64,000 nt of DNA from an uncultured Candidatus Rokubacteria bacterium (GCA_963758635.1 CAVWWD010000004.1:160001-224000), one strand, 5' to 3'; counted from the first letter of the stretch, positions 1-64,000 are shown. Made by a program: numbers and translations. Notes: generated by a model not told the origin, from the sequence alone.

Positions 1-174
1 GGCCATGAGCGCCGCCGACTCCTCGTGCCGGACCTGGACGAACCGGATGCGGTCCTGGCGGGTGCGGAGGGCCTCCATGATCCCGTTGATCCCGTCCCCG
101 GGGAGGCCGAACACGACCTCGACCCCCCAGTCCTGGATCGTCTCCACGAGCACGTCTGCGACGGTCGGCGCCAT
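1..174 (-). CDS. TPP-dependent pyruvate oxidase/dehydrogenase, N-terminus (runs off the window edge)
   Basis: Manual translation MAPTVADVLVETIQDWGVEVVFGLPGDGINGIMEALRTRQDRIRFVQVRHEESAALMA matches the PoxB-type N-terminal motif; AGGAGGA RBS upstream. Confidence 0.85.
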   Translation of the reverse strand, partial: MAPTVADVLVETIQDWGVEVVFGLPGDGINGIMEALRTRQDRIRFVQVRHEESAALMA

Positions 175-200
175 GTCCGTTCCTCCTGGAACGTTCCTTG

Positions 201-216
201 GGCAAGTTCCGTGCCC
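201..216 (-). promoter_or_regulatory. sigma54 -24/-12 promoter
   Basis: Minus strand GGGCACGGAACTTGCC (GG-N10-GC) just upstream of the pyruvate oxidase gene. Confidence 0.6.
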
Positions 217-464
217 AGCCGATCCGCGCGCCCGGCCGCGCGGTACGCCACGCCTCGGTCAGGCCACCGGGCGATGTGTGTCAGCTTGACCGGGTCGGCC
301 GTACCGCCGTCGCGCGGGGAGCGGTCGCCGCACGCGTCCCCCTGGCCTGCCGGCATCGATCGCGCTACCCTCGGGCGTACCCGCGGGCGGCCGCAATGGT
401 CCGGGCGCCAGGGCAAGAGCGGGGATCACGCACGAGAGTCCGGAGCACGACAAGGAGGCTCGCG

Positions 465-1583
465 ATGGGGCGCACCTACAACGTCATCGACGCGGACGGT
501 CACGTGCTCGAGCCGGTGGACCTCTGGCAGACCTACATGGATCCCGCGTACCGCGATCGCGCGCCGCGGCTCATCGTGGACACCGACGGCAAGGAGCGGC
601 TGCGCGTGGAGGGCAAGGTGCTCGGCAGCCCCAAGGGCCTCGGGCTCATCGGCGCCATCGGCGCCCGCCAGGGCACGGTGGACGACGCGACGATGAAGTA
701 CGTGGAGGGCCGCAAGGGCGGCTTCGACCCCCACGCGCGCATCCCGGACATGGACCTCGACGGGATCGACGCCGCGTTCCTCTACCCGAGCCTCGGCCTC
801 TTCTCGGGCGCCATCACGGAACCCGGCCTCGCCGCCGCGACGTGCCGCGCGTACAACCGCTGGCTCGCCGACTACTGCAAGCCGTACCCGGATCGGCTCT
901 TCGGCGTGGCCATGCTGCCCATGCAGTCCATCGACCTCGCCATCCAGGAGATGCGCTTCGCGCGCAAGGAGCTCGGCATGCGCGGGGGCTTCTTGCGCCC
1001 CAACCCGTACAACGGCCGCATGCTCCACCACCCGGACTACGCGCCGTTCTGGCAGGAGGTGCAGGAGCTCGACTTCTCCATCGGGCTCCACGAGGGCGCG
1101 AGCGGCGGCATGCCGCAGGTCGGCGTCGACCGCTTCGAGACGCGCGGCGCGCGCCACATCATCTCGCACACGATGGAGATGATGCTGGCGGCCATGAGCG
1201 TGATCTGGGAGGGCGTGTGCGATCGCTATCCGCGCGTGCGCATCGCCTTCCTCGAGTCCGGCGGCGGCTGGATCGCGCCGTGGCTCGACCGCATGGACCG
1301 GCACTTCGACGACGCCGGCTTCAACGACTCCGGGCTCACCACGCGCCCGAGCGAGCTGTTCCAGCGCAACTGCTGGATCTCCTTCGAGCCGGTGGAGGGG
1401 AGCCTCTCCGTCCTCGCCGACTACATCGGGCCGCACAAGATCCTGTGGGCCACCGACTACCCGCATCCCGACGGGTTCTTCCCGGGCGCGCCCGACCTGA
1501 TCGCCAAGCGGCCGGAGCTCTCGGCCAAGACCAAGCACCAGATCCTCGCCGGCGGGGCCATGGGGTTCTACGGCCTGTCGTAG
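465..1583 (+). CDS. Amidohydrolase_2 family protein
   Basis: IDADGHVLEP, LESGGGW and WATDYPHPD motifs; AAGGAGG RBS before ATG 465. Confidence 0.9.
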   Translation: MGRTYNVIDADGHVLEPVDLWQTYMDPAYRDRAPRLIVDTDGKERLRVEGKVLGSPKGLGLIGAIGARQGTVDDATMKYVEGRKGGFDPHARIPDMDLDGIDAAFLYPSLGLFSGAITEPGLAAATCRAYNRWLADYCKPYPDRLFGVAMLPMQSIDLAIQEMRFARKELGMRGGFLRPNPYNGRMLHHPDYAPFWQEVQELDFSIGLHEGASGGMPQVGVDRFETRGARHIISHTMEMMLAAMSVIWEGVCDRYPRVRIAFLESGGGWIAPWLDRMDRHFDDAGFNDSGLTTRPSELFQRNCWISFEPVEGSLSVLADYIGPHKILWATDYPHPDGFFPGAPDLIAKRPELSAKTKHQILAGGAMGFYGLS

Positions 1584-1611
1584 GGGCGCACCGGGAGCGA
1601 CGGAGGGAGCG

Positions 1612-2973
1612 ATGGCCGACAGCGCGCCGGGAAAGCTCAAGCACCTGGTCAACGTCGACGCGGGGATGGTGAGCCGCGAGATCTTCGTCAACGAGGAGAT
1701 CTACCGGCAGGAGCAGGAGCAGATCTTCGCCCGCGCCTGGCTCCTGGTGGGGCACGAGAGCCAGATCCCGCGGCCCGGCGACTTCTTCGCGTCCTCGATG
1801 GGCGAGGAGTCGGTCATCCTCTGCCGCGACCGCGCGGGGAAGATCCGGGTCTTCCTCAACTCGTGCCGGCACCGCGGGATGAAGGTCTGCCGCTACGACG
1901 AGGGGAACACCGTCGAGTTCATGTGTCCGTATCACGGATGGAGCTACGGCACCGACGGCGCCCTCGTGGGCGTGCCGTTTCTCAAGGACGCCTACGGGCC
2001 GCAGCTCGACAAGACGGGCTGGGGCCTGGTGGAGGTCGCCCAGCTCACGAACCACAAGGGGACCATCTGGGCCACGTGGGACCCCGCCGCGCCTCCGTTC
2101 CTGGACTACCTGGGCGGCTATCGGCTCTACTTCGACCTGCTCGTGGACGCGTGGGACGGGCGCGAGGGCGGCAGCGAGGTCATCGGCGGCGTCCACAAGT
2201 GGCTGATCCCGTGCAACTGGAAGTTCCCCGCCGAGAACTTCTCGGGCGACCGCTACCACGGGGTGAGCCACCGCTCCGTGGACATGGTGGGCCTCGGGCC
2301 CAGCGGCACCGGCCGCCGCGACAACCGGGAGCGCAACGAGTCGCGCTGGCTCGACGTGTCGTTCCCCGAGCTGGGCCATTCCATGATCGCGTTCCTGCGG
2401 CCGCCGGGCGGCGCCATCGCGCCCGCGTACCAGCACTCGCCGGCGGTGTCGGCGTACTTCCTGCGCTGCGAGGAGGAGCGCCAGCGCCGGCGCGGCGAGG
2501 AGTGGCGGCTCTTCGGCGGCCCCGGCACGGTGTTCCCGAACGCCTCGCCGCTCGCGCGGCAGCCGCGGACGATCGCGGTGTGGCATCCGCGCGGGCCCCA
2601 CCAGACCGAGGTCTGGCGCTGGTACCTGGTCGACGCCGACGCCCCCGCCGAGGTGAAGGAGTTCCTCCGCCAGTACTACACGCGCTACTCCGGGCCATCG
2701 GGCCTGACCGAGCAGGACGACATGGAGAACTGGAACTACGCGCACGCGGCGAGCCGCGGCACCGTGGCGCGCCGGTATCCGTACAACTACGAGATGGGCC
2801 TGGGGCGGGCCACGCGGAGCTTCGAGGACCACGGCCTCGCCCTGCCCGGCACGATCATGGACGTGCCGGTGGGCACGGCGAGCGAGAACAACCAGCGCGG
2901 CTTCTACCGCCGCTGGCGCCAGCTCATGGAGGCGGGGAGCTGGAACGAGCTCGCCGCGCCGTTGAGCCCCTGA
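1612..2973 (+). CDS. Rieske aromatic ring-hydroxylating dioxygenase alpha subunit
   Basis: CRHRG...CPYHGW Rieske motif, NWKFPAENFSGDRYH and EQDDMENW mononuclear-iron motifs. Confidence 0.93.
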   Translation: MADSAPGKLKHLVNVDAGMVSREIFVNEEIYRQEQEQIFARAWLLVGHESQIPRPGDFFASSMGEESVILCRDRAGKIRVFLNSCRHRGMKVCRYDEGNTVEFMCPYHGWSYGTDGALVGVPFLKDAYGPQLDKTGWGLVEVAQLTNHKGTIWATWDPAAPPFLDYLGGYRLYFDLLVDAWDGREGGSEVIGGVHKWLIPCNWKFPAENFSGDRYHGVSHRSVDMVGLGPSGTGRRDNRERNESRWLDVSFPELGHSMIAFLRPPGGAIAPAYQHSPAVSAYFLRCEEERQRRRGEEWRLFGGPGTVFPNASPLARQPRTIAVWHPRGPHQTEVWRWYLVDADAPAEVKEFLRQYYTRYSGPSGLTEQDDMENWNYAHAASRGTVARRYPYNYEMGLGRATRSFEDHGLALPGTIMDVPVGTASENNQRGFYRRWRQLMEAGSWNELAAPLSP

Positions 2974-3509
2974 TGGAGCCCGGCCTCGCGCGCCTCCTAT
3001 TGAAGGAGGAGGTGTCCGACTTCCTCTACCGGGAGGCCGAGCTGCTCGACGAGCGCCGGTACGAGGAGTGGCTGGACCTCTTCACCGAGGACGCCCGCTA
3101 CTGGATGCCGATGCGGCGCAACATGCCCCCCGACGCCCGCGATCGCGAGCTCACCCGCGAAGGGGTGGACGTGAACTGGTTCGACGACGGCAAGGACACG
3201 CTGGTCCGCCGGGTCCAGCAGATCCGCACCGGCGTGCACTGGGCGGAGGAGCCGCCTTCCCGGATCTGTCACATGGTCTCGAACGTCCAGATCCTCGACG
3301 CGTCGCTGTCCAATGGCGTGCCCGCCGAGGTCTCCGTGAAGTGCCGGTTCCTCGTCTACCGGAACCGGGTCGAGACGGAGACGGACGTCCTGGTCGGCAA
3401 GCGGGAGGACCTGCTCCGCCGTCTCGACGGGGGCTGGCGCATCGCCCGCCGCAAGATCCTGCTCGACCAGAGCGTGCTGCTCACCAAGAACCTCACCTTC
3501 TTCATCTAA
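2973..3509 (+). CDS. Ring-hydroxylating dioxygenase beta subunit
   Basis: FLYREAELLDERRYEEWL...RRKILLDQSVLLTKNLTFF; TGATG coupling to the alpha gene. Confidence 0.92.
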   Translation: MEPGLARLLLKEEVSDFLYREAELLDERRYEEWLDLFTEDARYWMPMRRNMPPDARDRELTREGVDVNWFDDGKDTLVRRVQQIRTGVHWAEEPPSRICHMVSNVQILDASLSNGVPAEVSVKCRFLVYRNRVETETDVLVGKREDLLRRLDGGWRIARRKILLDQSVLLTKNLTFFI

Positions 3510-3528
3510 CCCGCGGTAGGAGGTGCAC

Positions 3529-5089
3529 ATGCGCGCCGTTCCCCTCGCTCGTCCCGGCTCTCGGCTCGCCCTCTGCCTCCTGGTGCTGGCCGCGGTGACC
3601 GTCCTCGGCCCCGCGGCGCCGGCCTCCGCCCAGCCGGGCCCGGGCGAGGTCGTGATCGCGTGGCACGTCACCATCGCGCCGTCCTGGTTCGACCCGTCCA
3701 CGGCGCCTGCCCAGATCACGCCCTTCGGCCTGCTCTACGCGATGCACGACGCCCTCGTCCGGCCGCTCCCCGGCGGCCAGCGCATGGGCCGGAGCCTCGC
3801 CGAGTCGTGGACGGAGAGCCGGGACGGCCTCACGTACGAGTTCAAGCTTCGCCCCGGGGTGAAGTTCCACAACGGCGATCCCGTCACGGCGGAGGACGTC
3901 AAGTTCAGCTTCGACCGCTACAAGGGCGCGGGCTCGAAGGAGCTCCACGCCCGGGTCCGGCAAGTCGACGATCGTCGATCCCCTCACGGTCCGCTTCGTC
4001 CTGAAGGAGCCGTGGCCCGACTTCATGACGTTCTACGGCACCACGGCCACCGCCGCGGGCATCGTGGTGCCCAAGAAGTACTTGCAGCAGGTCGGCGACG
4101 ACGGGTTCACCAAGGCGCCGATCGGCGCCGGGCCCTACCGGTTCGTGAGCCACAAGCCCGGTGTGGAGGTGGTGCTGGAGGCCAACCCGCAGTACTGGCG
4201 GAAGGTGCCCAGCGTGAAGCGCGTCGTCCTCAAGAGCGTGCCCGAGGGCACGACGCGGGTGGCCATGCTCAAGAAGGGCGAGATCGACATGGCCTACGCC
4301 CTCGATGGGGAGGACGCGGAAAACGTCCGGCGCGATCCGCGCCTCACCCTGGTGCCGTCCAAGCACGCGTCGATCTTCTGGATCGAGATGACCGAGCAGT
4401 GGGATCCCAAGTCACCGTTCGCCGACAAGCGCGTGCGCCAGGCCGCGATCCACGCCCTGGACCGGAAGACCATCAACGAGGTGGCCTGCCTCGGCTACTG
4501 CCCGCCGACCGGCGTGATCATCCCCCGCGTGATGGACTTCGCGCTTCAGACCCAGCCCCCCGCCTTCGACCCCGTGCGCGCCAAGCAGCTCCTTGCCGAG
4601 GCGGGATACCCGCGCGGGTTCGACGCCGGGGAGCTGACCCCCACGCCGCCCTTCACGACGGTGGCGGAGACCACCCTCAACTACCTGGCCGCGGTGGGGA
4701 TCCGCGCCAAGCTCCGCACGATGGAGCGGGCGACGTTCCTCGCCTCCTGGCGTGAGAAGAAGCTCCGCGGCCTCGTCCTCACCGCGGTGGGGAACTCCGG
4801 CAACGCGGCGACCCGCGTGGAGTCGTTCATCTACTCCAAGGGCGGGTACGCGTACGGGGGCTACCCGGACATCGACGACCTGTTCCAGCAGCAGGCCCGC
4901 GAGCGCGACTCGGCCAAGCGCGAGGCGATCCTGCACCAGATCCAGCAGCTCACGATCGACCGCGCGATGTTCGTGCCCATCATGGACTACCGCACGCTCC
5001 GGGGCGTGGGCCCGCGCCTGGCCGAGCACGCGCTCAACGTCATGCACCTCGTGCCGTCGCCGGCGCTGGAGGAGATGCGCCTGAAGTAG
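3529..5089 (+). CDS. ABC transporter substrate-binding protein, family 5 (frameshift near 3970)
   Basis: LAESW...YEFKLRPGVKFHNGDPVTAEDVKFSF, then PIGAGPYRF in another frame. Confidence 0.85.
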
Positions 5090-5092
5090 CGG

Positions 5093-5515
5093 TCAGACGT
5101 TCGGGGGCGCCGCGCTGATCTGGGCCAGGACGGATGGCCGGTCGATGTCGATGGCGAGGTCGCCGAGCGACACGATGCCGACCACGCTGCCGTCCTCGTC
5201 GACCACGGGGAGCCGGCGGATGGCGTGCTCCCGCATGAGGCGCACCGCCTCTCCGACCCCGGTCTCGGGGCGGACGGTGGTGATCACCCGGCTACAGATG
5301 TCGCCGGCCCGGGTCATCGTGGGGTCGCGCTCCTCGGCGACCCCGCGGACCACCACGTCGCGGTCGGTGAGGATCCCGGCCAGGCGGCTGCCGTCGAGGA
5401 CCAGCACGTCCCCGATGTCGTGGTCGCGCATGACCCGCGCGGCCTCGGTCACCGCGGAGGTCCCAGAGATCGTCAGGGGGTTCGGCGTCATCACCTCACG
5501 CACGATTTGATGCAT
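5093..5515 (-). CDS. CBS domain protein
   Basis: VREVMTPNP...GILTDRD...IRRLPVV...GIVSLGDL tandem CBS pair. Confidence 0.88.
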   Translation of the reverse strand: MHQIVREVMTPNPLTISGTSAVTEAARVMRDHDIGDVLVLDGSRLAGILTDRDVVVRGVAEERDPTMTRAGDICSRVITTVRPETGVGEAVRLMREHAIRRLPVVDEDGSVVGIVSLGDLAIDIDRPSVLAQISAAPPNV

Positions 5516-5696
5516 CGTCCATCCTCCATCGCGCCGCCGGGACCTCCAGGAAGGCGCCGGCGCAGCGCGTGCAGTACCACACCGACTCCACGAACCAGCC
5601 GCAGCACGGGCAGCACGGCACGCCGCACTCGAGGCAGCCCAGGGCCTCGGTGCCGCGCGGCAGGGGCGCCCCGCACACACAGCGCGCGGGGGTCAT
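5496..5696 (-). CDS. Small Cys-rich, probable zinc-finger protein
   Basis: 66 aa with 10 Cys (CxC, CxxC, CCxCC, CxxC); overlaps both neighbours like an operon member. Confidence 0.6.
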   Translation of the reverse strand: MTPARCVCGAPLPRGTEALGCLECGVPCCPCCGWFVESVWYCTRCAGAFLEVPAARWRMDDASNRA

Positions 5697-6064
5697 AGGA
5701 GCGTTCCCGGCCCCTGCCCCGGTCCGGGCACGGGGACGTCGGCCTCTTCAACGTCGGTCTCGGCGCCGTCGCTGGCGACGATGCGGACCACGACGCGGTC
5801 GTCGAGCACGATCGCGCGGTCGAACCGGACCATGGTGAATCCCATCGCGGCGGCGCTCCGGATCGTCGTCTCGATGGCGCGCCCGAGGGCGCCGTCGAGC
5901 GCGGCCTCGGTGCGGTCGGCGAGCGCGGCCGAGGCCTCGATGGTGACCGTCTCCGCGTGCGCGGCGCACCCGAGCAGGACGCCGGCGAGCGTCATGACGA
6001 CGACGAGGGCGCCCCGGCGGGCGGGGCGTGAGCGCTGGCTAGAAACGCGCGCTGAACCGTCCAT
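5693..6064 (-). CDS. Hypothetical exported protein (start uncertain)
   Basis: Hydrophobic signal-like segment LVVVMTLAGVLLGCAAHA; fills the gap in a minus-strand operon. Confidence 0.55.
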   Translation of the reverse strand: MDGSARVSSQRSRPARRGALVVVMTLAGVLLGCAAHAETVTIEASAALADRTEAALDGALGRAIETTIRSAAAMGFTMVRFDRAIVLDDRVVVRIVASDGAETDVEEADVPVPGPGQGPGTLL

Positions 6065-6641
6065 GCTTGCTGTCCTTGTAGCGCTGCTCGACGACCTCCC
6101 AGCTCACGTTCGCCAGGAAGGCCGTGATGTACTCGTCACGTCCGCTCGCGCCGTGGTCGACCATCCACGCGTGCTCGAACACGTCCATGACGAGGATGGG
6201 ATGGAAGCCCGCGGGGTGGTTGACCTCGTGGCTCGACACCCACCAGTTGAAGAGCCGCTGCGCGGCGGGATCGTGGTAGAGGATCGCCCAGCCCACGCCG
6301 CGCATCGCGCCGGTCCGGGCGAAGTCCTCCCGCCACGCCGTCGTGGTGCCCCAGGCCGCGGTGAGATCCGCGGCGAGGTCGCTGCCCGGGCTGAGCTTGG
6401 CCTCGGCGGCGAGGTTGCTGAAGTAGTACTCGTGGAGCACCACGCCGTCGATCTCGAAGCCGGCCCGCCGCTTGAGCTCGGCCCACGCCGGCGAGCCGGG
6501 CTCGGCCCGCTCGATCGCCTCGAGGAGCTCGTTGGCGTTCGTGACGTAGCCCTCGTAAAGGGCCCAGTGCTGGGCGATCTGCTCGTCCGAGATCCCGGCG
6601 AGGGCGCTCGGCTTGATCTGCTTGTGGACGACGTAGGTCAT
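6039..6641 (-). CDS. Fe/Mn superoxide dismutase (ChrC-like)
   Basis: HWALYEGYV, LHEYYF and DVFEHAW metal-ligand motifs. Confidence 0.9.
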   Translation of the reverse strand: MTYVVHKQIKPSALAGISDEQIAQHWALYEGYVTNANELLEAIERAEPGSPAWAELKRRAGFEIDGVVLHEYYFSNLAAEAKLSPGSDLAADLTAAWGTTTAWREDFARTGAMRGVGWAILYHDPAAQRLFNWWVSSHEVNHPAGFHPILVMDVFEHAWMVDHGASGRDEYITAFLANVSWEVVEQRYKDSKHGRFSARF

Positions 6642-6654
6642 GGCGTGCCTCCGG

Positions 6655-6804
6655 TCAGACCGGCCGCTGGCCGCGGATGATGCGGATCAGCACCACGGCG
6701 ACGGCGATCACCAGCAGGATGTGGATGAAGCCACCGATCGTGTACGAGCTGACGACGCCGAGCAGCCAGAGCACCAGCAACACGACGAAGATCGTCCACA
6801 GCAT
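6655..6804 (-). CDS. lmo0937-family small membrane protein
   Basis: MLWTIFVVLLVLWLLGVVSSYTIGGFIHILLVIAV signature; GAGAGGAG RBS. Confidence 0.88.
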   Translation of the reverse strand: MLWTIFVVLLVLWLLGVVSSYTIGGFIHILLVIAVAVVLIRIIRGQRPV

Positions 6805-6869
6805 GAGGTCTCCTCTCGTCCTGGGTTTGCCCTCGTCGCTCCGGTTGCGTGGAGCCGTCACCGTCACCC

Positions 6870-6885
6870 GGCATTTCGCGTGCCA
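6870..6885 (-). promoter_or_regulatory. sigma54 -24/-12 promoter
   Basis: Minus strand TGGCACGCGAAATGCC upstream of the lmo0937-SOD-CBS operon. Confidence 0.65.
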
Positions 6886-7007
6886 GCGCTTGGAGAAGCA
6901 CGGCGGGCGAGATGCCCAGGGGAGTTGACATCCCGCCCGCCGCCGTCGGCGTCGCGCATGGGACGCGACGCCGGACCTCTACGAGAGCGTTCGGACCAGG
7001 TGGCCCG

Positions 7008-7265
7008 CTACTTCACCGGCTCCTGCTTCGTCTCGTCCAGCTGTACCGGGCGACCGGCGCCGGAATCACGATCGCTCCGCTCTCCCGGGCGCTCGCCCGG
7101 GGGCAGATCCTGGCGCCGCTGCTCGCCGCGATCCTCTCGGCGATTCGGCTCGGCGCTCGGCTGACCAGGCTGCTGATGGGGCTCTCGCGTCTGACCAGGC
7201 TGCTGAGGCTGACTGGGCTGATGGGTCGGCTTCGGATCCATCGGCCGATTCTTGTTCTGCTTCAT
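7008..7265 (-). CDS. Small hydrophilic Q/P/E/R-rich protein
   Basis: MKQNKNRPMDPK...; AAGGAGGT RBS; own sigma54 promoter. Confidence 0.6.
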   Translation of the reverse strand: MKQNKNRPMDPKPTHQPSQPQQPGQTREPHQQPGQPSAEPNRREDRGEQRRQDLPPGERPGERSDRDSGAGRPVQLDETKQEPVK

Positions 7266-7353
7266 GGCGCGTGTGACCTCCTTTCCATGGTCGGCCCGAA
7301 CCACGATGGGCCGCCGCGTGGACCGGCCGGGGCCGGCCCGCCCTGTGTGAAAG

Positions 7354-7369
7354 AGCAAGGGATGTGCCA
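7354..7369 (-). promoter_or_regulatory. sigma54 -24/-12 promoter
   Basis: Minus strand TGGCACATCCCTTGCT, a consensus match. Confidence 0.75.
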
Positions 7370-7564
7370 CGAACGGTGCTGCCGCAAACCCTGCTCCACT
7401 GCGGCGCGTTCGTCGCGCCGCGCGGCGTCAGCCCGGCCGGTGCGTCACTTGGTACCCGGTCAAGCCGACCACCCCGGTATTCGGGGCGTATGGAAAGGTG
7501 GTCGTCCGCGCGCGTTCTCCGCGTGTTCGCCTTGTGTTCCCTGGCCGGATGGCCCGCGCGCCGC

Positions 7565-7580
7565 TGGCACGACAGTTGAA
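7565..7580 (+). promoter_or_regulatory. Possible sigma54 promoter (variant -12)
   Basis: TGGCACGACAGTTGAA upstream of the M48 peptidase; -12 reads GA instead of GC. Confidence 0.45.
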
Positions 7581-7606
7581 ACCGCGGTCTTCCGGAGGTA
7601 ATCGAC

Positions 7607-8341
7607 GTGAACACTTCACACGCGAATCGAGACACCTGGTGGCGGGTGCTCGTGCGGGGGGCGGCCGCGCTCTCGCTGGTCACCGCCATGTCGAGCTGCA
7701 CGCTGACGACCGAGACCGCCCGGCCGCAAACCGGCGCGGACCGGCCGACCGGATCGCCCACCGCGACGACCACGCCGGCGCCATCGACACGCGCGGTCGA
7801 TCGTGCCGAGGTGGAGCGGCTTCGGCGGGTGATGCTTCCCCTCTTGAAGGGGATGAACAACGCGCGCAACCCCTCGGAGGTTCGCGTGGGCATCATGGAC
7901 GACCCGCACATCAACGCGGCGAGCGCCGGGGGCGGCAAGTTCTACGTGACCACCGGCCTCCTCCAGAAGGCCAACGACGAACAGCTGTCCGGCGTGATGG
8001 CCCACGAGCTCGCCCACGACGACCTCGGCCACGTGGCCAAGGCCCAGGCGCTGTCCACGGGTCTCGGCATCGGGATCGTGATCCTGGACCAGATCATCCC
8101 GGGGAGCGGGAGCATCACGCCGATCGCCGGTCAGCTCATCGCCCGCGGCTACAGCCGGCGGGAGGAGTACGCGGCCGATCGTCACGCGATGACGATCCTC
8201 GGCCGGGCCGGCCGCCCGCCGGAGACGATGATGAGCACGCTGAACTGGCTGCTCCAGACCGAGGGCGGCAGCAGTGGCGGGTTCTTCGCCACGCACCCGG
8301 CCACCACGGATCGCATCGAGGCCTTGCGGCAGGAGCGCTAG
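7607..8341 (+). CDS. M48 family zinc metallopeptidase, probable lipoprotein
   Basis: GVMAHELAH, YSRREEYAAD and FATHP motifs. Confidence 0.9.
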   Translation: MNTSHANRDTWWRVLVRGAAALSLVTAMSSCTLTTETARPQTGADRPTGSPTATTTPAPSTRAVDRAEVERLRRVMLPLLKGMNNARNPSEVRVGIMDDPHINAASAGGGKFYVTTGLLQKANDEQLSGVMAHELAHDDLGHVAKAQALSTGLGIGIVILDQIIPGSGSITPIAGQLIARGYSRREEYAADRHAMTILGRAGRPPETMMSTLNWLLQTEGGSSGGFFATHPATTDRIEALRQER

Positions 8342-8360
8342 CGGCCCAGAAAGGACGAGC

Positions 8361-8780
8361 ATGATGGCTTCCGAGAGCGGGAAGATCACGCCCGCGCCGC
8401 TGGCGCCGATCGAGGCGAAGACCGTTGCCGAGGCGATCGCGGGGCTCGGCCGCCAGGGTTTCACCAGATGGTTTCGCGCCGTCGACGATGGTCTCCAGGT
8501 GCTGGAAGGGGGCGCGCTCGGCGCCGGCCGGACGTTCGCGCCCGAGGATCTGGTGATCCGCGCCTTCTATCGGTTCGAGGGCGTTTCCGATCCGGACGAC
8601 ATGGCCGTCGTCTACGCCATCGAGACGCGCGACGGAGCCGTGCGCGGCACGCTGACCGACGCCTTCGGCGTGTACGCCGATCCCGAGACGGGCGCGGTCG
8701 TCGAGCGTATCCGTCACGCCGCGGACGGCGAGCCGTCCGATGGCCGGCCCGGGGAGGCGCGAGCCGACCGACCGCGCTAG
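8361..8780 (+). CDS. Conserved hypothetical protein (YRFEGxSDPDD family)
   Basis: YRFEGVSDPDDMAVVYAIET...GTLTDAFGVYAD motif. Confidence 0.7.
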   Translation: MMASESGKITPAPLAPIEAKTVAEAIAGLGRQGFTRWFRAVDDGLQVLEGGALGAGRTFAPEDLVIRAFYRFEGVSDPDDMAVVYAIETRDGAVRGTLTDAFGVYADPETGAVVERIRHAADGEPSDGRPGEARADRPR

Positions 8781-8811
8781 CGATTGTCTATAATGTGCGC
8801 CTGGTGAATCC

Positions 8812-9777
8812 ATGACACGCGCACATCGCGCCGGCGCACGAGGCGGCGCCGGCCGCCTGGAGCTGACCCACCTCGGCGCGGCCGGCTGGGAGATCAGCGA
8901 CGGCGAGCGGGTGATCCTGCTCGATCCCTACCTGTCGCGGCTCCGCTATCGCGGCCGCTTCGGCTCGCAGGACGCGCCGTCCGCGCCCGGGGACCGGCGC
9001 CCGGTGTACGGTCCCGACGACCCGCTCGCGCCGGACACCGCGATGATCGACGCGCACGTGCGCCGCGCGGACTTCATCCTCCACTCGCACTCGCACTTCA
9101 ACCACACGCTGGACATGCCGCACATCGCGCGGAAGACCGGCGCCGTCGTCATCGGCACCGAGAGCACGACCAACCTGGCGCGCGCCGGTGGCGTGGACCC
9201 GAGCCGGCTCCTGACCGTGCGGGGCGGCGAGGACTACGCATTCGGCGGATTCTCGGTGCGCGTCATCCCCAGCCTGCACTCGGCGCTCCGCGGCAAGCTC
9301 CACTTCGACTCCCGGGTGATCCCCGCGGACTTCCGCGGGCCCCGGACGATGGACAACAACGTCGAGGGAGGAACGCTCGCGTACCTCCTGCGCCTCGGCG
9401 GGCACGAGATCCTCTGGTTCGGCTCGATGAACTTCATCGAGCGCGAGGTGGACGGGCTGCGTCCGGACATCGCGATGATCGCCGCCGCGCGGCAGCGCCT
9501 GGAGATCCACGACTACACGGGTCGGCTCATGCGGGCGCTCGGGCGGCCCCGGCTCGTCTTCGCCACTCACTGGGACGAGCAGTCGTTCCCGCTCGGCGCG
9601 CCTCAGGACATCCGGCTCGCCGAGGCCGCCGTCTTCGTCCGCGAGGTGAAGGCGGTGTCGCCCCGGACCCGTGTCATCGTGGCCCGGCATCTCGAGCGAC
9701 ACGTGGTGGATGGAGGGCGCCCGGCACGGACGGCCGGGCGCGCCGCGCGCCGGAAAGGGTCTCGCCGTGGGCGCTAG
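8812..9777 (+). CDS. MBL-fold metallo-hydrolase
   Basis: ILLDPY, HSHSHFNH and THWD motifs. Confidence 0.85.
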   Translation: MTRAHRAGARGGAGRLELTHLGAAGWEISDGERVILLDPYLSRLRYRGRFGSQDAPSAPGDRRPVYGPDDPLAPDTAMIDAHVRRADFILHSHSHFNHTLDMPHIARKTGAVVIGTESTTNLARAGGVDPSRLLTVRGGEDYAFGGFSVRVIPSLHSALRGKLHFDSRVIPADFRGPRTMDNNVEGGTLAYLLRLGGHEILWFGSMNFIEREVDGLRPDIAMIAAARQRLEIHDYTGRLMRALGRPRLVFATHWDEQSFPLGAPQDIRLAEAAVFVREVKAVSPRTRVIVARHLERHVVDGGRPARTAGRAARRKGSRRGR

Positions 9778-9895
9778 CCCGGCCGCGGCCGGCCATCCGA
9801 GCTGGGTGGAGCTCGACCGGGCTGCCCTCGCCGGAAACCTGAACTACCGTGTGCTCGCCTCCATTCCGCCTGCCGTGCCCCGGCTGCTCACGTAG
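9767..9895 (+). pseudogene. alr: Alanine racemase remnant with a large internal deletion
   Basis: SWVELDRAALAGNL (Alr N-terminus) joined directly to NYRVLASIPPAVPRL (Alr C-terminus). Confidence 0.6.
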
Positions 9896-9951
9896 GTACG
9901 ATCATCGCGGCCGGGCCGGGAGCCCGCCGCCGCCCAGGGAGAGTCACGACC

Positions 9952-11034
9952 ATGCGCGTCCCCGAACGGCTCATCCGAAGCCAGCTCCAGTCCGTGCTCC
10001 GCGCCTGGGGCATGAGCGAGGCCCACGCCGAGACCACCGCCGACGTGATGACGGAGACCGATCTCCGCGGCGTGGACTCGCACGGGATCTCCATGCTGCC
10101 GACCTACGACCGCGAGTTCCGCGCGGGCCGGCTCAACGTGCGGCCGACCTTCCGCACCGTGCGCGAGGGGCCGGCCATGGCGCTGATCGACGCCGACGCC
10201 TCGCTCGGCCACGCGCCGAGCGTGCACGGCATGAACCTGGCCGTCGACAAGTGCCTGGTCTCGGGCGTCGCCGCGGTGACCGTCGTGAACTCACACCACT
10301 TCGGCGCGGCAGGGTGCTACGCGAAGATCGCGTCCGAGCGCGGCGTGATCGGCCTGGTGACCACGTCCACGCGCGGCGTGTCCCTCGTGCCCACGTTCGC
10401 TTCCGAGCCGATCATGGGCACCAACCCGATCGCCTTCGCCGCCCCCGCCCGCCGCAATCCCGCCTTCATCCTCGACATGGCGACGACGACGGTCGCGGCG
10501 GGGCGGGTGAAGGTGAAGAAGCTCAACCACCAGCCGCTGCCCGCGGGCTGGGTCGTGGACGGCGACGGCCGCGCGGTGACTGACGAGACGCAGGCCTTCC
10601 ACCAGGTGTTCGAGAGCCCGGACGGCGGCATCACGCCGCTGGGCGGCACGCGCGACCTCGGCAGCCACAAGGGCTACGGGCTCGCCGTGCTCGTCCACAT
10701 CCTCGCCGGCACGCTCACCGGCGCCTCGTTCTCGCCCATCCGGAACCGGACGCAGCGGCCGTCGGACCCGCACAACATCGGCCACTTCTTCCTCGCCATC
10801 GATCCGAAGGCGTTCCGGCCCGATGGCGGCTTCGAGGCGGACCTGGACCAGGTGCTCGACACGCTGCGGGGGGCGAAGCGCGCCGATCCCAGCCAGCCGG
10901 TGATGGTGGCGGGGGACCCGGAGCTCGCCACGCGCGCCGAGCGCAGCGAGGCGGGAATCCCGGTGCCGGACGACCTGATGGAGCAGCTCCGCGGAGTCGC
11001 CGCCGCGGCGAAGGTGCCGTTCGTCCTCGCCTGA
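9952..11034 (+). CDS. Ldh_2 family oxidoreductase (malate/L-lactate/ureidoglycolate dehydrogenase)
   Basis: DLRGVDSHG, NSHHFGAAG, GTNPIAFAAP and GSHKGYGL motifs. Confidence 0.92.
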   Translation: MRVPERLIRSQLQSVLRAWGMSEAHAETTADVMTETDLRGVDSHGISMLPTYDREFRAGRLNVRPTFRTVREGPAMALIDADASLGHAPSVHGMNLAVDKCLVSGVAAVTVVNSHHFGAAGCYAKIASERGVIGLVTTSTRGVSLVPTFASEPIMGTNPIAFAAPARRNPAFILDMATTTVAAGRVKVKKLNHQPLPAGWVVDGDGRAVTDETQAFHQVFESPDGGITPLGGTRDLGSHKGYGLAVLVHILAGTLTGASFSPIRNRTQRPSDPHNIGHFFLAIDPKAFRPDGGFEADLDQVLDTLRGAKRADPSQPVMVAGDPELATRAERSEAGIPVPDDLMEQLRGVAAAAKVPFVLA

Positions 11035-11050
11035 CCTGCACGGGCTCCTG

Positions 11051-11164
11051 GATCCCTCTCCCCTCTGGGGAGAGGGGAGGGTGAGGGGCCGTCGCACGTC
11101 CTGGCGCGCGAGCTCGTGCGCCCGACCCTCACCCTGACCCTCTCCCTGGGAGGGAGAGGGGATC
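11051..11164. repeat. Pair of inverted REP-like palindromic units
   Basis: GATCCCTCTCCCCTCTGGGGAGAGGGGAGGGTGAGGGG and CCCTCACCCTGACCCTCTCCCTGGGAGGGAGAGGGGATC between convergent genes. Confidence 0.75.
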
Positions 11165-11166
11165 GG

Positions 11167-11686
11167 TCAGGAGCGCAGAAGGTCCAGGACGAGCGGGGCG
11201 AGCTGACGCGGCGCGCTCGTCCAGCTGGGTTTCGCCCAGCGTGGCGATGGGGTGGGGCGTGCTGAGGAACCGGAAGCCGGGCAGCCCCCAGGTGGCGGCC
11301 ATGGCGGCCGCGGTCTGACGGAAGGGATCGGTGATCACCGCGATCCCCGGAATCCCTCGCTCCTCGAACATCAGCGCGTCGAGCACACTGCTCGAGCTGC
11401 ACGACCCTCAGTCGCCGATGCCGGACACCACGAAGTCGCAGACGCGGCGCAGGGTGTCCGCGCTCTCCTCGGTGACGCCGTGGCTGGGCGACCGCTTGCG
11501 GTGCACGGTCACCACCGTCATGCCGTGCTCGCGGGCGAGGCGCGCGCCCAGCCGTTGCAGGAGCGCCTCGGAGTTGAACTTCGTGTTCTCGACCAGGCCC
11601 ACGCGGAGCCCGGCGAGAGCGGCGGGACGGCGGGCGAGGGTCACGCCGCGCGGGATCGGATCGCTCGTCGGATCGAAGAGCTTCAT
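11167..11686 (-). CDS. UGSC family selenoprotein (Sec TGA at 11408-11410; probable sequencing frameshift near 11210)
   Basis: In-frame read-through VVSGIGD-TGA-GSCSSSVLDAL gives the U-G-S-C motif; hairpin immediately 3' of the TGA. Confidence 0.85.
11372..11399 (-). promoter_or_regulatory. Putative bacterial SECIS hairpin
   Basis: mRNA CAGC-UCGAGCA-GUG-UGCUCGA-CGC-GCUG starting about 9 nt after the UGA. Confidence 0.6.
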
Positions 11687-12702
11687 CGTGGATCTCCAGG
11701 CTCGATGGGAACGGTCACGCTGCGGGTCCACTTGTTGCCCCAGCCGGGCAGGCACGCCGACCAGCTTCCCGCCTCGCCGCCCGCGCGGACCAGGATGATG
11801 TCCTCCGGCCGCTCGAAGGCGTGCTTCCACGTGGTCTCGTCCCCCGGCTCGACCGCGCCCGGCCGCCGCCCCGCCCGCTTCAGGTCGGCCACGGTGCGGC
11901 GCGCGTGACGGACGAGGAACTCGCGCACCTCGGCCTTGCTCCACGTGCCCAGGACGTCGGCGTGCTCGCCGGCCAGGACGACGAGCGACTGGTTGAAGCC
12001 GCGGAGGTTCGGCGTGCCCAGGTTGCAGAGGGCGTCGGCGAAGCAGCGGAGGAGCGGCTCGGGCTCGGCGGCGAGCTGGTTGTAGACCTGGCAGAGGCTG
12101 TTCGACGCGTAGACGGTGACGGCGCTCTGCTCGACGCGGAGCCCGCGCTCGACGTGGAGCGGCTCCCACGGATGGCGCGTGTCGCTCTCCGCGAAGCAGA
12201 ACGAGTACTTCCCGGGGTTGCCGAGGGTCGCGCGGTCCAGCAGGCCCGGCCGCGTGCTCATCACGTTCATCATGGCCAGGCGCACGGCGCGGCCAATGGT
12301 GGCGTTGGCCCGCGTCCCTTGTCCGAACGCGTTGTTGCCCGCGTTGATGCCGATGCGCCGCCCGATGGGCCCGCTGACGATGAGGACCATGGCCGACCCG
12401 CCGGTGCTGCTCGCCGGCCCGTGATACGCGAAGTCCGGATGGCACAGCCCGCGCACCGCCGCCGCCACCACCGGGAAGTACTCGGGCCGGCACCCCGCCA
12501 TCACGGCGTTGATCGCCAGCTTCTCCGCTCCAACCACGACGCCGCGCTCCACGATCGCGCCCACGGTGTCGGTCGCCTCGAGCCGGGCGCCGGCCAGCAT
12601 CGCGGCGATCGACTCGTCCGTCGGCGGAACGACCGGCAGCCCGTCCGTCCAGCCCCGGTCGTAGTACGCCTCGATCAGCGCTGCGGGGTTCTCGTTGCTC
12701 AT
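11683..12702 (-). CDS. UGSC-associated conserved protein (WTDGLPVVPPT family)
   Basis: WTDGLPVVPPT, AINAVMAGC, RANATIGRA and GNPGKYSFCFAE motifs; paralogue of the C-terminal part of 12734-14377. Confidence 0.8.
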   Translation of the reverse strand: MSNENPAALIEAYYDRGWTDGLPVVPPTDESIAAMLAGARLEATDTVGAIVERGVVVGAEKLAINAVMAGCRPEYFPVVAAAVRGLCHPDFAYHGPASSTGGSAMVLIVSGPIGRRIGINAGNNAFGQGTRANATIGRAVRLAMMNVMSTRPGLLDRATLGNPGKYSFCFAESDTRHPWEPLHVERGLRVEQSAVTVYASNSLCQVYNQLAAEPEPLLRCFADALCNLGTPNLRGFNQSLVVLAGEHADVLGTWSKAEVREFLVRHARRTVADLKRAGRRPGAVEPGDETTWKHAFERPEDIILVRAGGEAGSWSACLPGWGNKWTRSVTVPIEPGDPR

Positions 12703-12733
12703 GTCCGTGACGTGTGCCCGCTTGCGTCGGTCG

Positions 12734-14377
12734 CTAGCGCCATGCGTCGACCGAGGCGGTCTTCTGGTACGTCGCGCCCATGATGCGCCAGTACCCGTTG
12801 GTCTCGCCGCCGACGACCACCACGTGGATGTCCTCGCGGCGGAACATCGGGATCAGCTCGTCGGCAGCGGCCTTGAGCTTGGAGGCCCACGGCTCCTCGC
12901 CGAACGTGGCGCGCGGATAGATGTAGTTCTGGACGAGCTGGTAGTCCCAGTACTCGGCCGCGGGCAGGCGCGCCGTGTCGTGGAGCCAGTCGATCAGCGC
13001 GTCCTTCTTGGTGAAGCCGCCCCGATCCACGAACTGGCGCGCGGCGATCGGGTCCAGCAGCAGCACGGGCGGCACGCTCGGGTCCATGCCCTGGAGCAGG
13101 TGACGGACGTGCGCGCGCCAGTGGCGCTCGCGCAGGCCCAGGGTGAACGCGGTGGAGCGGCAGCCGGAGAAGACGCTCACCGCGCTGTCGCCGGGGGCGA
13201 GGCCGTGCTGGACGTGGAACGGCTCCCACGGGCTCCGCTCCTCGTTCTCCGCGAACGTCACGCTGTTGTACGCGTAGTTGTTGCCCTGGTTGCCCATGTA
13301 GCTGAGGCCGGGCACGGAGCCGCCCTGGAGGTTCTGGGACAGGAGGCCCCACGCGCGACCGATCGTCGCGTTGGCGTGGCTGTACGGGCCCATCGCGCCG
13401 ACGCCCGCGTTCATGCCGATCTCGGCCCGGACGGGGCCGCCGACCACGGCCATGGCGGCCATCGCGCTCGAGCTGCTGCTCCGCGCGGTGACGCCGGTGG
13501 ACGCGATGGCCAGGATCACCGGGAAGTACTCGGGGCGCGCCCCCGCCATCACCGCGTTCACGGCCACCTTCTCCACCGTGTACTCCCAGTGCTCGCGGAA
13601 GTGCGTCGAGCGCATGCGCCCGACGACCTCGTCTGGCTTCCGCCGCGTGCCCGCGAGCATGGCGGCCACGCGCGCCTCGGTGGGCAGCACGATGGGCAGG
13701 CAGTCCGTCCAGTGGTTGTCGAGGAAGAGCTGGTGCAGGCGCTCCTCGGGGGCCGGCGCGAGGAGGCGCGGCGTCGAACGGTCGAACTCGATGGGCCCGC
13801 CCTCGCCGGCATCGAACGGACGCGTCAGGCCCTCGACCACCTCCTGCATCACGGGCCGGCCGGTGAGGGGATCGGCGCCGTCGACGTAGGCGCGGAGCTC
13901 GGCCGCCGTCTTGCCCATGATGGGCTGCGGGACGAACACCTGGCGGAGGGCGGGCATGCCGCCGACCGTCGCCACCGAGCGCACCACACGGTCGAACTTG
14001 TCGGTGTGCACGGCCACGGTGGGAACGCCGTACGTCCCTTCGAGCGTCATCGCGTGCGCGGCGACCGCCGGCGCGCAGGTGCTTCAGTGGCCGACGCCGA
14101 GGATCGCGGCGTGGCCACGGGCGCGGATCTCCTCCCAGGTGGCGGGATCGTCGTTCAGGTAGACGCTCGACAGGCGCTTGACCACGGCCTGCACGCCGGG
14201 CATGTGGTCGGCGAACCACTGGCGCATCTGGCCCAGGAAGACGTCGGAGTCGTCGAAGCGGCAGTCGACCAGGTACACGGTCTTCCCGGCGAGCGTGGGC
14301 AGCCGCGGCGCGAGCTCCTTCTGGACGACCTTCGGGGCGAAGCCGGTGGGATTCAGCACCGTGATCTCGTGGGCCAT
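12734..14377 (-). CDS. UGSC-like selenoprotein fused to its partner domain (Sec TGA at 14084-14086)
   Basis: ORFs 14084-14416 and 12734-14050 share a frame and are separated only by TGA: GVGH-TGA-STCAPAVAAHAMTLE (UxxC). Confidence 0.85.
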
Positions 14378-14455
14378 GGGCGATTCCTCCGGCGCGATTA
14401 TAGCTCCCGCGCGCACGGGCGACGGCCCCGCGCCCAGGGGCGCCGCGCTCGGCCG

Positions 14456-15049
14456 TCAGAGGCCGAGGCCGGCCAGCCCCCGGATGGTGACGGCCTCACC
14501 GATATGCGACGAGTTGTGCCGGAGCGCGGAGCTGGCGAGCTGGTCGGCGCGCGTCCAGCCGCGCCACGGGTACGGCTCGCCGGGCGTCCAGTCGCGAAAC
14601 GCGTCCGTCCCGGCGCGCGCGAGGTCCGCGTCGCCGATGACCTCGTCCCACGCCGGCGCGGACAGCGACTGGACGACCTCACGCGTGCGCAGGCCGACCG
14701 CGGTCCGGTACGCGCGCACGGCGCCCACGTCGGCGCGCGCGCTCATCTCGGCGACCTCGTCCTCGGTCATGCCGGTGCCGATGATGCGCCACGGGACGTT
14801 CATGCGGCGGATCCACTCCTCGTCGAGGACCTGCGGCCGCCCGGCCACGACGGGGTTGACGGCGGCGTCCTCCGTCCGCGCCATGTGCCAGAGGAGCCAG
14901 ACGAGCGAGTTGAGCCCCGGCCCCGGACGCAGTCGCATCTGGTCGTCGTCGAGCTCGCCGAAGACGCGCTGGGCCGGGAAGTCGCGGCCGCTCACCTCGC
15001 GAGCGTGCACCGCGGCATGCTGGGACAGGAAGAAGGTCAGGAGATCCAT
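14456..15049 (-). CDS. DinB family protein
   Basis: NSLVWLLWHMARTED...HNSSHIGE His triad. Confidence 0.85.
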   Translation of the reverse strand: MDLLTFFLSQHAAVHAREVSGRDFPAQRVFGELDDDQMRLRPGPGLNSLVWLLWHMARTEDAAVNPVVAGRPQVLDEEWIRRMNVPWRIIGTGMTEDEVAEMSARADVGAVRAYRTAVGLRTREVVQSLSAPAWDEVIGDADLARAGTDAFRDWTPGEPYPWRGWTRADQLASSALRHNSSHIGEAVTIRGLAGLGL

Positions 15050-15158
15050 GGCGCCACCTCCGCTGCCGCCTTGACACCCCGCCGCGCGCGCTGCGATAGT
15101 GCACGGGCCCTGCGGGTCACGCGGGCGCCCACTCACTCCACCACGGGAGGTCCTTTCG

Positions 15159-15755
15159 GTGCGACCCACACTCGACGACGCCGCGCTCGACCTGATCCTG
15201 CGCGAGGCGCGCACGCAGAACGGCTGGCTCCCCACGCCCGTGACCGACGACCAGCTCCGGGCCATCTACGAGGTCGTGCGCACCGGGCCGACCAGCGCCA
15301 ACAGCTGCCCGGCGCGGTTCGTGTTCCTCCGCACGCCGGAGGCCAAGGCGCGCCTCCTGCCCGCGCTCGCCCCGGGCAACGTGGACAAGACCAAGGCGGC
15401 GCCGGTGACCGTGATCATCGGCTCCGACCTGCGGTTCTACGAGTTCCTGCCCACCAAGCTCTTCGCCCATCGCCCGGAGATGGCCGACAACTACGCGAAG
15501 AACGCGGCGCTCGCCGAGGTCACCGCGTTCCGGAACGGCACGCTCCAGGGCGCGTACTTCATGATCGCCGCCCGCGCCCTCGGCCTCGACGTGGGCGGCA
15601 TGTCCGGCTTCGACAACGCGAAGGTCGACGCCGAGTTCTTCCCGGGCGGGCGGATCAAGTCGAACTTCCTCTGCAACGTCGGCCACGGCGACCCCTCGAA
15701 GGTCCTGGCCAAGCTGCCGCGCCTCGACTTCGCGGAGGCCTGCACGCTCCTCTGA
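15159..15755 (+). CDS. rutE: Nitroreductase, malonic semialdehyde reductase RutE-like
   Basis: ARTQNGW, GPTSANSCPARF, RNGTLQGAY and GMSGFDNAKVD motifs. Confidence 0.85.
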   Translation: MRPTLDDAALDLILREARTQNGWLPTPVTDDQLRAIYEVVRTGPTSANSCPARFVFLRTPEAKARLLPALAPGNVDKTKAAPVTVIIGSDLRFYEFLPTKLFAHRPEMADNYAKNAALAEVTAFRNGTLQGAYFMIAARALGLDVGGMSGFDNAKVDAEFFPGGRIKSNFLCNVGHGDPSKVLAKLPRLDFAEACTLL

Positions 15756-15768
15756 CCGCCCTCCGACA

Positions 15769-15830
15769 CGTTGCGCGAGTGCCTGCCCCCGGTGTTGCGC
15801 GTTGCGCGAGTGCCTGACTCCGATGTTGCG
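15769..15830. repeat. Tandem 31-bp duplication
   Basis: CGTTGCGCGAGTGCCTG(N)5G(G/A)TGTTGCG twice, 3 mismatches. Confidence 0.75.
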
Positions 15831-15861
15831 CTCGGATCGCGAATCAACAGCGGGTCGCGGA

Positions 15862-16009
15862 GGGCGACGGGGAGGCACCCCTGGGGTCGAGGGGCCCTTC
15901 CCCTCCTCCGGGCAACGGGGATCGCGCGCCCGGATGGAGCCCAGCCGCAACCGGGCAGCGGACGCGTGCGGCGTGGTTCCGCGACCCCAGGGGTGCCTCC
16001 CCGTCGCCC
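15862..16009. repeat. 28-bp perfect inverted repeat enclosing about 92 bp (MITE- or REP-like)
   Basis: GGGCGACGGGGAGGCACCCCTGGGGTCG (15862-15889) and its exact reverse complement (15982-16009). Confidence 0.8.
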
Positions 16010-16023
16010 GCCCTCGCGCGCAG

Positions 16024-17205
16024 CTACGAGACGAACTTGAACAGGCGCGCCGCGTTGCCGCCGAGGATCTTCGCGCGCTGCGGGTCGGTGAGCCGCCCCA
16101 TCGTCCGCTCGATGGCCTCGGCGGAGTGCGGCCACGTGCCTTCGTGGTGCGGGTAGTCGTTGCCCCACATCAGCGAGTCCACCAGGTCGTAGCGCTCGGC
16201 GAGGTCGAGGCCCGGCGGGTCCTCCTGGAACGAGGCGAACCCGTGGGCGCGGAAGAACTCGCTGGGCAGCATCTTGAGCTTCGGGCGCACCCAGAAGTGA
16301 TGCTTCCGGTACGCCTCGTCCATGGCGGTGAGGAGCCACGGCAGCCAGCCGATCCCCGCCTCGATGGTGGCGAAGCGGAGGCCGGGGAAGCGCTCGAGGA
16401 CGCCGGAGGCGCAGAGGTTCGCCACCGGCTCGATCGTGGGCGACAGCGAGTGCGAGACGTAGTTGATGACCGCGCCGCCGTTGCCGCGGGACGCGCGCGG
16501 ATCGCGGCCCGTCGACACGTGGAAGGTGATCGGCAGCCCCGTCTCCTGCACGAGCGCCCACAGCGGGTCGAACACGGGCAGGTTGTAGTTCGGATGCTCG
16601 ACGTCGTGCGCGCCCCAGATCGGCTTGCAGGGGAGCGTGAGGCAGCGGAAGCCGAGCTTGGCCACCCGCTCCACCTCGGCGAGGGAGCCCGGGAGGTCGC
16701 CGGTGGCGATGGCGGCGGCGGGCGACATGCGGTGGTTGTACGGCCCGAACGTCTCCCACGCCCACTCGTTGTAGGCGCGGCACTGCGCCATCGCGAACGC
16801 GGGGTCGGGCGTGGCCCACATCGACAGGCCCTTGTTCGGGAACAGCACCTCGCAGTCGATGCCGTCGGCGTCCATGTCGCGGAGCCGCTCCTCGGGGTCG
16901 GCGCCCGCCTTCGAGCGCAGCAGGTCCTCGCCCTCCAGGTCGGACAGCCGCAGGCGGTCGGGCCGGTGGCCCTCGGTGACGCGCCACTGCACGCCCTTGT
17001 CGTCGGTGATCACGCGCGGGAGGCGCTCGTGGTACTTCCGGTCCATGCGGCGGAGCCAGAGGTCCGCGGGCTCGTTGACGTGCGAGTCGGCGGACACGAC
17101 GAAGTACTTCTTCGGGTCGCCGGGGCGGGCGGTGCGCGGCCAGCCGGTGTGGCCGGGCGTCTCGAGCCGCCAGAGGTTCGGGGGATTGACCGTGACCGTG
17201 CTCAT
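16024..17205 (-). CDS. Amidohydrolase_2 family protein
   Basis: VSADSHVNEP, IEAGIGW and WGNDYPHHEGTWP motifs. Confidence 0.9.
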   Translation of the reverse strand: MSTVTVNPPNLWRLETPGHTGWPRTARPGDPKKYFVVSADSHVNEPADLWLRRMDRKYHERLPRVITDDKGVQWRVTEGHRPDRLRLSDLEGEDLLRSKAGADPEERLRDMDADGIDCEVLFPNKGLSMWATPDPAFAMAQCRAYNEWAWETFGPYNHRMSPAAAIATGDLPGSLAEVERVAKLGFRCLTLPCKPIWGAHDVEHPNYNLPVFDPLWALVQETGLPITFHVSTGRDPRASRGNGGAVINYVSHSLSPTIEPVANLCASGVLERFPGLRFATIEAGIGWLPWLLTAMDEAYRKHHFWVRPKLKMLPSEFFRAHGFASFQEDPPGLDLAERYDLVDSLMWGNDYPHHEGTWPHSAEAIERTMGRLTDPQRAKILGGNAARLFKFVS

Positions 17206-17385
17206 GCGCCACCTCCGGATGGAATGGAGAAGACCCGCGCTCGTCCCGCGGTCCGGCCCAGTGTACGGGAGGCGTCGCCCGCGGCGTCCACGGGGCCTTT
17301 CCCTCGCCCCCGGGCCGTGGCATGCTTTCGCAGGTCACGTGGCGTCCTCCACGCGTCCCTCACCGCACCCACAAGGAGGCAGGGC

Positions 17386-18003
17386 ATGATCTTCGAGGTT
17401 CGCACGTATCAGGTGAAGACCGGAAGTCTCGCCGAGGTCGAGAAGCGCTTCGGCGACGCCTACGAGCACCGGAAGAAGTACTCGCCGCTCGCCGGCTTCT
17501 TCCACACCGAGCTCGGGCCGCTCAACGAGATCATCCACGTCTGGCCCTACGAGAGCCACGCGGAGCGCGAGAAGGTCCGCGCCGCCGCCGCCAAGGACGC
17601 GAACTGGCCGCCGAAGATCCAGGAGTTCATCAGGACCATGAAATCCGAGATCCTGATCCCGGCCCCGTTCTGCCCCGAGGTGAAGCCGGGCAAGCTCGGG
17701 CCCTACTTCGAGGTGCGCCAGTACACCTTCCAGGCGGGCTCGCTGCCCGCGATCCTCGAGCGCTGGGGAGAAAAGCTGCCCGGCCGGCTGAAGTTCTCCC
17801 CGATCGCCTTCTGTGGCTCCAGCGACTTCGGCACGGCCAACAAGTGGGTGCACGTCTGGCCCTACGAGAGCCTCGACCAGCGCAACGCGGTGCGGGCGCA
17901 GGCGCGTGACGCGGGCGCGTGGCCTCCGGGCGCGCCTCCCGGCACGTTCCTCACCCAGCAGAGCAAGATCGTCATGCCGTCGGCGTTTTCGCCACTGCAG
18001 TAG
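17386..18003 (+). CDS. NIPSNAP family protein (two domains)
   Basis: MIFEVRTY...NEIIHVWPY repeated twice; AAGGAGG RBS. Confidence 0.88.
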   Translation: MIFEVRTYQVKTGSLAEVEKRFGDAYEHRKKYSPLAGFFHTELGPLNEIIHVWPYESHAEREKVRAAAAKDANWPPKIQEFIRTMKSEILIPAPFCPEVKPGKLGPYFEVRQYTFQAGSLPAILERWGEKLPGRLKFSPIAFCGSSDFGTANKWVHVWPYESLDQRNAVRAQARDAGAWPPGAPPGTFLTQQSKIVMPSAFSPLQ

Positions 18004-18075
18004 GGCCGAGCCCGACCGCAGTCGATCACCCGCGCCCCGCGCGACGGACCGTCCGCCGCGCGGGGCGCGCCGTTT

Positions 18076-19155
18076 TCAGCGCGGGCCGGCGGCGGCGAAG
18101 GCGGGGAGGACCTGCTCGCCGAAGCGTCGCATCGACGCCACGATGCGCTCGTGGGGCAGGTAGCCGAAGCTGAGCTGGCAGAGGACGTGCCCGACGCCGA
18201 TCGCCCCGAGCTCCGCGAGCTGCTCCTTCACGCGGGCGGGCGTACCGCAGAGCGCGCCCGTCTCCAGCGACCACGTCACGCCGTCCTCCTCCGACACCGC
18301 CGGGTCCGTGAACGGGTTCAGCATGGCCGGGTCCACCTGGAAGTCCGGCGGGTTGTGCGCGCTGCGGGCGTGGTGCATGTGGCGGCGCGTGTGGCGCAGG
18401 GTCTCGGCCAGCTCGTCCTCGGCCTGGGCCTGGCTGTCCGCCACGTACACGTGACGCCACAGCGCCACCTCGCGCAGGAGGCGTGCGCGGTCGGCCTCGG
18501 GGTGGCCGCCCTCGGCCAGGCCCTGGGCGTAGAGGGCCAGGCGCTCGGGGATGCGGGCGGCCGGGATCCGCGCGGTCATGATGGGCGCGGCGAGCCGTCC
18601 GCACTCCCGGAACGACGCGGGCGTGACCACGCTGCGCCAGATCGGCGGATGCGGCCGCTGGTACACGCGCGGGCGGAGGGCGGGCAGGCGGGCCTGGAAG
18701 TACTTGCCCTCGTGCACGAACGGCGTCTCCGTCCACGCGCGGGTGAGCACGTCCAGGGCCTCGGCGGCGCGCTCGCGCGCGTCGTCGCTCCGGAGCCCGT
18801 AGCCCATGAACTCGTACTCGTTGTAGATGGACCCGCGACCCACCCCCACGTCGAGCCGGCCCCGGCTCAGGTTGTCGAGCAGCGACAGCTCGACGGCGAG
18901 GCGGACGGGATGGCGGAGCGCGAGCTGGATGACGGCGAACCCGATGCGCACACGCCGCGTGCGCGCGGCCACGGCGGCGGCGAACGGGATCGGGTCGCTG
19001 TAGACCGCCTCGCCGGTGAAGTTGTGCTCGGTGAGCCAGATGCCGTCGAAGCCGAGCTCCTCCGCGTAGCAGGCCTGCTCGAGCTGCTGGGCGACGGCGG
19101 CGTGATCCTCCTCGGGCGACGGGGAATGCGCGAGCGTGATCCAGCCGAATCGCAT
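18076..19155 (-). CDS. LLM class flavin-dependent oxidoreductase
   Basis: GFDGIWLTEHNF, HPVRLAVE and GRLDVGVGRG motifs. Confidence 0.9.
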   Translation of the reverse strand: MRFGWITLAHSPSPEEDHAAVAQQLEQACYAEELGFDGIWLTEHNFTGEAVYSDPIPFAAAVAARTRRVRIGFAVIQLALRHPVRLAVELSLLDNLSRGRLDVGVGRGSIYNEYEFMGYGLRSDDARERAAEALDVLTRAWTETPFVHEGKYFQARLPALRPRVYQRPHPPIWRSVVTPASFRECGRLAAPIMTARIPAARIPERLALYAQGLAEGGHPEADRARLLREVALWRHVYVADSQAQAEDELAETLRHTRRHMHHARSAHNPPDFQVDPAMLNPFTDPAVSEEDGVTWSLETGALCGTPARVKEQLAELGAIGVGHVLCQLSFGYLPHERIVASMRRFGEQVLPAFAAAGPR

Positions 19156-19539
19156 CGGGGCGTCTCCTTGGCCGCGCCCCATGCTACCCCACGTCGGCGC
19201 GCGCCGGGCGTGATGCCTCAGAAGTAGGTGTTGCCCGAGGAAGGCGATGTGTCCTCGCTCGCGACGACGGCCGCAGGGGAAGCGACTCAAACCCGTGGAG
19301 ATTCTAGTCATGGTTGCGGGTCGCTTTTGGCCGCGTGGAACCGCCGCCGGGTGAAGGGGGCCAGTGGGACGCCGAGCCCACCGCGAAGGGTGTGGGAATC
19401 GCGGTATCATCGCGCCTTGGCGCTCGGAGGATTGGATCGGCCCAGGCGCCGGGGCGAGGGGCGCCGAGCATCTGATGGAGAGGGACGTGAATCTGATCCG
19501 AGAGCGGCACCGACCCGTTCGAAGGCTCGGGCCGAGGTG

Positions 19540-20544
19540 ATGGGGCTCAGGCTCGCCCGCAGCAGCATCGTCGCGATCGCCCTCCTTGGGCTGCTCAGCC
19601 CGGTTGCGGCTGAGGCCCAGCAGGCAGCCAAGGTCGCTCGAATAGGCTACCTGGGCGACACCCCAGCCGCGGCCCCCCACTTGCGAGATGCCTTCCTCCA
19701 AGGTCTGCGTGATCTCGGCTACGTCGAGGGTCGCAACGTCGTGATCGAGTACCGATTTGCGGAGGGGAAGGCCGAACGGCTCCCCGCTCTCGCGGCCGAA
19801 CTGGTTGCGCTCAAAGTTGATGTCATCGTGGCCTCAGGAGGCACGCCCGGCGCCCTAGCTGCCAAGCAAGCGAGCAGCGTCCTCCCGATCGTCTTCCTCG
19901 GTGTTGGCGATCCGGTTACGAGCGGGCTCGTCACCAGCCTTGCGCGGCCGGGCGGAAATGTCACGGGGGTGACCAACGGCACCGTAGAACTGATCGGCAA
20001 GTGTCTGGAACTGCTCAAACAGGCCGTTCCTGGGATCAGTCGTGTCGCGGTCCTCCACGATCCAAATTCCTCCGACGAACACTCGAAGAAAGCCGTGCTG
20101 AAGAAGGCAGAACTTGCCGGTAAAGCGCTGGGGGTGCAGCTTCAATTCGTTGAGGCACGAGCTCCTGCCGATTTCGACGGGGCCCTCTCAAAAATGACCA
20201 GCGCTCGTGCGGCTGCTCTGACTGTGTTGACTAGCCGCATGTTCTTCAGTGAGCGCAGACGCCTCGTGGACGTGGTGGCAAAGAACCGCTTGCCGGCGGT
20301 GTACGGACTGAGGGAGTTTGTCGATGCCGGGGGCCTCATGACCTATGCGGCCGACTTTGCTGGTGTGTATCGGCGCGCCGCCACCTACGTGGACAAGATC
20401 CTCAGGGGCGCCACGCCCGCCGACCTGCCTGTTGAGGAGCCGACGAAGTTCGAGTTGGTCATCAACATCAAAGCGGTCAAGGCCCTCGGCCTGACGATCC
20501 CGCAGTCGGTGCTGGCACGGGCGGACCAGGTCGTCGAGAAATGA
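19540..20544 (+). CDS. ABC transporter substrate-binding protein (ABC_sub_bind family)
   Basis: GLRDLGYVEGRN...SLARPGGNVTG...PTKFELVIN; more A/T-ending codons than the flanking genes. Confidence 0.9.
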   Translation: MGLRLARSSIVAIALLGLLSPVAAEAQQAAKVARIGYLGDTPAAAPHLRDAFLQGLRDLGYVEGRNVVIEYRFAEGKAERLPALAAELVALKVDVIVASGGTPGALAAKQASSVLPIVFLGVGDPVTSGLVTSLARPGGNVTGVTNGTVELIGKCLELLKQAVPGISRVAVLHDPNSSDEHSKKAVLKKAELAGKALGVQLQFVEARAPADFDGALSKMTSARAAALTVLTSRMFFSERRRLVDVVAKNRLPAVYGLREFVDAGGLMTYAADFAGVYRRAATYVDKILRGATPADLPVEEPTKFELVINIKAVKALGLTIPQSVLARADQVVEK

Positions 20545-20566
20545 GGAAGTCGCGTGACGGCTCGAA

Positions 20567-20635
20567 CCCTGACTTCAGCTTTCAGCGGACGGCACCTCGC
20601 GTTGCTCGGCGCCGCCGCTGAAGCTGGCGTTCCGC
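20567..20635 (+). mobile_element. Degenerate integron attC site
   Basis: ccctGAC-N5-CTTTCAGC...GCTGAAG-N5-GTTccgc; arms CAGCTT(T)CAGCGG(A)CGGCACC / GGCGCCGCCGCTGAAGCTG with two extrahelical bases. Confidence 0.65.
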
Positions 20636-20795
20636 GGCACATCTCCGCGGTCCCGCCGCAGGTGCGGAGGCACGATGCCGCATGCTTGGGCTGGAGTGCC
20701 GATCGACGCCAGATCATAATGGCCGCCGATGCCCTTCGAGATCGTCGGCGAGATCACGCGGGTCGAGACGGCATAGCTTTGACGCGCACGAGTTC

Positions 20796-20866
20796 GCCGT
20801 TGAGCCGACCGCGGGCTCGCCTCCGTTCGCCGCACTGTGGGAGCAACGGCCGGGCAACGTGAGCGT
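20796..20866 (+). mobile_element. Second, more degenerate attC-like site
   Basis: GCCGTTGAGCCGACCGCGGG...CCGC...CAACGGC...ACGTGAGCG imperfect palindrome just before hicA. Confidence 0.4.
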
Positions 20867-20904
20867 TGACGCGCACTGACGACCGGACGGATTGACGCGT
20901 AGGC

Positions 20905-21102
20905 GTGCCGCCCAAGATCCGAGAATTGATAGCCGATCTGCAAGCAGCTGGCTTTGTTGATCGGGGAGGCAAGGGCAGCCATCGAAACTTCGTTCACCCG
21001 AAGGTCTCGCGGCCAGTAACAATATCAGGGTCGCCGGGCGACGACGCCAAGCACTACCAGGTGCGTGCCGTTCAGCTGGCCATCGAGGAGGCGAAGAAAT
21101 GA
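20905..21102 (+). CDS. hicA: HicA family toxin
   Basis: 65 aa with GGKGSHRNFVHP motif. Confidence 0.9.
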   Translation: MPPKIRELIADLQAAGFVDRGGKGSHRNFVHPKVSRPVTISGSPGDDAKHYQVRAVQLAIEEAKK

Positions 21103-21338
21103 AGGACACCGCTCGATACGTGAAGATCGTGGAATGGTCCGAGGAGGATCACTGCTATGTCGGCAGTTCGCCTGGGCTGATCTATGGGGGCTGTCACGGC
21201 GAGGATGAGAAGGCGGTGTTCGACGAGCTGTGCCGGATCGTCGAAGACGCCGTGGATCTCTACCGCCGCGAGGGGAGGCCCCTGCCCGCCCCAACGTCTG
21301 GTCGTGACTTCGCCAACAAGATGCAGCATGTCGCATGA
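21099..21338 (+). CDS. hicB: HicB family antitoxin
   Basis: YVKIVEWSEEDHCYVG...GRPLPAP; ATGA overlap with hicA. Confidence 0.88.
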   Translation: MKDTARYVKIVEWSEEDHCYVGSSPGLIYGGCHGEDEKAVFDELCRIVEDAVDLYRREGRPLPAPTSGRDFANKMQHVA

Positions 21339-21372
21339 CGCGCGAGTGTAGCGGACGCGCTTCGCGTGCCGC
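21333..21372 (+). mobile_element. Left half of an attC-like site overlapping the hicB stop
   Basis: GCATGAC-N5-AGTGTAGCGGACGCGCTTCGCGTGCCGC; right arm lost. Confidence 0.45.
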
Positions 21373-21499
21373 CCGCGCGGATTGACTTCTCCGCGCCAGG
21401 GGCCTAGCGTACCGGGCGAGGATGCGACGCCACGCGCATCCGGCGGCGCCTGGTACGGTGCGACGGGGCGCGCGGACACACGCGAGAGGGGGACACGCC

Positions 21500-22324
21500 A
21501 TGGCCACGATCGAGATCGAAAGGCTCACGCCCCACATCGGCGCGGTGATTCACGGGGTGGACCTCGCGCGGCCCCTCGACGCCGACACGTTCCACGCCGT
21601 GCACGACGCCCTCATGGACAACCTGGTGGTCTTCTTCCGCGACCAGCGCATCACCGTGGACCAGCAGAAGGAGTTCGGGCGCCGGTTCGGGGAGCTGCAC
21701 ATCCATCCCGCAGCGCCCGGCGTGCTCGAGGGCCATCCGGAGATCCTCGTCATCCACGCCGACGAGAAGTCCAAGCGCGTGGCCGGCGAGGACTGGCACT
21801 CCGACGTGTCGTGCGATCCCGAGCCGCCGATGGGCAGCATCCTCCACATGGAGGAGCTGCCGCCGGTGGGCGGCGACACGCTGTTCGCGAGCATGTACGC
21901 GGCCTACGAGACGCTCTCCGAGGAGATGCAGCGCTTCCTGTGCGGGTTCACCGCGATCCACGACGGCGAGCACGTGTACCGCGGGCGCTACGGGTTCGAC
22001 GACACCGGGCGCACGTACCCGCGCGCCGAGCACCCGGTGATCCGCACGCACCCGGTAACGGGCCGGCGCGCGCTGTTCGTCAACCGCGGGTTCACGACGC
22101 GCATCGTCCAGCTCAAGCGAGCGGAGTCGGACGCCCTCCTCCAGTTCCTCTACCGTCACGTCGAGACGCCGGAGCTCCACTGCCGGTTCCGGTGGGCGCG
22201 CCACTCGATCGCCTTCTGGGACAACCGCTGCGTCCAGCACCACGCCATGTGGGACTACTACCCGCAGCGCCGGCACGGCCACCGGGTGACCATCCGGGGC
22301 GACAAGCCGTTCTTCCGCGCATGA
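21500..22324 (+). CDS. tauD: TauD/TfdA family 2-oxoglutarate dioxygenase
   Basis: WHSDVS, GGDTLF, HPVIRTHP and WDNRCVQH motifs. Confidence 0.9.
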   Translation: MATIEIERLTPHIGAVIHGVDLARPLDADTFHAVHDALMDNLVVFFRDQRITVDQQKEFGRRFGELHIHPAAPGVLEGHPEILVIHADEKSKRVAGEDWHSDVSCDPEPPMGSILHMEELPPVGGDTLFASMYAAYETLSEEMQRFLCGFTAIHDGEHVYRGRYGFDDTGRTYPRAEHPVIRTHPVTGRRALFVNRGFTTRIVQLKRAESDALLQFLYRHVETPELHCRFRWARHSIAFWDNRCVQHHAMWDYYPQRRHGHRVTIRGDKPFFRA

Positions 22325-22480
22325 CCGCGCGCCCGCCGCGCGGGCGGCGGAACCAAAGTTAGTGAGCCCGGTACTCTAGCGCGGGCGGACGAGGTGCAGG
22401 GTGGGCAGTGCGGGATCGCGGGCAGCGAGGACGTGCCTATGTCGCCCATGGGTACGGACGCCAACTGCGCGCCGGTCGGG

Positions 22481-24766
22481 TTATCTCGAGGCGAAGACTA
22501 CTGGAGCGTCGGAGATCTGCGAAAGGTCGAGCTCCAGCTTTGTGAGCGTCTCAATGACAATCGCACCGACCGTGAACGCTCCCCACGCTTCTAGTTTCAG
22601 GATCGCGGGGCCATGCGCGGCGGCGACGCGGCGGATTGGCGGGTTGAACGTCGGGTGCAGATGAAATTCCACCTCACCAACGTCCCCACCGGGCGGCATC
22701 AGGCGCTCCACGCGGAGCTCGACTTCGAACCAGTCGTTGCGGAGCGTCGTGACAGTCCCGGTCAGGGTAAAGCCGTCTTGTTGTCTTTGCCCTCCAAACT
22801 GACCTTGATGAGGATCGTCGGGATTGGTCCTGGGCAGGGGACCGCTCGGCCGGTAGGCGCTGTCCCGAAGAAACGCGATCAGCCGCGCAACGTCGTCCTC
22901 GGAGAGGGCGGCGCCGGGCACGCCACTGAACGCGAAGCCCTGTAGATTCCGCAGCGGCATCAAGGCCCCACCGTGTGACTCCACATCGCCCCAGGAAGTA
23001 CCGGGGAGCAGGATCGGTACCACCCGCAACCCGCGCGCGGCGACGTAGGCGGCCTCCCGCACGCTGTGGGTGCCTGTCATGTAGTTGGGGCTGAGCAGGA
23101 TGAGGATCGCCTGAGCGCGGTTCATGGCCGCCGACAGCGTCTGCGCCCACGCATCGCCCGCCTTCAGGAGGCCACGATCCCAGAGAACAGCTTCGGCGCC
23201 GAAGTTGTCCCGCAGGGCCGCCGCTAACGTCGCCGCATGCTCCACGTCACGGTGACTGTAGCTCAGGTAGAAGGGTCCCACCTCGGCGTAGGGGCTGACG
23301 GCGATGCGGCGACGCTCCTCGTCAATGTCCCCGAGCAACGTCACCGTGCGGTCCGTGAGATAGCTCGTTAGCTGCTCGAACGCCTGTAGCAGCGACCCCG
23401 TCTGCTGTCGTCGTTCGGCCAGCACGGCGAGGACCTCCTCGTAGGCGAAGTACGGCTGGTACAGCACCTCGACTGATCCCCAGTACTCGTGCCGGTCTTT
23501 CGCGGCCAGATGGTGCAGGAACTTCTGGAAGCGGGTGCGCATCTCGGCGCGGGCACGCTCCAGCCGGTCGCGCTCGGCCAGCTCCACCCGTGTCGGTACC
23601 GGCCACACTCGGATGCCCGGCGCACGGGCGGGCGTGAATCGCTGCTGGAAGGCCGACTCGGCGATGGCCGATGCCCCCTTGATGCTCTGCCCGTTGAGTG
23701 TGAAGCACACCACGAGGTCGTCGGGCATCTGGATCGTGCAGATCCCCGAGGCGTCGGAGATCCCGGTGCGACTGTCGATGAGGATGTAGTCGTACTCGGC
23801 CCGGAGGTTCCTTTTGACCGCCTCCAGGAAGACCCCGCCGCCGAGCTTTTCGTGGAACTCCCCCCAGTTGAATGTCGTCACGCTGATCCCGTACGACGGC
23901 CCCTGGCGGCCTGCCGGCACGAAGTCCACTGTCCCCGTGCCCAAAAAGTCCCAGTTGAGCGAGCTGGCGTATCGCGTCAGGTGAGCGTACGACTCGAACC
24001 AACCCTTCGAAGTCGAAGCCGAGTGGGTCCGGGCGCCTTCCACGAAGTCGTTGAGGAAGTCGATCAAGCCCGGGCTGTTCACGATCTCCTTGTCTTCGAT
24101 GAACGGGGCAAAGTAACGGTGCAATCCGGGCGCCTCGAGGTCCCAGTCGATCGTGAGCACACGCTTGCCCCGGGTGGCGAGGATCCAGGCCACGTTGGCC
24201 AGTGCCATCGTGCGCCCTGTTCCTCCCTTGTAGGAATAGAAGGTGATGATGCGGCCCGGTACGGACTCGGGGCTGGCAGAGCGGGTCTCGTGGCTCGCCT
24301 GCCAGTTGTAGACGGCGGACTGGACGCTAGCCGCGAGCAGCTCGGGTGTCGACCAGTCGAGCCCGACGACGTGCTCGTCCTGCACTCGCGCGCGAAACGC
24401 GTCTTGCTTGGCGAGGGCCATGTCTTGCCTGAGGAGGGTGATCGGTACCAATAGGTCGTCGGGGGCGACGAAGATCAGCGTGGCCCGTCCTGCGGCAGCG
24501 GCCGCCTCGTATTCCTGCTCGGCGATCGACTTGACGTCCCCGGGGGGGATGGAGCCGTACAGATGGCCGAGCAGGCCTATGAAGAGATCGCACGTCCGCG
24601 CCTCTTGGAGGGAGACCTCCTTCGGAGGGGTAGGGTCGGCGCCGAGGTACTCCATTGCGCTCAGCGTCACGTTGTCGATGCGGCTCAGTTGCTTGATTAC
24701 CTCGGCGCGGTATGCCGTGATGTCGCTGGTGGTCGAGGCGACGAAGATCTTCATCCTCGATATCAT
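22481..24766 (-). CDS. Multidomain DUF4062 - ParA/MinD-like ATPase (KGGxGR variant) - TIR - prokaryotic YEATS-like protein
   Basis: KIFVAST...FIGLLGHLYGS...EQEY; FYSYKGGTGRT...DWDLEAPGLH...DSRTG; FYLSYSHRD...LSPNY; FHLHPTF...AWGAFTVGA. Confidence 0.8.
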   Translation of the reverse strand: MISRMKIFVASTTSDITAYRAEVIKQLSRIDNVTLSAMEYLGADPTPPKEVSLQEARTCDLFIGLLGHLYGSIPPGDVKSIAEQEYEAAAAAGRATLIFVAPDDLLVPITLLRQDMALAKQDAFRARVQDEHVVGLDWSTPELLAASVQSAVYNWQASHETRSASPESVPGRIITFYSYKGGTGRTMALANVAWILATRGKRVLTIDWDLEAPGLHRYFAPFIEDKEIVNSPGLIDFLNDFVEGARTHSASTSKGWFESYAHLTRYASSLNWDFLGTGTVDFVPAGRQGPSYGISVTTFNWGEFHEKLGGGVFLEAVKRNLRAEYDYILIDSRTGISDASGICTIQMPDDLVVCFTLNGQSIKGASAIAESAFQQRFTPARAPGIRVWPVPTRVELAERDRLERARAEMRTRFQKFLHHLAAKDRHEYWGSVEVLYQPYFAYEEVLAVLAERRQQTGSLLQAFEQLTSYLTDRTVTLLGDIDEERRRIAVSPYAEVGPFYLSYSHRDVEHAATLAAALRDNFGAEAVLWDRGLLKAGDAWAQTLSAAMNRAQAILILLSPNYMTGTHSVREAAYVAARGLRVVPILLPGTSWGDVESHGGALMPLRNLQGFAFSGVPGAALSEDDVARLIAFLRDSAYRPSGPLPRTNPDDPHQGQFGGQRQQDGFTLTGTVTTLRNDWFEVELRVERLMPPGGDVGEVEFHLHPTFNPPIRRVAAAHGPAILKLEAWGAFTVGAIVIETLTKLELDLSQISDAPVVFASR

Positions 24767-25954
24767 CCTCCGGTCGCCGAGAGCACGAGTCGCGCGCCGA
24801 GCTTGATGCCGCGCGCGTTGGCGCCGGCCTCAAGATCCGGCTGCACCGCGCGCGCCGCCGGATCGGCCGCCACGAGATCCTTCCGGACACTGTGCAGTCG
24901 CTTTTCGAGCCCGACCGAGAAGGATGCTGGGTCGGTGGCCACGACGCAACCTGTGGCCCCCACCCCTGTGCTCCACGGAGCAAGACGCTGCGCAGCGACG
25001 GCCCGAAGCTGTGCGGCGGCGTCGGCGGCGGTGGGCACGGCGGCACCGAACACAAGGGCTGTCCCCGACGCGTTGAGGGCGCCGGCGATCGATGCCACTA
25101 GTGCTGCGTTGTTCGGAGACTCGAGCGACGCGCGATCGGCGATGAGCACGGGCATCTCTCGCGCTGCGATGGATTTCTTGATCTCGTCCCCTGCGGTAGC
25201 GGAGAGCTTCGTCTCCCGAAACAGCAGCGTGGAGCGGTTGGCCACCTCTTCGATCATCGTGTACAGCGACGCGCTTCCAGCTCCAAACGGTAGCGCACGC
25301 TCGTTCGGCGCCGCGAGGATCATGACTGAGGCCCCGTAGCGTACGGGTGTAGTCGTGCCGTGGAACGCGCTGGCCACGGCGTCGAAGGATGCGATGGGCG
25401 CGCCATCGGGAAGCTGAATTGCGGTCACGGTGGCCGCGATCTGTTTTGCAAGCTCGATCAGCACGGTGTTATATGCGTCGGCGCGGGACTTGAGCAAGGC
25501 GAGCGCGTAGAGCCCGTCTGAGACATATTTGGCGGGCAGCCTGACGTTGCTCCACTGATACGGCTGGAGGACCTGTGGGCACTTCCTCGTCCTTGAAGGG
25601 CACCCAGATGACCGGGATGATCGCCTTCGCCTGCCTGCCGGCGTTCGCCGGCACCTGATTCCACGACTGGACGCGCTGCAGGAAGACTTGCACCTCGCGT
25701 CCGCTGTACTCGCTGGTGAAGTAGGGAACGCTGTAGAAGCAGACGCAAACCTTGCAGAGCCGCGACGCATCAGCGAGCCTCGTCATCCACTCGTCGCTGT
25801 TCTCGATGCTCTGGGCGTCGAAGAAGATGATGTCCTCGGGCTTCGTTCCGTGGGGGAGATGCGCGGGCAGCATTTTCTCGAGTCGCTGGACGAACTTCGC
25901 CAGGCGACCGTCGAGGTTGCTGTTTCTGGCGTAAGAGATGAAGCAGAGTTTCAT
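24763..25954 (-). CDS. FxsC-like TIR domain protein (frameshift near 25575)
   Basis: CFISYAR...FFDAQSI...YFTSEYSGREVQVF...IIPVIWVP continues in a second frame; 4-nt overlap with the downstream gene. Confidence 0.75.
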
Positions 25955-26216
25955 GTCGGCCCCCGGCGGGTCTCCGTCCCTCGGCAGGGAGGGCGTCTCA
26001 TACACTGATCGGCGTGGGATGGACGCGAGACTCACGCAAGAATTGATACGCTGATCGGCGCTGCGGCGTCAGTAGTGGTGAAGAAGGGGAGACTCGGATC
26101 TCCTCACCGTTGCCCGGCACATGACCCTGAATCATGCGCGTGTCTGCCAATTCCGCCACTTCGGCGCAGGAGCTCCACTAGGATACTGACGAGGTGTGTG
26201 AAGTCAAGGGGAGCCG

Positions 26217-26329
26217 ATGCCATCCGAGAATATCGTCGCCACCGATTGCCCGGCCCAGCATCTCTTGATGTCTTCCAGACCTACGAGGCGGGACTTGTCG
26301 TCCCGGGAACCGAGGTGAAGTCGCTGCGC
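26217..26329 (+). pseudogene. smpB: Decayed 5' fragment of smpB
   Basis: RBS plus MPSENIVAT...AQH / DVFQTYEAGLVVPGTEVKSLR resembles the SmpB N-terminus (EAGxxLxGxEVKSLR). Confidence 0.65.
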
Positions 26330-26586
26330 TGGCGTCCAGGAGCGGACGCGGTCCGCGTCGTGGAGAACGCCGCGCGTGGGACGATATTCCACCGGTGTGG
26401 CCGGACGCCTCAACGCGGCCTTGGAACCAAGTGCGGGGCCGCTTCTTCCCCGCGTGCTACGTGGGATCCCGCGCAGAAGCCGGCAGGGCGGCGTCCCGAC
26501 TTTCCACATCACGCAGGGCACTACTGCGGAACGAGCCTCGGCCTGTGTATCCTGGGCCACCGCACTCTCGGCCCGCGGATCGCCGG

Positions 26587-26796
26587 ATGGTGAAGGAGAT
26601 CTGGCTGACCGCGGCCGGGTTCGTCCTCGGCTGGCTCACCAGCAAGACCTGGAGCGACCCGGGCTGCCAGGTCGGCCTCGCCATCTTCCTCGTCGTGACC
26701 GCCGTCCTCGTGCTGGTGTTCGCGGTCGCCGTCACCGCGCCGCGCAAGCAAGACGGCGATGGCGACGACGAACCCAAGGACAAGGACGCCTCGTGA
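26587..26796 (+). CDS. Small membrane protein
   Basis: Two hydrophobic segments and an acidic tail; GTGA overlap with the next gene. Confidence 0.6.
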   Translation: MVKEIWLTAAGFVLGWLTSKTWSDPGCQVGLAIFLVVTAVLVLVFAVAVTAPRKQDGDGDDEPKDKDAS

Positions 26797-27428
26797 CGCG
26801 CGCTCCCCGCGCCGCCCCGCCGTGGACGCCGGGCGAGCTGCGCCGGCTCCGCGCGCTCCGCTCGCCGTGGGGCATCCAGCGCGCGCTCGACGCGATGCCC
26901 TACCACCTGGCCTCCACCGCGTGGTCGCCGCGCCGCGTGCTGCGCGAGGGCACCGCGCACTGCCTGGAGGGCGCCATCTTCGCCGCCGCGGCGCTCCGCG
27001 TGCTGGGCTTCCCGCCGCTGCTCATCGACCTGGAGGCGGTGCAGGACACCGACCACGTGCTCGCGGTGTTCCGCGTCGGCGGCCACTGGGGCGCCATCGG
27101 CAAGTCGAACTTCTCGGGGCTCCGCTTCCGGCCGCCCGTGCATCGCACGCTGCGCGAGCTGGCCATGAGCTACTTCGAGAGCTACATCAACCTGCGCGGC
27201 GACCGGACCCTGCGCGCGTTCTCGCGCCCCGTGCACCTGGGCCGCTTCGACCGGACGCACCCGGGCTGGACGGTCACCGAGGGCGACCTCTGGTTCATCC
27301 CCGAGCACCTGGTGGGGCTGCCCCACACGCCGCTCGTCACGCCCGCGATGGTGCGAGCCCTCACCCGGGTCGATGGGCGCTCGCTCCGCGCCGGCGTCGT
27401 CGGCTACCGGGCGCCGGCCGGATCCTGA
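26793..27428 (+). CDS. Conserved protein with a putative transglutaminase-like Cys-His core
   Basis: AHCLEGA...DTDHVLAVF...WGAIGKSN. Confidence 0.7.
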   Translation: MTRAPRAAPPWTPGELRRLRALRSPWGIQRALDAMPYHLASTAWSPRRVLREGTAHCLEGAIFAAAALRVLGFPPLLIDLEAVQDTDHVLAVFRVGGHWGAIGKSNFSGLRFRPPVHRTLRELAMSYFESYINLRGDRTLRAFSRPVHLGRFDRTHPGWTVTEGDLWFIPEHLVGLPHTPLVTPAMVRALTRVDGRSLRAGVVGYRAPAGS

Positions 27429-27457
27429 TCGGCTACAATCGCGCGAGGAGGCGGCGC

Positions 27458-28141
27458 ATGGACGGCGTGCACGACGTCGGCGGCATGCACGGGTTCGGGC
27501 CCGTGGAGCGCGAGCAGGACGAGCCGGTCTTCCACGGCGCGTGGGAGGCCGCGGTCGTGGCCATGATGCGCGCCGGCGGGCGCCGCGGCGTCTACAACAT
27601 CGACGAGTTCCGCCACGGCATCGAGCGAATGGATCCCGCGCACTACCTGGCCTCGAGCTACTACGAGCACTGGCTCGACGGCATCACCCGCATCTTCCTG
27701 GAGAAGGGCGTCGTCGGCGCCGAGGAGCTGGCGGCCCGGACGGAGTTCTTCCGGGCCCGGCCCGAGCTGCCCGCCGCCGCGGCCCTGTCGGGGCCGCCTC
27801 CCCCTCGCGTCCCCCACGCCGAGTGGGTCCAGAGCGCGGTGCGCGAGGGCCAGGGGACGCCGCGCTTCGCCCCCGGCGACGCCGTCGTCACGCGGAACTT
27901 CCATCCCACGGGCCACACGCGGCTGCCGCGCTACGCGCGAGGCAAGCGCGGCGTCATCCACGTGGTGCACGGCACCCACGTGTTCCCCGACACCAACGCC
28001 CACGGCCTCGGCGAGGCGCCGCAGCCGCTCTACAGCGTGCGCTTCGAGGCCCGCGAGCTCTGGGGCGAGTCGGCGGAGCCGAACCAGCGCGTCCACCTCG
28101 ATCTCTGGGAGGCCTACCTCCTGCCCGGGAAGAGCTCGTGA
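27458..28141 (+). CDS. nthB: Nitrile hydratase beta subunit
   Basis: MDGVHDVGGMHGFG, YYEHWL, GHTRLPRYARGKRG and DLWEAYL motifs. Confidence 0.95.
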   Translation: MDGVHDVGGMHGFGPVEREQDEPVFHGAWEAAVVAMMRAGGRRGVYNIDEFRHGIERMDPAHYLASSYYEHWLDGITRIFLEKGVVGAEELAARTEFFRARPELPAAAALSGPPPPRVPHAEWVQSAVREGQGTPRFAPGDAVVTRNFHPTGHTRLPRYARGKRGVIHVVHGTHVFPDTNAHGLGEAPQPLYSVRFEARELWGESAEPNQRVHLDLWEAYLLPGKSS

Positions 28142-28248
28142 ATGAATGGCGAGGCGGCCCCACGTGTGTACGCAGAATCGCGGTGTTGGCGCGCACGGCG
28201 AAGTCGAAATCCGCAATCCTTCACAACCCGGTGAGGTGAGCGAGGGCC

Positions 28249-28857
28249 ATGGGCAAGAACCATCCGAACGTCGATCCCTACGTCGTCTCGCGGGTGCGCG
28301 CGCTCGAGTCGCTCCTGCTGGAGAAGGGCATCCTGTCGCCGGAGGCCGTCGACCGGGTGATCCAGCGCTACGAGGCCGACACCGGCCCGATGATCGGCGC
28401 GCGCGCCACCGCACGCGCGTGGACCGACCCCGCGTACAAGGAGCGCCTGCTCACCCGGACGCGGGAGGCCCTGGCCGAGCTCGGCCTGCAGGGGTACGAG
28501 GTGCTGGTGGTCGTCGAGAACACGCCGGCCGTGCACAACATGGTCGTGTGCACGCTCTGCTCGTGCTACCCGTGGCCGGTGCTGGGCCTGCCCCCCACCT
28601 GGTACAAGATGCCCGCGTACCGCTCGCGCGCCGTGATCGAGCCGCGGAAGGTGCTGGCCGAGTTCGGCGTGGACGTCCCCTCGGCGCGCGAGGTGCGCGT
28701 GTGGGACAGCAGCGCGGAGATGCGCTACATGGTCCTGCCGCGGCGCCCGGCGGGGACGGAGGGGCTCGGCGAGGCCGAGCTGGTGCCGCTCGTGACCCGC
28801 GACGCGCTGATCGGCGTGGCCGAGGTCGAGGCCCCGTCCGCGCGCGTCGCGCCCTGA
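28249..28857 (+). CDS. nthA: Nitrile hydratase alpha subunit, cobalt type
   Basis: [10 protein letters not shown] cobalt-type metal motif. Confidence 0.95.
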
Positions 28858-28871
28858 CCGCGACGGCATCC

Positions 28872-29708
28872 GTGTACGCGCGGCGGCGCAATATCGTAAC
28901 GCGCCCGGACGGGCGCCCCGTCAACGTGGCGCGGATGCGCGGCCAGCTCTTCGTGTGCGCCAGCGGCTGCTGCTGCGGCCGCGTGGAGGACGGCTTCGCG
29001 CCCGTGCCCGCGGAGGTCTTCCATGCGGAGTGGGAGCGCCGGCGGCTCCGCAACGTGGTGCACCTGACCATCGGCGGCTGCCTCGGGCCGTGCGCGCTCG
29101 CCAACGTCGCCCTGCTGATGTTCGACGGCCAGGCCCAGTGGTTCCACTCCGTCAACGGAGACGCCATGGCGATGGCCATCTACGACCACGTCGAGCGGAT
29201 GCTCGACGCCGACCGCTGCCTGCCCCCGCCGCCCGAGCTCGCGCCGTTCCACTTCACGGCCTCGGCGTGGCAGCCGCGCCCGGACGGCCAGCCCGTGGAC
29301 GACCTCCGCCCGCGTCTCGGGCGGGGGCACGCGTGCGCCGCCGCGCCCTCCGGCGTCTCCACCGGCGGGCAGGGGCTGAGCGTGGACGGGGTGGTCGCGG
29401 CCATGGAGGGCGCCGCGGCGCTCCCGAGGAAGAACGGCGAGCTGGTGTTCGACGAGCCGTGGCAGGGGCGGGTCTTCGGCATGGCGGTGGCCCTGCACGA
29501 GAGCGGCGCCTACGCGTGGGAGGAGTTCCGCCAGACCCTCATCCGCCAGGTCGCCGCCGCCGAGGCGCGCGGCGGCGCGTTCGCCTACTACGAGGTCTGG
29601 CTCGCCACGTTCGAGGCTCTCCTCGAGGACAAGGGCCTGGTCACGCCCCAGGAGCTCGAGGAGACCACCTACCAGTTCGAGTTCGGCGAGCGCGACGAGG
29701 TGTACTGA
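28872..29708 (+). CDS. Thioredoxin-like (2Fe-2S) ferredoxin domain fused to a nitrile hydratase accessory (P14K-like) domain
   Basis: N-terminal FVCASGCCCG...GGCLGPC; C-terminal LPRKNGELVFDEPWQGRVFGMAVAL...YYEVWL; start 28872 (GTG) or 28935 (ATG). Confidence 0.8.
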   Translation: MYARRRNIVTRPDGRPVNVARMRGQLFVCASGCCCGRVEDGFAPVPAEVFHAEWERRRLRNVVHLTIGGCLGPCALANVALLMFDGQAQWFHSVNGDAMAMAIYDHVERMLDADRCLPPPPELAPFHFTASAWQPRPDGQPVDDLRPRLGRGHACAAAPSGVSTGGQGLSVDGVVAAMEGAAALPRKNGELVFDEPWQGRVFGMAVALHESGAYAWEEFRQTLIRQVAAAEARGGAFAYYEVWLATFEALLEDKGLVTPQELEETTYQFEFGERDEVY

Positions 29709-29810
29709 CCCCCACGGTGAGCGGGCGTATCCACTGGATTTCCATATCCGCTCGCCTCGCCTGCGGCTCAGCTCGCAAAGCCACCGGCTCGGCTCGCAAA
29801 GCCACGCGAG

Positions 29811-30446
29811 CTATCGCATCGCCGAGAACGGCGCGGGCACCAGCACCGTGGCCTGCATGTGGGCCAGCAGCGGCACCGACTTCGCGAGGAACGCCTGCCA
29901 CTCCGGGTCCTGGCCGAGCTTGGCCCGCGCCTCCGCCCGCTCGTTGAGGTCGCGGTAGACCCACATGTGCACCACCTCGTTCAGCTGGGCGATGTCCGTC
30001 TGCCAGAGCCCGACCCGGCGCATGTACTTCTCGCGCGTGGGCATGACGTTCTTGAAGTGGCCGAGCCACTCGCCGGCGCTGCCGACGTGGGCCCGGTACC
30101 AGCGGAGCTCGTAGACGTTGCCGGTGTCCGCGGGCGGATTGAGCGGCAGCACCGCGGAGAGGATCTTGTTCTCCTGGGCGAGGAGCAGCGGGCGGATCTT
30201 CGGGATGTACTCCCTGGTCCACGCCTCGTTCTTCGCGAGCTCGCCGCGCAGGCGCTCCCGCTCGTTGAGGTCGGCGTAGCTCCAGAGGTGCACGAGCTGG
30301 TTGAGCGTGCCGAACTCGGTAGACCAGAACCCTTCCTGCTTGCCGTACGTGTCCCCGCGGATCTTGCGCCCGGTCTCGCCCGAGTGCTTGAGGTACTCGG
30401 CCTGCTTGCCGGGCTGCACCGTGTAGGTCCGGAGCTCGTAGATCAT
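29811..30446 (-). CDS. NIPSNAP family protein
   Basis: MIYELRTY...LNQLVHLWSY repeated twice. Confidence 0.88.
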   Translation of the reverse strand: MIYELRTYTVQPGKQAEYLKHSGETGRKIRGDTYGKQEGFWSTEFGTLNQLVHLWSYADLNERERLRGELAKNEAWTREYIPKIRPLLLAQENKILSAVLPLNPPADTGNVYELRWYRAHVGSAGEWLGHFKNVMPTREKYMRRVGLWQTDIAQLNEVVHMWVYRDLNERAEARAKLGQDPEWQAFLAKSVPLLAHMQATVLVPAPFSAMR

Positions 30447-30634
30447 GAAGGTCTCCTTGGGGTTCGGTGTCGACGGCTCCCCTCGATCTACACCCAGGAC
30501 CGCGGGCCGCGCAAGCCTCTGGCGACATCTGGTTGACACTGTCACTCGCCATCACTGGCCCGCGCTTGCGGCCGACGATTTTCGTCGTCGGCCGGGTCCA
30601 GGCGTGGCGGCCAAGCCCCTGATTTGATGATCAC

Positions 30635-30772
30635 AAGGGCGCCGGGCTCGGCCTCGCCGTGGTCCGCGGCCTCGTCGAGGCTCACGGCGGGCGCATCGGA
30701 GTCGAGTCGGTCGAGGGGAAGGGCAGCAGCTTCACGATGAGCCTTCCCCGCGAGGCGCACGCCGCCGTCTGA
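30635..30772 (+). pseudogene. Orphan C-terminal fragment of a histidine kinase ATPase domain
   Basis: [38 protein letters not shown] followed by a stop, with no upstream kinase body. Confidence 0.7.
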
Positions 30773-30808
30773 GCGCGGCCCGGGCGTCTCGTCCCGCGCC
30801 CCCCGGGC

Positions 30809-32030
30809 TCAGTCGGTCCGGATCCACCAGTTGTGGCGGAACGCGTCGTACCGGATCTGCCGCCCGCAGAAGCCCTCCAGCGCGATGACCGGCCGCAGCG
30901 CGGCCTGGGTGGACCGGCGCGCCCAGAGGTGCAGGTCGAGGTCCTGGAACGTGTCGGGCCCGCGCTGGCGGCACAACGTGCGGGCCCGGTTGTAGAAGAC
31001 CACCGGGTCGCAGGCGATGCGCGTGTCCAGGGGGAGCTTCAGGTCGCGCTCGGTCCGGGCGCCGTCGGCGTGGCGGAGCACGGCGTAGCCGTTGCACACC
31101 GGCCGCGCGTCGAACATGTGCAGCGCGTAGAGGCGTCCCTCGCCCGTGAGCACGGGGTCGCCGGGATAGGCGTGCGGCGTGAGCTGCAGGATCGAGAACA
31201 CCGCCGCGATCGCGTAGGCGCCCCACGGCGCCCGGCCCCGCCAGAACGCATCCAGCAGGCTCTCGTCCACGCCTCGGGTCGCCGGCCGGGACGCGCCGGC
31301 ACAGGGGGAAGATCGAGAGGATCGCGAACATCAGGAGGGGATAGAAGAAGCCCACCACCGGCCACGAGAAGACGTGGAAGACGACGAACTGGCCAAGGGC
31401 GGGCCAGAAGATCCAGCCGCGCCGCGCGAGCAGGCCCCAGCTCACCACCAGCTCCAGCACGATGACGTAGACGCAGGCGGCGATGATCCCCGCGCCCGAG
31501 AAGAGCCAGATCGGCCGGTAGAGCCCCGCGCCGGAGATCCACTCCCAGTTCAGCTTCAGCGTCCCCGCCCAGAAGTAGAAGAGCACCACGAGCACCCGCG
31601 CCGCGCTGCGCTTGCCGGGCACGAACAGGAACGCCGCGGTCGCCGCGAACGCCATGTAGTGCTGGTTCATCCGGAGACGGAAGTCCAGCAGCATGATGGC
31701 GGCCTTCACCACGTTCAGGCCGATCAGCCCCCAGTACGCCCCCGCCGTGGCCTGGCGTCCGGACAGGAATGCGAGCCCGACCCCGATCGCGCCCAGGAGA
31801 TACAGGAGGAGCGCCCAGGACAGCCCGGAGGGGCCGAGCACGCGGAGCCGCTCGCATTCCTGGAAGATCGGCCAGCAGATCGCCTCGGCCCGGGAGTGCA
31901 GGAAGGCGATCGACCGCTGGTCGATCCAGTAGAGGAAGGTCAGGACGTGCAGCGCGGCCAGGGCCGCCCCGTAGATCCGCAGCACCCGGTCGTCCCGGAT
32001 CTCGGCGACCTGGCTCTCGAAATACCGCAT
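30809..32030 (-). CDS. HTTM / vitamin K-dependent carboxylase-like membrane protein (frameshift near 31275)
   Basis: Multi-TM protein with NQHY, YFWAGTLKLNWEW and ALHMF motifs. Confidence 0.6.
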
Positions 32031-32365
32031 GGGCGCGCCCAACGTAGTCGACGGGCCGGGCACCGTCAACCCGCCGGGCTTCGGGCAGGATCGGCCCGGA
32101 CCGGGCACCGGCCCGGGCGTCGGTTCGGGCAGAAGACCGCCCCCTCGATGACGGCCGCTGGCACGCTGGATCGTGAGCCCGCGCTCCGACTGATGGGCGG
32201 TGGACTGGCCCCGCGGGCGCTCCAGGTGGCCCGGACCCGGCCGCTCGCGGCCGAGCCGACAACCTCCCGAGAAGCTGGTTTACTCCCCCGGGCTGTCCCC
32301 CTATAGTTGAGCCCCGGCGGCCGGTCCGTCTCTTCTCCCGCAAGAGGCCGGCCGCAGGAGACGCA

Positions 32366-33769
32366 ATGCCGAGCGACTCCGCCGAGCCCCTCCGGGACGT
32401 CCGCGCCGTTGTCCTGGTCGTGGATGACGACGTGGGGCTGCGCGAGGCGTGTCGCCTGATCCTCGAGGACGAGTTCGAGGTCCTCGACGTCCCCGACGGA
32501 CCGCATGCCCTCGAGGTCCTCCGCTCCACCCAGGTCGATGTCGTGCTGCTGGACATCCGCCTGCCCGGCATGGACGGCCTCGAGGTGCTGGAGCAGGCGA
32601 AGGTGATCGACGAGCAGGTCGAGGTCATCCTGGTCACCGCGGTGAAGACGGTGAAGACCGCGGTCACCGCCATGAAGCTCGGGGCCTTCGACTACCTGAC
32701 CAAGCCGTTCGAGGAGGAGGAGGTCCTGGCCGTGGTGCGCCGGGCCCTCGAGCGGCGGGCGCTCCAGCGCGAGGTGGTCTTCCTGCGCTCCGAGCTCGCG
32801 CGCCGCCAGGACGGCGACGAGATCGTGGGCCAGTCCGCGGAGATGCGGAAGCTGGCCCAGATGATCGCGCAGGTGTCGCGCACGAGCGCCACGGTGCTCA
32901 TCGCGGGCGAGAGCGGCACCGGCAAGGAGCTCATCGCCCAGGCCATCCATCGGCAGAGCCCGCGGCGCGACAAGCCGTTCGTGCCCGTCAATCCCGCCGC
33001 CATCGTCGAGTCGCTGATCGAGTCGGAGCTGTTCGGGCACGAGCGCGGCGCGTTCACCGGCGCGTACCAGCGAAAGCTCGGCAAGTTCGAGATGGCCCAG
33101 GGCGGCACCCTCTTCCTGGACGAGATCGCGAGCCTCCGGGCCGAGCCGCAGACGAAGCTCCTGCGCGTCCTCCAGGAGCGGGAGATCGAGCGGGTGGGGG
33201 GGACGCGGCGGATCCCGGTGGACGTGCGCATCATCGCCGCCACCAACGTGGACCTCAAGCGCGCGGTGGCGGCGGGCGGGTTCCGCGAGGACCTCTACTA
33301 CCGGCTGAACGTGGTGCCCATCGCCGTGCCGCCGCTCCGCAGCCGGAGCCAGGACGTCCCGCTGCTCGTCGAGCACTTCATCCGCCGCTACAACCAGCGC
33401 TTCGGCAAGCGCATCACGGGCGTCGCGCCCTCCGCCATGGCCGCCCTCGAGGACTACCGGTGGCCGGGCAACGTGCGCGAGCTGCAGAACGTCGTGGAGC
33501 GGGCGGTGGCGCTGGTCGACGCCCCCCAGATCCAGCTCCAGGACCTCCCGATGGACGTGGTCATGGGGGAGCGGCGGCTGCGGGACGGCGAGGCGCCCGC
33601 GGTGCCGCTCGCCCAGGCCGTCGAGGACTTCGAGCGTCAGATCGTCCAGCGGGTCCTCGAGCGCGTCCGCTGGAGCCAGCAGGACGCGGCGATGATCCTG
33701 GGCCTGCACCGGAACACCCTCCTCCGCAAGATCGCGAAGTGGGGACTGGTCCCACCGCCACGTCGATAG
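32366..33769 (+). CDS. sigma54-dependent response regulator (NtrC/AtoC family)
   Basis: REC domain (DDD, DIRLP, KPF), GESGTGKE, GAFTGA, WPGNVREL and C-terminal HTH. Confidence 0.95.
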   Translation: MPSDSAEPLRDVRAVVLVVDDDVGLREACRLILEDEFEVLDVPDGPHALEVLRSTQVDVVLLDIRLPGMDGLEVLEQAKVIDEQVEVILVTAVKTVKTAVTAMKLGAFDYLTKPFEEEEVLAVVRRALERRALQREVVFLRSELARRQDGDEIVGQSAEMRKLAQMIAQVSRTSATVLIAGESGTGKELIAQAIHRQSPRRDKPFVPVNPAAIVESLIESELFGHERGAFTGAYQRKLGKFEMAQGGTLFLDEIASLRAEPQTKLLRVLQEREIERVGGTRRIPVDVRIIAATNVDLKRAVAAGGFREDLYYRLNVVPIAVPPLRSRSQDVPLLVEHFIRRYNQRFGKRITGVAPSAMAALEDYRWPGNVRELQNVVERAVALVDAPQIQLQDLPMDVVMGERRLRDGEAPAVPLAQAVEDFERQIVQRVLERVRWSQQDAAMILGLHRNTLLRKIAKWGLVPPPRR

Positions 33770-33791
33770 ACCGTCACCGGCGACGGTGCAG

Positions 33792-33890
33792 TGCACCACC
33801 GGCGGTGCATGCCGGCCAAGTGCGCGCCGCGCCTGACGCGGGACGCCTCAGCCGTCCCTCGACGCCGCGCGGTGCAGCGTCCACAGTGCA
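33792..33890. promoter_or_regulatory. Two palindromic upstream activator sites TGCA-N10-TGCA
   Basis: TGCACCACCGGCGGTGCA (33792-33809) and TGCAGCGTCCACAGTGCA (33873-33890). Confidence 0.55.
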
Positions 33891-33973
33891 GACCGCGGAT
33901 CTTGCATGGTCGCGACGGCGCCGATTCAGCTTTTGATGATGCGGAGTTGCACGACACGCAGCGGGCGTTCGCC

Positions 33974-33989
33974 TGGCGTCCGATTTGCT
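33974..33989 (+). promoter_or_regulatory. sigma54 -24/-12 promoter
   Basis: TGGCGTCCGATTTGCT (GG-N10-GC), about 75 bp before the peptide ATG. Confidence 0.7.
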
Positions 33990-34064
33990 TAGCCTTTGCG
34001 TCGCTGTACGGGCCCTCGTGGGGAGGGCCCATGGTGTCACACACCCGACCGAGGAGGACGAACG

Positions 34065-34202
34065 ATGGCGAAGGCCTGGGCGGTGATCATGATCGTGTCC
34101 GCGTTCCTGCTGGTGGCTCCCGTGATCGAGTACGGCGCGGTGGAGTCGAACCACATCTTCACCGCCATCGGCAACGCCGACGGCGGCGCCGGCGGCGACT
34201 AG
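34065..34202 (+). CDS. 45-aa secreted peptide, putative signal precursor
   Basis: GAGGAGG RBS; MAKAWAVIMIVSAFLLVAPVIEYGAVESNHIFTAIGNADGGAGGD has a hydrophobic leader and a Gly/Asp-rich tail; GC3-rich codons. Confidence 0.7.
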   Translation: MAKAWAVIMIVSAFLLVAPVIEYGAVESNHIFTAIGNADGGAGGD

Positions 34203-34220
34203 GAGGCCTTCTCTCCCTCG

Positions 34221-35838
34221 ATGATCCACTGGCGAGGCCTCGGCGTCACCATGCTCCTCCTCGCCAGCACCGCCATGCCCGTGGTCCCGGCTCACGCGCA
34301 GGACAAGGCGGAGCCGGGTCCGCGGGCGGTCGTCAACGGAGCCTACCGGCGTCCGCTCGGCGGCGATCCGGCCACGCTGGACCCTGTCCGGACCAACGAC
34401 ATCTACGGCCGCGCGGTGACGCAGCAGATCTTCGACGGCCTCGTCCAGTTCGATCAGACGCTCACCATCAGCCCGGCCCTGGCCCAGTACTGGCGCGCCT
34501 CGCGCGACGGGCTCACCTGGACCTTCACGCTGCGCAAGGGCGTGAAGTTCCACCACGGGCGGGACGTGAGCGCGGACGATGTCGTGTACTCGTTCACGCG
34601 CATCCTCGATCCGCGGCTCCGGTCGGACGCCGCCGACCTCTTCGGGCACGTCAAGGGAGCGGCGGAATTCCGTGAAGGACGCGCGAAGAGCGTGTCCGGC
34701 CTCGTCGCGCTCGACCGCCACACCGTGCAGGTCACGCTCGAGGAGGCGCAGATCGCCTTCGTGTCGCTCCTCGCCCTGGGCCACGCCCGCATCGTCCCGA
34801 AGGACGTGGTCGAGCGGCTAGGCGACGCCTTCGGCACCCACCCCGTGGGCACCGGGCCCTTCCGGTTCGTCCGGTGGGAGCGCGGGAAGGAGATCGTGCT
34901 CGCCGCCAACCCCGACGCGTTCGACGGCGCGCCGCGCCTGGCCCGCCTCGTGTACCGGATCTTCCCCGGCGAGGCGCACGACGTGATCTGCCAGGAGTTC
35001 GAGCAGGGGCAGCTCGAGGAGAGCCCGGTGCCGCCGGCGTGCCGGAACAAGACCTCGGACCCGCGCTACCAGTACCTGCGCCGCTCGACCTTCACGGTGC
35101 GGTTCTACGGCCTCAACACCCGGATGCGCGGGCTCGACGACGCGCGCGTGCGCCGCGCCATCGCGCACGCCCTGGACCGCGAGCGCACCGTCCAGGAGAT
35201 CTTCCTCGGCCGCCATCAGCCCGCGCGCGGCATCCTGCCCCCGGGCATGCCCGGCTACAACCCGGGGCTCCGGGCGCCCGGCCACAGCGTCGCCGAGGCC
35301 CGCGAGCTCCTCAGGCGGGCGCGGGCATCCGGACGGCCGCGGGATCGGGCCGCTCACCATCTGGTCGGCGGCGCGGGGGGAGCGGATCGACCAGGAGCTG
35401 GGCACGGTGAAGCGGCAGCTCGCCGCCGTCGGCATCGCCGCCGACGTGCGCTACGAGACCGACTGGCCGACGTTCACGAAGGCGCTCGGCGAGCGCAAGT
35501 ACCCGATGTTCGTCTACGCCTGGCACGCCGACGTGCCCGATCCGGACAACTTCCTGTACAAGCTCTTCTACTCGAGGGGCGCGCGCAACCTGACGGGTTA
35601 CGCCAATCCCGTCGTGGACGACCTGCTCCTCCGGGCTCGCGAGGAGCCCGACCTCGGCCGGCGCATCGAGCGGTACCGGCGCGCCGAGCAGATCATCGTC
35701 GACGACGCGCCCATCATTCCCGTGTGGCACTACACGTACGAGCGGCTGTTCCAGTCCTACGTGCGCAACGTGGAGGTGAACGGGCTCGGCGACGCGTACC
35801 TCCCGCTGCGCAAGATGTGGCTCGAGGCCCCGCGGTGA
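34221..35838 (+). CDS. OppA/DppA-like family 5 solute-binding protein without adjacent permeases (frameshift near 35320)
   Basis: DPATLDP, FTLRKGVKFHHG and PVGTGPFRF; the C-terminus continues in ORF 35407-35838. Confidence 0.88.
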
Positions 35839-37763
35839 GAGCGCTCGTCCGCCCCCCGTGGCTCCGCTTCGGCTTCAGCTCGCTCCAGCGGAAGCTCCTC
35901 CTCGGCACGCTCTTCGTGCTCGTCCTCATCATGGCCGGCGTCATGCTGGTGGTGGAGTACAGCCAGCGCGAGGCCATCGTGTCCGAGGTCCAGCGGCGCG
36001 GCGAGGTCCTCGCGCGGAGCCTCGCCGCCACCTCGACCACGCCGCTCTTGCTCTACAACTTCACCGCCCTCGAGCAGAACGTGACGCGCATCGCCCGCGA
36101 GGCCGACGTGGTGTACGCCATCGTCCTCGACGGCGACGGCCGGGTGGCCGCGCACAGCCGCCGGCCGGACCTGGTCGGCCGCGGCCTCGAGGGCGCCGTC
36201 GACGCGCGCGCGGGCCGCGCCGGCGCGCTCCTCATCCAGGAAGCCACCAGCCGGGCCGCTGGGCAGACGGTGTACGACATCGCCGTGCCCGTGTTCGTGG
36301 AGCAGCAGCGCTGGGGCACGGTGCGCGTGGGTCTGTCGCGGCGGCGGATGGACGCGGAGATCACGGAGACGCGCCGCGAGCTCGCCATGCTGTCGCTCGT
36401 GACGCTCGCCCTGTGCGGGCTCGGCGCCGCCTTCGTGGCGCGGCGCATCGCGGGCCCCGTGAAGCAGCTCTCGGCCGGCGCCGCCGCGGTGGCGCGCGGC
36501 GAGCTCGACCAGTGGATCCCCCCCGTGGGGTCGGACGAGCTGGCCCAGCTCGCGGCCACGTTCAACCACATGACCGCGCGCCTGCGCCACCAGCGCGCCG
36601 AGCTCGAGGCCGCCCACGCCGAGCTGCGGCAGCGCTTCGAGGAGGTGGCCGAGCTGAACCGCTACACCGACAACATCCTCGGATCGGTGACGAGCGGCAT
36701 CGTCACCCTGGACCTGGACGGGCGCATCGGCACGATGAACCCGGCGGCGGAGATGCTGACCGGCCTCTTCGCGCCGGACGTGAAGGGCCACTACTGCGCG
36801 GAGGTGTTCACGGCGAGCCCCGAGGTCGCCGAGGCCCTCATGGAGACGCTGACCAGCCGTCACGGCCTGCCCAACGTGTCGCTCACGCTGCGGCGGCCCA
36901 ACGGCTCCACGCTGCCCATCGAGATGAGCACGGCGCCGCTGCGCGGCCTCGAGGCCAAGGAGCTGGGTGTGGTCGGCGTGTTCCGCGACGTGAGCGTGCT
37001 GCGGGAGCTCGAGGAGCAGGTGCGGCGCTCCGACCGGCTCGCCGCGCTCGGCACCCTCGCCGCCGGGCTCGCGCACGAGATCAAGAACCCGCTCACCGCG
37101 CTGCGTACGTTCAGCCGGTTCCTGCCGCGCAAGTTCGACGACGAGCGGTTCCGCGAGCGCTACCAGCGGGTCGTCCCCCACGAGCTCGAGCGCATCAACG
37201 CCATCGTGGAGCGGCTGCTGGAGCTGGCGCGTCCGGCGCGGCTGACCTTCCAGCCCGTACACCTACCGGAGCTGCTCGACCGCGTGCTCGACCTGTACGC
37301 CGGCCAGATCGAGACCAGGGGCATCGAGGCCCATCGCGAGTACGCGCGCGACTGCCCGCCCATCCAGGCCGACGCCGAGTACCTGTACCAGGCCATCGTG
37401 AATCTCGTGGGGAACGCGCTGGAGGCCATGGAGGCGGGCGGCCGCCTCACGCTGCGCGTGGGGTGGTTCCACGGCAGCGATCCCTTCGGCCCCGTCCGGG
37501 GCCCGGCGTGGCGCCTCAAGGTGGAGGTGGAGGACACGGGGATCGGGATCGGCGCCGACACCGCCGGAAAGGTATTCGACCCGTTCTTCACCACGAAGGG
37601 CGCGGGGACCGGCCTCGGCCTCGCCCTCACGCACAAGATCGTCGAGGACCACCACGGCCGCATCACCTTCAGCAGCGTGCCGGGGGCGGGGACCACGTTC
37701 CGCATCGTGCTGCCCGTGACGCCCGGAGGGGCGCCGCGGATCAGAAAGGGACAGGATGCCTAG
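35835..37763 (+). CDS. Membrane sensor histidine kinase (periplasmic sensor, HAMP, PAS, HisKA, HATPase)
   Basis: Two TM segments, DELAQLAATFNHM HAMP, AHEIKNPL and FTTKGAGTGLGL; GTGA overlap with the binding-protein gene. Confidence 0.92.
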   Translation: MRALVRPPWLRFGFSSLQRKLLLGTLFVLVLIMAGVMLVVEYSQREAIVSEVQRRGEVLARSLAATSTTPLLLYNFTALEQNVTRIAREADVVYAIVLDGDGRVAAHSRRPDLVGRGLEGAVDARAGRAGALLIQEATSRAAGQTVYDIAVPVFVEQQRWGTVRVGLSRRRMDAEITETRRELAMLSLVTLALCGLGAAFVARRIAGPVKQLSAGAAAVARGELDQWIPPVGSDELAQLAATFNHMTARLRHQRAELEAAHAELRQRFEEVAELNRYTDNILGSVTSGIVTLDLDGRIGTMNPAAEMLTGLFAPDVKGHYCAEVFTASPEVAEALMETLTSRHGLPNVSLTLRRPNGSTLPIEMSTAPLRGLEAKELGVVGVFRDVSVLRELEEQVRRSDRLAALGTLAAGLAHEIKNPLTALRTFSRFLPRKFDDERFRERYQRVVPHELERINAIVERLLELARPARLTFQPVHLPELLDRVLDLYAGQIETRGIEAHREYARDCPPIQADAEYLYQAIVNLVGNALEAMEAGGRLTLRVGWFHGSDPFGPVRGPAWRLKVEVEDTGIGIGADTAGKVFDPFFTTKGAGTGLGLALTHKIVEDHHGRITFSSVPGAGTTFRIVLPVTPGGAPRIRKGQDA

Positions 37764-38853
37764 AGCCGTCTCGGAGGGGCGGGGCCTCGCCCCGCAGGGC
37801 GCGCAGATCGCGCGCGCCGACGTCGTCGCCAAGGTGACGGACGGCGTGTTCCACACGTTCAACAACATCCTGGCCGTGGTGCTCGGCCGCGTGGAGCTGA
37901 TGCTGGGGCAGGTGGACGCGGGGCGTCTCAAGGCCGCGGAGCTGCGCAACGGGCTCCTGTCCGTGCAGAAGGTGACGCAGGACGCCGCCGACCTCCTCGA
38001 GCGCGTGCAGGAGCTCGCGCAGCCGCCCGCCGACGAGCCCGAGCGGACGGTGGACCTCAACACCGCGGTCGGCGAGGCCATCGCTTTCGTGCGACCCCAC
38101 CTCGTCCTGGACCGCGCGCCCGGCGCCGCCCTGCGCCTGGCCTGCCGCGTGACGAGCGCGCCGGTGCTGGTTCGCGCGCGAGCCAGCGCGCTGCGCGAGC
38201 TGCTCGTGACGCTCCTCGTGGACGTGACCGACGCCACGCCGGACGGCGGCGAGATCACCGTGGAGACGGCGACCGCCGAGGGGGGCGCCATCCTCCACGT
38301 GGGCGGAGTCGGCGCCGCGGATGCCGGCCCGCCCGACCTGCTCGCCACGCGGGACCTGGTGGCCCGGTACGGCGGGAGGATCTCGGTGCGGCGGGAAGCC
38401 GATGGCGCCTCCACGGTGAGCCTCACACCGCCCGGCGCGATGACCGTGACGCGGGCCCGCCGCGCCGTCGATGCCGCGGTGCCGCCGGGCCTCGCCGTGC
38501 TCGTGGTCGAGGACGAGCCGGCGCTCCGGAGCCTGCTGCGCGACTTCCTCGAGTCCCAGGGCTGTCGCGTCTCCGTGGCCGCCTCGGGGTCGGACGCGCT
38601 TGCGGAGCTGGCCACGTCCGAGTGGGAGGTCGTGCTCTCGGACCTCCTCCTGCCCGGCGCCAGCGGGCTGGACATCGCCCAGGCGGTCAAGTCGCGGTCA
38701 CCGCGCACCGGCGTCGTGCTCCTCTCCGGGAAGCTCCTTCCCGAGGACCTGTGCGCGGACGGCGAGACGGTGGACGTGGCCCTCGCCAAGCCGGTGGACC
38801 TCGGCAAGCTCGGCAGCGTGATCGCCACCCTGGGGCGCCGATCGCGCGAATGA
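37756..38853 (+). CDS. Degenerate histidine kinase fused to a receiver domain
   Basis: H-box FHTFNNIL retained, N/G boxes eroded, intact REC (VEDE, SDLLLP, AKP). Confidence 0.75.
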   Translation: MPRAVSEGRGLAPQGAQIARADVVAKVTDGVFHTFNNILAVVLGRVELMLGQVDAGRLKAAELRNGLLSVQKVTQDAADLLERVQELAQPPADEPERTVDLNTAVGEAIAFVRPHLVLDRAPGAALRLACRVTSAPVLVRARASALRELLVTLLVDVTDATPDGGEITVETATAEGGAILHVGGVGAADAGPPDLLATRDLVARYGGRISVRREADGASTVSLTPPGAMTVTRARRAVDAAVPPGLAVLVVEDEPALRSLLRDFLESQGCRVSVAASGSDALAELATSEWEVVLSDLLLPGASGLDIAQAVKSRSPRTGVVLLSGKLLPEDLCADGETVDVALAKPVDLGKLGSVIATLGRRSRE

Positions 38854-38872
38854 CGGCGAGGGCGGCCGTGCT

Positions 38873-40099
38873 ATGCTTCGGGCCGTGCCAGCGCCCGCGG
38901 ACGTGACGATCATCGGCGGAGGCATCGTCGGCCTCGCCACCGCCATCGCGCTCACCGAGCGTCACCCGCGGGCCCGCGTGCAGATCGTGGACAAGGAAGC
39001 GCGCGTCGGCACGCACCAGACCGGCCACAACAGCGGCGTCATCCACTCCGGCATCTACTACAAGCCCGGCTCCTTCAAGGCGCGCCTGTGCGTCGAGGGC
39101 GCCCGGCTCATGACGGAGTTCTGCGACACCCACGGCATCGCCTACGAGCGCTGCGGCAAGGTCATCGTGGCCACGTCCGAGGCCGAGGTGCCGCGTCTCG
39201 AGACCCTGCATCAGCGCGGCACGGCCAACGGCGTGCCCGGTCTCAAGATGATCCCGGGCGAGGCGGTCAAGGACTACGAGCCGCACTGCCGCGCCGTCGG
39301 CGCGCTGCTGTCGCCGGCCACCGGCATCGTGGACTACGTGCAGGTGGCCCAGGCCATGGCCGCCCTCGTGGAGAAGCGCGGCGGCGAGGTCACGACGAGC
39401 GCGGCGGTGACGGCGATCCGCCGGGACGGCGCCGGCCTGGTCCTGGAGACGGCCCGCGGCCCGGTCCACACGCGTCACGTCGTCAACTGCGGCGGGCTGC
39501 ACTCCGACGCGGTGGCGCGCCTGATGGGCATCGAGCCCGAGGTGCGCATCATCCCGTTCCGCGGCGAGTACTACATGCTGCGCCCCGAGCGGCGCTCGCT
39601 GGTGCGCGGGCTCATCTACCCTGTGCCGGACCCCGAGTTTCCGTTCCTCGGCGTGCACTTCACGCGCACGATCCACGGGGACGTGGAGGCCGGCCCCAAC
39701 GCGGTGCTCGCCTTCGCCCGCGAAGGCTACACGATGGGCACGCTGAACGTGGGTGAGACGATCGGCACCTTCACGTACGGCGGGTTCTGGGCGATGGCCC
39801 GCCGCTACTGGCGGATGGGGATGTACGAGTTCTACCGCTCGATGAGCAAGGCCGCGTTCGTCCAGTCGCTCCAGCGGCTCGTGCCCGACCTCCGCGCCGA
39901 GGACATCGTGCCCGGCGGCTCCGGGGTCCGCGCGCAGGCGGTGTCGCCCGACGGCTCGCTCGTGGACGACTTCAAGATCAGCGTCACCGCGGGCGCCGTC
40001 CACGTGCTGAACGCGCCCTCGCCCGGGGCGACCGCGTCGCTCGCCATCGGCCGGCACATCGCCGGCCTCGCCGCCGACACGTTCACGCTCCCCGCCTGA
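38873..40099 (+). CDS. lhgO: L-2-hydroxyglutarate oxidase
   Basis: GGGIVG, HQTGHNSGVIHSGIYY, PFLGVHFT and NAPSPGATASL motifs. Confidence 0.93.
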   Translation: MLRAVPAPADVTIIGGGIVGLATAIALTERHPRARVQIVDKEARVGTHQTGHNSGVIHSGIYYKPGSFKARLCVEGARLMTEFCDTHGIAYERCGKVIVATSEAEVPRLETLHQRGTANGVPGLKMIPGEAVKDYEPHCRAVGALLSPATGIVDYVQVAQAMAALVEKRGGEVTTSAAVTAIRRDGAGLVLETARGPVHTRHVVNCGGLHSDAVARLMGIEPEVRIIPFRGEYYMLRPERRSLVRGLIYPVPDPEFPFLGVHFTRTIHGDVEAGPNAVLAFAREGYTMGTLNVGETIGTFTYGGFWAMARRYWRMGMYEFYRSMSKAAFVQSLQRLVPDLRAEDIVPGGSGVRAQAVSPDGSLVDDFKISVTAGAVHVLNAPSPGATASLAIGRHIAGLAADTFTLPA

Positions 40100-40102
40100 C
40101 CC

Positions 40103-40498
40103 TCAGGACTGCTTCGCCAGCCGCGCTTCCGCCTGCTGCAGGCGACCCTCGGCCTCGATCATCTGGCGGGCCAGCTGCTTGATGAGGGCCAGCGCGAGCG
40201 ACGGGTTGGCGCGCACGAGGTGCTCCAGCCGGTTCGACGGGATGACCATCAGCGTGACGGGCTCGCCGGCGACGGCGTGGGCGGACCGGGGGGCGTTCGT
40301 GAAGAGCGCGATCTCGCCGAGCAGCTCGCCCTTGCCGAGGACCCGGAGCACGCGCTCCTCCTCGCCGAACCGCCGGCGGATCTCCACGCGGCCTTCGTGC
40401 ACCATGTACGCCTCGCCGTTGGCCGCGTCGCCCTCGCGGAAGATGAAGTCGCCGGGCTTGTACGTCCTGGTCGGCACCTCTCCGATCTGGCGGCTCAT
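40103..40498 (-). CDS. Cyclic nucleotide-binding domain protein
   Basis: IFREGD...GELLGEIAL...PRSA. Confidence 0.88.
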   Translation of the reverse strand: MSRQIGEVPTRTYKPGDFIFREGDAANGEAYMVHEGRVEIRRRFGEEERVLRVLGKGELLGEIALFTNAPRSAHAVAGEPVTLMVIPSNRLEHLVRANPSLALALIKQLARQMIEAEGRLQQAEARLAKQS

Positions 40499-40538
40499 GG
40501 CGTATTCCTCGTGGTATAGAATGACCGCGGTGGTGCCT

Positions 40539-42150
40539 ATGGTACGCCCGTTCTCCCTCCTGGTGGCCCTCGCCGCTGCTGCTGTGCGCGCCCGAGGCTC
40601 ACGCGCAGATCACCGTGCAGGAAGCCATGCTCCGCGCCAAGCCCGCCGTCGTCCTCGTCAACACCGAGGTGGACGCGGAGGTCACGCTCGACTGCGGCGC
40701 CGGCCCCCTGACCGTCAAGCCCCCGGTGTTCCGCGAGACGGGCACCGGCTGGTTCGTCGACCAGGCCGGGTGGGTCGTCACCAACGGCCACGTCGTCCAG
40801 CCCGCGCACACGCCGCCGCGCTGGCTGGTGAACCAGCAGGCGCAGAAGGCGGTGACGACGGCCTGCCTGCCCGCCGCGCTCGCCAAGGCCGGGCTCGCGC
40901 CCGGCGAGCATCCGGACAAGGAAGAGGCGATCAAGCGGAAGCTCCTGGATCAGCTCTTCCCCTCCACGAAGGTGAAGCTGACGCCGACGGTCACCGTGGT
41001 CGTCTCGAGCGGCGTGAAGCTCAAGGCCGAGGTGAGCAAGTACACGCCGCCGGTGAGCCCCGAGCCGGGGATCATGTCCGGCCGCGACCTCGCGCTGCTG
41101 AAGGTGCAGGGCGAGGGCTATCCCGGTCCTCACGGTGGCCGACTCGAAGACGGTCCAGATCGGCGACTCCATCCACATCATCGGCTTTCCCGGCGTCGTG
41201 CTGACCCACGAGCTCCTGAACAAGTCGGCGTCGGTCGAGGCGTCGATCACCCGCGGCTCGGTGTCGGGATTCAAGGAAGACGTGGCCAACCAGCCCATGA
41301 TCCAGACCGACGCGCCCGCCTCGTGGGGGAACTCGGGCGGGCCCGCCGTGAGCTCGAAGGGGGCGGTCCTGGGCGTCCTCACGTTCGTGTCGCTGACACC
41401 GGGGGCCGAGGGGTCGATCGTCCAGGGCTTCAACTTCGTCATCCCCTCGCAGGCCGTCCGCGACTTCTTGAAAGACACGCCGGTGAAGCTGGACGGCAAG
41501 AGCCGGTTCAACGACGTGTGGTTCGGCGCGCTGCGCGCCTACTTCACCGAGGACTGGGCGGAGCGCGGTCAAGCAGTTCCAGGCGACCGACGCGGTGATC
41601 CCGAAGCTGCCCGACGTCAAGCGCCAGCTCGACGAGGCGCAGGAGATGCTGAAGAACCCGCCGCCGCGGCCCTTCCCGTGGTTCTGGGTGGCCATCGGCG
41701 TCACCGTGCTGAGCGCGGGCGGCTACGGCGTGCAGTTCTTCCTGCGCTGGCAGAAGAACCGCTACCGGGTGCAGCCCTCGGAGGTCATCCGGATGCTGGA
41801 GTCGGGCAAGGCGCCGGTGGTCCTCGACACGCGGCGGAGCGAGGTCTACGACGCCCTGCCGTTCCGCATCCCCAACTCGGTTCGCCTCGCCCCCGAGGAG
41901 GTGTCGGGCGGGGTGTCGGGGCTCGAGCTGGACACCGCCGCGCCGCTGGTCGCCTATTGCACGGATCCGAACGAGGTCACGAGCGCGAAGGTGGCGGCCG
42001 GGCTCCGGAAGCTCGGCTTCAAGGACGTGAGGATCCTCAAGGGTGGGCTGGGCGCGTGGACGAACGCCGGCCTGCCGATCGAGAGCCGCTCCGACATCTC
42101 CGCGGTGCGGGCTCGAGCTCTACAAGGCGCTGGCCGGCGGCAACGCGTGG
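40539..42150 (+). CDS. Trypsin-like serine protease - TM - rhodanese fusion (several frameshifts; ends approximate)
   Basis: VTNGHVV, RDLALLKV and WGNSGGP triad; TM WFWVAIGVTVL; rhodanese VAYCT...LKGGLGAW. Confidence 0.7.
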
Positions 42151-43796
42151 CTACGCTCAGGAGCGCCCGCGCGCCCGGCGCCCCCGTCCGGCGCGCGGGG
42201 ATCCGAGCCGCCCACGAGGCCGGCGCCCGCCGGGTCCATCCAGATGCACTGGGCGTGGCCGAAGAGGTCGTCCCACTCCTCGCCGACCTGCACCTCGTGG
42301 CCACGCTCCGCGAGGTCGCGCGCCAGCTCCTCCGGATAGCGGCCCTCGACGCTCAGCGCCCGCGTCGCCGTGCCCCACGTGCGCCCGTAGAGCCAGCGCG
42401 GGGCCTCGACGGCGGCCTGCGGGCCGAGGCCCCGGTGGAGCACCCGCGTGAGGAGCGCCGCCTGGGTCTGCGGCTGTCCCTCTCCGCCCATCGTGCCGTG
42501 CACGAACCGGGGGCGGCCGCCCTCGAGGTACATGCAGGGGATGAGCGTGTGCATCGTGCGCTTGAGCGGGGCGAGCGCGTTGACGTGCGCGGGGTCGAGC
42601 GAGAAGAAGCTGCCGCGGTTCTGCAGGACCACGCCGGTGTCGCCCGCGAGCACCGCGGACCCGAACGTGTAGTAGAGCGACTGGATCAGCGCCACCGCGT
42701 TGCCGGCGCCATCGGCGGTCACGATGGCGATGGTGTCGCCCCCCGCGCGGCGCCGGGGCCGGCGGGGCGGCCGCGCGCCGCATGGAAATCCGTGCCCCGC
42801 ATCGCGGCGAGGCGCTCGGGGGCGAGCAGCTCCTCCGGGCGGACCCGCATCGCGCGGGGCTCGGTCAGGTAGCGGTCGCGATCCTCGAAGGCGAGCTTCA
42901 CGGCCTCCACGAGCAGGTGGACGTAGTCGGCCTCGGGCAGGGCGGCGAGGTCGAAGCCGGCCACGATGCCCAGCAGCGCGAGCGCCGACATCCCCTGGGT
43001 CGGCGGCGGGAAGCTCACCGCCTCGCCCGCCGCGTAGGGGATGCGCAGCGGGCTCCATCCATTCCGAGTGGTGCTCGAAGAAGTCGGCGAACGCCAGCGG
43101 GCTGCCCGCGCCTGCCGCCGCCGCGGCGAGCCGCCGGCCGAGGTCGCCGCGATAGAAGACGTCGGCGCCGCCGTCCCGCACGGCCTCGAGCGTCCGGGCG
43201 AGGTCGCGCTGCACGAGCGGGCCGCGCGCGAGCGCGTCAGGATGATAGAGCGGCCAGAGGGCCGCGCGCGTCTCCGGGGCGGCGCCGTCCCCGAACAGGT
43301 CCGGCTCGCGCGGGGGCGGCCGCCGCTGACCCGCCGAGGGCGCGAACCCGTCCCGAGCGTGCCCGATGGCGTCGCGCAGGAGCGCGGGCCACGGCAGCCG
43401 CGAGCCCATCTCCTCGACGCTGTAGCGATGCGCGCGCCACCAGCCGTCCACCGCGCCGGGCACCGTCACCGCGGCGAGCCCGCCGCGCGCGGGGATGGCC
43501 CCGGAGACGCCGCGGGCCGCGTACCACCCGATGGTGGCGGACGCGGCGGCCCGGCCGATGCCGCAGAGGGCGCGGAGCCGGCCGGCGGCCGCGTCGTGGA
43601 TGAGCCACACGTTGTCGCCGCCGAGCCCGTTCATGTGCGGATACACGACGGCGACGGTGGCGGCGGCGGCGATGGCGGCATCGACGGCGTTGCCGCCGGC
43701 CCGGAGCGCGGCGACGCCGGCCTCGGTGGCGAGCCGGTGAGGCGTGGCGACCATGCCGCGCGCCGCGCGCGCCTCGGGGAACCGGGTCGCGGTCAT
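42120..43796 (-). CDS. ggt: Gamma-glutamyltransferase family protein (frameshifts)
   Basis: GGNAVDAA, GDTIAI, LQNRG, HTLIP, GTMGGEGQPQ and SDPR motifs. Confidence 0.88.
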   Translation of the reverse strand: MTATRFPEARAARGMVATPHRLATEAGVAALRAGGNAVDAAIAAAATVAVVYPHMNGLGGDNVWLIHDAAAGRLRALCGIGRAAASATIGWYAARGVSGAIPARGGLAAVTVPGAVDGWWRAHRYSVEEMGSRLPWPALLRDAIGHARDGFAPSAGQRRPPPREPDLFGDGAAPETRAALWPLYHPDALARGPLVQRDLARTLEAVRDGGADVFYRGDLGRRLAAAAAGAGSPLAFADFFEHHSEWMEPAAHPLRGGRGGELPAADPGDVGARAAGHRGRLRPRRPARGRLRPPARGGREARLRGSRPLPDRAPRDAGPPGGAARPRAPRRDAGHGFPCGARPPRRPRRRAGGDTIAIVTADGAGNAVALIQSLYYTFGSAVLAGDTGVVLQNRGSFFSLDPAHVNALAPLKRTMHTLIPCMYLEGGRPRFVHGTMGGEGQPQTQAALLTRVLHRGLGPQAAVEAPRWLYGRTWGTATRALSVEGRYPEELARDLAERGHEVQVGEEWDDLFGHAQCIWMDPAGAGLVGGSDPRAPDGGAGRAGAPERSHALPPASAL

Positions 43797-43913
43797 GGTA
43801 GTGTCCACTGTACTCGGAAACCGGCGCTGCGCCCCCGTGAGACCCGAGCCCGCCGCGTGATCACGCGGCGAGCGGAGCGGGCCGGCGCCCGGTCGCGAAG
43901 GAGGCGCTCAGGG

Positions 43914-44759
43914 ATGGGCAGGATCGTCTACGCCGGCGCGATGTCGCACGTGCTGTACCCCGACTACTACGGCAAGAACGTGGGGCCCCACGGCCGGAAG
44001 ATGGTCGAGGAGCTGATCGAGGTCGTGCGCGACATGGGGGTCGCGCTTCGCGCGGCGCGCCCCGACGCGCTGGTCGTCATCGCCGACGACCACCTCAACG
44101 TGTTCTCCTTCGACGCGGTGCCCGCCCTCTGCGTCCGCGTGGGCCGCTTCGTCGATCGCATGGTCCAGGAGGACGCGATCGAGTTCGACCGCGCGCTGGA
44201 GGGGCTGCCCGCCCGCTACCCTCTCCACGAGGACCTGGCCAACCGGCTCCTGGAGCAGGGGATGGAGGCGGGCTTCGACCTGGCCGCGTCCTGGTCGGCG
44301 CCGCTCGATCACGCGTTCCTGAGCCCGGTGGGGACCCTGTGCGGGGCCGAGCCCGCGCCGCCCCTGGTGCCGTTCTGGGTGAACTGCTTCCTGGCCCCGC
44401 AGCCCACCGCGCGCCGCTGCTTCGCCGCCGGCCGGCTGCTCGCCCGCGTCGTGGCCGAGGGGCCGTGGAACGTGGCCGTGATCGCCACGGGCGGGCTGAG
44501 CCACTTCCCGGAGCTGTCGCTGGCGCGCGTGGGCCAGTCCGATCCCGCGTTCGACCGGCGCGTTGTCCGCTGGCTCGAGGCCGGAGAGCACGAGCCGCTC
44601 TGCGCGCTCAGCGCCAAGGAGCTCCACGAGACGGGCTCCCACGAGCTCCTGAACTGGATGGTCCTGGTCGGCGCGGTCAGCCCCGCGCGCGCCCGCGTGC
44701 GCTTCTTCGGCGAGATGGGCCGCATCGACCTCGCCGCCCTGGAGTGGGACACGAGATGA
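43914..44759 (+). CDS. Class III extradiol dioxygenase, LigB-like subunit
   Basis: AMSHV, DDHL, LDHAF, GGLSHF and HELLNW motifs. Confidence 0.88.
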   Translation: MGRIVYAGAMSHVLYPDYYGKNVGPHGRKMVEELIEVVRDMGVALRAARPDALVVIADDHLNVFSFDAVPALCVRVGRFVDRMVQEDAIEFDRALEGLPARYPLHEDLANRLLEQGMEAGFDLAASWSAPLDHAFLSPVGTLCGAEPAPPLVPFWVNCFLAPQPTARRCFAAGRLLARVVAEGPWNVAVIATGGLSHFPELSLARVGQSDPAFDRRVVRWLEAGEHEPLCALSAKELHETGSHELLNWMVLVGAVSPARARVRFFGEMGRIDLAALEWDTR

Positions 44760-44848
44760 GCCGCACCGGAGAGACACGCCGTGAACGGCATGCACGAGGT
44801 GGTGGGGGGGTATGGGGGCGGAGCGGCGCCGCTCCCCCCCATTTCAAA

Positions 44849-45064
44849 ATGAGCCGCTACGACCTGAACGTGATCCTCTACCGCCTCAAGAAGGACGCGG
44901 CGTTCCGGGCGCGCTTCCGGGCGGATCCCCGCGCCGCGCTGGCCGGCGCGGACCTGACCGACGAGGAGGCCGAGGCCTTCGTCCGCTGGGACTTGCGCCG
45001 GCTGAACGATCTGGGAGGGTCGCTCCATCTGCTGGTCTCGATCCCCGCGCTCGGCGGCCATTGA
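44849..45064 (+). CDS. LigA-like small subunit
   Basis: MSRYDLN...FRARFRADP...LTDEE...DLRRL, next to the LigB-like gene. Confidence 0.75.
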   Translation: MSRYDLNVILYRLKKDAAFRARFRADPRAALAGADLTDEEAEAFVRWDLRRLNDLGGSLHLLVSIPALGGH

Positions 45065-45183
45065 CGGTGCCCGCGAAGCGGGCAGGGGCCGCGCCTGGCG
45101 CTTGCCATCCGGCGTCCGGCCGGTGTATGTAAGGGCCACTCAGTACACCCGGTTCAGGGCGCTCATCGAAGAGGAGCCGACAC

Positions 45184-46857
45184 ATGTCCACGAAGCCTCC
45201 GTCCCGTCCTTCCAACGTCAACCGGCGCCAGTTCCTCAAGACCGCCGTCACCGCCGCGGGCGCCGCAGGCGTCGGGCCGGCGGTGCTGCGCGGCCGCGCG
45301 GAGGCGCAGGAGACGCCTTCTCCGATCCGGCCGGAGGCTGGGGCCAAGCGCGGCGGGACGCTGCGTTACTCGGTGCACACCGCGCCGGTGCACTTCGACG
45401 TGCACCAGTCCGGCACCGTCGCCAACATCGGCGCCCAGAGCCCGATGTACGACACGCTGATCCGCCGGCACCCGAAGGACGGGCAGACGATCATCCCGGA
45501 CCTCGCCTGGAAGTGGGACATCGCGCCCGACGGCAAGAAGTACACCTTCCACCTGCGCAAGGGCGTCAAGTTCCACGACGGGGCGGACTTCACGTCGGAG
45601 GACGTCAAGGCCACGTACGACCGCATCGCGCACCCGCCCAAGGGCGTGGTGATCCCGCGCACGCCGCTGTTCAGCACGGTGAGCGAGATCGTGGCGCCTG
45701 ATCCCCACCGCATCGAGTTCCGTCTGAGCGAGCCGCGGCCGCGCGCGTTCATGCTCGGCGCCTTCGCGAGCGGCTGGAACATCATCGTGCGCAAGAAGAC
45801 GATCGATGAGACCCAGTCGAACCTCCGCCAGGTCATGAACTACCCGGGCACCGGGCCGTTCAAGCACGTCTCCCGGAAGGACAAGGAAGTCTGGATCATG
45901 GAGCGGAACCCCAACTACTGGAACAAGGGGCTGCCCTACGTGGACCGGCTCGAGATCTACCACGCGCCGCCGTTCTCGGCGGAGCTGGGCGCGTCCTTCC
46001 TGTCCGGCAAGGTCGACTACGCGCGGCTGCTCGATCCGGTGTCGTGGCGCAAGGCCAAGGAGATGCCCGGGGTGACGGCGGCGGCCTTCAACCAGAGCGT
46101 CATCCAGTGCGTGTACGCGAACCTGAAGAAGAAGCCGCTCAACGACCCGCGGGTGCGCCGGGCCATCCACCTCGTCATGGACCGGAACGCCCTCGTCGAG
46201 GTGGTCAAGGACACCGCGCCGATGCAGATCGGCGGCTTCGTGTATCCGTTCCACGAGTTCTCGACGCCGAAGGCGGAGCTGGAGAAGAAGCTCGGCTACC
46301 AGAAGGACATCCGGCCGGCCGTCCAGGAAGCCAAGAAGCTCATGGCGGAGGCCGGCTACGCCGGCGGCATCAAGGGCCTGGACTTCCTGGTGCGCGAGGC
46401 CAACACGTTCAAGCTCTGGGCGGTGGCCATCCAGTCCATGCTCAAGGAGCACCTCAACATCGAGACCAACCTGCGCGTCGTCCAGATCTCGCAGTGGTTC
46501 GAGGAGGCGGCGGCGGGCAACTTCGACCTCGGCATCACCGCCATCGTGTCCACGCTGATGGATCCCTCGGACTACTTCACCGCCTGGTACGGCAAGGACG
46601 GCCCGCAGAACTACGGCGGCTGGACCAACGAGCAGTTCCACACCGTCGCCAAGCAGCTGGAGCGCGAGCTCGACGACAACAAGCGCAAGGCTCTGGTGCG
46701 GCAGGCCGAGGCCATCCTCGAGCAGGACCCGCCGCTCATCCCGGTGGCCTACGAGCAGATCTACGACGCCTGGTACAACAAGGTGCGCGGCCAGAACCCG
46801 TCCACGTACTTCGGCATCTACGACGTGGTCCGCTGGGACCAGGTCTGGGTGGCCTAG
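45184..46857 (+). CDS. Tat-exported ABC transporter substrate-binding protein, family 5
   Basis: NRRQFLK twin-arginine signal; LRKGVKFHDG and PGTGPF motifs. Confidence 0.92.
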   Translation: MSTKPPSRPSNVNRRQFLKTAVTAAGAAGVGPAVLRGRAEAQETPSPIRPEAGAKRGGTLRYSVHTAPVHFDVHQSGTVANIGAQSPMYDTLIRRHPKDGQTIIPDLAWKWDIAPDGKKYTFHLRKGVKFHDGADFTSEDVKATYDRIAHPPKGVVIPRTPLFSTVSEIVAPDPHRIEFRLSEPRPRAFMLGAFASGWNIIVRKKTIDETQSNLRQVMNYPGTGPFKHVSRKDKEVWIMERNPNYWNKGLPYVDRLEIYHAPPFSAELGASFLSGKVDYARLLDPVSWRKAKEMPGVTAAAFNQSVIQCVYANLKKKPLNDPRVRRAIHLVMDRNALVEVVKDTAPMQIGGFVYPFHEFSTPKAELEKKLGYQKDIRPAVQEAKKLMAEAGYAGGIKGLDFLVREANTFKLWAVAIQSMLKEHLNIETNLRVVQISQWFEEAAAGNFDLGITAIVSTLMDPSDYFTAWYGKDGPQNYGGWTNEQFHTVAKQLERELDDNKRKALVRQAEAILEQDPPLIPVAYEQIYDAWYNKVRGQNPSTYFGIYDVVRWDQVWVA

Positions 46858-46881
46858 CGCCAGGGGCGACCCGGGCGGGAC

Positions 46882-47835
46882 GTGCCGAAGTATCTCCTGC
46901 GGAGGGCGATCTTCGCCCTCGGCACCATGCTCGGGGTGTCGCTGATCGTCTTCGTGGTCCTCCGGATCCTGCCCGGGGACCCGCTGGTGGCCGTCCTGGG
47001 CTACGAGGGCCACGCGAGGCTCACGCCGGACGCCCGGGCCCAGATGATGCAGGAGCTGGGCTTTGCCGACTCGCTGCCCGTGCAGTACGTTCGCTGGCTT
47101 CGCGACATCGCGTCCGGGCATCTCGGCAAGTCCTTCTTCCGCGGCGACACCGTGGCCGCGATGATCCTGCACCGCGGGCCGCTGTCCGCGGAGATCGCCA
47201 TCCTCGCCCTCGTCGTCTCGTGGCTCGTCGGCCTGCCCGTGGGCGTCCTGAGCGCGCTCCGGCCCAACGGGTGGGCCGACGCCATCGTCCGGTCCATCTC
47301 CGTGCTGTTCATCGCGGTGCCCGGCTTCTGGCTCGGGCTCCTCGTCGTGCTCGCGCTGCTGTTCTGGTTCGGCTACAAGGCGCCGATCGTGATCGTCCAC
47401 GTGTGGGAGAACCCCTGGCAGAACTTCCAGCAGGTCATCGGGCCGGCGATGGTGCTCGGGCTCGCCCAGGGGGCGTACATCGCGCGCATGTCCCGCTCGT
47501 GCCTGCTCGAGGTGATCCGCGAGGACTACGTGCGCACCGCGCGCGCCAAGGGGGCCCGGGAGCGCGCGGTCGTGCTCCGGCACGCGCTCCCCAACGCGCT
47601 CCTGCCCGTGATCACGATCTCCGGCGTGCTGCTCGGCTTCGTCCTCGGCGGCTCGGTGGCGGTCGAGCAGGCCTTCGGCGTGCCCGGGCTCGGACGCGCG
47701 CTCGTGGTGGCCATCGTGGAGCGCGACATCGTCGTGGTGCAGAACCTCGTCCTGCTCTACGCGGCCATCTTCGTGGTGGTCAACGTGTTCGTGGACATGT
47801 CCTACGCGCTGCTCGACCCCCGCATCCGCTACTGA
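46882..47835 (+). CDS. ABC transporter permease (DppB/OppB)
   Basis: EDYVRTARAKG and LDPRIRY motifs. Confidence 0.93.
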   Translation: MPKYLLRRAIFALGTMLGVSLIVFVVLRILPGDPLVAVLGYEGHARLTPDARAQMMQELGFADSLPVQYVRWLRDIASGHLGKSFFRGDTVAAMILHRGPLSAEIAILALVVSWLVGLPVGVLSALRPNGWADAIVRSISVLFIAVPGFWLGLLVVLALLFWFGYKAPIVIVHVWENPWQNFQQVIGPAMVLGLAQGAYIARMSRSCLLEVIREDYVRTARAKGARERAVVLRHALPNALLPVITISGVLLGFVLGGSVAVEQAFGVPGLGRALVVAIVERDIVVVQNLVLLYAAIFVVVNVFVDMSYALLDPRIRY

Positions 47836-47838
47836 GCC

Positions 47839-48780
47839 ATGGCCCCCTCCGACGGATCGATCCTGCGCGAGCTGCTGGCGTTCGTGCGCCGCAACCCGCT
47901 GTCCGCGGTGGGAGGCCTCGTGGGCCTGACCGTCATCGTGATCGCGCTCGCCGCGCCGTGGGTCGCCCCGAAGGAGCCCCTCAAGACCAACTTCCTGCGC
48001 ATGAGCAAGCCGCCCGACGCGCAGGCGTGGTTCGGCACCGACCAGGTCGGACGCGACACGCTCTCGCGCGTGATCTACGGCGCGCGCACCTCGCTCTTCG
48101 TGGCGTTCTTGGCGGTGCTGCTCGGCACCACGGTGGGGTCGCTGTGGGGGGTGGCGTGCGGCTACCTCGGCGGGCGCTTCGACCTCGTGAGCCAGCGGAT
48201 CATGGAGGTGCTCCAGGCCTTCCCCGACCTGATCCTGGCCATGGCCATCTCCATGGCCATCGGCACCGGCCTTCCCGCCGTGATCGTCGCCATCGCCGTC
48301 ACGCGCATCCCGTTCGGAGGGCGCGTCATCCGCTCGGTGGCGCTGTCCGTGCGCGAGATGCCCTACGTCGAGGCCGGGCGCGCGGCGGGCGCGTCCGCCC
48401 TCCGCATCATGACGCTCCACGTGCTGCCCCAGTGCCTCGCGCCGTACCTGGTGCTCGCCACCACGCACCTCGGGGTGGCGATCGTGATCGAGGCCGCGCT
48501 CGGCTTCCTCGGCGTCGGCGTGCCGCCGCCGACCCCCACGTGGGGCAACATGCTCGCCGACGCCATCACCGCCCTGGTCCCCCATTGGTGGCTGGTGCTC
48601 TACCCGGGGCTCGCGATCACCGTCACCGTGCTGGCGTTCAACCTGCTCGGCGACGGCATCCGCGACACCCTGGACCCCCGGCTGTCGCCGGCCATGCTCC
48701 GCGTGCTCACCGGCTCGGGCCGGCGCGCCGCGCCCGCCGCGAAGGTGGCCGAGGCGCGCGAGGAGAGCGCTCCCGCCTGA
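47839..48780 (+). CDS. ABC transporter permease (DppC/OppC)
   Basis: FGTDQVGRD, YVEAGRAAG and GDGIRDTLDP motifs. Confidence 0.93.
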   Translation: MAPSDGSILRELLAFVRRNPLSAVGGLVGLTVIVIALAAPWVAPKEPLKTNFLRMSKPPDAQAWFGTDQVGRDTLSRVIYGARTSLFVAFLAVLLGTTVGSLWGVACGYLGGRFDLVSQRIMEVLQAFPDLILAMAISMAIGTGLPAVIVAIAVTRIPFGGRVIRSVALSVREMPYVEAGRAAGASALRIMTLHVLPQCLAPYLVLATTHLGVAIVIEAALGFLGVGVPPPTPTWGNMLADAITALVPHWWLVLYPGLAITVTVLAFNLLGDGIRDTLDPRLSPAMLRVLTGSGRRAAPAAKVAEAREESAPA

Positions 48781-48900
48781 GCGGGGCAGCCGCCCGAGGG
48801 CGCTCCCCGCCCGAGAGCGGTCGCCGGCGGCGGGGCGCGCCGGGGCGTTCGGCCCGGAAAAGCCTGCCGGTCCGGGCCGCCTTTCTGCGAGGATGGCGGC

Positions 48901-49722
48901 GTGCGGGCGTTCGACGCGAAGTTCGGCCCCGACTTCCTCGCCGCCGTCCCCGAGGCTCCCGGGGTCTACCGCATCTTCGACGCCGACGGCACGCTGATCT
49001 ACGTGGGCAAGGCCGCGAACCTCCGGCGCCGGCTCGCCCAGTACCGGACGATCGGCCGGAGGAAGGCGCACCGCAAGCGCCGGGCGCTGGTGGGCGCCGC
49101 CGCGCGCATCGTGTGGGAGGTCTGCGAGTCGGACCTGGCCGCGTCACTCGCGGAGATCCGGCTGATCCAGGACCTCCGCCCGCCGCGCAACGTGGTGAGC
49201 GCGTTCCCGTTCCTCTACCCGTTCATCGGCGTCCGCGACGAGGGCGTCGAGACCTACTTCTGCCTGACGACCTCGCCCGCGGCGTTCACCGGCTTCGACC
49301 TCCACGGGGCGTTCCGGTCGCGCGAGGTCACGCGCGAAGCGTTCGCCGCGCTCGCGCGGCTGCTCCGCTGGGCCGGGCATCCCGTCCCGCGCCACCGGTG
49401 CGCTCGCTTCGTGGCGGCGCGGCACTCGCGCGTGATCGGCTTCCGGCGCCTGCCCGCGGGGAGCCCCGCGCGCTGGGCTGGTCTGCTGCGGGGCGAGTCG
49501 CGGGAGGCGCTCGAGGCCTTGTCCCTCGAGCTGCTCGAGCACCCGGGTGCGCGCGCCCGCAGCGCGGAGATCCAGGAGGATCTGCGCGCGGTGGGACGCT
49601 TCTTCCGCCGGGAGGCCCTCGCCCTCGCCCGGGCGCGCGCCGCCGCGGGAGACGAGCGCTACCCGATCCCCCAGGAGGATCGCGACCTCCTGTTCACGCG
49701 CTACCGCCACGCTCGCGCGTGA
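48901..49722 (+). CDS. GIY-YIG nuclease domain protein (UvrC N-terminal-like)
   Basis: PGVYRIF...IYVGKAANLRRRL. Confidence 0.8.
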   Translation: MRAFDAKFGPDFLAAVPEAPGVYRIFDADGTLIYVGKAANLRRRLAQYRTIGRRKAHRKRRALVGAAARIVWEVCESDLAASLAEIRLIQDLRPPRNVVSAFPFLYPFIGVRDEGVETYFCLTTSPAAFTGFDLHGAFRSREVTREAFAALARLLRWAGHPVPRHRCARFVAARHSRVIGFRRLPAGSPARWAGLLRGESREALEALSLELLEHPGARARSAEIQEDLRAVGRFFRREALALARARAAAGDERYPIPQEDRDLLFTRYRHARA

Positions 49723-49738
49723 GCCTCCCGAGGGCGGG

Positions 49739-50735
49739 GTGAGAGTCGCCCTTCTTCACAACCCGAGGCCGACGGCGGCGCCCGCCGGGCCCGCGGACGA
49801 CGAGTTCGAGGAGTACGACTCCCCCGGCACTATCGCCGCGATCGCCGCGGCCCTGCGCGCCCTCGGCGTGTCGGTGGAGCCGGTGGTCGCGGACCGCGCG
49901 CTCCCGCGCCGCCTCGAGGAGGGACGCTACGACGTTGCCTTCAACGTCGCCGAGGGACAGGGCCGGCGCTGCCGCGAGGCCGTGCCCGCTGCGGTGTGCG
50001 AGCTCCTCGGGCTCCCGTTCACCGGCTCGGACGCGCTCACGCTGGCCGTCACCCTCGACAAGGCCGTCGCGCGCCGGATCGTCTCTCCGGACGTGCCCGT
50101 GGCGCCGGCCGCCCTCGTCGAGGGCGAGGCTGACCCGGCCGCGCTCGCCGCCTTGCGCTACCCCGTCATCGTGAAGCCGAACGACGAGGGGTCGAGCAAG
50201 GGGATCGGCGACGACGCCGTCGCCGCCGACGCCGCGGGCGCGTCCCGACGCTGCCGCGATCTTCGGGAGCGCTACGGGTGCCCGGTGCTGGTCGAGGAGT
50301 TCCTGCCCGGCGCCGAGGTGACCGTGGCCGTCGTGGGCAACGGAAGCGGCGCCCGCGTCCTCGGCGCCATGGAGATCGCCGCGGCGCCGGGCGGCGACGC
50401 CCGGCCCTTCGTGTACTCGATCGACGTCAAGCGCGACTGGCGGCGGCGCGTGCGCTACCACGTGCCGCCGCGGCTGCCTGTCGCGTGTCTCGTGTCCATC
50501 GAGCGCCTGGCCCTGACCGCGTTCCGGCTGCTGGGCTGCCGCGACGTCGCCCGCCTCGACTTCCGCCTCGACGCGGCGGGGCGACCCTGCTTCATCGAGT
50601 GCAACCCGCTGCCGGGCCTGGATCCCGCCAACAGCGACATCGTGCCTCCTGTCGCGCGGGCAGCTTCCGTATGAACGGCTGGTGCAGGGCATCCTGCTCG
50701 ACGCGGCCCGGCGGATGGGATTGGGCCTGCCGTGA
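49739..50735 (+). CDS. D-alanine--D-alanine ligase-like ATP-grasp protein (frameshift near 50645)
   Basis: VKPNDEGSSKGI, EEFLPG, RLDFR and ECNPLPGL motifs. Confidence 0.85.
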
Positions 50736-51223
50736 CGATCACCCCCGTGAACGTCCTCGTGAGGGCGCTGTCCGCGGCGGATCACGGCGAGGTCCACGAG
50801 ATCCTGCGCGCCTGCGGGGTCTTCACCGAGGAGGAGGTCCGCATCGCGCTCGAGATGGCCGGCGCCCCCGACGACTACCCAGGCTTTGCCGCGGAGGTGG
50901 CGGGGAAGGTGCGGGGCTTCGTCTGCATCGGCCGGACGCCGTTGACCGCCACCACGTGGCACCTATACTGGATCGGCGTTCATCCCGAGGCGCAGGGCAC
51001 GGGGGTGGGGCGGGCGCTCCAGGCGCACGCGGAGGGCGTCCTCCTGGAGCAGGGCGGTGAGCGTCTCGTGCTGGAAACGAGCGGCCGGCCCGACTACGCG
51101 CGCGCGCGCCGCTTCTACGAGGAGGCCGGTTACGTGGCGGTCGGCCGCATCGAGGACTTCTACAAGCCCGGGGATCCGTGCGTCATCTTCTGCAAGACGC
51201 TGGCCCGGCACCGGAGGTCATGA
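50732..51223 (+). CDS. GNAT N-acetyltransferase
   Basis: LYWIGVHPEAQGTGVG...ARRFYE...DFY. Confidence 0.88.
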   Translation: MTITPVNVLVRALSAADHGEVHEILRACGVFTEEEVRIALEMAGAPDDYPGFAAEVAGKVRGFVCIGRTPLTATTWHLYWIGVHPEAQGTGVGRALQAHAEGVLLEQGGERLVLETSGRPDYARARRFYEEAGYVAVGRIEDFYKPGDPCVIFCKTLARHRRS

Positions 51224-51226
51224 CAC

Positions 51227-51565
51227 ATGCCCCAGCACGATGTCGAGGTCACGGACCGGAACGGCGGGACGGCCACCATCGAGGTGTCGGTGCCCTTCGT
51301 CGGCGAACCCACGTGGCGGGTCACGCAGCATCGCTTCCTTCGCCTGCAGAGCGGCGTGGCGGACCGGGGCGGGGACGCCTCCGGCGAATGGCTCTCGCTC
51401 TACGGAGCGAAGTCCTACGACGACCATCTCCTGGTCCTCCATCTCGACGCCTTCTTCGACGGGGAGCGGGTGAATGGCGCGGGCGGGGGCACGCTCTACG
51501 AGCACGACAACCTCCTCCTGGTGCCCGGTCCGCTGAGCTGGAGGCTGGTCGGGTCGAGGCCCTGA
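51227..51565 (+). CDS. Hypothetical protein
   Basis: GGAGG RBS, coding-like composition, in operon position. Confidence 0.55.
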   Translation: MPQHDVEVTDRNGGTATIEVSVPFVGEPTWRVTQHRFLRLQSGVADRGGDASGEWLSLYGAKSYDDHLLVLHLDAFFDGERVNGAGGGTLYEHDNLLLVPGPLSWRLVGSRP

Positions 51566-51599
51566 GCGGCGGACGGGGGCCCGAGCCGCGCGCGGCCGA

Positions 51600-53205
51600 T
51601 CACCAGGGCCGGCCCTGACCGGCCGAGTCGATGATGCCCAGCAGCACCCGGAGGTCCGCCGGCTTCACCACGTGGTGATCGAACCCGGCTTCGCGCGTCC
51701 GGCGGCGATCCTCGGCGAAGCCGTAGCCGGTGAGCGCCACCAGCGTGGGCCGTGCGCCCGGGAGCGCGCGCACGCGCCGCGCGACCTCGTAGCCGTCGAG
51801 GCCGGGCAGGCCCAGGTCCACGACGATCACGTCCGGACTCCAGTTCTTCGCGACGTCGAGGCCGGTGGCCCCGTCGGCGGCATCCCGCACCTCGTGGCCG
51901 ACGGACGAGAGCAGGAGCCCCAGCATCTCGCGGGAGTCCCGCTCGTCCTCGACGAGGAGGACCCGCCGCGACTGTCGCGCGCGCTGCGGCTCTCCCGTCT
52001 CCCGCTCCGCGTCGTCCGCCCGGACCCCGAAGGGCGACGCCAGCGCCGGCATCCGCGCCGTGAAGAGCGCGCCCTGGCCGACGCCCGCGCTCGCCGCGGT
52101 GATCGTGCCCTTGTGCAGCTCCAGGAGCTGCTGGACCAGGCGCAGTCCGAGTCCCAGGCCCCCCTGGGCCCGATCGATCCCACGCTCGCCCTGGACGAAG
52201 AGCTCGAAGACGTGGGGCAGCAGCTCGGGGGCGATGCCCGAGCCCGTGTCGCCCACGGAGAAGACGGCTTCGCCCGCCATCCTGCCGGACCTCCACCGTG
52301 ATCTGCCCGGTGCTCGGGGTGTGCTTGACGGCGTTGTCGAGGAGGTTGCTCCACACTTGCTCGAGCCGTGTCTCGTCCCCGAGGACCCACACGTCGTCGA
52401 CCAGCGTGACGAGGCCCGGCGATTTCGGCGCGGCGGCGAGGAGCGTGGCGATGGCCCGCCGTGCCACCACCGCCAGGTTGACCGGCGCCAGCTCGAGCAC
52501 GATCTTGCCGCTGGTCACCCGGGCGATGTCGAGCAGGTCGTCGACCATCCGGCCCAGGTGCCGCGCCTGGCGGTTGATGACCTGACGCGCGCCGGCGGCC
52601 GGCGACGCGGGCAGGCTCGGCAGCTCGAGGAGCGCCACGGCGTTCAGGATGGCGCTGAGCGGGTTCCGGAGCTCGTGACTGAGCATGGCGAGGAAGCGGT
52701 CCTTCGCCTGGTTGGCGGTCTCCGCGTCGGCGCGCGCCGACTGCTCCGCCTCGAGGAGCTGGGCGAGCCGCTCCTCCACGCGCCGGCGCTCCGTGATGTC
52801 GCGGGCGATCTTCGACGCGCCGATGATCTCGCCCGAGCTGTCGCGCAGCGGCGACAGCGTGACCGAGATGTTGATCTCCTGGCCGTCAGCCCGGACGCGC
52901 ACCGTCTCGTAGTGCTGGATGCGCTCGCCGCGAGCCAGGCGGTTGAGGAAGTCCTGCTCCTCCTGGAGACGGTCGGTCGGGAAGAGCTTGGTGATGGGCT
53001 GGCCGATCATCTCGTCGGCCGTGTAGCCGAAGACCCGTTCCGCCCCGGCGTTCCACGACGTCACGATGCCCGTCAGGGTCTTGGTGACGATGGCGTCGTC
53101 CGAGCCCTCGACGAGGCTTCTCAGGAGGGCGCCCCATCGCTCCTCGATGGGAGTGCCCGTGGGCCCGGCGTCGGAGGCGCGGGGGTTCCGTCTACGCTTG
53201 GCCAT
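51600..53205 (-). CDS. PAS hybrid sensor histidine kinase / response regulator (frameshift near 52280)
   Basis: PAS SWNAGAE, SHELRNPL, NLLDNA, GGLGLGL and C-terminal REC. Confidence 0.88.
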
Positions 53206-53319
53206 GGCGAGGCTCCGCTCCAGTCTAGCTGACGGCCCCCGGCAGCCGGCCGACGATCGCCCTCAGGCTCGGCGCGAGGCTGCGCCCTGACGCCCGAATC
53301 GTCGGCCTGCGCGCGACTG

Positions 53320-53335
53320 TGCAAGAGCAGTACCG
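53320..53335 (-). promoter_or_regulatory. Possible sigma54 promoter
   Basis: Minus strand CGGTACTGCTCTTGCA (GG-N10-GC) upstream of the hybrid kinase. Confidence 0.45.
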
Positions 53336-53619
53336 ATAACGCTCGCCGTCGGAAACGTAGGCACCGTCGTGGCCGAGCCGGCGCCATGGGTTGCCAGATT
53401 ACCCAGTAGGATTTGCCGCATGGCACCGGCTCACACGGGTTTCCACGGACGGCTCCCCCGGTGGGGTCTCGTGCGAGTCCGAGGAAGGCGGAGGCCTGTT
53501 TCACCTACGGCGGGCCGGGCCAATGCCGCGCAACGCCAAGATGCCCGTGGCGAGCCGTCACCGGAGGTGGCCGCGCTACCGCCAGGGGCCGTCCTGTCGT
53601 GGTGGGAGGACTGCTGCGG

Positions 53620-53811
53620 TCAGTAGGCGGCGCGCCTTTTCAGCGCGCGGCCAGACAGCATCGTCGTCTTACCGCTGTAGCCGGCGCCGGTGTTCCACTC
53701 CACCTTCACGTGATCCTCGCGCATCAGGGCGACCACCGTTCCGACGGTGTCCGTGGGCGAGTCGCGAAGCTCTACCGTGTCGCCAACGACGAAGCCGTGC
53801 GGGGTTGTCAT
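53620..53811 (-). CDS. Small hypothetical beta-rich (SH3-like) protein
   Basis: FVVGDTVEL...GTVVAL...VKVEW pattern. Confidence 0.45.
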   Translation of the reverse strand: MTTPHGFVVGDTVELRDSPTDTVGTVVALMREDHVKVEWNTGAGYSGKTTMLSGRALKRRAAY

Positions 53812-54253
53812 GGGCCACAGTTTACGCAATATCGCGGGCAGACGTAGGCCGGTCTCGAGACCGCGATCGGCAGGTGCGACTGAGTGTTCATCGCGCGCAG
53901 CGGGCGGATCGACGTGGAAGAGCGGCGCGCACCGCTGGGGACCCGCCGTCACCGGACGCGACCGACGTGGGTCCCCTGGGGACGATCGGTGCGGCTCGTG
54001 GGGAATCTTCGATTGCCTCCCCGGCGACGGTCGCGTGGATCGCCGAACCCGACGTGAGACGTCGGGAACCTTTACATCTCTGGTTCTGGGCTGGCCGGCA
54101 TTGACGCCAAGCCATTGACTTCATGTGCAATGGGACTGTGGAACGACACTTGCGTAGTAGGCCCCCGTGGCTCTCTGATCTAAATGTGTCCCACGGGTTA
54201 CCTCGGAGGCTGACATGCTGAGAGCTGTCGTCGCGGTCGGGGTGGGAGGATTC

Positions 54254-54920
54254 ATGAGATCCGCAATCGGGCGTGCCGTCGCGAAGTTGTCACGAAATTC
54301 GCTCCTGGCCCTCGGGCTGCTGGTCGTCGGAACGTCTCCTGCGAGTGCGGCCACCATCTTCACTGCCGACATGGACAACACGCAGGAGGTCGCTCCCGGC
54401 TTGCCCGGTACCACCACGGGGACTGCACAGGTCGATCTCCAGCTGAACGACCTCGGCGGTGGGAACTTCTCCCTGACCATGCAGCTCCTGTTCTCGAGCG
54501 ACTTCAACTTCAGTGAACTTTGGCGGCCCCGACACCGGCGCCGAGGTGGTCAGCAATCTCCACGTCCACAACCAGGCGCGTGGCGCCGCCGGAAGCGTCG
54601 TGTGGGGCATCTTCGCTCCGGACCACGACGTGGACAACGACAGCGTGCTCACGAGCAATCCCGATGGGACGACACTCATCACCAGCGAGTGGGACCTGAC
54701 CGAGGGCAACGGGCCGATCACGCTCGCGAACTTCCTCGCCGAGCTGCAGGCCGCGACGCCGGGCTCGGACGTCGCTCTCTACCTGAACGTCCACACCTCG
54801 GACGCCCCCGGCGGTGCGATCCGCGGGCAGTTCGTCGCCGCCGTGCCCGGGCCAGCGTCGGGCGCGCTGCTCGCGCTCGGTATCGCCCTGCTCGTCGTGA
54901 GGACTCGCCGCCGCGGCTGA
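54254..54920 (+). CDS. CHRD domain protein with a PEP-CTERM-like tail (frameshift near 54512)
   Basis: QEV, LHVH, LYLNVHTSDAPGGAIRGQF, then VPGP-TM-RTRRRG. Confidence 0.75.
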
Positions 54921-54924
54921 GCCG

Positions 54925-55135
54925 GACCAGCCGTCTGCCCTTCGCGCAGAAGCGCCTGCGGTGGCGGCGCGACGGGCGCGTCGCACTCGAGCTGGAAGCG
55001 GCGGGGCACGACGGCACGCGGGAGCTCGTGTTCGAGCCGCTGGAATTCCTGGAACGGTTTGGCGGCCATGACCCGCGGGCCCGAAATCAATCTGCTCATC
55101 TGCCACGGCGCGCTGGCCCGCTCGCGCCACCGGGC
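54925..55135 (+). mobile_element. IS91-family (Y2) transposase remnant
   Basis: DGRVALEL...DGTRELVFEPLEFLER / PEINLLICHGAL; fragmentary and frameshifted. Confidence 0.7.
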
Positions 55136-55321
55136 GCGAGCGGGGATCGCCTACGGCTGCGTGTGCATCTCAGCCGTTCACCGTCCATGAAACCGGGGTA
55201 ACTCCAGGGGCGGCCCTGTCCTTCGCCGCGCGGGTGGCGGCGAGCCGGCTCGCCGCAGCCGGTTTGGTAGCCGCCGGCCGGATGCTGAATCCCTAGCAGC
55301 CATAGGAAGACGCGGGGGTTC

Positions 55322-57094
55322 TTGGTCGTGCTATCGAACCATGCCGCCGTCCCGCGGCGCGGCCAGTTCAGGGTTGCGCTGCTTCTGCTCGCGCTTCTCA
55401 CGCCCGGCGCGGAGGCTGCGGCTCCCCGACAGGTGCTGCTGTTTCACTCGTTTGGGCCCGATTTACCGCCGTTCAGCGCATTCGCCTCGGCATTTCGCAC
55501 CGAGCTCGCCCGGCTCGTCCCCGAGCGGGTCGTGTTCCAGGAGGTGTCACTCAACGCCGAGCAGACGGGACCACCCGAGGACGAGCGGCCGTTCGTCGAG
55601 TTTCTCCGGGCACGTTACGGGAGCTCGCCGCCAGAGTTGATCGTCACGCTCGGCGCGCCCGCCACGCATGTCTATCTGCGCCACCGGGAGCGGCTGTTTC
55701 GGGACGTCCCGCTCCTCGTCACTGCCGTCGAGCAGCGGCTCGGGCGCCGTATGGACCTCGGCGCCGGGGATTTTCTGGTGGGCGTGAGGACCGACATTTT
55801 ACGCATCGTCGAGAGCATCCTCCACGTCCTGCCCGACACCAGGACGCTCGGCATCATCATGGGCTCCTCGCCGCTCGAGCGTTTCTGGCTGAAGCAGCAG
55901 CAGAGCGACCTGGCGCCATTGGCGAATCGCGTCACCCTGCTCTGGCTCGACGGCCTCACGCTGGAGCAGCTGCGGGAGCGCGTGGCCGCGCTCCCGCCGC
56001 ATTCCGCCCTGCTGTACAGTTGGTTCATCGCGGATGCCAGCGGTGTGCCCTACGAAAACGAGCAGGCGTTGTCGGCCTTGCGGACCGTGACGAAGGCGCC
56101 GATCTTCGGCACGTTCGAAAGCCAGCTCGGCGAAGGCGTGGTCGGCGGCCCGCACGTCCCCGTGCGCACGCAGGCCCTCCTCGCGGCGCAGCACGCTCGC
56201 CGCATGCTCGCGGGAGGCGCGGCGGCCGGTGAGCGTCGCGCCTTCCTCGACATGAGCGCGCCCGTCTTCGATTGGCGGGAGCTCGAACGCTGGGGTATTC
56301 CTGAGGCGCGACTGCCGGCCGGCGCCGAGGTGCGCTTCCGAGCGCCGTCCCTGTGGGAGCAGCACCGAATGCTGATCGTGGCAGGGACCGCGATCGTCCT
56401 GTTGCAGGCCGCCTTCATCACCGCGCTCGTCGTCCAGCGCGCGCGGCGGCGGCGCGCCGAGGACGACGCGGTGGACCTCAGCGGCCGGCTGCTGACCGCG
56501 CACGAGGACGAACGCCGGCACCTTGCGCGCGAGCTGCACGACGACCTCACCCAGCGGCTCGCGCGCCTCGCCATCGACGCGGGCCGGCTGGAGCAAGGCG
56601 ACGGCGGGGACCGCCGCATCGTGGCGACCATGCGCGGTGACCTGGTGCAGTTGAGCGAGGACGTGCACGCGCTGTCGTACCGGCTGCACCCCTCGATGCT
56701 CTACGACCTCGGCCTGGTCGAGGCGCTCAGGGCGGAGGGCGATCGCGTCGCGCGTCGGGGCGCGCTGCAGGTGGAGGTGGACGCTCGCGGCGTACCGGAG
56801 GCACTGCCCGTCGACGTGTCGCTCTGCCTGTTCCGTGTGGCGCAGGAGGCGCTGAGCAACGCCACGCGCCACGGCGGTGCGAGCACCGTGACCGTGCTCC
56901 TGTCGTCGAACGGCAGGGGTCTGCAGCTCGCCGTCAGGGACAACGGCAGGGGCTTCGACCCGGCGAGGTTGCGTGACCGCGCGAGCCTTGGCCTTGCCAG
57001 CATGCGCGAGCGGGTGCGCCTCGTGAATGGCCAACTCCACATCGAGAGCACGCCCGGGACGGGCACATCCGTGATCGTCTGGGTGCCCGCGTGA
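55322..57094 (+). CDS. Sensor histidine kinase (HisKA_3) with a large periplasmic domain
   Basis: ERRHLARELHDDLTQ, QEALSNA, DNGRGFD and GLASMRER motifs. Confidence 0.92.
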   Translation: MVVLSNHAAVPRRGQFRVALLLLALLTPGAEAAAPRQVLLFHSFGPDLPPFSAFASAFRTELARLVPERVVFQEVSLNAEQTGPPEDERPFVEFLRARYGSSPPELIVTLGAPATHVYLRHRERLFRDVPLLVTAVEQRLGRRMDLGAGDFLVGVRTDILRIVESILHVLPDTRTLGIIMGSSPLERFWLKQQQSDLAPLANRVTLLWLDGLTLEQLRERVAALPPHSALLYSWFIADASGVPYENEQALSALRTVTKAPIFGTFESQLGEGVVGGPHVPVRTQALLAAQHARRMLAGGAAAGERRAFLDMSAPVFDWRELERWGIPEARLPAGAEVRFRAPSLWEQHRMLIVAGTAIVLLQAAFITALVVQRARRRRAEDDAVDLSGRLLTAHEDERRHLARELHDDLTQRLARLAIDAGRLEQGDGGDRRIVATMRGDLVQLSEDVHALSYRLHPSMLYDLGLVEALRAEGDRVARRGALQVEVDARGVPEALPVDVSLCLFRVAQEALSNATRHGGASTVTVLLSSNGRGLQLAVRDNGRGFDPARLRDRASLGLASMRERVRLVNGQLHIESTPGTGTSVIVWVPA

Positions 57095-57735
57095 GCAAGA
57101 GCAAGCCCCGCGTCCTACTCGCCGACGACCACCGCATCGTCGCCGAAGGCCTCAAGGGCCTGCTGGCGGAGGAGTTCGAGCTGGTCGGCATGGTCGAGGA
57201 CGGCCGGGCCCTGGTCAAGGCGGCGCGCGAGCTGCGCCCCGACGTGATCGTGGCCGACATTTCGATGCCGCATGTGAACGGCATCGAGGCGCTGGCACTG
57301 CTGAAACGAGAGAATCCGAAGGTGCGGGTCGTGTTCCTGACGATGCACCGGGACGCGGCCTATGCGCGGCGCGCGCTCGCCGCCGGCGCGGCCGGTTTTG
57401 TGCTGAAGCACTCGGCGCCCGCCGAGCTGATACTGGCGTTGCGCGCGGCGCTGCAGGGGCGCACCTTCATCACACCCGACCTGGCCGCGGAGCTGGTGCG
57501 CACGGCCGGGCGGGATGCGAAAGGACACGCGGATCCGGTCGAGACGATCACGCCGCGGCAGCGGGAGATCCTGGAGCTGCTCGCGGAGGGCAAGTCGGCC
57601 AAGGAGATCGCTTCGGCGCTCGGCCTGTCGGCCCGCACCGTCGAAGACCACAAGTACCGGCTGATGGAGTCGCTCGGCATCGACACCACCGCTGCACTGA
57701 TCCGGTTCGCGATCCGGCACGGCCTGGTCCCGTAG
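57091..57735 (+). CDS. NarL/LuxR family response regulator
   Basis: LADDH, DISMP and TPRQREIL HTH. Confidence 0.93.
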   Translation: MSKSKPRVLLADDHRIVAEGLKGLLAEEFELVGMVEDGRALVKAARELRPDVIVADISMPHVNGIEALALLKRENPKVRVVFLTMHRDAAYARRALAAGAAGFVLKHSAPAELILALRAALQGRTFITPDLAAELVRTAGRDAKGHADPVETITPRQREILELLAEGKSAKEIASALGLSARTVEDHKYRLMESLGIDTTAALIRFAIRHGLVP

Positions 57736-57801
57736 TTTCCTTCCTCTGAACCCGTAGATCTCCGGTTACAGCCGCGGCCGGCCGCGGCCTAGTCTGGTCG
57801 C

Positions 57802-58200
57802 GTGACGGTCCAGACGGGACGCTGCGTTCTACTGGCAGACCGGCATCACGGTCTGCGCGACAGTGTTCGGGGGCTGCTCGAAACGGTTTTCGAGACGGTC
57901 TTCATGGTCGCGGACGAAGCGTCCCTGCTGGAGGGGGCCGGCCGGCTGACGCCCGCCGTCGTGGTCCTCGACCTGTCGCTGTCTGCCGGCGATCTGCGCG
58001 GCCTTCTGGCCCGCGTCCGCGCGCGCGCGCCGGGTTCGAAGGTGTTGCTGCTGTCCGTGCACGACGAACCGACGGTGGCCGATAGCGCTCTGAGCGCCGG
58101 CGCCGACGCCGTCGTCCTCAAGCGCAGCCTCGTCACCGATCTCATGCCCGCGGTGGACGCCCTGCTGGCAGGAGGGCGCTATCGCTCACCCGGCATGTGA
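57802..58200 (+). CDS. Stand-alone receiver domain protein
   Basis: LLADRH...VLDLSL...LLSVHDE...VLK. Confidence 0.75.
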   Translation: MTVQTGRCVLLADRHHGLRDSVRGLLETVFETVFMVADEASLLEGAGRLTPAVVVLDLSLSAGDLRGLLARVRARAPGSKVLLLSVHDEPTVADSALSAGADAVVLKRSLVTDLMPAVDALLAGGRYRSPGM

Positions 58201-58354
58201 GCGAGGACGTGAGCCTGTGACCGAGACGCGAGCAGAAGCCGACCGGGCGCGGCGACTCCTCAGGGAGGAAAAGGAGGGTCAGGAGCAGACGGCACGCGGC
58301 GGCTCGAGGGCGGGGATCACCCGATCTGAACAGGCAAGGAGGGAACAAAAGTCC

Positions 58355-59210
58355 ATGGGATCAAACACCAAGGCGTGGCACCGGGCATTCTGGATCGCAG
58401 GCACAGCCGCCCTCTTGCTGGCCGCTGGCCTCGCGTACGCGCAACAGCCCGCACCCGGCAAGCGGGCGCCGGCCGCAGCCGCAGTGACCGAGTCGCAGGC
58501 GCAGGCACGGGCCATTCTGATGCGCATGGCGGACTTCCTCGGAGGAGCACAGCGCTTCAGCGTTCAGCGTGCGCGGGGGCTACGACGCGGTACAGCAGTC
58601 CGGGCAGAAGATCGAGTTCTGCGAGATGCGCAAGGTCACGCTGAGTCGGCCTGACCGACTGCGCATGGAAGGCGAGCGCAGCGACGGGGCGAAGACGCTG
58701 ACCGTGTTCACCGGCAAGGAGATCGTGCTGATCGACGAGACGAGCAACGTCTATGCGACGACGCCACAGCCTGGCGGCTTGGACGACACGATCGTCTATT
58801 TCGTCAGGGATCTCGGGATGCGGCTGCCGCTCGCCGCGCTCCTTCGTGAGCCAGCTGCCTGCCGAGCTGAACGACCGCGTGCGGTCGATCGACTACGTCG
58901 AGAGGACGAGCATCCACGGGGCCCCCGCCCATCATCTCGCCGCGCGCACCGACATGGTGGATTTCCAGGTCTGGGTGGCCGACGGCGACACGCCGCTGCC
59001 GCTGCGTGTCGTGATCACCTACAGGCAGGCCAAGGGTGAGCCGCAGTTCTGGGCGCAGTTCTCCGACTGGAATCTCGCGCCCGCGGTCGAGGATTCGATG
59101 TTTCTGGCGAAGCCGCCGGACGGGGCGCAGAAGGTCGCGTTCGCGGCGCAGCTTCCGCGCGTATCGGCGGCGGCGGCAAGCCATCCGGGGATAAAGGAGC
59201 CAAGTGATGA
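58355..59210 (+). CDS. DUF2092 family periplasmic protein (frameshifts; end approximate)
   Basis: GQKIEF, RPDRLR, VDFQVW, PLPLRVVITY and FSDWN across three frames. Confidence 0.7.
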
Positions 59211-60096
59211 AGATCACGTCATGGCGTCGTGTCGGGACGGGACTCGTGGCGGGCGTGTTCATGCTGGGCCTCGTTAGCGAGGTGGATGCGCAGCGAGGGG
59301 GAGGGGGCGTGGCGGAGGCGGGGCGGAAAAGGAGGCGGTGGTGGTTCCGCGCAGGGCGGGGCGGGGGGCGGCTTCTCCCGTGGCGGCAGCGCTTCGGGCG
59401 GGGGATTTTCCTCCGGGTGGCGGGCAGCGCGGAGGCGGCGGCGGCAGCGCGGGGCGGCGCAGCGGGCAGCGCGGGGGCGGGGCAGCCGCGCAGGGCGGTG
59501 GCGGCCAGCGCGGGCGGTGGCGGGACAGCAGCAGGCGGCGGCGAGCGGCCGGCAAGGTCAGGCCAGCGCGGCGCAGTCGTCTGCGCAGCAAAGCCGGCAA
59601 AGCGCGCAGTCTTCCGGGCAAGCGGGCCGGCAGGAGTCCCAGGCCCAGCGCCAGGAGACATCGAGCGCAGAATCAGGCCCAGCGCCAGGATACGTCCAGC
59701 CAGAACCAGGCTCCCGGCAATCCACGGCGACGAGCATGCAGAGCACCCGACTCGTCGACCGTGACCAACGTCCAGAGCAACTATTCCGGGCGGTTGCTAC
59801 AACTGCTCGAACTGGGACAGCGGCGACGCGGCTGCCGGCTTCATGGCTGGGGCGATCGTCGGCGGTAGCGATGGTCGCCGCCGCGAGCCAGCCAACCACG
59901 ACGACGGTCGTCGCCGCGGCGCCCGCGCTCCGGCGGCCGCGGCGCCACCCGCACCGGTCGCCCCGCCGTGCAACGTCGCGCCGATTCCCGGTGAGCGGCG
60001 TGCCGTACTACAAGTGCGGCGCGACCTGGTACACGGCGGGCTATGCGAGTAGCGGGCGTGGTCTACATGCCAGTGCCACCGCCGCCCGGATATTAG
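59204..60096 (+). CDS. Secreted Gly/Gln/Ser-rich low-complexity protein (many frameshifts)
   Basis: Signal peptide, Gly-rich and Q/S-rich tracts, C-terminal PPC...YYKCGATWY...YMPVPPPPGY. Confidence 0.55.
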
Positions 60097-61576
60097 ATGA
60101 AAAAGATCCTCGCGCTCGGTGTCGCGGCTGATCCTCGTCGTCGGCATCGCCTATGTCGCCTGGGGCAAGGTGCAGGAGGTTCTGGTGGCCCGGGCCGTTG
60201 ATGCACAAGCTGACGGAAGCGGGCCTGACGCCGGAGGCGCTCAAGAAGCTGGGGGCGGCCGGCTACCAGGCCGATCCAGCAGATCCTGGCGAAGATCGCC
60301 ACCGGCGGGCAGCCCCTGGGACGCTGGAAGGAAGGCCTGATGTTCGAGGGCATCGCGCCCATGCCGTGGCTCAAGAGCGCCGCCAACTGGTTCCCCGGCA
60401 CGGAGGAGGTCCAGCCCGACGAGATCCGCGTCACGTTCATGGGGAGCTCTCCGCTGCCCCGCCCTGGTCAGATGGGCACCTCCGTCTATGTCGAGCTGGG
60501 CAATGGCGACCGGTTCATCTTCGACATGGGGCCGGGCTCCATCGCCAACTACCTGGCCGCGCGGATTCCTCTGAACCAGATCAACGACATCTTCATCACC
60601 CACCTGCACTGGGACCACTTCGCCTCCGTGCCCTATGTCTACGTGTTCGGCGCGTGGGGCGGCCGCTGGCACGAGCCCCTCCGCCTCACCGGCCCGTCCG
60701 GGCGCACCGCGAAGCACGGGATCAAGCACATGGTCGAGCACATGAAGGAGATGCTGCACTGGCACCGGGAGAACTTCGGGACCTCTCCCATCGGAAAGGG
60801 CTTCGATATCGAGCTGAAGGAGTTCGACTTCAAGGACGACGGCGGCGTCGTCTATGAGAAGAACGGCGTCAAGATCTCGCACTGGCGGCAGTCCCACGTC
60901 ACCGACGGCGCCTCGGCCTACCGCCTGGACTGGAATGGGATGTGCGTCGCCTACACGGGCGACGGCCGGCCCAACTCGCTCACGGCCAAGTACGCCAAGG
61001 GCTGCGACCTCTTGATCACCGAGATCCAGCCCGAGGTGGTGGCCGTCACCGCGCAGGTGATGGGTGCGATGCCGTTCATCGCGCGGAACACGATCGACAT
61101 GGCTCACAACCCGGCGTACGCGGCGGGTCACCTCTACAACCAGGTGAAGCCGCGCCTGGCCATGGCCACCCACGTGTCCTACGACGAGTACGTGCTGCCG
61201 GAGCTCGTCGCCGAGGTGCGCACTCATTGGAACGGCCCGTTCGCGTTCGGCGCGCCGGACATGGTGGTGGTGAACATGACCAAGGACCGCATCTGGGTGC
61301 GCGACGGCGTGGTGTCGAAGTATCCCAACATGGCGTCGCCGCGGTTCGACATGGCCCCCCACGGCGGGCTGGTCATCCCCGCGCCGCAACAATCGACGCC
61401 AGGACGTCCAGGAGCAGTCCATCCGCGACGCGGAGATCCCTCCCGACCGGTACTACCCGAAGGGCTATCAGCCCGACACGTTGCCGTTCTGGCCGTCGGA
61501 CAAGCCGATCTTCCTCCCGGAGAACATGGTGCCCGACCAGATGAAGAAGAAGCCAAAGCAGCCGCAGTCGAACTAG
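60097..61576 (+). CDS. MBL-fold hydrolase, RNase Z / GntH-like (frameshifts at both ends)
   Basis: VTFMGS, FDMGPGS, THLHWDH, YTGDG and LAMATH motifs. Confidence 0.75.
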
Positions 61577-61611
61577 GCATGCAGATCACGACGGAAAGGG
61601 ACGGGGGAGCG

Positions 61612-63560
61612 ATGACACGAATGGCGCGGATCGTCGTCTGCGGGATGTTCGCGATGTCCGGGGTGGGTGCGGCGCACGGCCAGGAGCAGCGGAGATCGCT
61701 CGGGAGCCCCCGTACGGGGCAGGCGAGCGGCCGCTGGGTCGGCCTGCTCTGCGCCGTGTGCCTGATCCTGAGTGCGTGCGCCGCCGGCCCGGTGGGGGCG
61801 GTTCGTGTCGATCGCCAGGTCGCCTACGAGGACGTTGCTCGGAGCGCCATCACCACCCATGACCCGAGCTGGCCAAGCCGCAATATCCTGCTGGAACGGG
61901 GTCTCCTCACCACCTCGGGCGAGGGCACCGAGACGGCGCTGGCCGCGCTGCACCGGGAGATGGTCGCGACGGGCGGCAATGACGACCTGCTGTTTGCGCT
62001 CGCGGAGCTGTCGTACCTGCACGGGCGGACGACCGGGAAACGCGCCTACCACCTGGCGGCCGCCGTCTACGCCTATGCCTTCCTCTTCCCGGAAGGGGCG
62101 GAGGCCCCCCCGGTCGTTTCGATCCGCGCGTCCGACTCGCGGCCAACCTGTACAACTGGGCGCTGACCTCGGGGTTCGCGTCGGAGGACGGAGCGGAAGT
62201 CGTCCCCCGTGGCGGCCCGCTCGCGCTCCCGTTCGGGGGACTCGAGGTGGCCTTCGATCCCGCCGCGCTCAGAACCGGAGACCGCGAGCTGCACCGGTTC
62301 ATCCCGGTCGCGGAGCTCGACGTGTACGGGCTCGAGATGCGGTATCGCTGGTCGGGGCTCGGTGCGCCGCTGGCCGCCTCCACCCGGCCCATCGACGGCT
62401 CGAAGCCCGGCCGGGACATGGTGGCGCCGCGCCTGCAGGTTGCGGTGACCGCCCTCCTCCGGATCCCTGATGCCCGGCGCGCCCTCGTGCAGGGCCGTCC
62501 GCTCACGGGCACGCTGGAGCTCCACCCGGCCTGGGACGCGGAGTCGGTCTCGATTGCCGGCGAGCAGGTTCCCCTCGAGAACGAGCCGTCGGCGGCCCTG
62601 GCTCTCACGTTCACCGGCGTGCCGGTCTTCCAGCTCGAGACGCTCGGCCTGTTGGGCCGGCTCAGCGGGCTGATGCGAGACCGGCCCCCGCTCGTCTCCG
62701 CCACCCCCTACCGTCCCGGGCTCATCCCGGCCGTCTTCGTGCACGGCACGGGGTCGAGCCTGGTCCGGTGGGCGAAGATGTACAACCGGCTGGTCGGCGA
62801 CCCCGAGATACGCAGGCGCTTCCAGTTCTGGTTCTTTCAGTACGATTCCGGCAACCCGATCGCGCTGTCATCGCTCCGCCTGCGCGAGGCGTTGACCGCG
62901 GCGGTGGAGCGGCTCGATCCCGAGGGGCGCGATCCGGCCCTGCGCCAGATGGTCCTGATGGGTCACAGTCAGGGCGGTCTCTTGACCAAGATGCAGGTCG
63001 TCAGCACCGGAGATCAGCTCTGGAACGCGGTGGCGAGAAAGCCGCTGGACGAGCTGGAGCTGTCCGACGAGACCCGCAACCTGTTCCGCCGCGGGCTCTT
63101 CCTCGAGCCGGTGCCGATGGTCACGCGGGCCATATTCATCTGCACGCCGCACCGGGGCAGCTTCGTGGCCGGGCGGCGCGTGCTCGCCAATGTCACCCGG
63201 CAGCTCTTGAGCCTGCCTTTCACCCTCACCGGGGTGGCGGCCGACATCAACCGGAACCCGGGCGCCGCGAAAGTCGGGTTCGTGCCGACGGCGGTCGACA
63301 ACATGTCGCCGGGACATCCCTTCCTCATGGGGCTGCAGGAGATCCCGGTCGTCCCGTCCGTCAAGGTCAACTCCATCATCGCGGTCGAAGGGGACGGCAA
63401 GGCCGAGGACGGAGACGACGGCGTGGTCAAGTACTCCGCCGCCCACATCGCGCCCGTCGAGTCCGAGCTGGTCGTGCGGTCGGGCCATTCCGTCCAGGGC
63501 AATCCCCACGCGATCGAGGAGGTGCGGCGCATACTGCGTCTGCACGCGGGCCTGAAGTGA
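61612..63560 (+). CDS. Alpha/beta hydrolase lipoprotein (frameshift near 62110; start approximate)
   Basis: LSAC lipobox, FVHGTGSS, GHSQGG nucleophile elbow, TPHRGS, DGVV and GHS. Confidence 0.8.
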
Positions 63561-63783
63561 CGCCGGAACTGGCCCGCGGGACAGCGCGGCTCGAAGCGGG
63601 GGCGCCTGGATCAGACCCTGCCGTTCGAGGAGCTTGCGCGACGCAGCCTGATCAACGCGGCGGCGCAGGATGCGGACAAGGCACCCGACTTCTCCCGGCG
63701 CATCCGGGCGGGGCTCCCGTGAATCCGACCAGTGTCGACTCAACGTGCTCTCCGCGAAGCAACTTCCACGACAGGAGGTCGAC

Positions 63784-64000
63784 ATGACAGGATCCAACGG
63801 CACGACCTCGGGGAGAGGTCGAGCGATCCGCGAGCTGCTGACGCGTGCGACCATGGTCGGGCTGCTCGTCCTGACCGCGTCGACGCCGGCCCGCGCCCAG
63901 CCCGTCGCAGTCCCCGACACCTGGGGCGGTGACTTCTGGTCCCGGCCGCGGCTCACTGGCAGCTGGGGCGGGTTCCGCGACGAGCTGGGCAAGAAGGGCG
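63784..64000 (+). CDS. Carbohydrate porin (OprB-like), N-terminus (runs off the window edge)
   Basis: Signal peptide then TWGGDFWSRPRLTGSWGGFRDELGKKG; AGGAGG RBS. Confidence 0.7.
   Translation, partial: MTGSNGTTSGRGRAIRELLTRATMVGLLVLTASTPARAQPVAVPDTWGGDFWSRPRLTGSWGGFRDELGKKG

Follow-up and report, generated by a model that had tools for sequence, protein, structure and literature searches.

The locus described here raises the question of whether a diderm bacterium makes, exports and senses a peptide of its own by means of a binding protein in the periplasm. Peptide quorum sensing is textbook material for Gram-positives and, to our knowledge, is rarely described in diderms. The window, a 64,000-nucleotide stretch of contig C4 from an 87%-complete, 6.2 Mb genome of the phylum Methylomirabilota/Rokubacteria, contains a cassette that reads, in order, a sigma54 activator, an enhancer and promoter, a 45-codon open reading frame (ORF), a family-5 solute-binding protein (SBP) without transporter and an sCache sensor kinase. 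An initial annotation of this DNA had proposed that the small ORF encodes the autoinducer of a circuit formed by its neighbors, and had not recognized the architecture as a described system; literature searches covering titles and the beginnings of abstracts, with few subscription journals, likewise returned no paper describing such a system.

The activator (32366-33769, plus strand) is of the NtrC type, with REC, sigma54 AAA and HTH_8 domains in which the GAFTGA motif, the Walker motifs and the phospho-accepting Asp are all intact, and it is 60-79% identical to its orthologues within the order. Its scores fall short of the NCBIfam cut-offs of the named families (343 vs 800 for LuxO, 441 vs 559 for NtrC and 466 vs 714 for AtoC), and none of the 25 NCBIfam matches listed for it passes the curated cut-off. 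As initially annotated, a sigma54 -24/-12 promoter follows (33973-33989, plus strand), and between the two lie an exact copy of the palindrome TGCAC-N8-GTGCA (33792-33809) and a second copy with one mismatch (33873-33890). We took 36 stretches around orthologues of the kinase, two of which lack upstream flank. In the remaining loci of relatives a sigma54 site accompanies the peptide ORF in 33 of 34 cases, the exception having 46 bases of flank, and the enhancer, allowing a spacer of 7 or 8 bases and at most one mismatch, is found at 31 of 34 promoters, approximately 90-240 bases 5' of the promoter. The spacer is 8 in the window and 7 in some genera, and a matrix with the 7-base spacer misses the window. 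Both enhancer and promoter are thus conserved, and the cassette's own activator is the protein predicted to bind them.

The ORF behind the promoter (34065-34202, plus strand) has the strong AGGAGG ribosome binding site, the hydrophobic leader (approximately residues 4-21, after a basic N-terminus) and the polar tail that had been noted initially. The initial annotation had also suggested searching homologous loci for a small ORF at the same position, and one lies between activator and SBP in all 34 relatives' loci with upstream sequence; this, and a mismatch pattern of 0.32/0.25/0.49 over the three codon positions, mark the ORF as a real gene. All 48 aligned precursors have Pro19, Glu22, Gly36 and Ala38, and Phe32 is nearly invariant, with the signal-anchor part strongly conserved. 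Neither Pfam nor NCBIfam has a family for the precursor and the ESM Atlas returned unnamed clusters only, while a peptide search of 50% clusters gave 69 matches, the 26 inspected being mostly of the precursor family together with a few chance or mis-called sequences. Two other readings of the ORF were dropped: that of an Flp pilin, since the pilin-like motif of the window is not conserved and, judged by the general layout of such pilins, the hydrophobic segment should be on the other side, and that of a thiolactone, since Cys occurs at the first tail position in only 9 of 90 tails.

The SBP gene (34221-35838, plus strand) encodes an SBP_bac_5 domain with the OppA/DppA fold. It is frameshifted in the window, very probably through an assembly error, since contigs from three of four sequencing runs lack one base at 35322; with that base removed the gene has 538 codons. 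The complex of OppA with PhrE (8are) is among the top fold matches, and the closest solved structures bind varied ligands. Columns corresponding to DppA 405 and 408 are kept, the first being Trp in all 90 rows and the second Asp in 89 and Glu in the remaining one. In the available text of PMC3295651, Asp408 of DppA contacts the amino terminus of the ligand and Ala380 of GbpA contacts the ligand as well; the loop holding this Ala aligns near SBP residues 379-384. The initial annotation had described the SBP as lacking a nearby transporter and had named a cognate permease as a sign against its own reading. An Opp-type permease occurs near the SBP in just one of 88 cassette loci, approximately 5 kb away, and the next permease in the window (46882) has its own SBP. 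Twenty-nine other family-5 matches at E <=1e-30 are present in the genome (31 rows, two of which are the cassette SBP).

The start of the kinase gene (35835-37763, plus strand) overlaps the stop of the SBP gene, so that the translational coupling initially described is borne out, and the product adds an sCache_3_2 domain to the HAMP-PAS membrane kinase that had been recognized, the full order being sCache_3_2-HAMP-PAS-HisKA-HATPase with every kinase box intact. In the window and in loci of relatives the SBP gene adjoins a kinase with a periplasmic Cache-type domain. The gene that follows (37756-38853, plus strand) had been read as a kinase-REC protein; the REC domain is there, with an H-box-like His, but the N, G1, F and G2 boxes are absent. 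Because these ATP-binding boxes are lost and the gene in this slot varies among relatives, we regard it as an accessory pseudokinase outside the core of the cassette. No TPR (RRNPP) family was found among the cassette genes of the window, and no further gene cluster is common to all loci.

The gene order is conserved across the order, in other orders of the class and in other phyla. All of 20 further loci have the peptide, and 10 of them, from other orders, carry a divergent form in the same gene order, their kinases, where present, being without the PAS domain. Of 251 genomes of the phylum 127 match a profile of the peptide, as do 58 of the 104 of good quality; this tally takes in the unpublished genomes G009, G023, G094 and G135, which other results do not depend on. 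Partial cassettes also occur: one locus (L064) has promoter and peptide with no activator upstream, and another (L067) has activator and kinase with neither SBP nor peptide. A check for a link to phages matched two viral-contig stretches; four separate loci were without peptide, SBP or kinase match. The cassette, carried by uncultured bacteria of soil and sediment, is a real, widespread and apparently undescribed gene set.

Beyond the phylum the signal gene takes other forms. Related SBPs in Desulfobacterota, Spirochaetota, Nitrospinota and Entotheonellaceae lie beside a signal peptide followed by a pentapeptide, or beside secreted subtilases with acid-Gly-Gly repeats. A scan with the SBP alignment gave 79 loci, of which we examined the 36 titled as other groups; two proved Rokubacteria-like by sequence, leaving 34 outside the phylum. 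In 14 of these 34, mostly from Desulfobacterota/deltaproteobacteria, an ORF of 29-33 amino acids consists of a signal peptide with a canonical Ala site and 5-7 Gly-rich residues, and such ORFs sit behind a sigma54 site, often with the same enhancer. Two Spirochaetota loci have a long form of 47 amino acids. In six of the 34 the place of the precursor is taken by a secreted S8 subtilase with Gly-rich acidic inserts (one is frameshifted and less clear), mostly acid-Gly-Gly-x-x repeats, up to 24 of them, placed where the propeptide joins, in the loop that follows the oxyanion Asn, or at both sites; the register of these repeats is uncertain. Five of the 34 have SBP and sensor with no precursor found, two of them with little flank, and seven are without a cognate sensor. 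Six additional stretches yielded two more insert-bearing subtilases and two more small ORFs, one frameshifted. Among 80 metagenome S8 loci the insert is present in three, two of these beside a cassette-type SBP and the third on a contig that breaks off within the gene; the remaining 77, many on short contigs, have no cassette-type SBP.

The short forms, a signal peptide ending in Ala plus a tail, fix the cut site, and aligned on the final Ala the long form has Ala at -1 preceded by Gly at -3 and an aromatic residue at -7, placing Gly36-x-Ala38 at that site. The predicted mature signal of the window is therefore residues 39-45 (34179-34199, plus strand), which are Gly-rich with an acidic first residue and amount to ~547 Da. 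The initial annotation was right to look to the C-terminus for the signal; its candidate was the longer polar tail, and the likely signal is only the Gly-rich stretch that cleavage after the invariant Ala38 would release. Tail masses (n=54) have a median of 519 Da, with 43 at or below 600 Da and 11 above.

If the tail is the ligand of the SBP, residues of the two should change together, as the initial annotation had anticipated for the C-terminus in homologous loci. Residue 428 of the SBP had been spotted by eye before an unbiased scan was made over 66 Methylomirabilota pairs and 8,520 column pairs, with changes counted by parsimony on a tree of the SBP from which columns 420-440 had been left out. 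The top four pairs, all with residues of the SBP cleft and numbering the tail from +1 after Ala38, are +2/428 (z 6.8), +4/380 (z 5.2), +4/379 (z 5.0) and +1/60 (z 4.8), where z is a rough score and not a probability. For +2/428 there are 9.8 joint changes vs 1.7 expected, and independent pairs are concordant in eight cases and discordant in none, with one uninformative (p 0.008). The best pair involving signal-peptide or spacer columns of the precursor has z 3.7, and the maximum in controls with the activator or the N-terminal half of the kinase as target is z 4.4, reached at +3 in either case; co-variation of tail positions +1, +2 and +4 is seen with the SBP and not with this half of the kinase. 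The pair +3/439 (z 4.0) was not counted, as it lies below the z 4.4 of the controls. Once phylogeny is taken into account, similarity of whole proteins shows no link between tail and SBP (partial Mantel r 0.04, p 0.39, n 30).

These pairs amount to a residue code. Where +1 is Asp, SBP residue 60 is Arg in 31 of 31 cases (one gap); where +1 is another residue, it is something other than Arg in 34 of 34. At +2, Gly is found with Tyr428 (39/40), Asp or Glu with Arg (14/14), Ser with His or Trp (7/7) and Ala with Leu, Ile or Gln (5/5), while at +4 Ala accompanies small residues at 379-380, Gly or Ala and then Ala, in 15 of 15 cases and Gly accompanies Ser/Thr-Val in 42 of 45. The pairings make chemical sense, with charges matched and a bulky pocket residue opposite a missing peptide side chain. 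The rules were then applied to an out-of-sample set of 41 loci (60 stretches minus 16 duplicates, one without readable peptide and two without SBP) from genomes related to those of the training set. The rule for +1, that Asp comes with Arg and Glu does not, holds in 40 of 41, the +2 rule, Gly with Tyr and others without, in all 34 covered, and the +4 rule in 30 of 30, made up of Ala with small residues (8/8) and fully covered Gly with Ser/Asn-Val (22/22), a tally that leaves out one gapped row and one Ser case. The window, which was excluded from all sets, fits the code: a tail with Asp, Gly and Ala at +1, +2 and +4 is matched by an SBP with Arg (codon at 34410), Ala-Ala (35368/35371) and Tyr (35515), which also carries the amine-binding Asp (35530). 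Outside the phylum the code fits only partly, and a cross-phylum column scan on 'acidic first residue' gave no consistent SBP column. As a side observation, Ser at +3 was paired with Ser439 in three of four new cases. Taken together the co-variation is strong sequence evidence, and we are highly confident, that the tail of the peptide is the ligand of the SBP.

A circuit can be proposed on this basis. The phosphorylated activator would bind TGCAC-N8-GTGCA and drive sigma54 transcription of precursor, SBP and kinase. Sec would export the precursor, and a cut after Ala38 would free a Gly-rich peptide of 4-9 residues, which is predicted to sit in the cleft of the SBP, where the conserved Asp would hold the free amine of the peptide and residues 60, 428 and 379-380 would read side chains 1, 2 and 4, respectively. 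The loaded SBP would then alter the activity of the sCache kinase, which would phosphorylate the activator, as suggested by the coupling of the genes and by the precedents of LuxP/LuxQ and AioX/AioS. Porins have a size cut-off of ~600 Da; most tails are smaller and so could cross the outer membrane through them, and neighbors with a matching peptide-SBP type could share the signal. Physical binding, contact between SBP and kinase, activation rather than inhibition, and signaling between cells rather than within one periplasm are what we infer. That the SBP signals to the kinase and activator of the cassette is very likely, a positive sign of the loop is likely, and the signal probably acts between cells; for the whole, a self-induced peptide-signal circuit of the quorum or diffusion-sensing kind, with pherotypes, we regard the case as a reasonably good one. 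The main gap of the model is the processing of the long form. The predicted cut lies 18 residues beyond the hydrophobic segment, which is long for signal peptidase I, Glu22 occupies the position of the cleavable Ala of the short forms, and Methylomirabilota cassettes contain no protease gene.

The main rival to the quorum or diffusion-sensing reading keeps the same ligand and receptor in cell-autonomous use, the periplasmic tail reporting export, protease activity or envelope tightness, so that the cassette would be a bistable switch or a confinement sensor and not a census of neighbors. One operon makes peptide and SBP, which would meet in one periplasm, and a peptide freed there has self-sensing built in; 11 of the 54 tails exceed 600 Da, and the subtilase-borne forms would directly report protease activity. 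The regulon bears on this reading from both sides. With a ranking matrix built from sites of the genus g42 only and applied to the genome of the window, the cassette promoter ranks first among 253 sigma54-like sites (27.0 vs 9.1), and it is the single strong enhancer-plus-sigma54 target of that genome, so that the operon's sole strong target would be itself; the S8 subtilase orthologue of the same genome has no enhancer. A weaker enhancer/promoter candidate in this genome precedes a small Fis-like HTH frame. Two g42 genomes, by contrast, have 30 and 24 exact N8 enhancers vs 14 and 15 for controls, many of them paired 21-22 bases apart, with a strict sigma54 site nearby in 10 of the 20 enhancer regions examined; three other genomes have 1-3 exact N8 sites, fewer than their controls, so that a large regulon is seen in two of the five genomes tested. 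Downstream of the g42 enhancers (48 proteins given, 23 without family) are patatins, a cluster of subtilase and metallo-beta-lactamase-fold genes, M10 and M43 peptidases, a tyrosinase, PAN and DUF6345 proteins, a Tle1-like protein, and MbnB-like and radical SAM enzymes of RiPP type, as well as REC-AraC regulators and, in front of a phage-sheath gene, a sigma54 activator. Such secreted-enzyme targets, and an expansion of gene dose in g42, where the peptide gene is present in 2-5 tandem copies at eight loci, speak against cell-autonomous use, as do the repeated and matched changes of tail and pocket at +2/428 (14 and 13), which would be expected if cells have to distinguish the types of one another, and for which a private signal offers little reason. 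We consider this alternative unlikely.

A second alternative, which we think quite improbable, has the precursor uncut and anchored in the membrane with its tail reaching the SBP, or has the loaded SBP inhibiting the kinase in a negative feedback of MgrB-like logic. Glu22, at the cleavable Ala of the short forms, could keep signal peptidase from cutting at the first site, conservation of the signal anchor is strong, and the sign of signaling cannot be read from sequence. Yet the co-variation register begins exactly after Ala38, the SBP keeps the Asp for a free amino terminus, and the short forms consist of a canonical cleavage site and tail and nothing else. That the SBP instead senses an environmental peptide or small molecule, the small ORF being a co-regulated passenger or a RiPP precursor, is very improbable in light of the tail-SBP co-evolution replicated out of sample and of the lack of a modifying enzyme conserved at the locus, even though the nearest solved structures bind varied ligands, the genome has its many other family-5 matches and 2 of 36 cassettes have YcaO plus TfuA within or next to them. 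The preferred reading, and with it the peptide autoinducer circuit initially proposed, is supported as far as sequence can go.

Every part of the cassette has a precedent, and the combination matches none of the families tested. In LuxP-LuxQ-(LuxU)-LuxO, AioX-AioS-AioR and CBP-ChiS an SBP whose gene lies among signaling genes assists a sensor kinase as co-receptor, as proposed for the cassette; the ligand of LuxP is AI-2, and the outputs of LuxO and AioR are sigma54. In the available text of PMC8050422, AioS carries an sCache-like domain, CBP belongs to family 5 and the ligands of SBP-coupled kinases are As(III) and chitin oligomers, with no peptide ligand among the sensor kinases shown. These systems thus differ from the cassette in having small-molecule or sugar ligands, where the cassette has a candidate gene-encoded peptide from the same operon, and the activator, below the curated family cut-offs, gives no grounds for orthology to LuxPQ or AioXSR. 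In the Phr/CSF (RRNPP) systems a Sec-exported precursor is cut after Ala to give a C-terminal signal of pentapeptide size that is bound by an OppA-fold protein. The cassette precursor similarly has an Ala-terminated leader, a short C-terminal tail and an OppA-fold partner, with cut and binding predicted; however, Phr peptides are imported by a permease to a cytoplasmic TPR receptor, whereas the cassette has no permease and its SBP is coupled to a kinase. The agr system of Staphylococcus and ComCDE of Streptococcus combine signal, sensor and activator in one operon with autoregulation and matched peptide-receptor types, but there the peptide acts directly on a multi-pass kinase, processing is by AgrB or ComAB, the regulators are LytTR proteins and the hosts are monoderms, in contrast to the soluble co-receptor, sCache-HAMP-PAS kinase, sigma54 activator and diderm phyla of the cassette. 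Tandem signal repeats freed by the subtilisin-type Kex2 are known from yeast alpha-factor, and a pentapeptide signal inside a larger enzyme from PatS/HetN of Anabaena; the receptors are unrelated, and in relatives of the cassette the repeats lie inside the subtilase itself. The cassette resembles LuxPQ in sensing, Phr in signal making and agr in operon logic, yet fails defining features of each.

We lean, if only slightly, toward viewing the cassette as a third bacterial route of peptide signaling, native to diderms and present in at least five phyla. Porin-sized Gly-rich peptides would be read by an OppA-fold co-receptor through a position-by-position pherotype code, with output through a sigma54 activator or, at one locus, an HD-domain enzyme in the output position. 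The signal gene would come in three formats, a short signal peptide plus tail, a long two-step precursor and repeats inside a self-processing subtilase, and secreted hydrolases and public goods would be under its control in some Rokubacteria. Many members of an abundant, uncultured soil phylum carry the cassette, which is also met with in several other phyla, and the co-evolving positions single out the ligand together with its register and the residues that set specificity. If the reading is true, Rokubacteria would have a communication system, their pherotypes would be predictable from genomes, and the cassette could provide orthogonal periplasmic peptide sensors for E. coli.

A predicted hairpin (window 34011-34031) whose loop sequence is conserved lies within the 5' leader of the cassette operon and is found again in many promoters of family f1. 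An Rfam scan of L001, a stretch that begins downstream of this hairpin, gave no match. A membrane protein split across two frames is encoded divergently from the activator (window 30809-32030, - strand); it has no Pfam match and does not adjoin the cassette in relatives. Nitrile hydratase beta and alpha subunits, together with an accessory-like protein, are found at window 27458-29708, and a cluster of lower GC on the - strand (window 22481-26035) encodes a DUF4062-ParA-like-TIR-pYEATS protein and a TIR protein, with an apparent frameshift.

Some genomes carry two cassettes with differing tails, the predicted mature Gly-rich peptides (L066, L100, L097-L099 and L061), and in L066 the family-5 binding protein (SBP) is nearer to family f1 than are the activator and kinase of that locus, so that a swap is a possible origin for this SBP. 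A YcaO-TfuA pair is located immediately upstream of the activator in L037 and between activator and promoter in L041, and thioamidation of the peptide is possible in these lineages. Activator and promoter are separated in L062 by a two-gene insert that we take to resemble a toxin-antitoxin pair of the MazE/MazF type.

Family f4 has a paralogous hybrid kinase (L068-L081) with sCache, HAMP and PAS domains, at 44-46% identity. Its gene is divergent from two others, one for a glycine-zipper protein and one for a protease of the HtrA type; SBP and peptide are absent at these loci, and the kinase could share the cassette SBP. At out-of-phylum loci where secreted S8 subtilases with Gly-rich acidic inserts take the place of the precursor, c-di-GMP-I riboswitches precede these subtilases and one sensor (L152:4170-4260, L159:3923-4002 and two in L160, at 4000-4080 and 7678-7759). 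The sensor of L163 is an sCache-HAMP-GAF-HD protein, with no kinase in that role.

Finally, L218:3-3355 contains a second sigma54 activator with an enhancer pair ahead of it and a phage tail-sheath gene after it, possibly a contractile injection locus under control of the cassette circuit.
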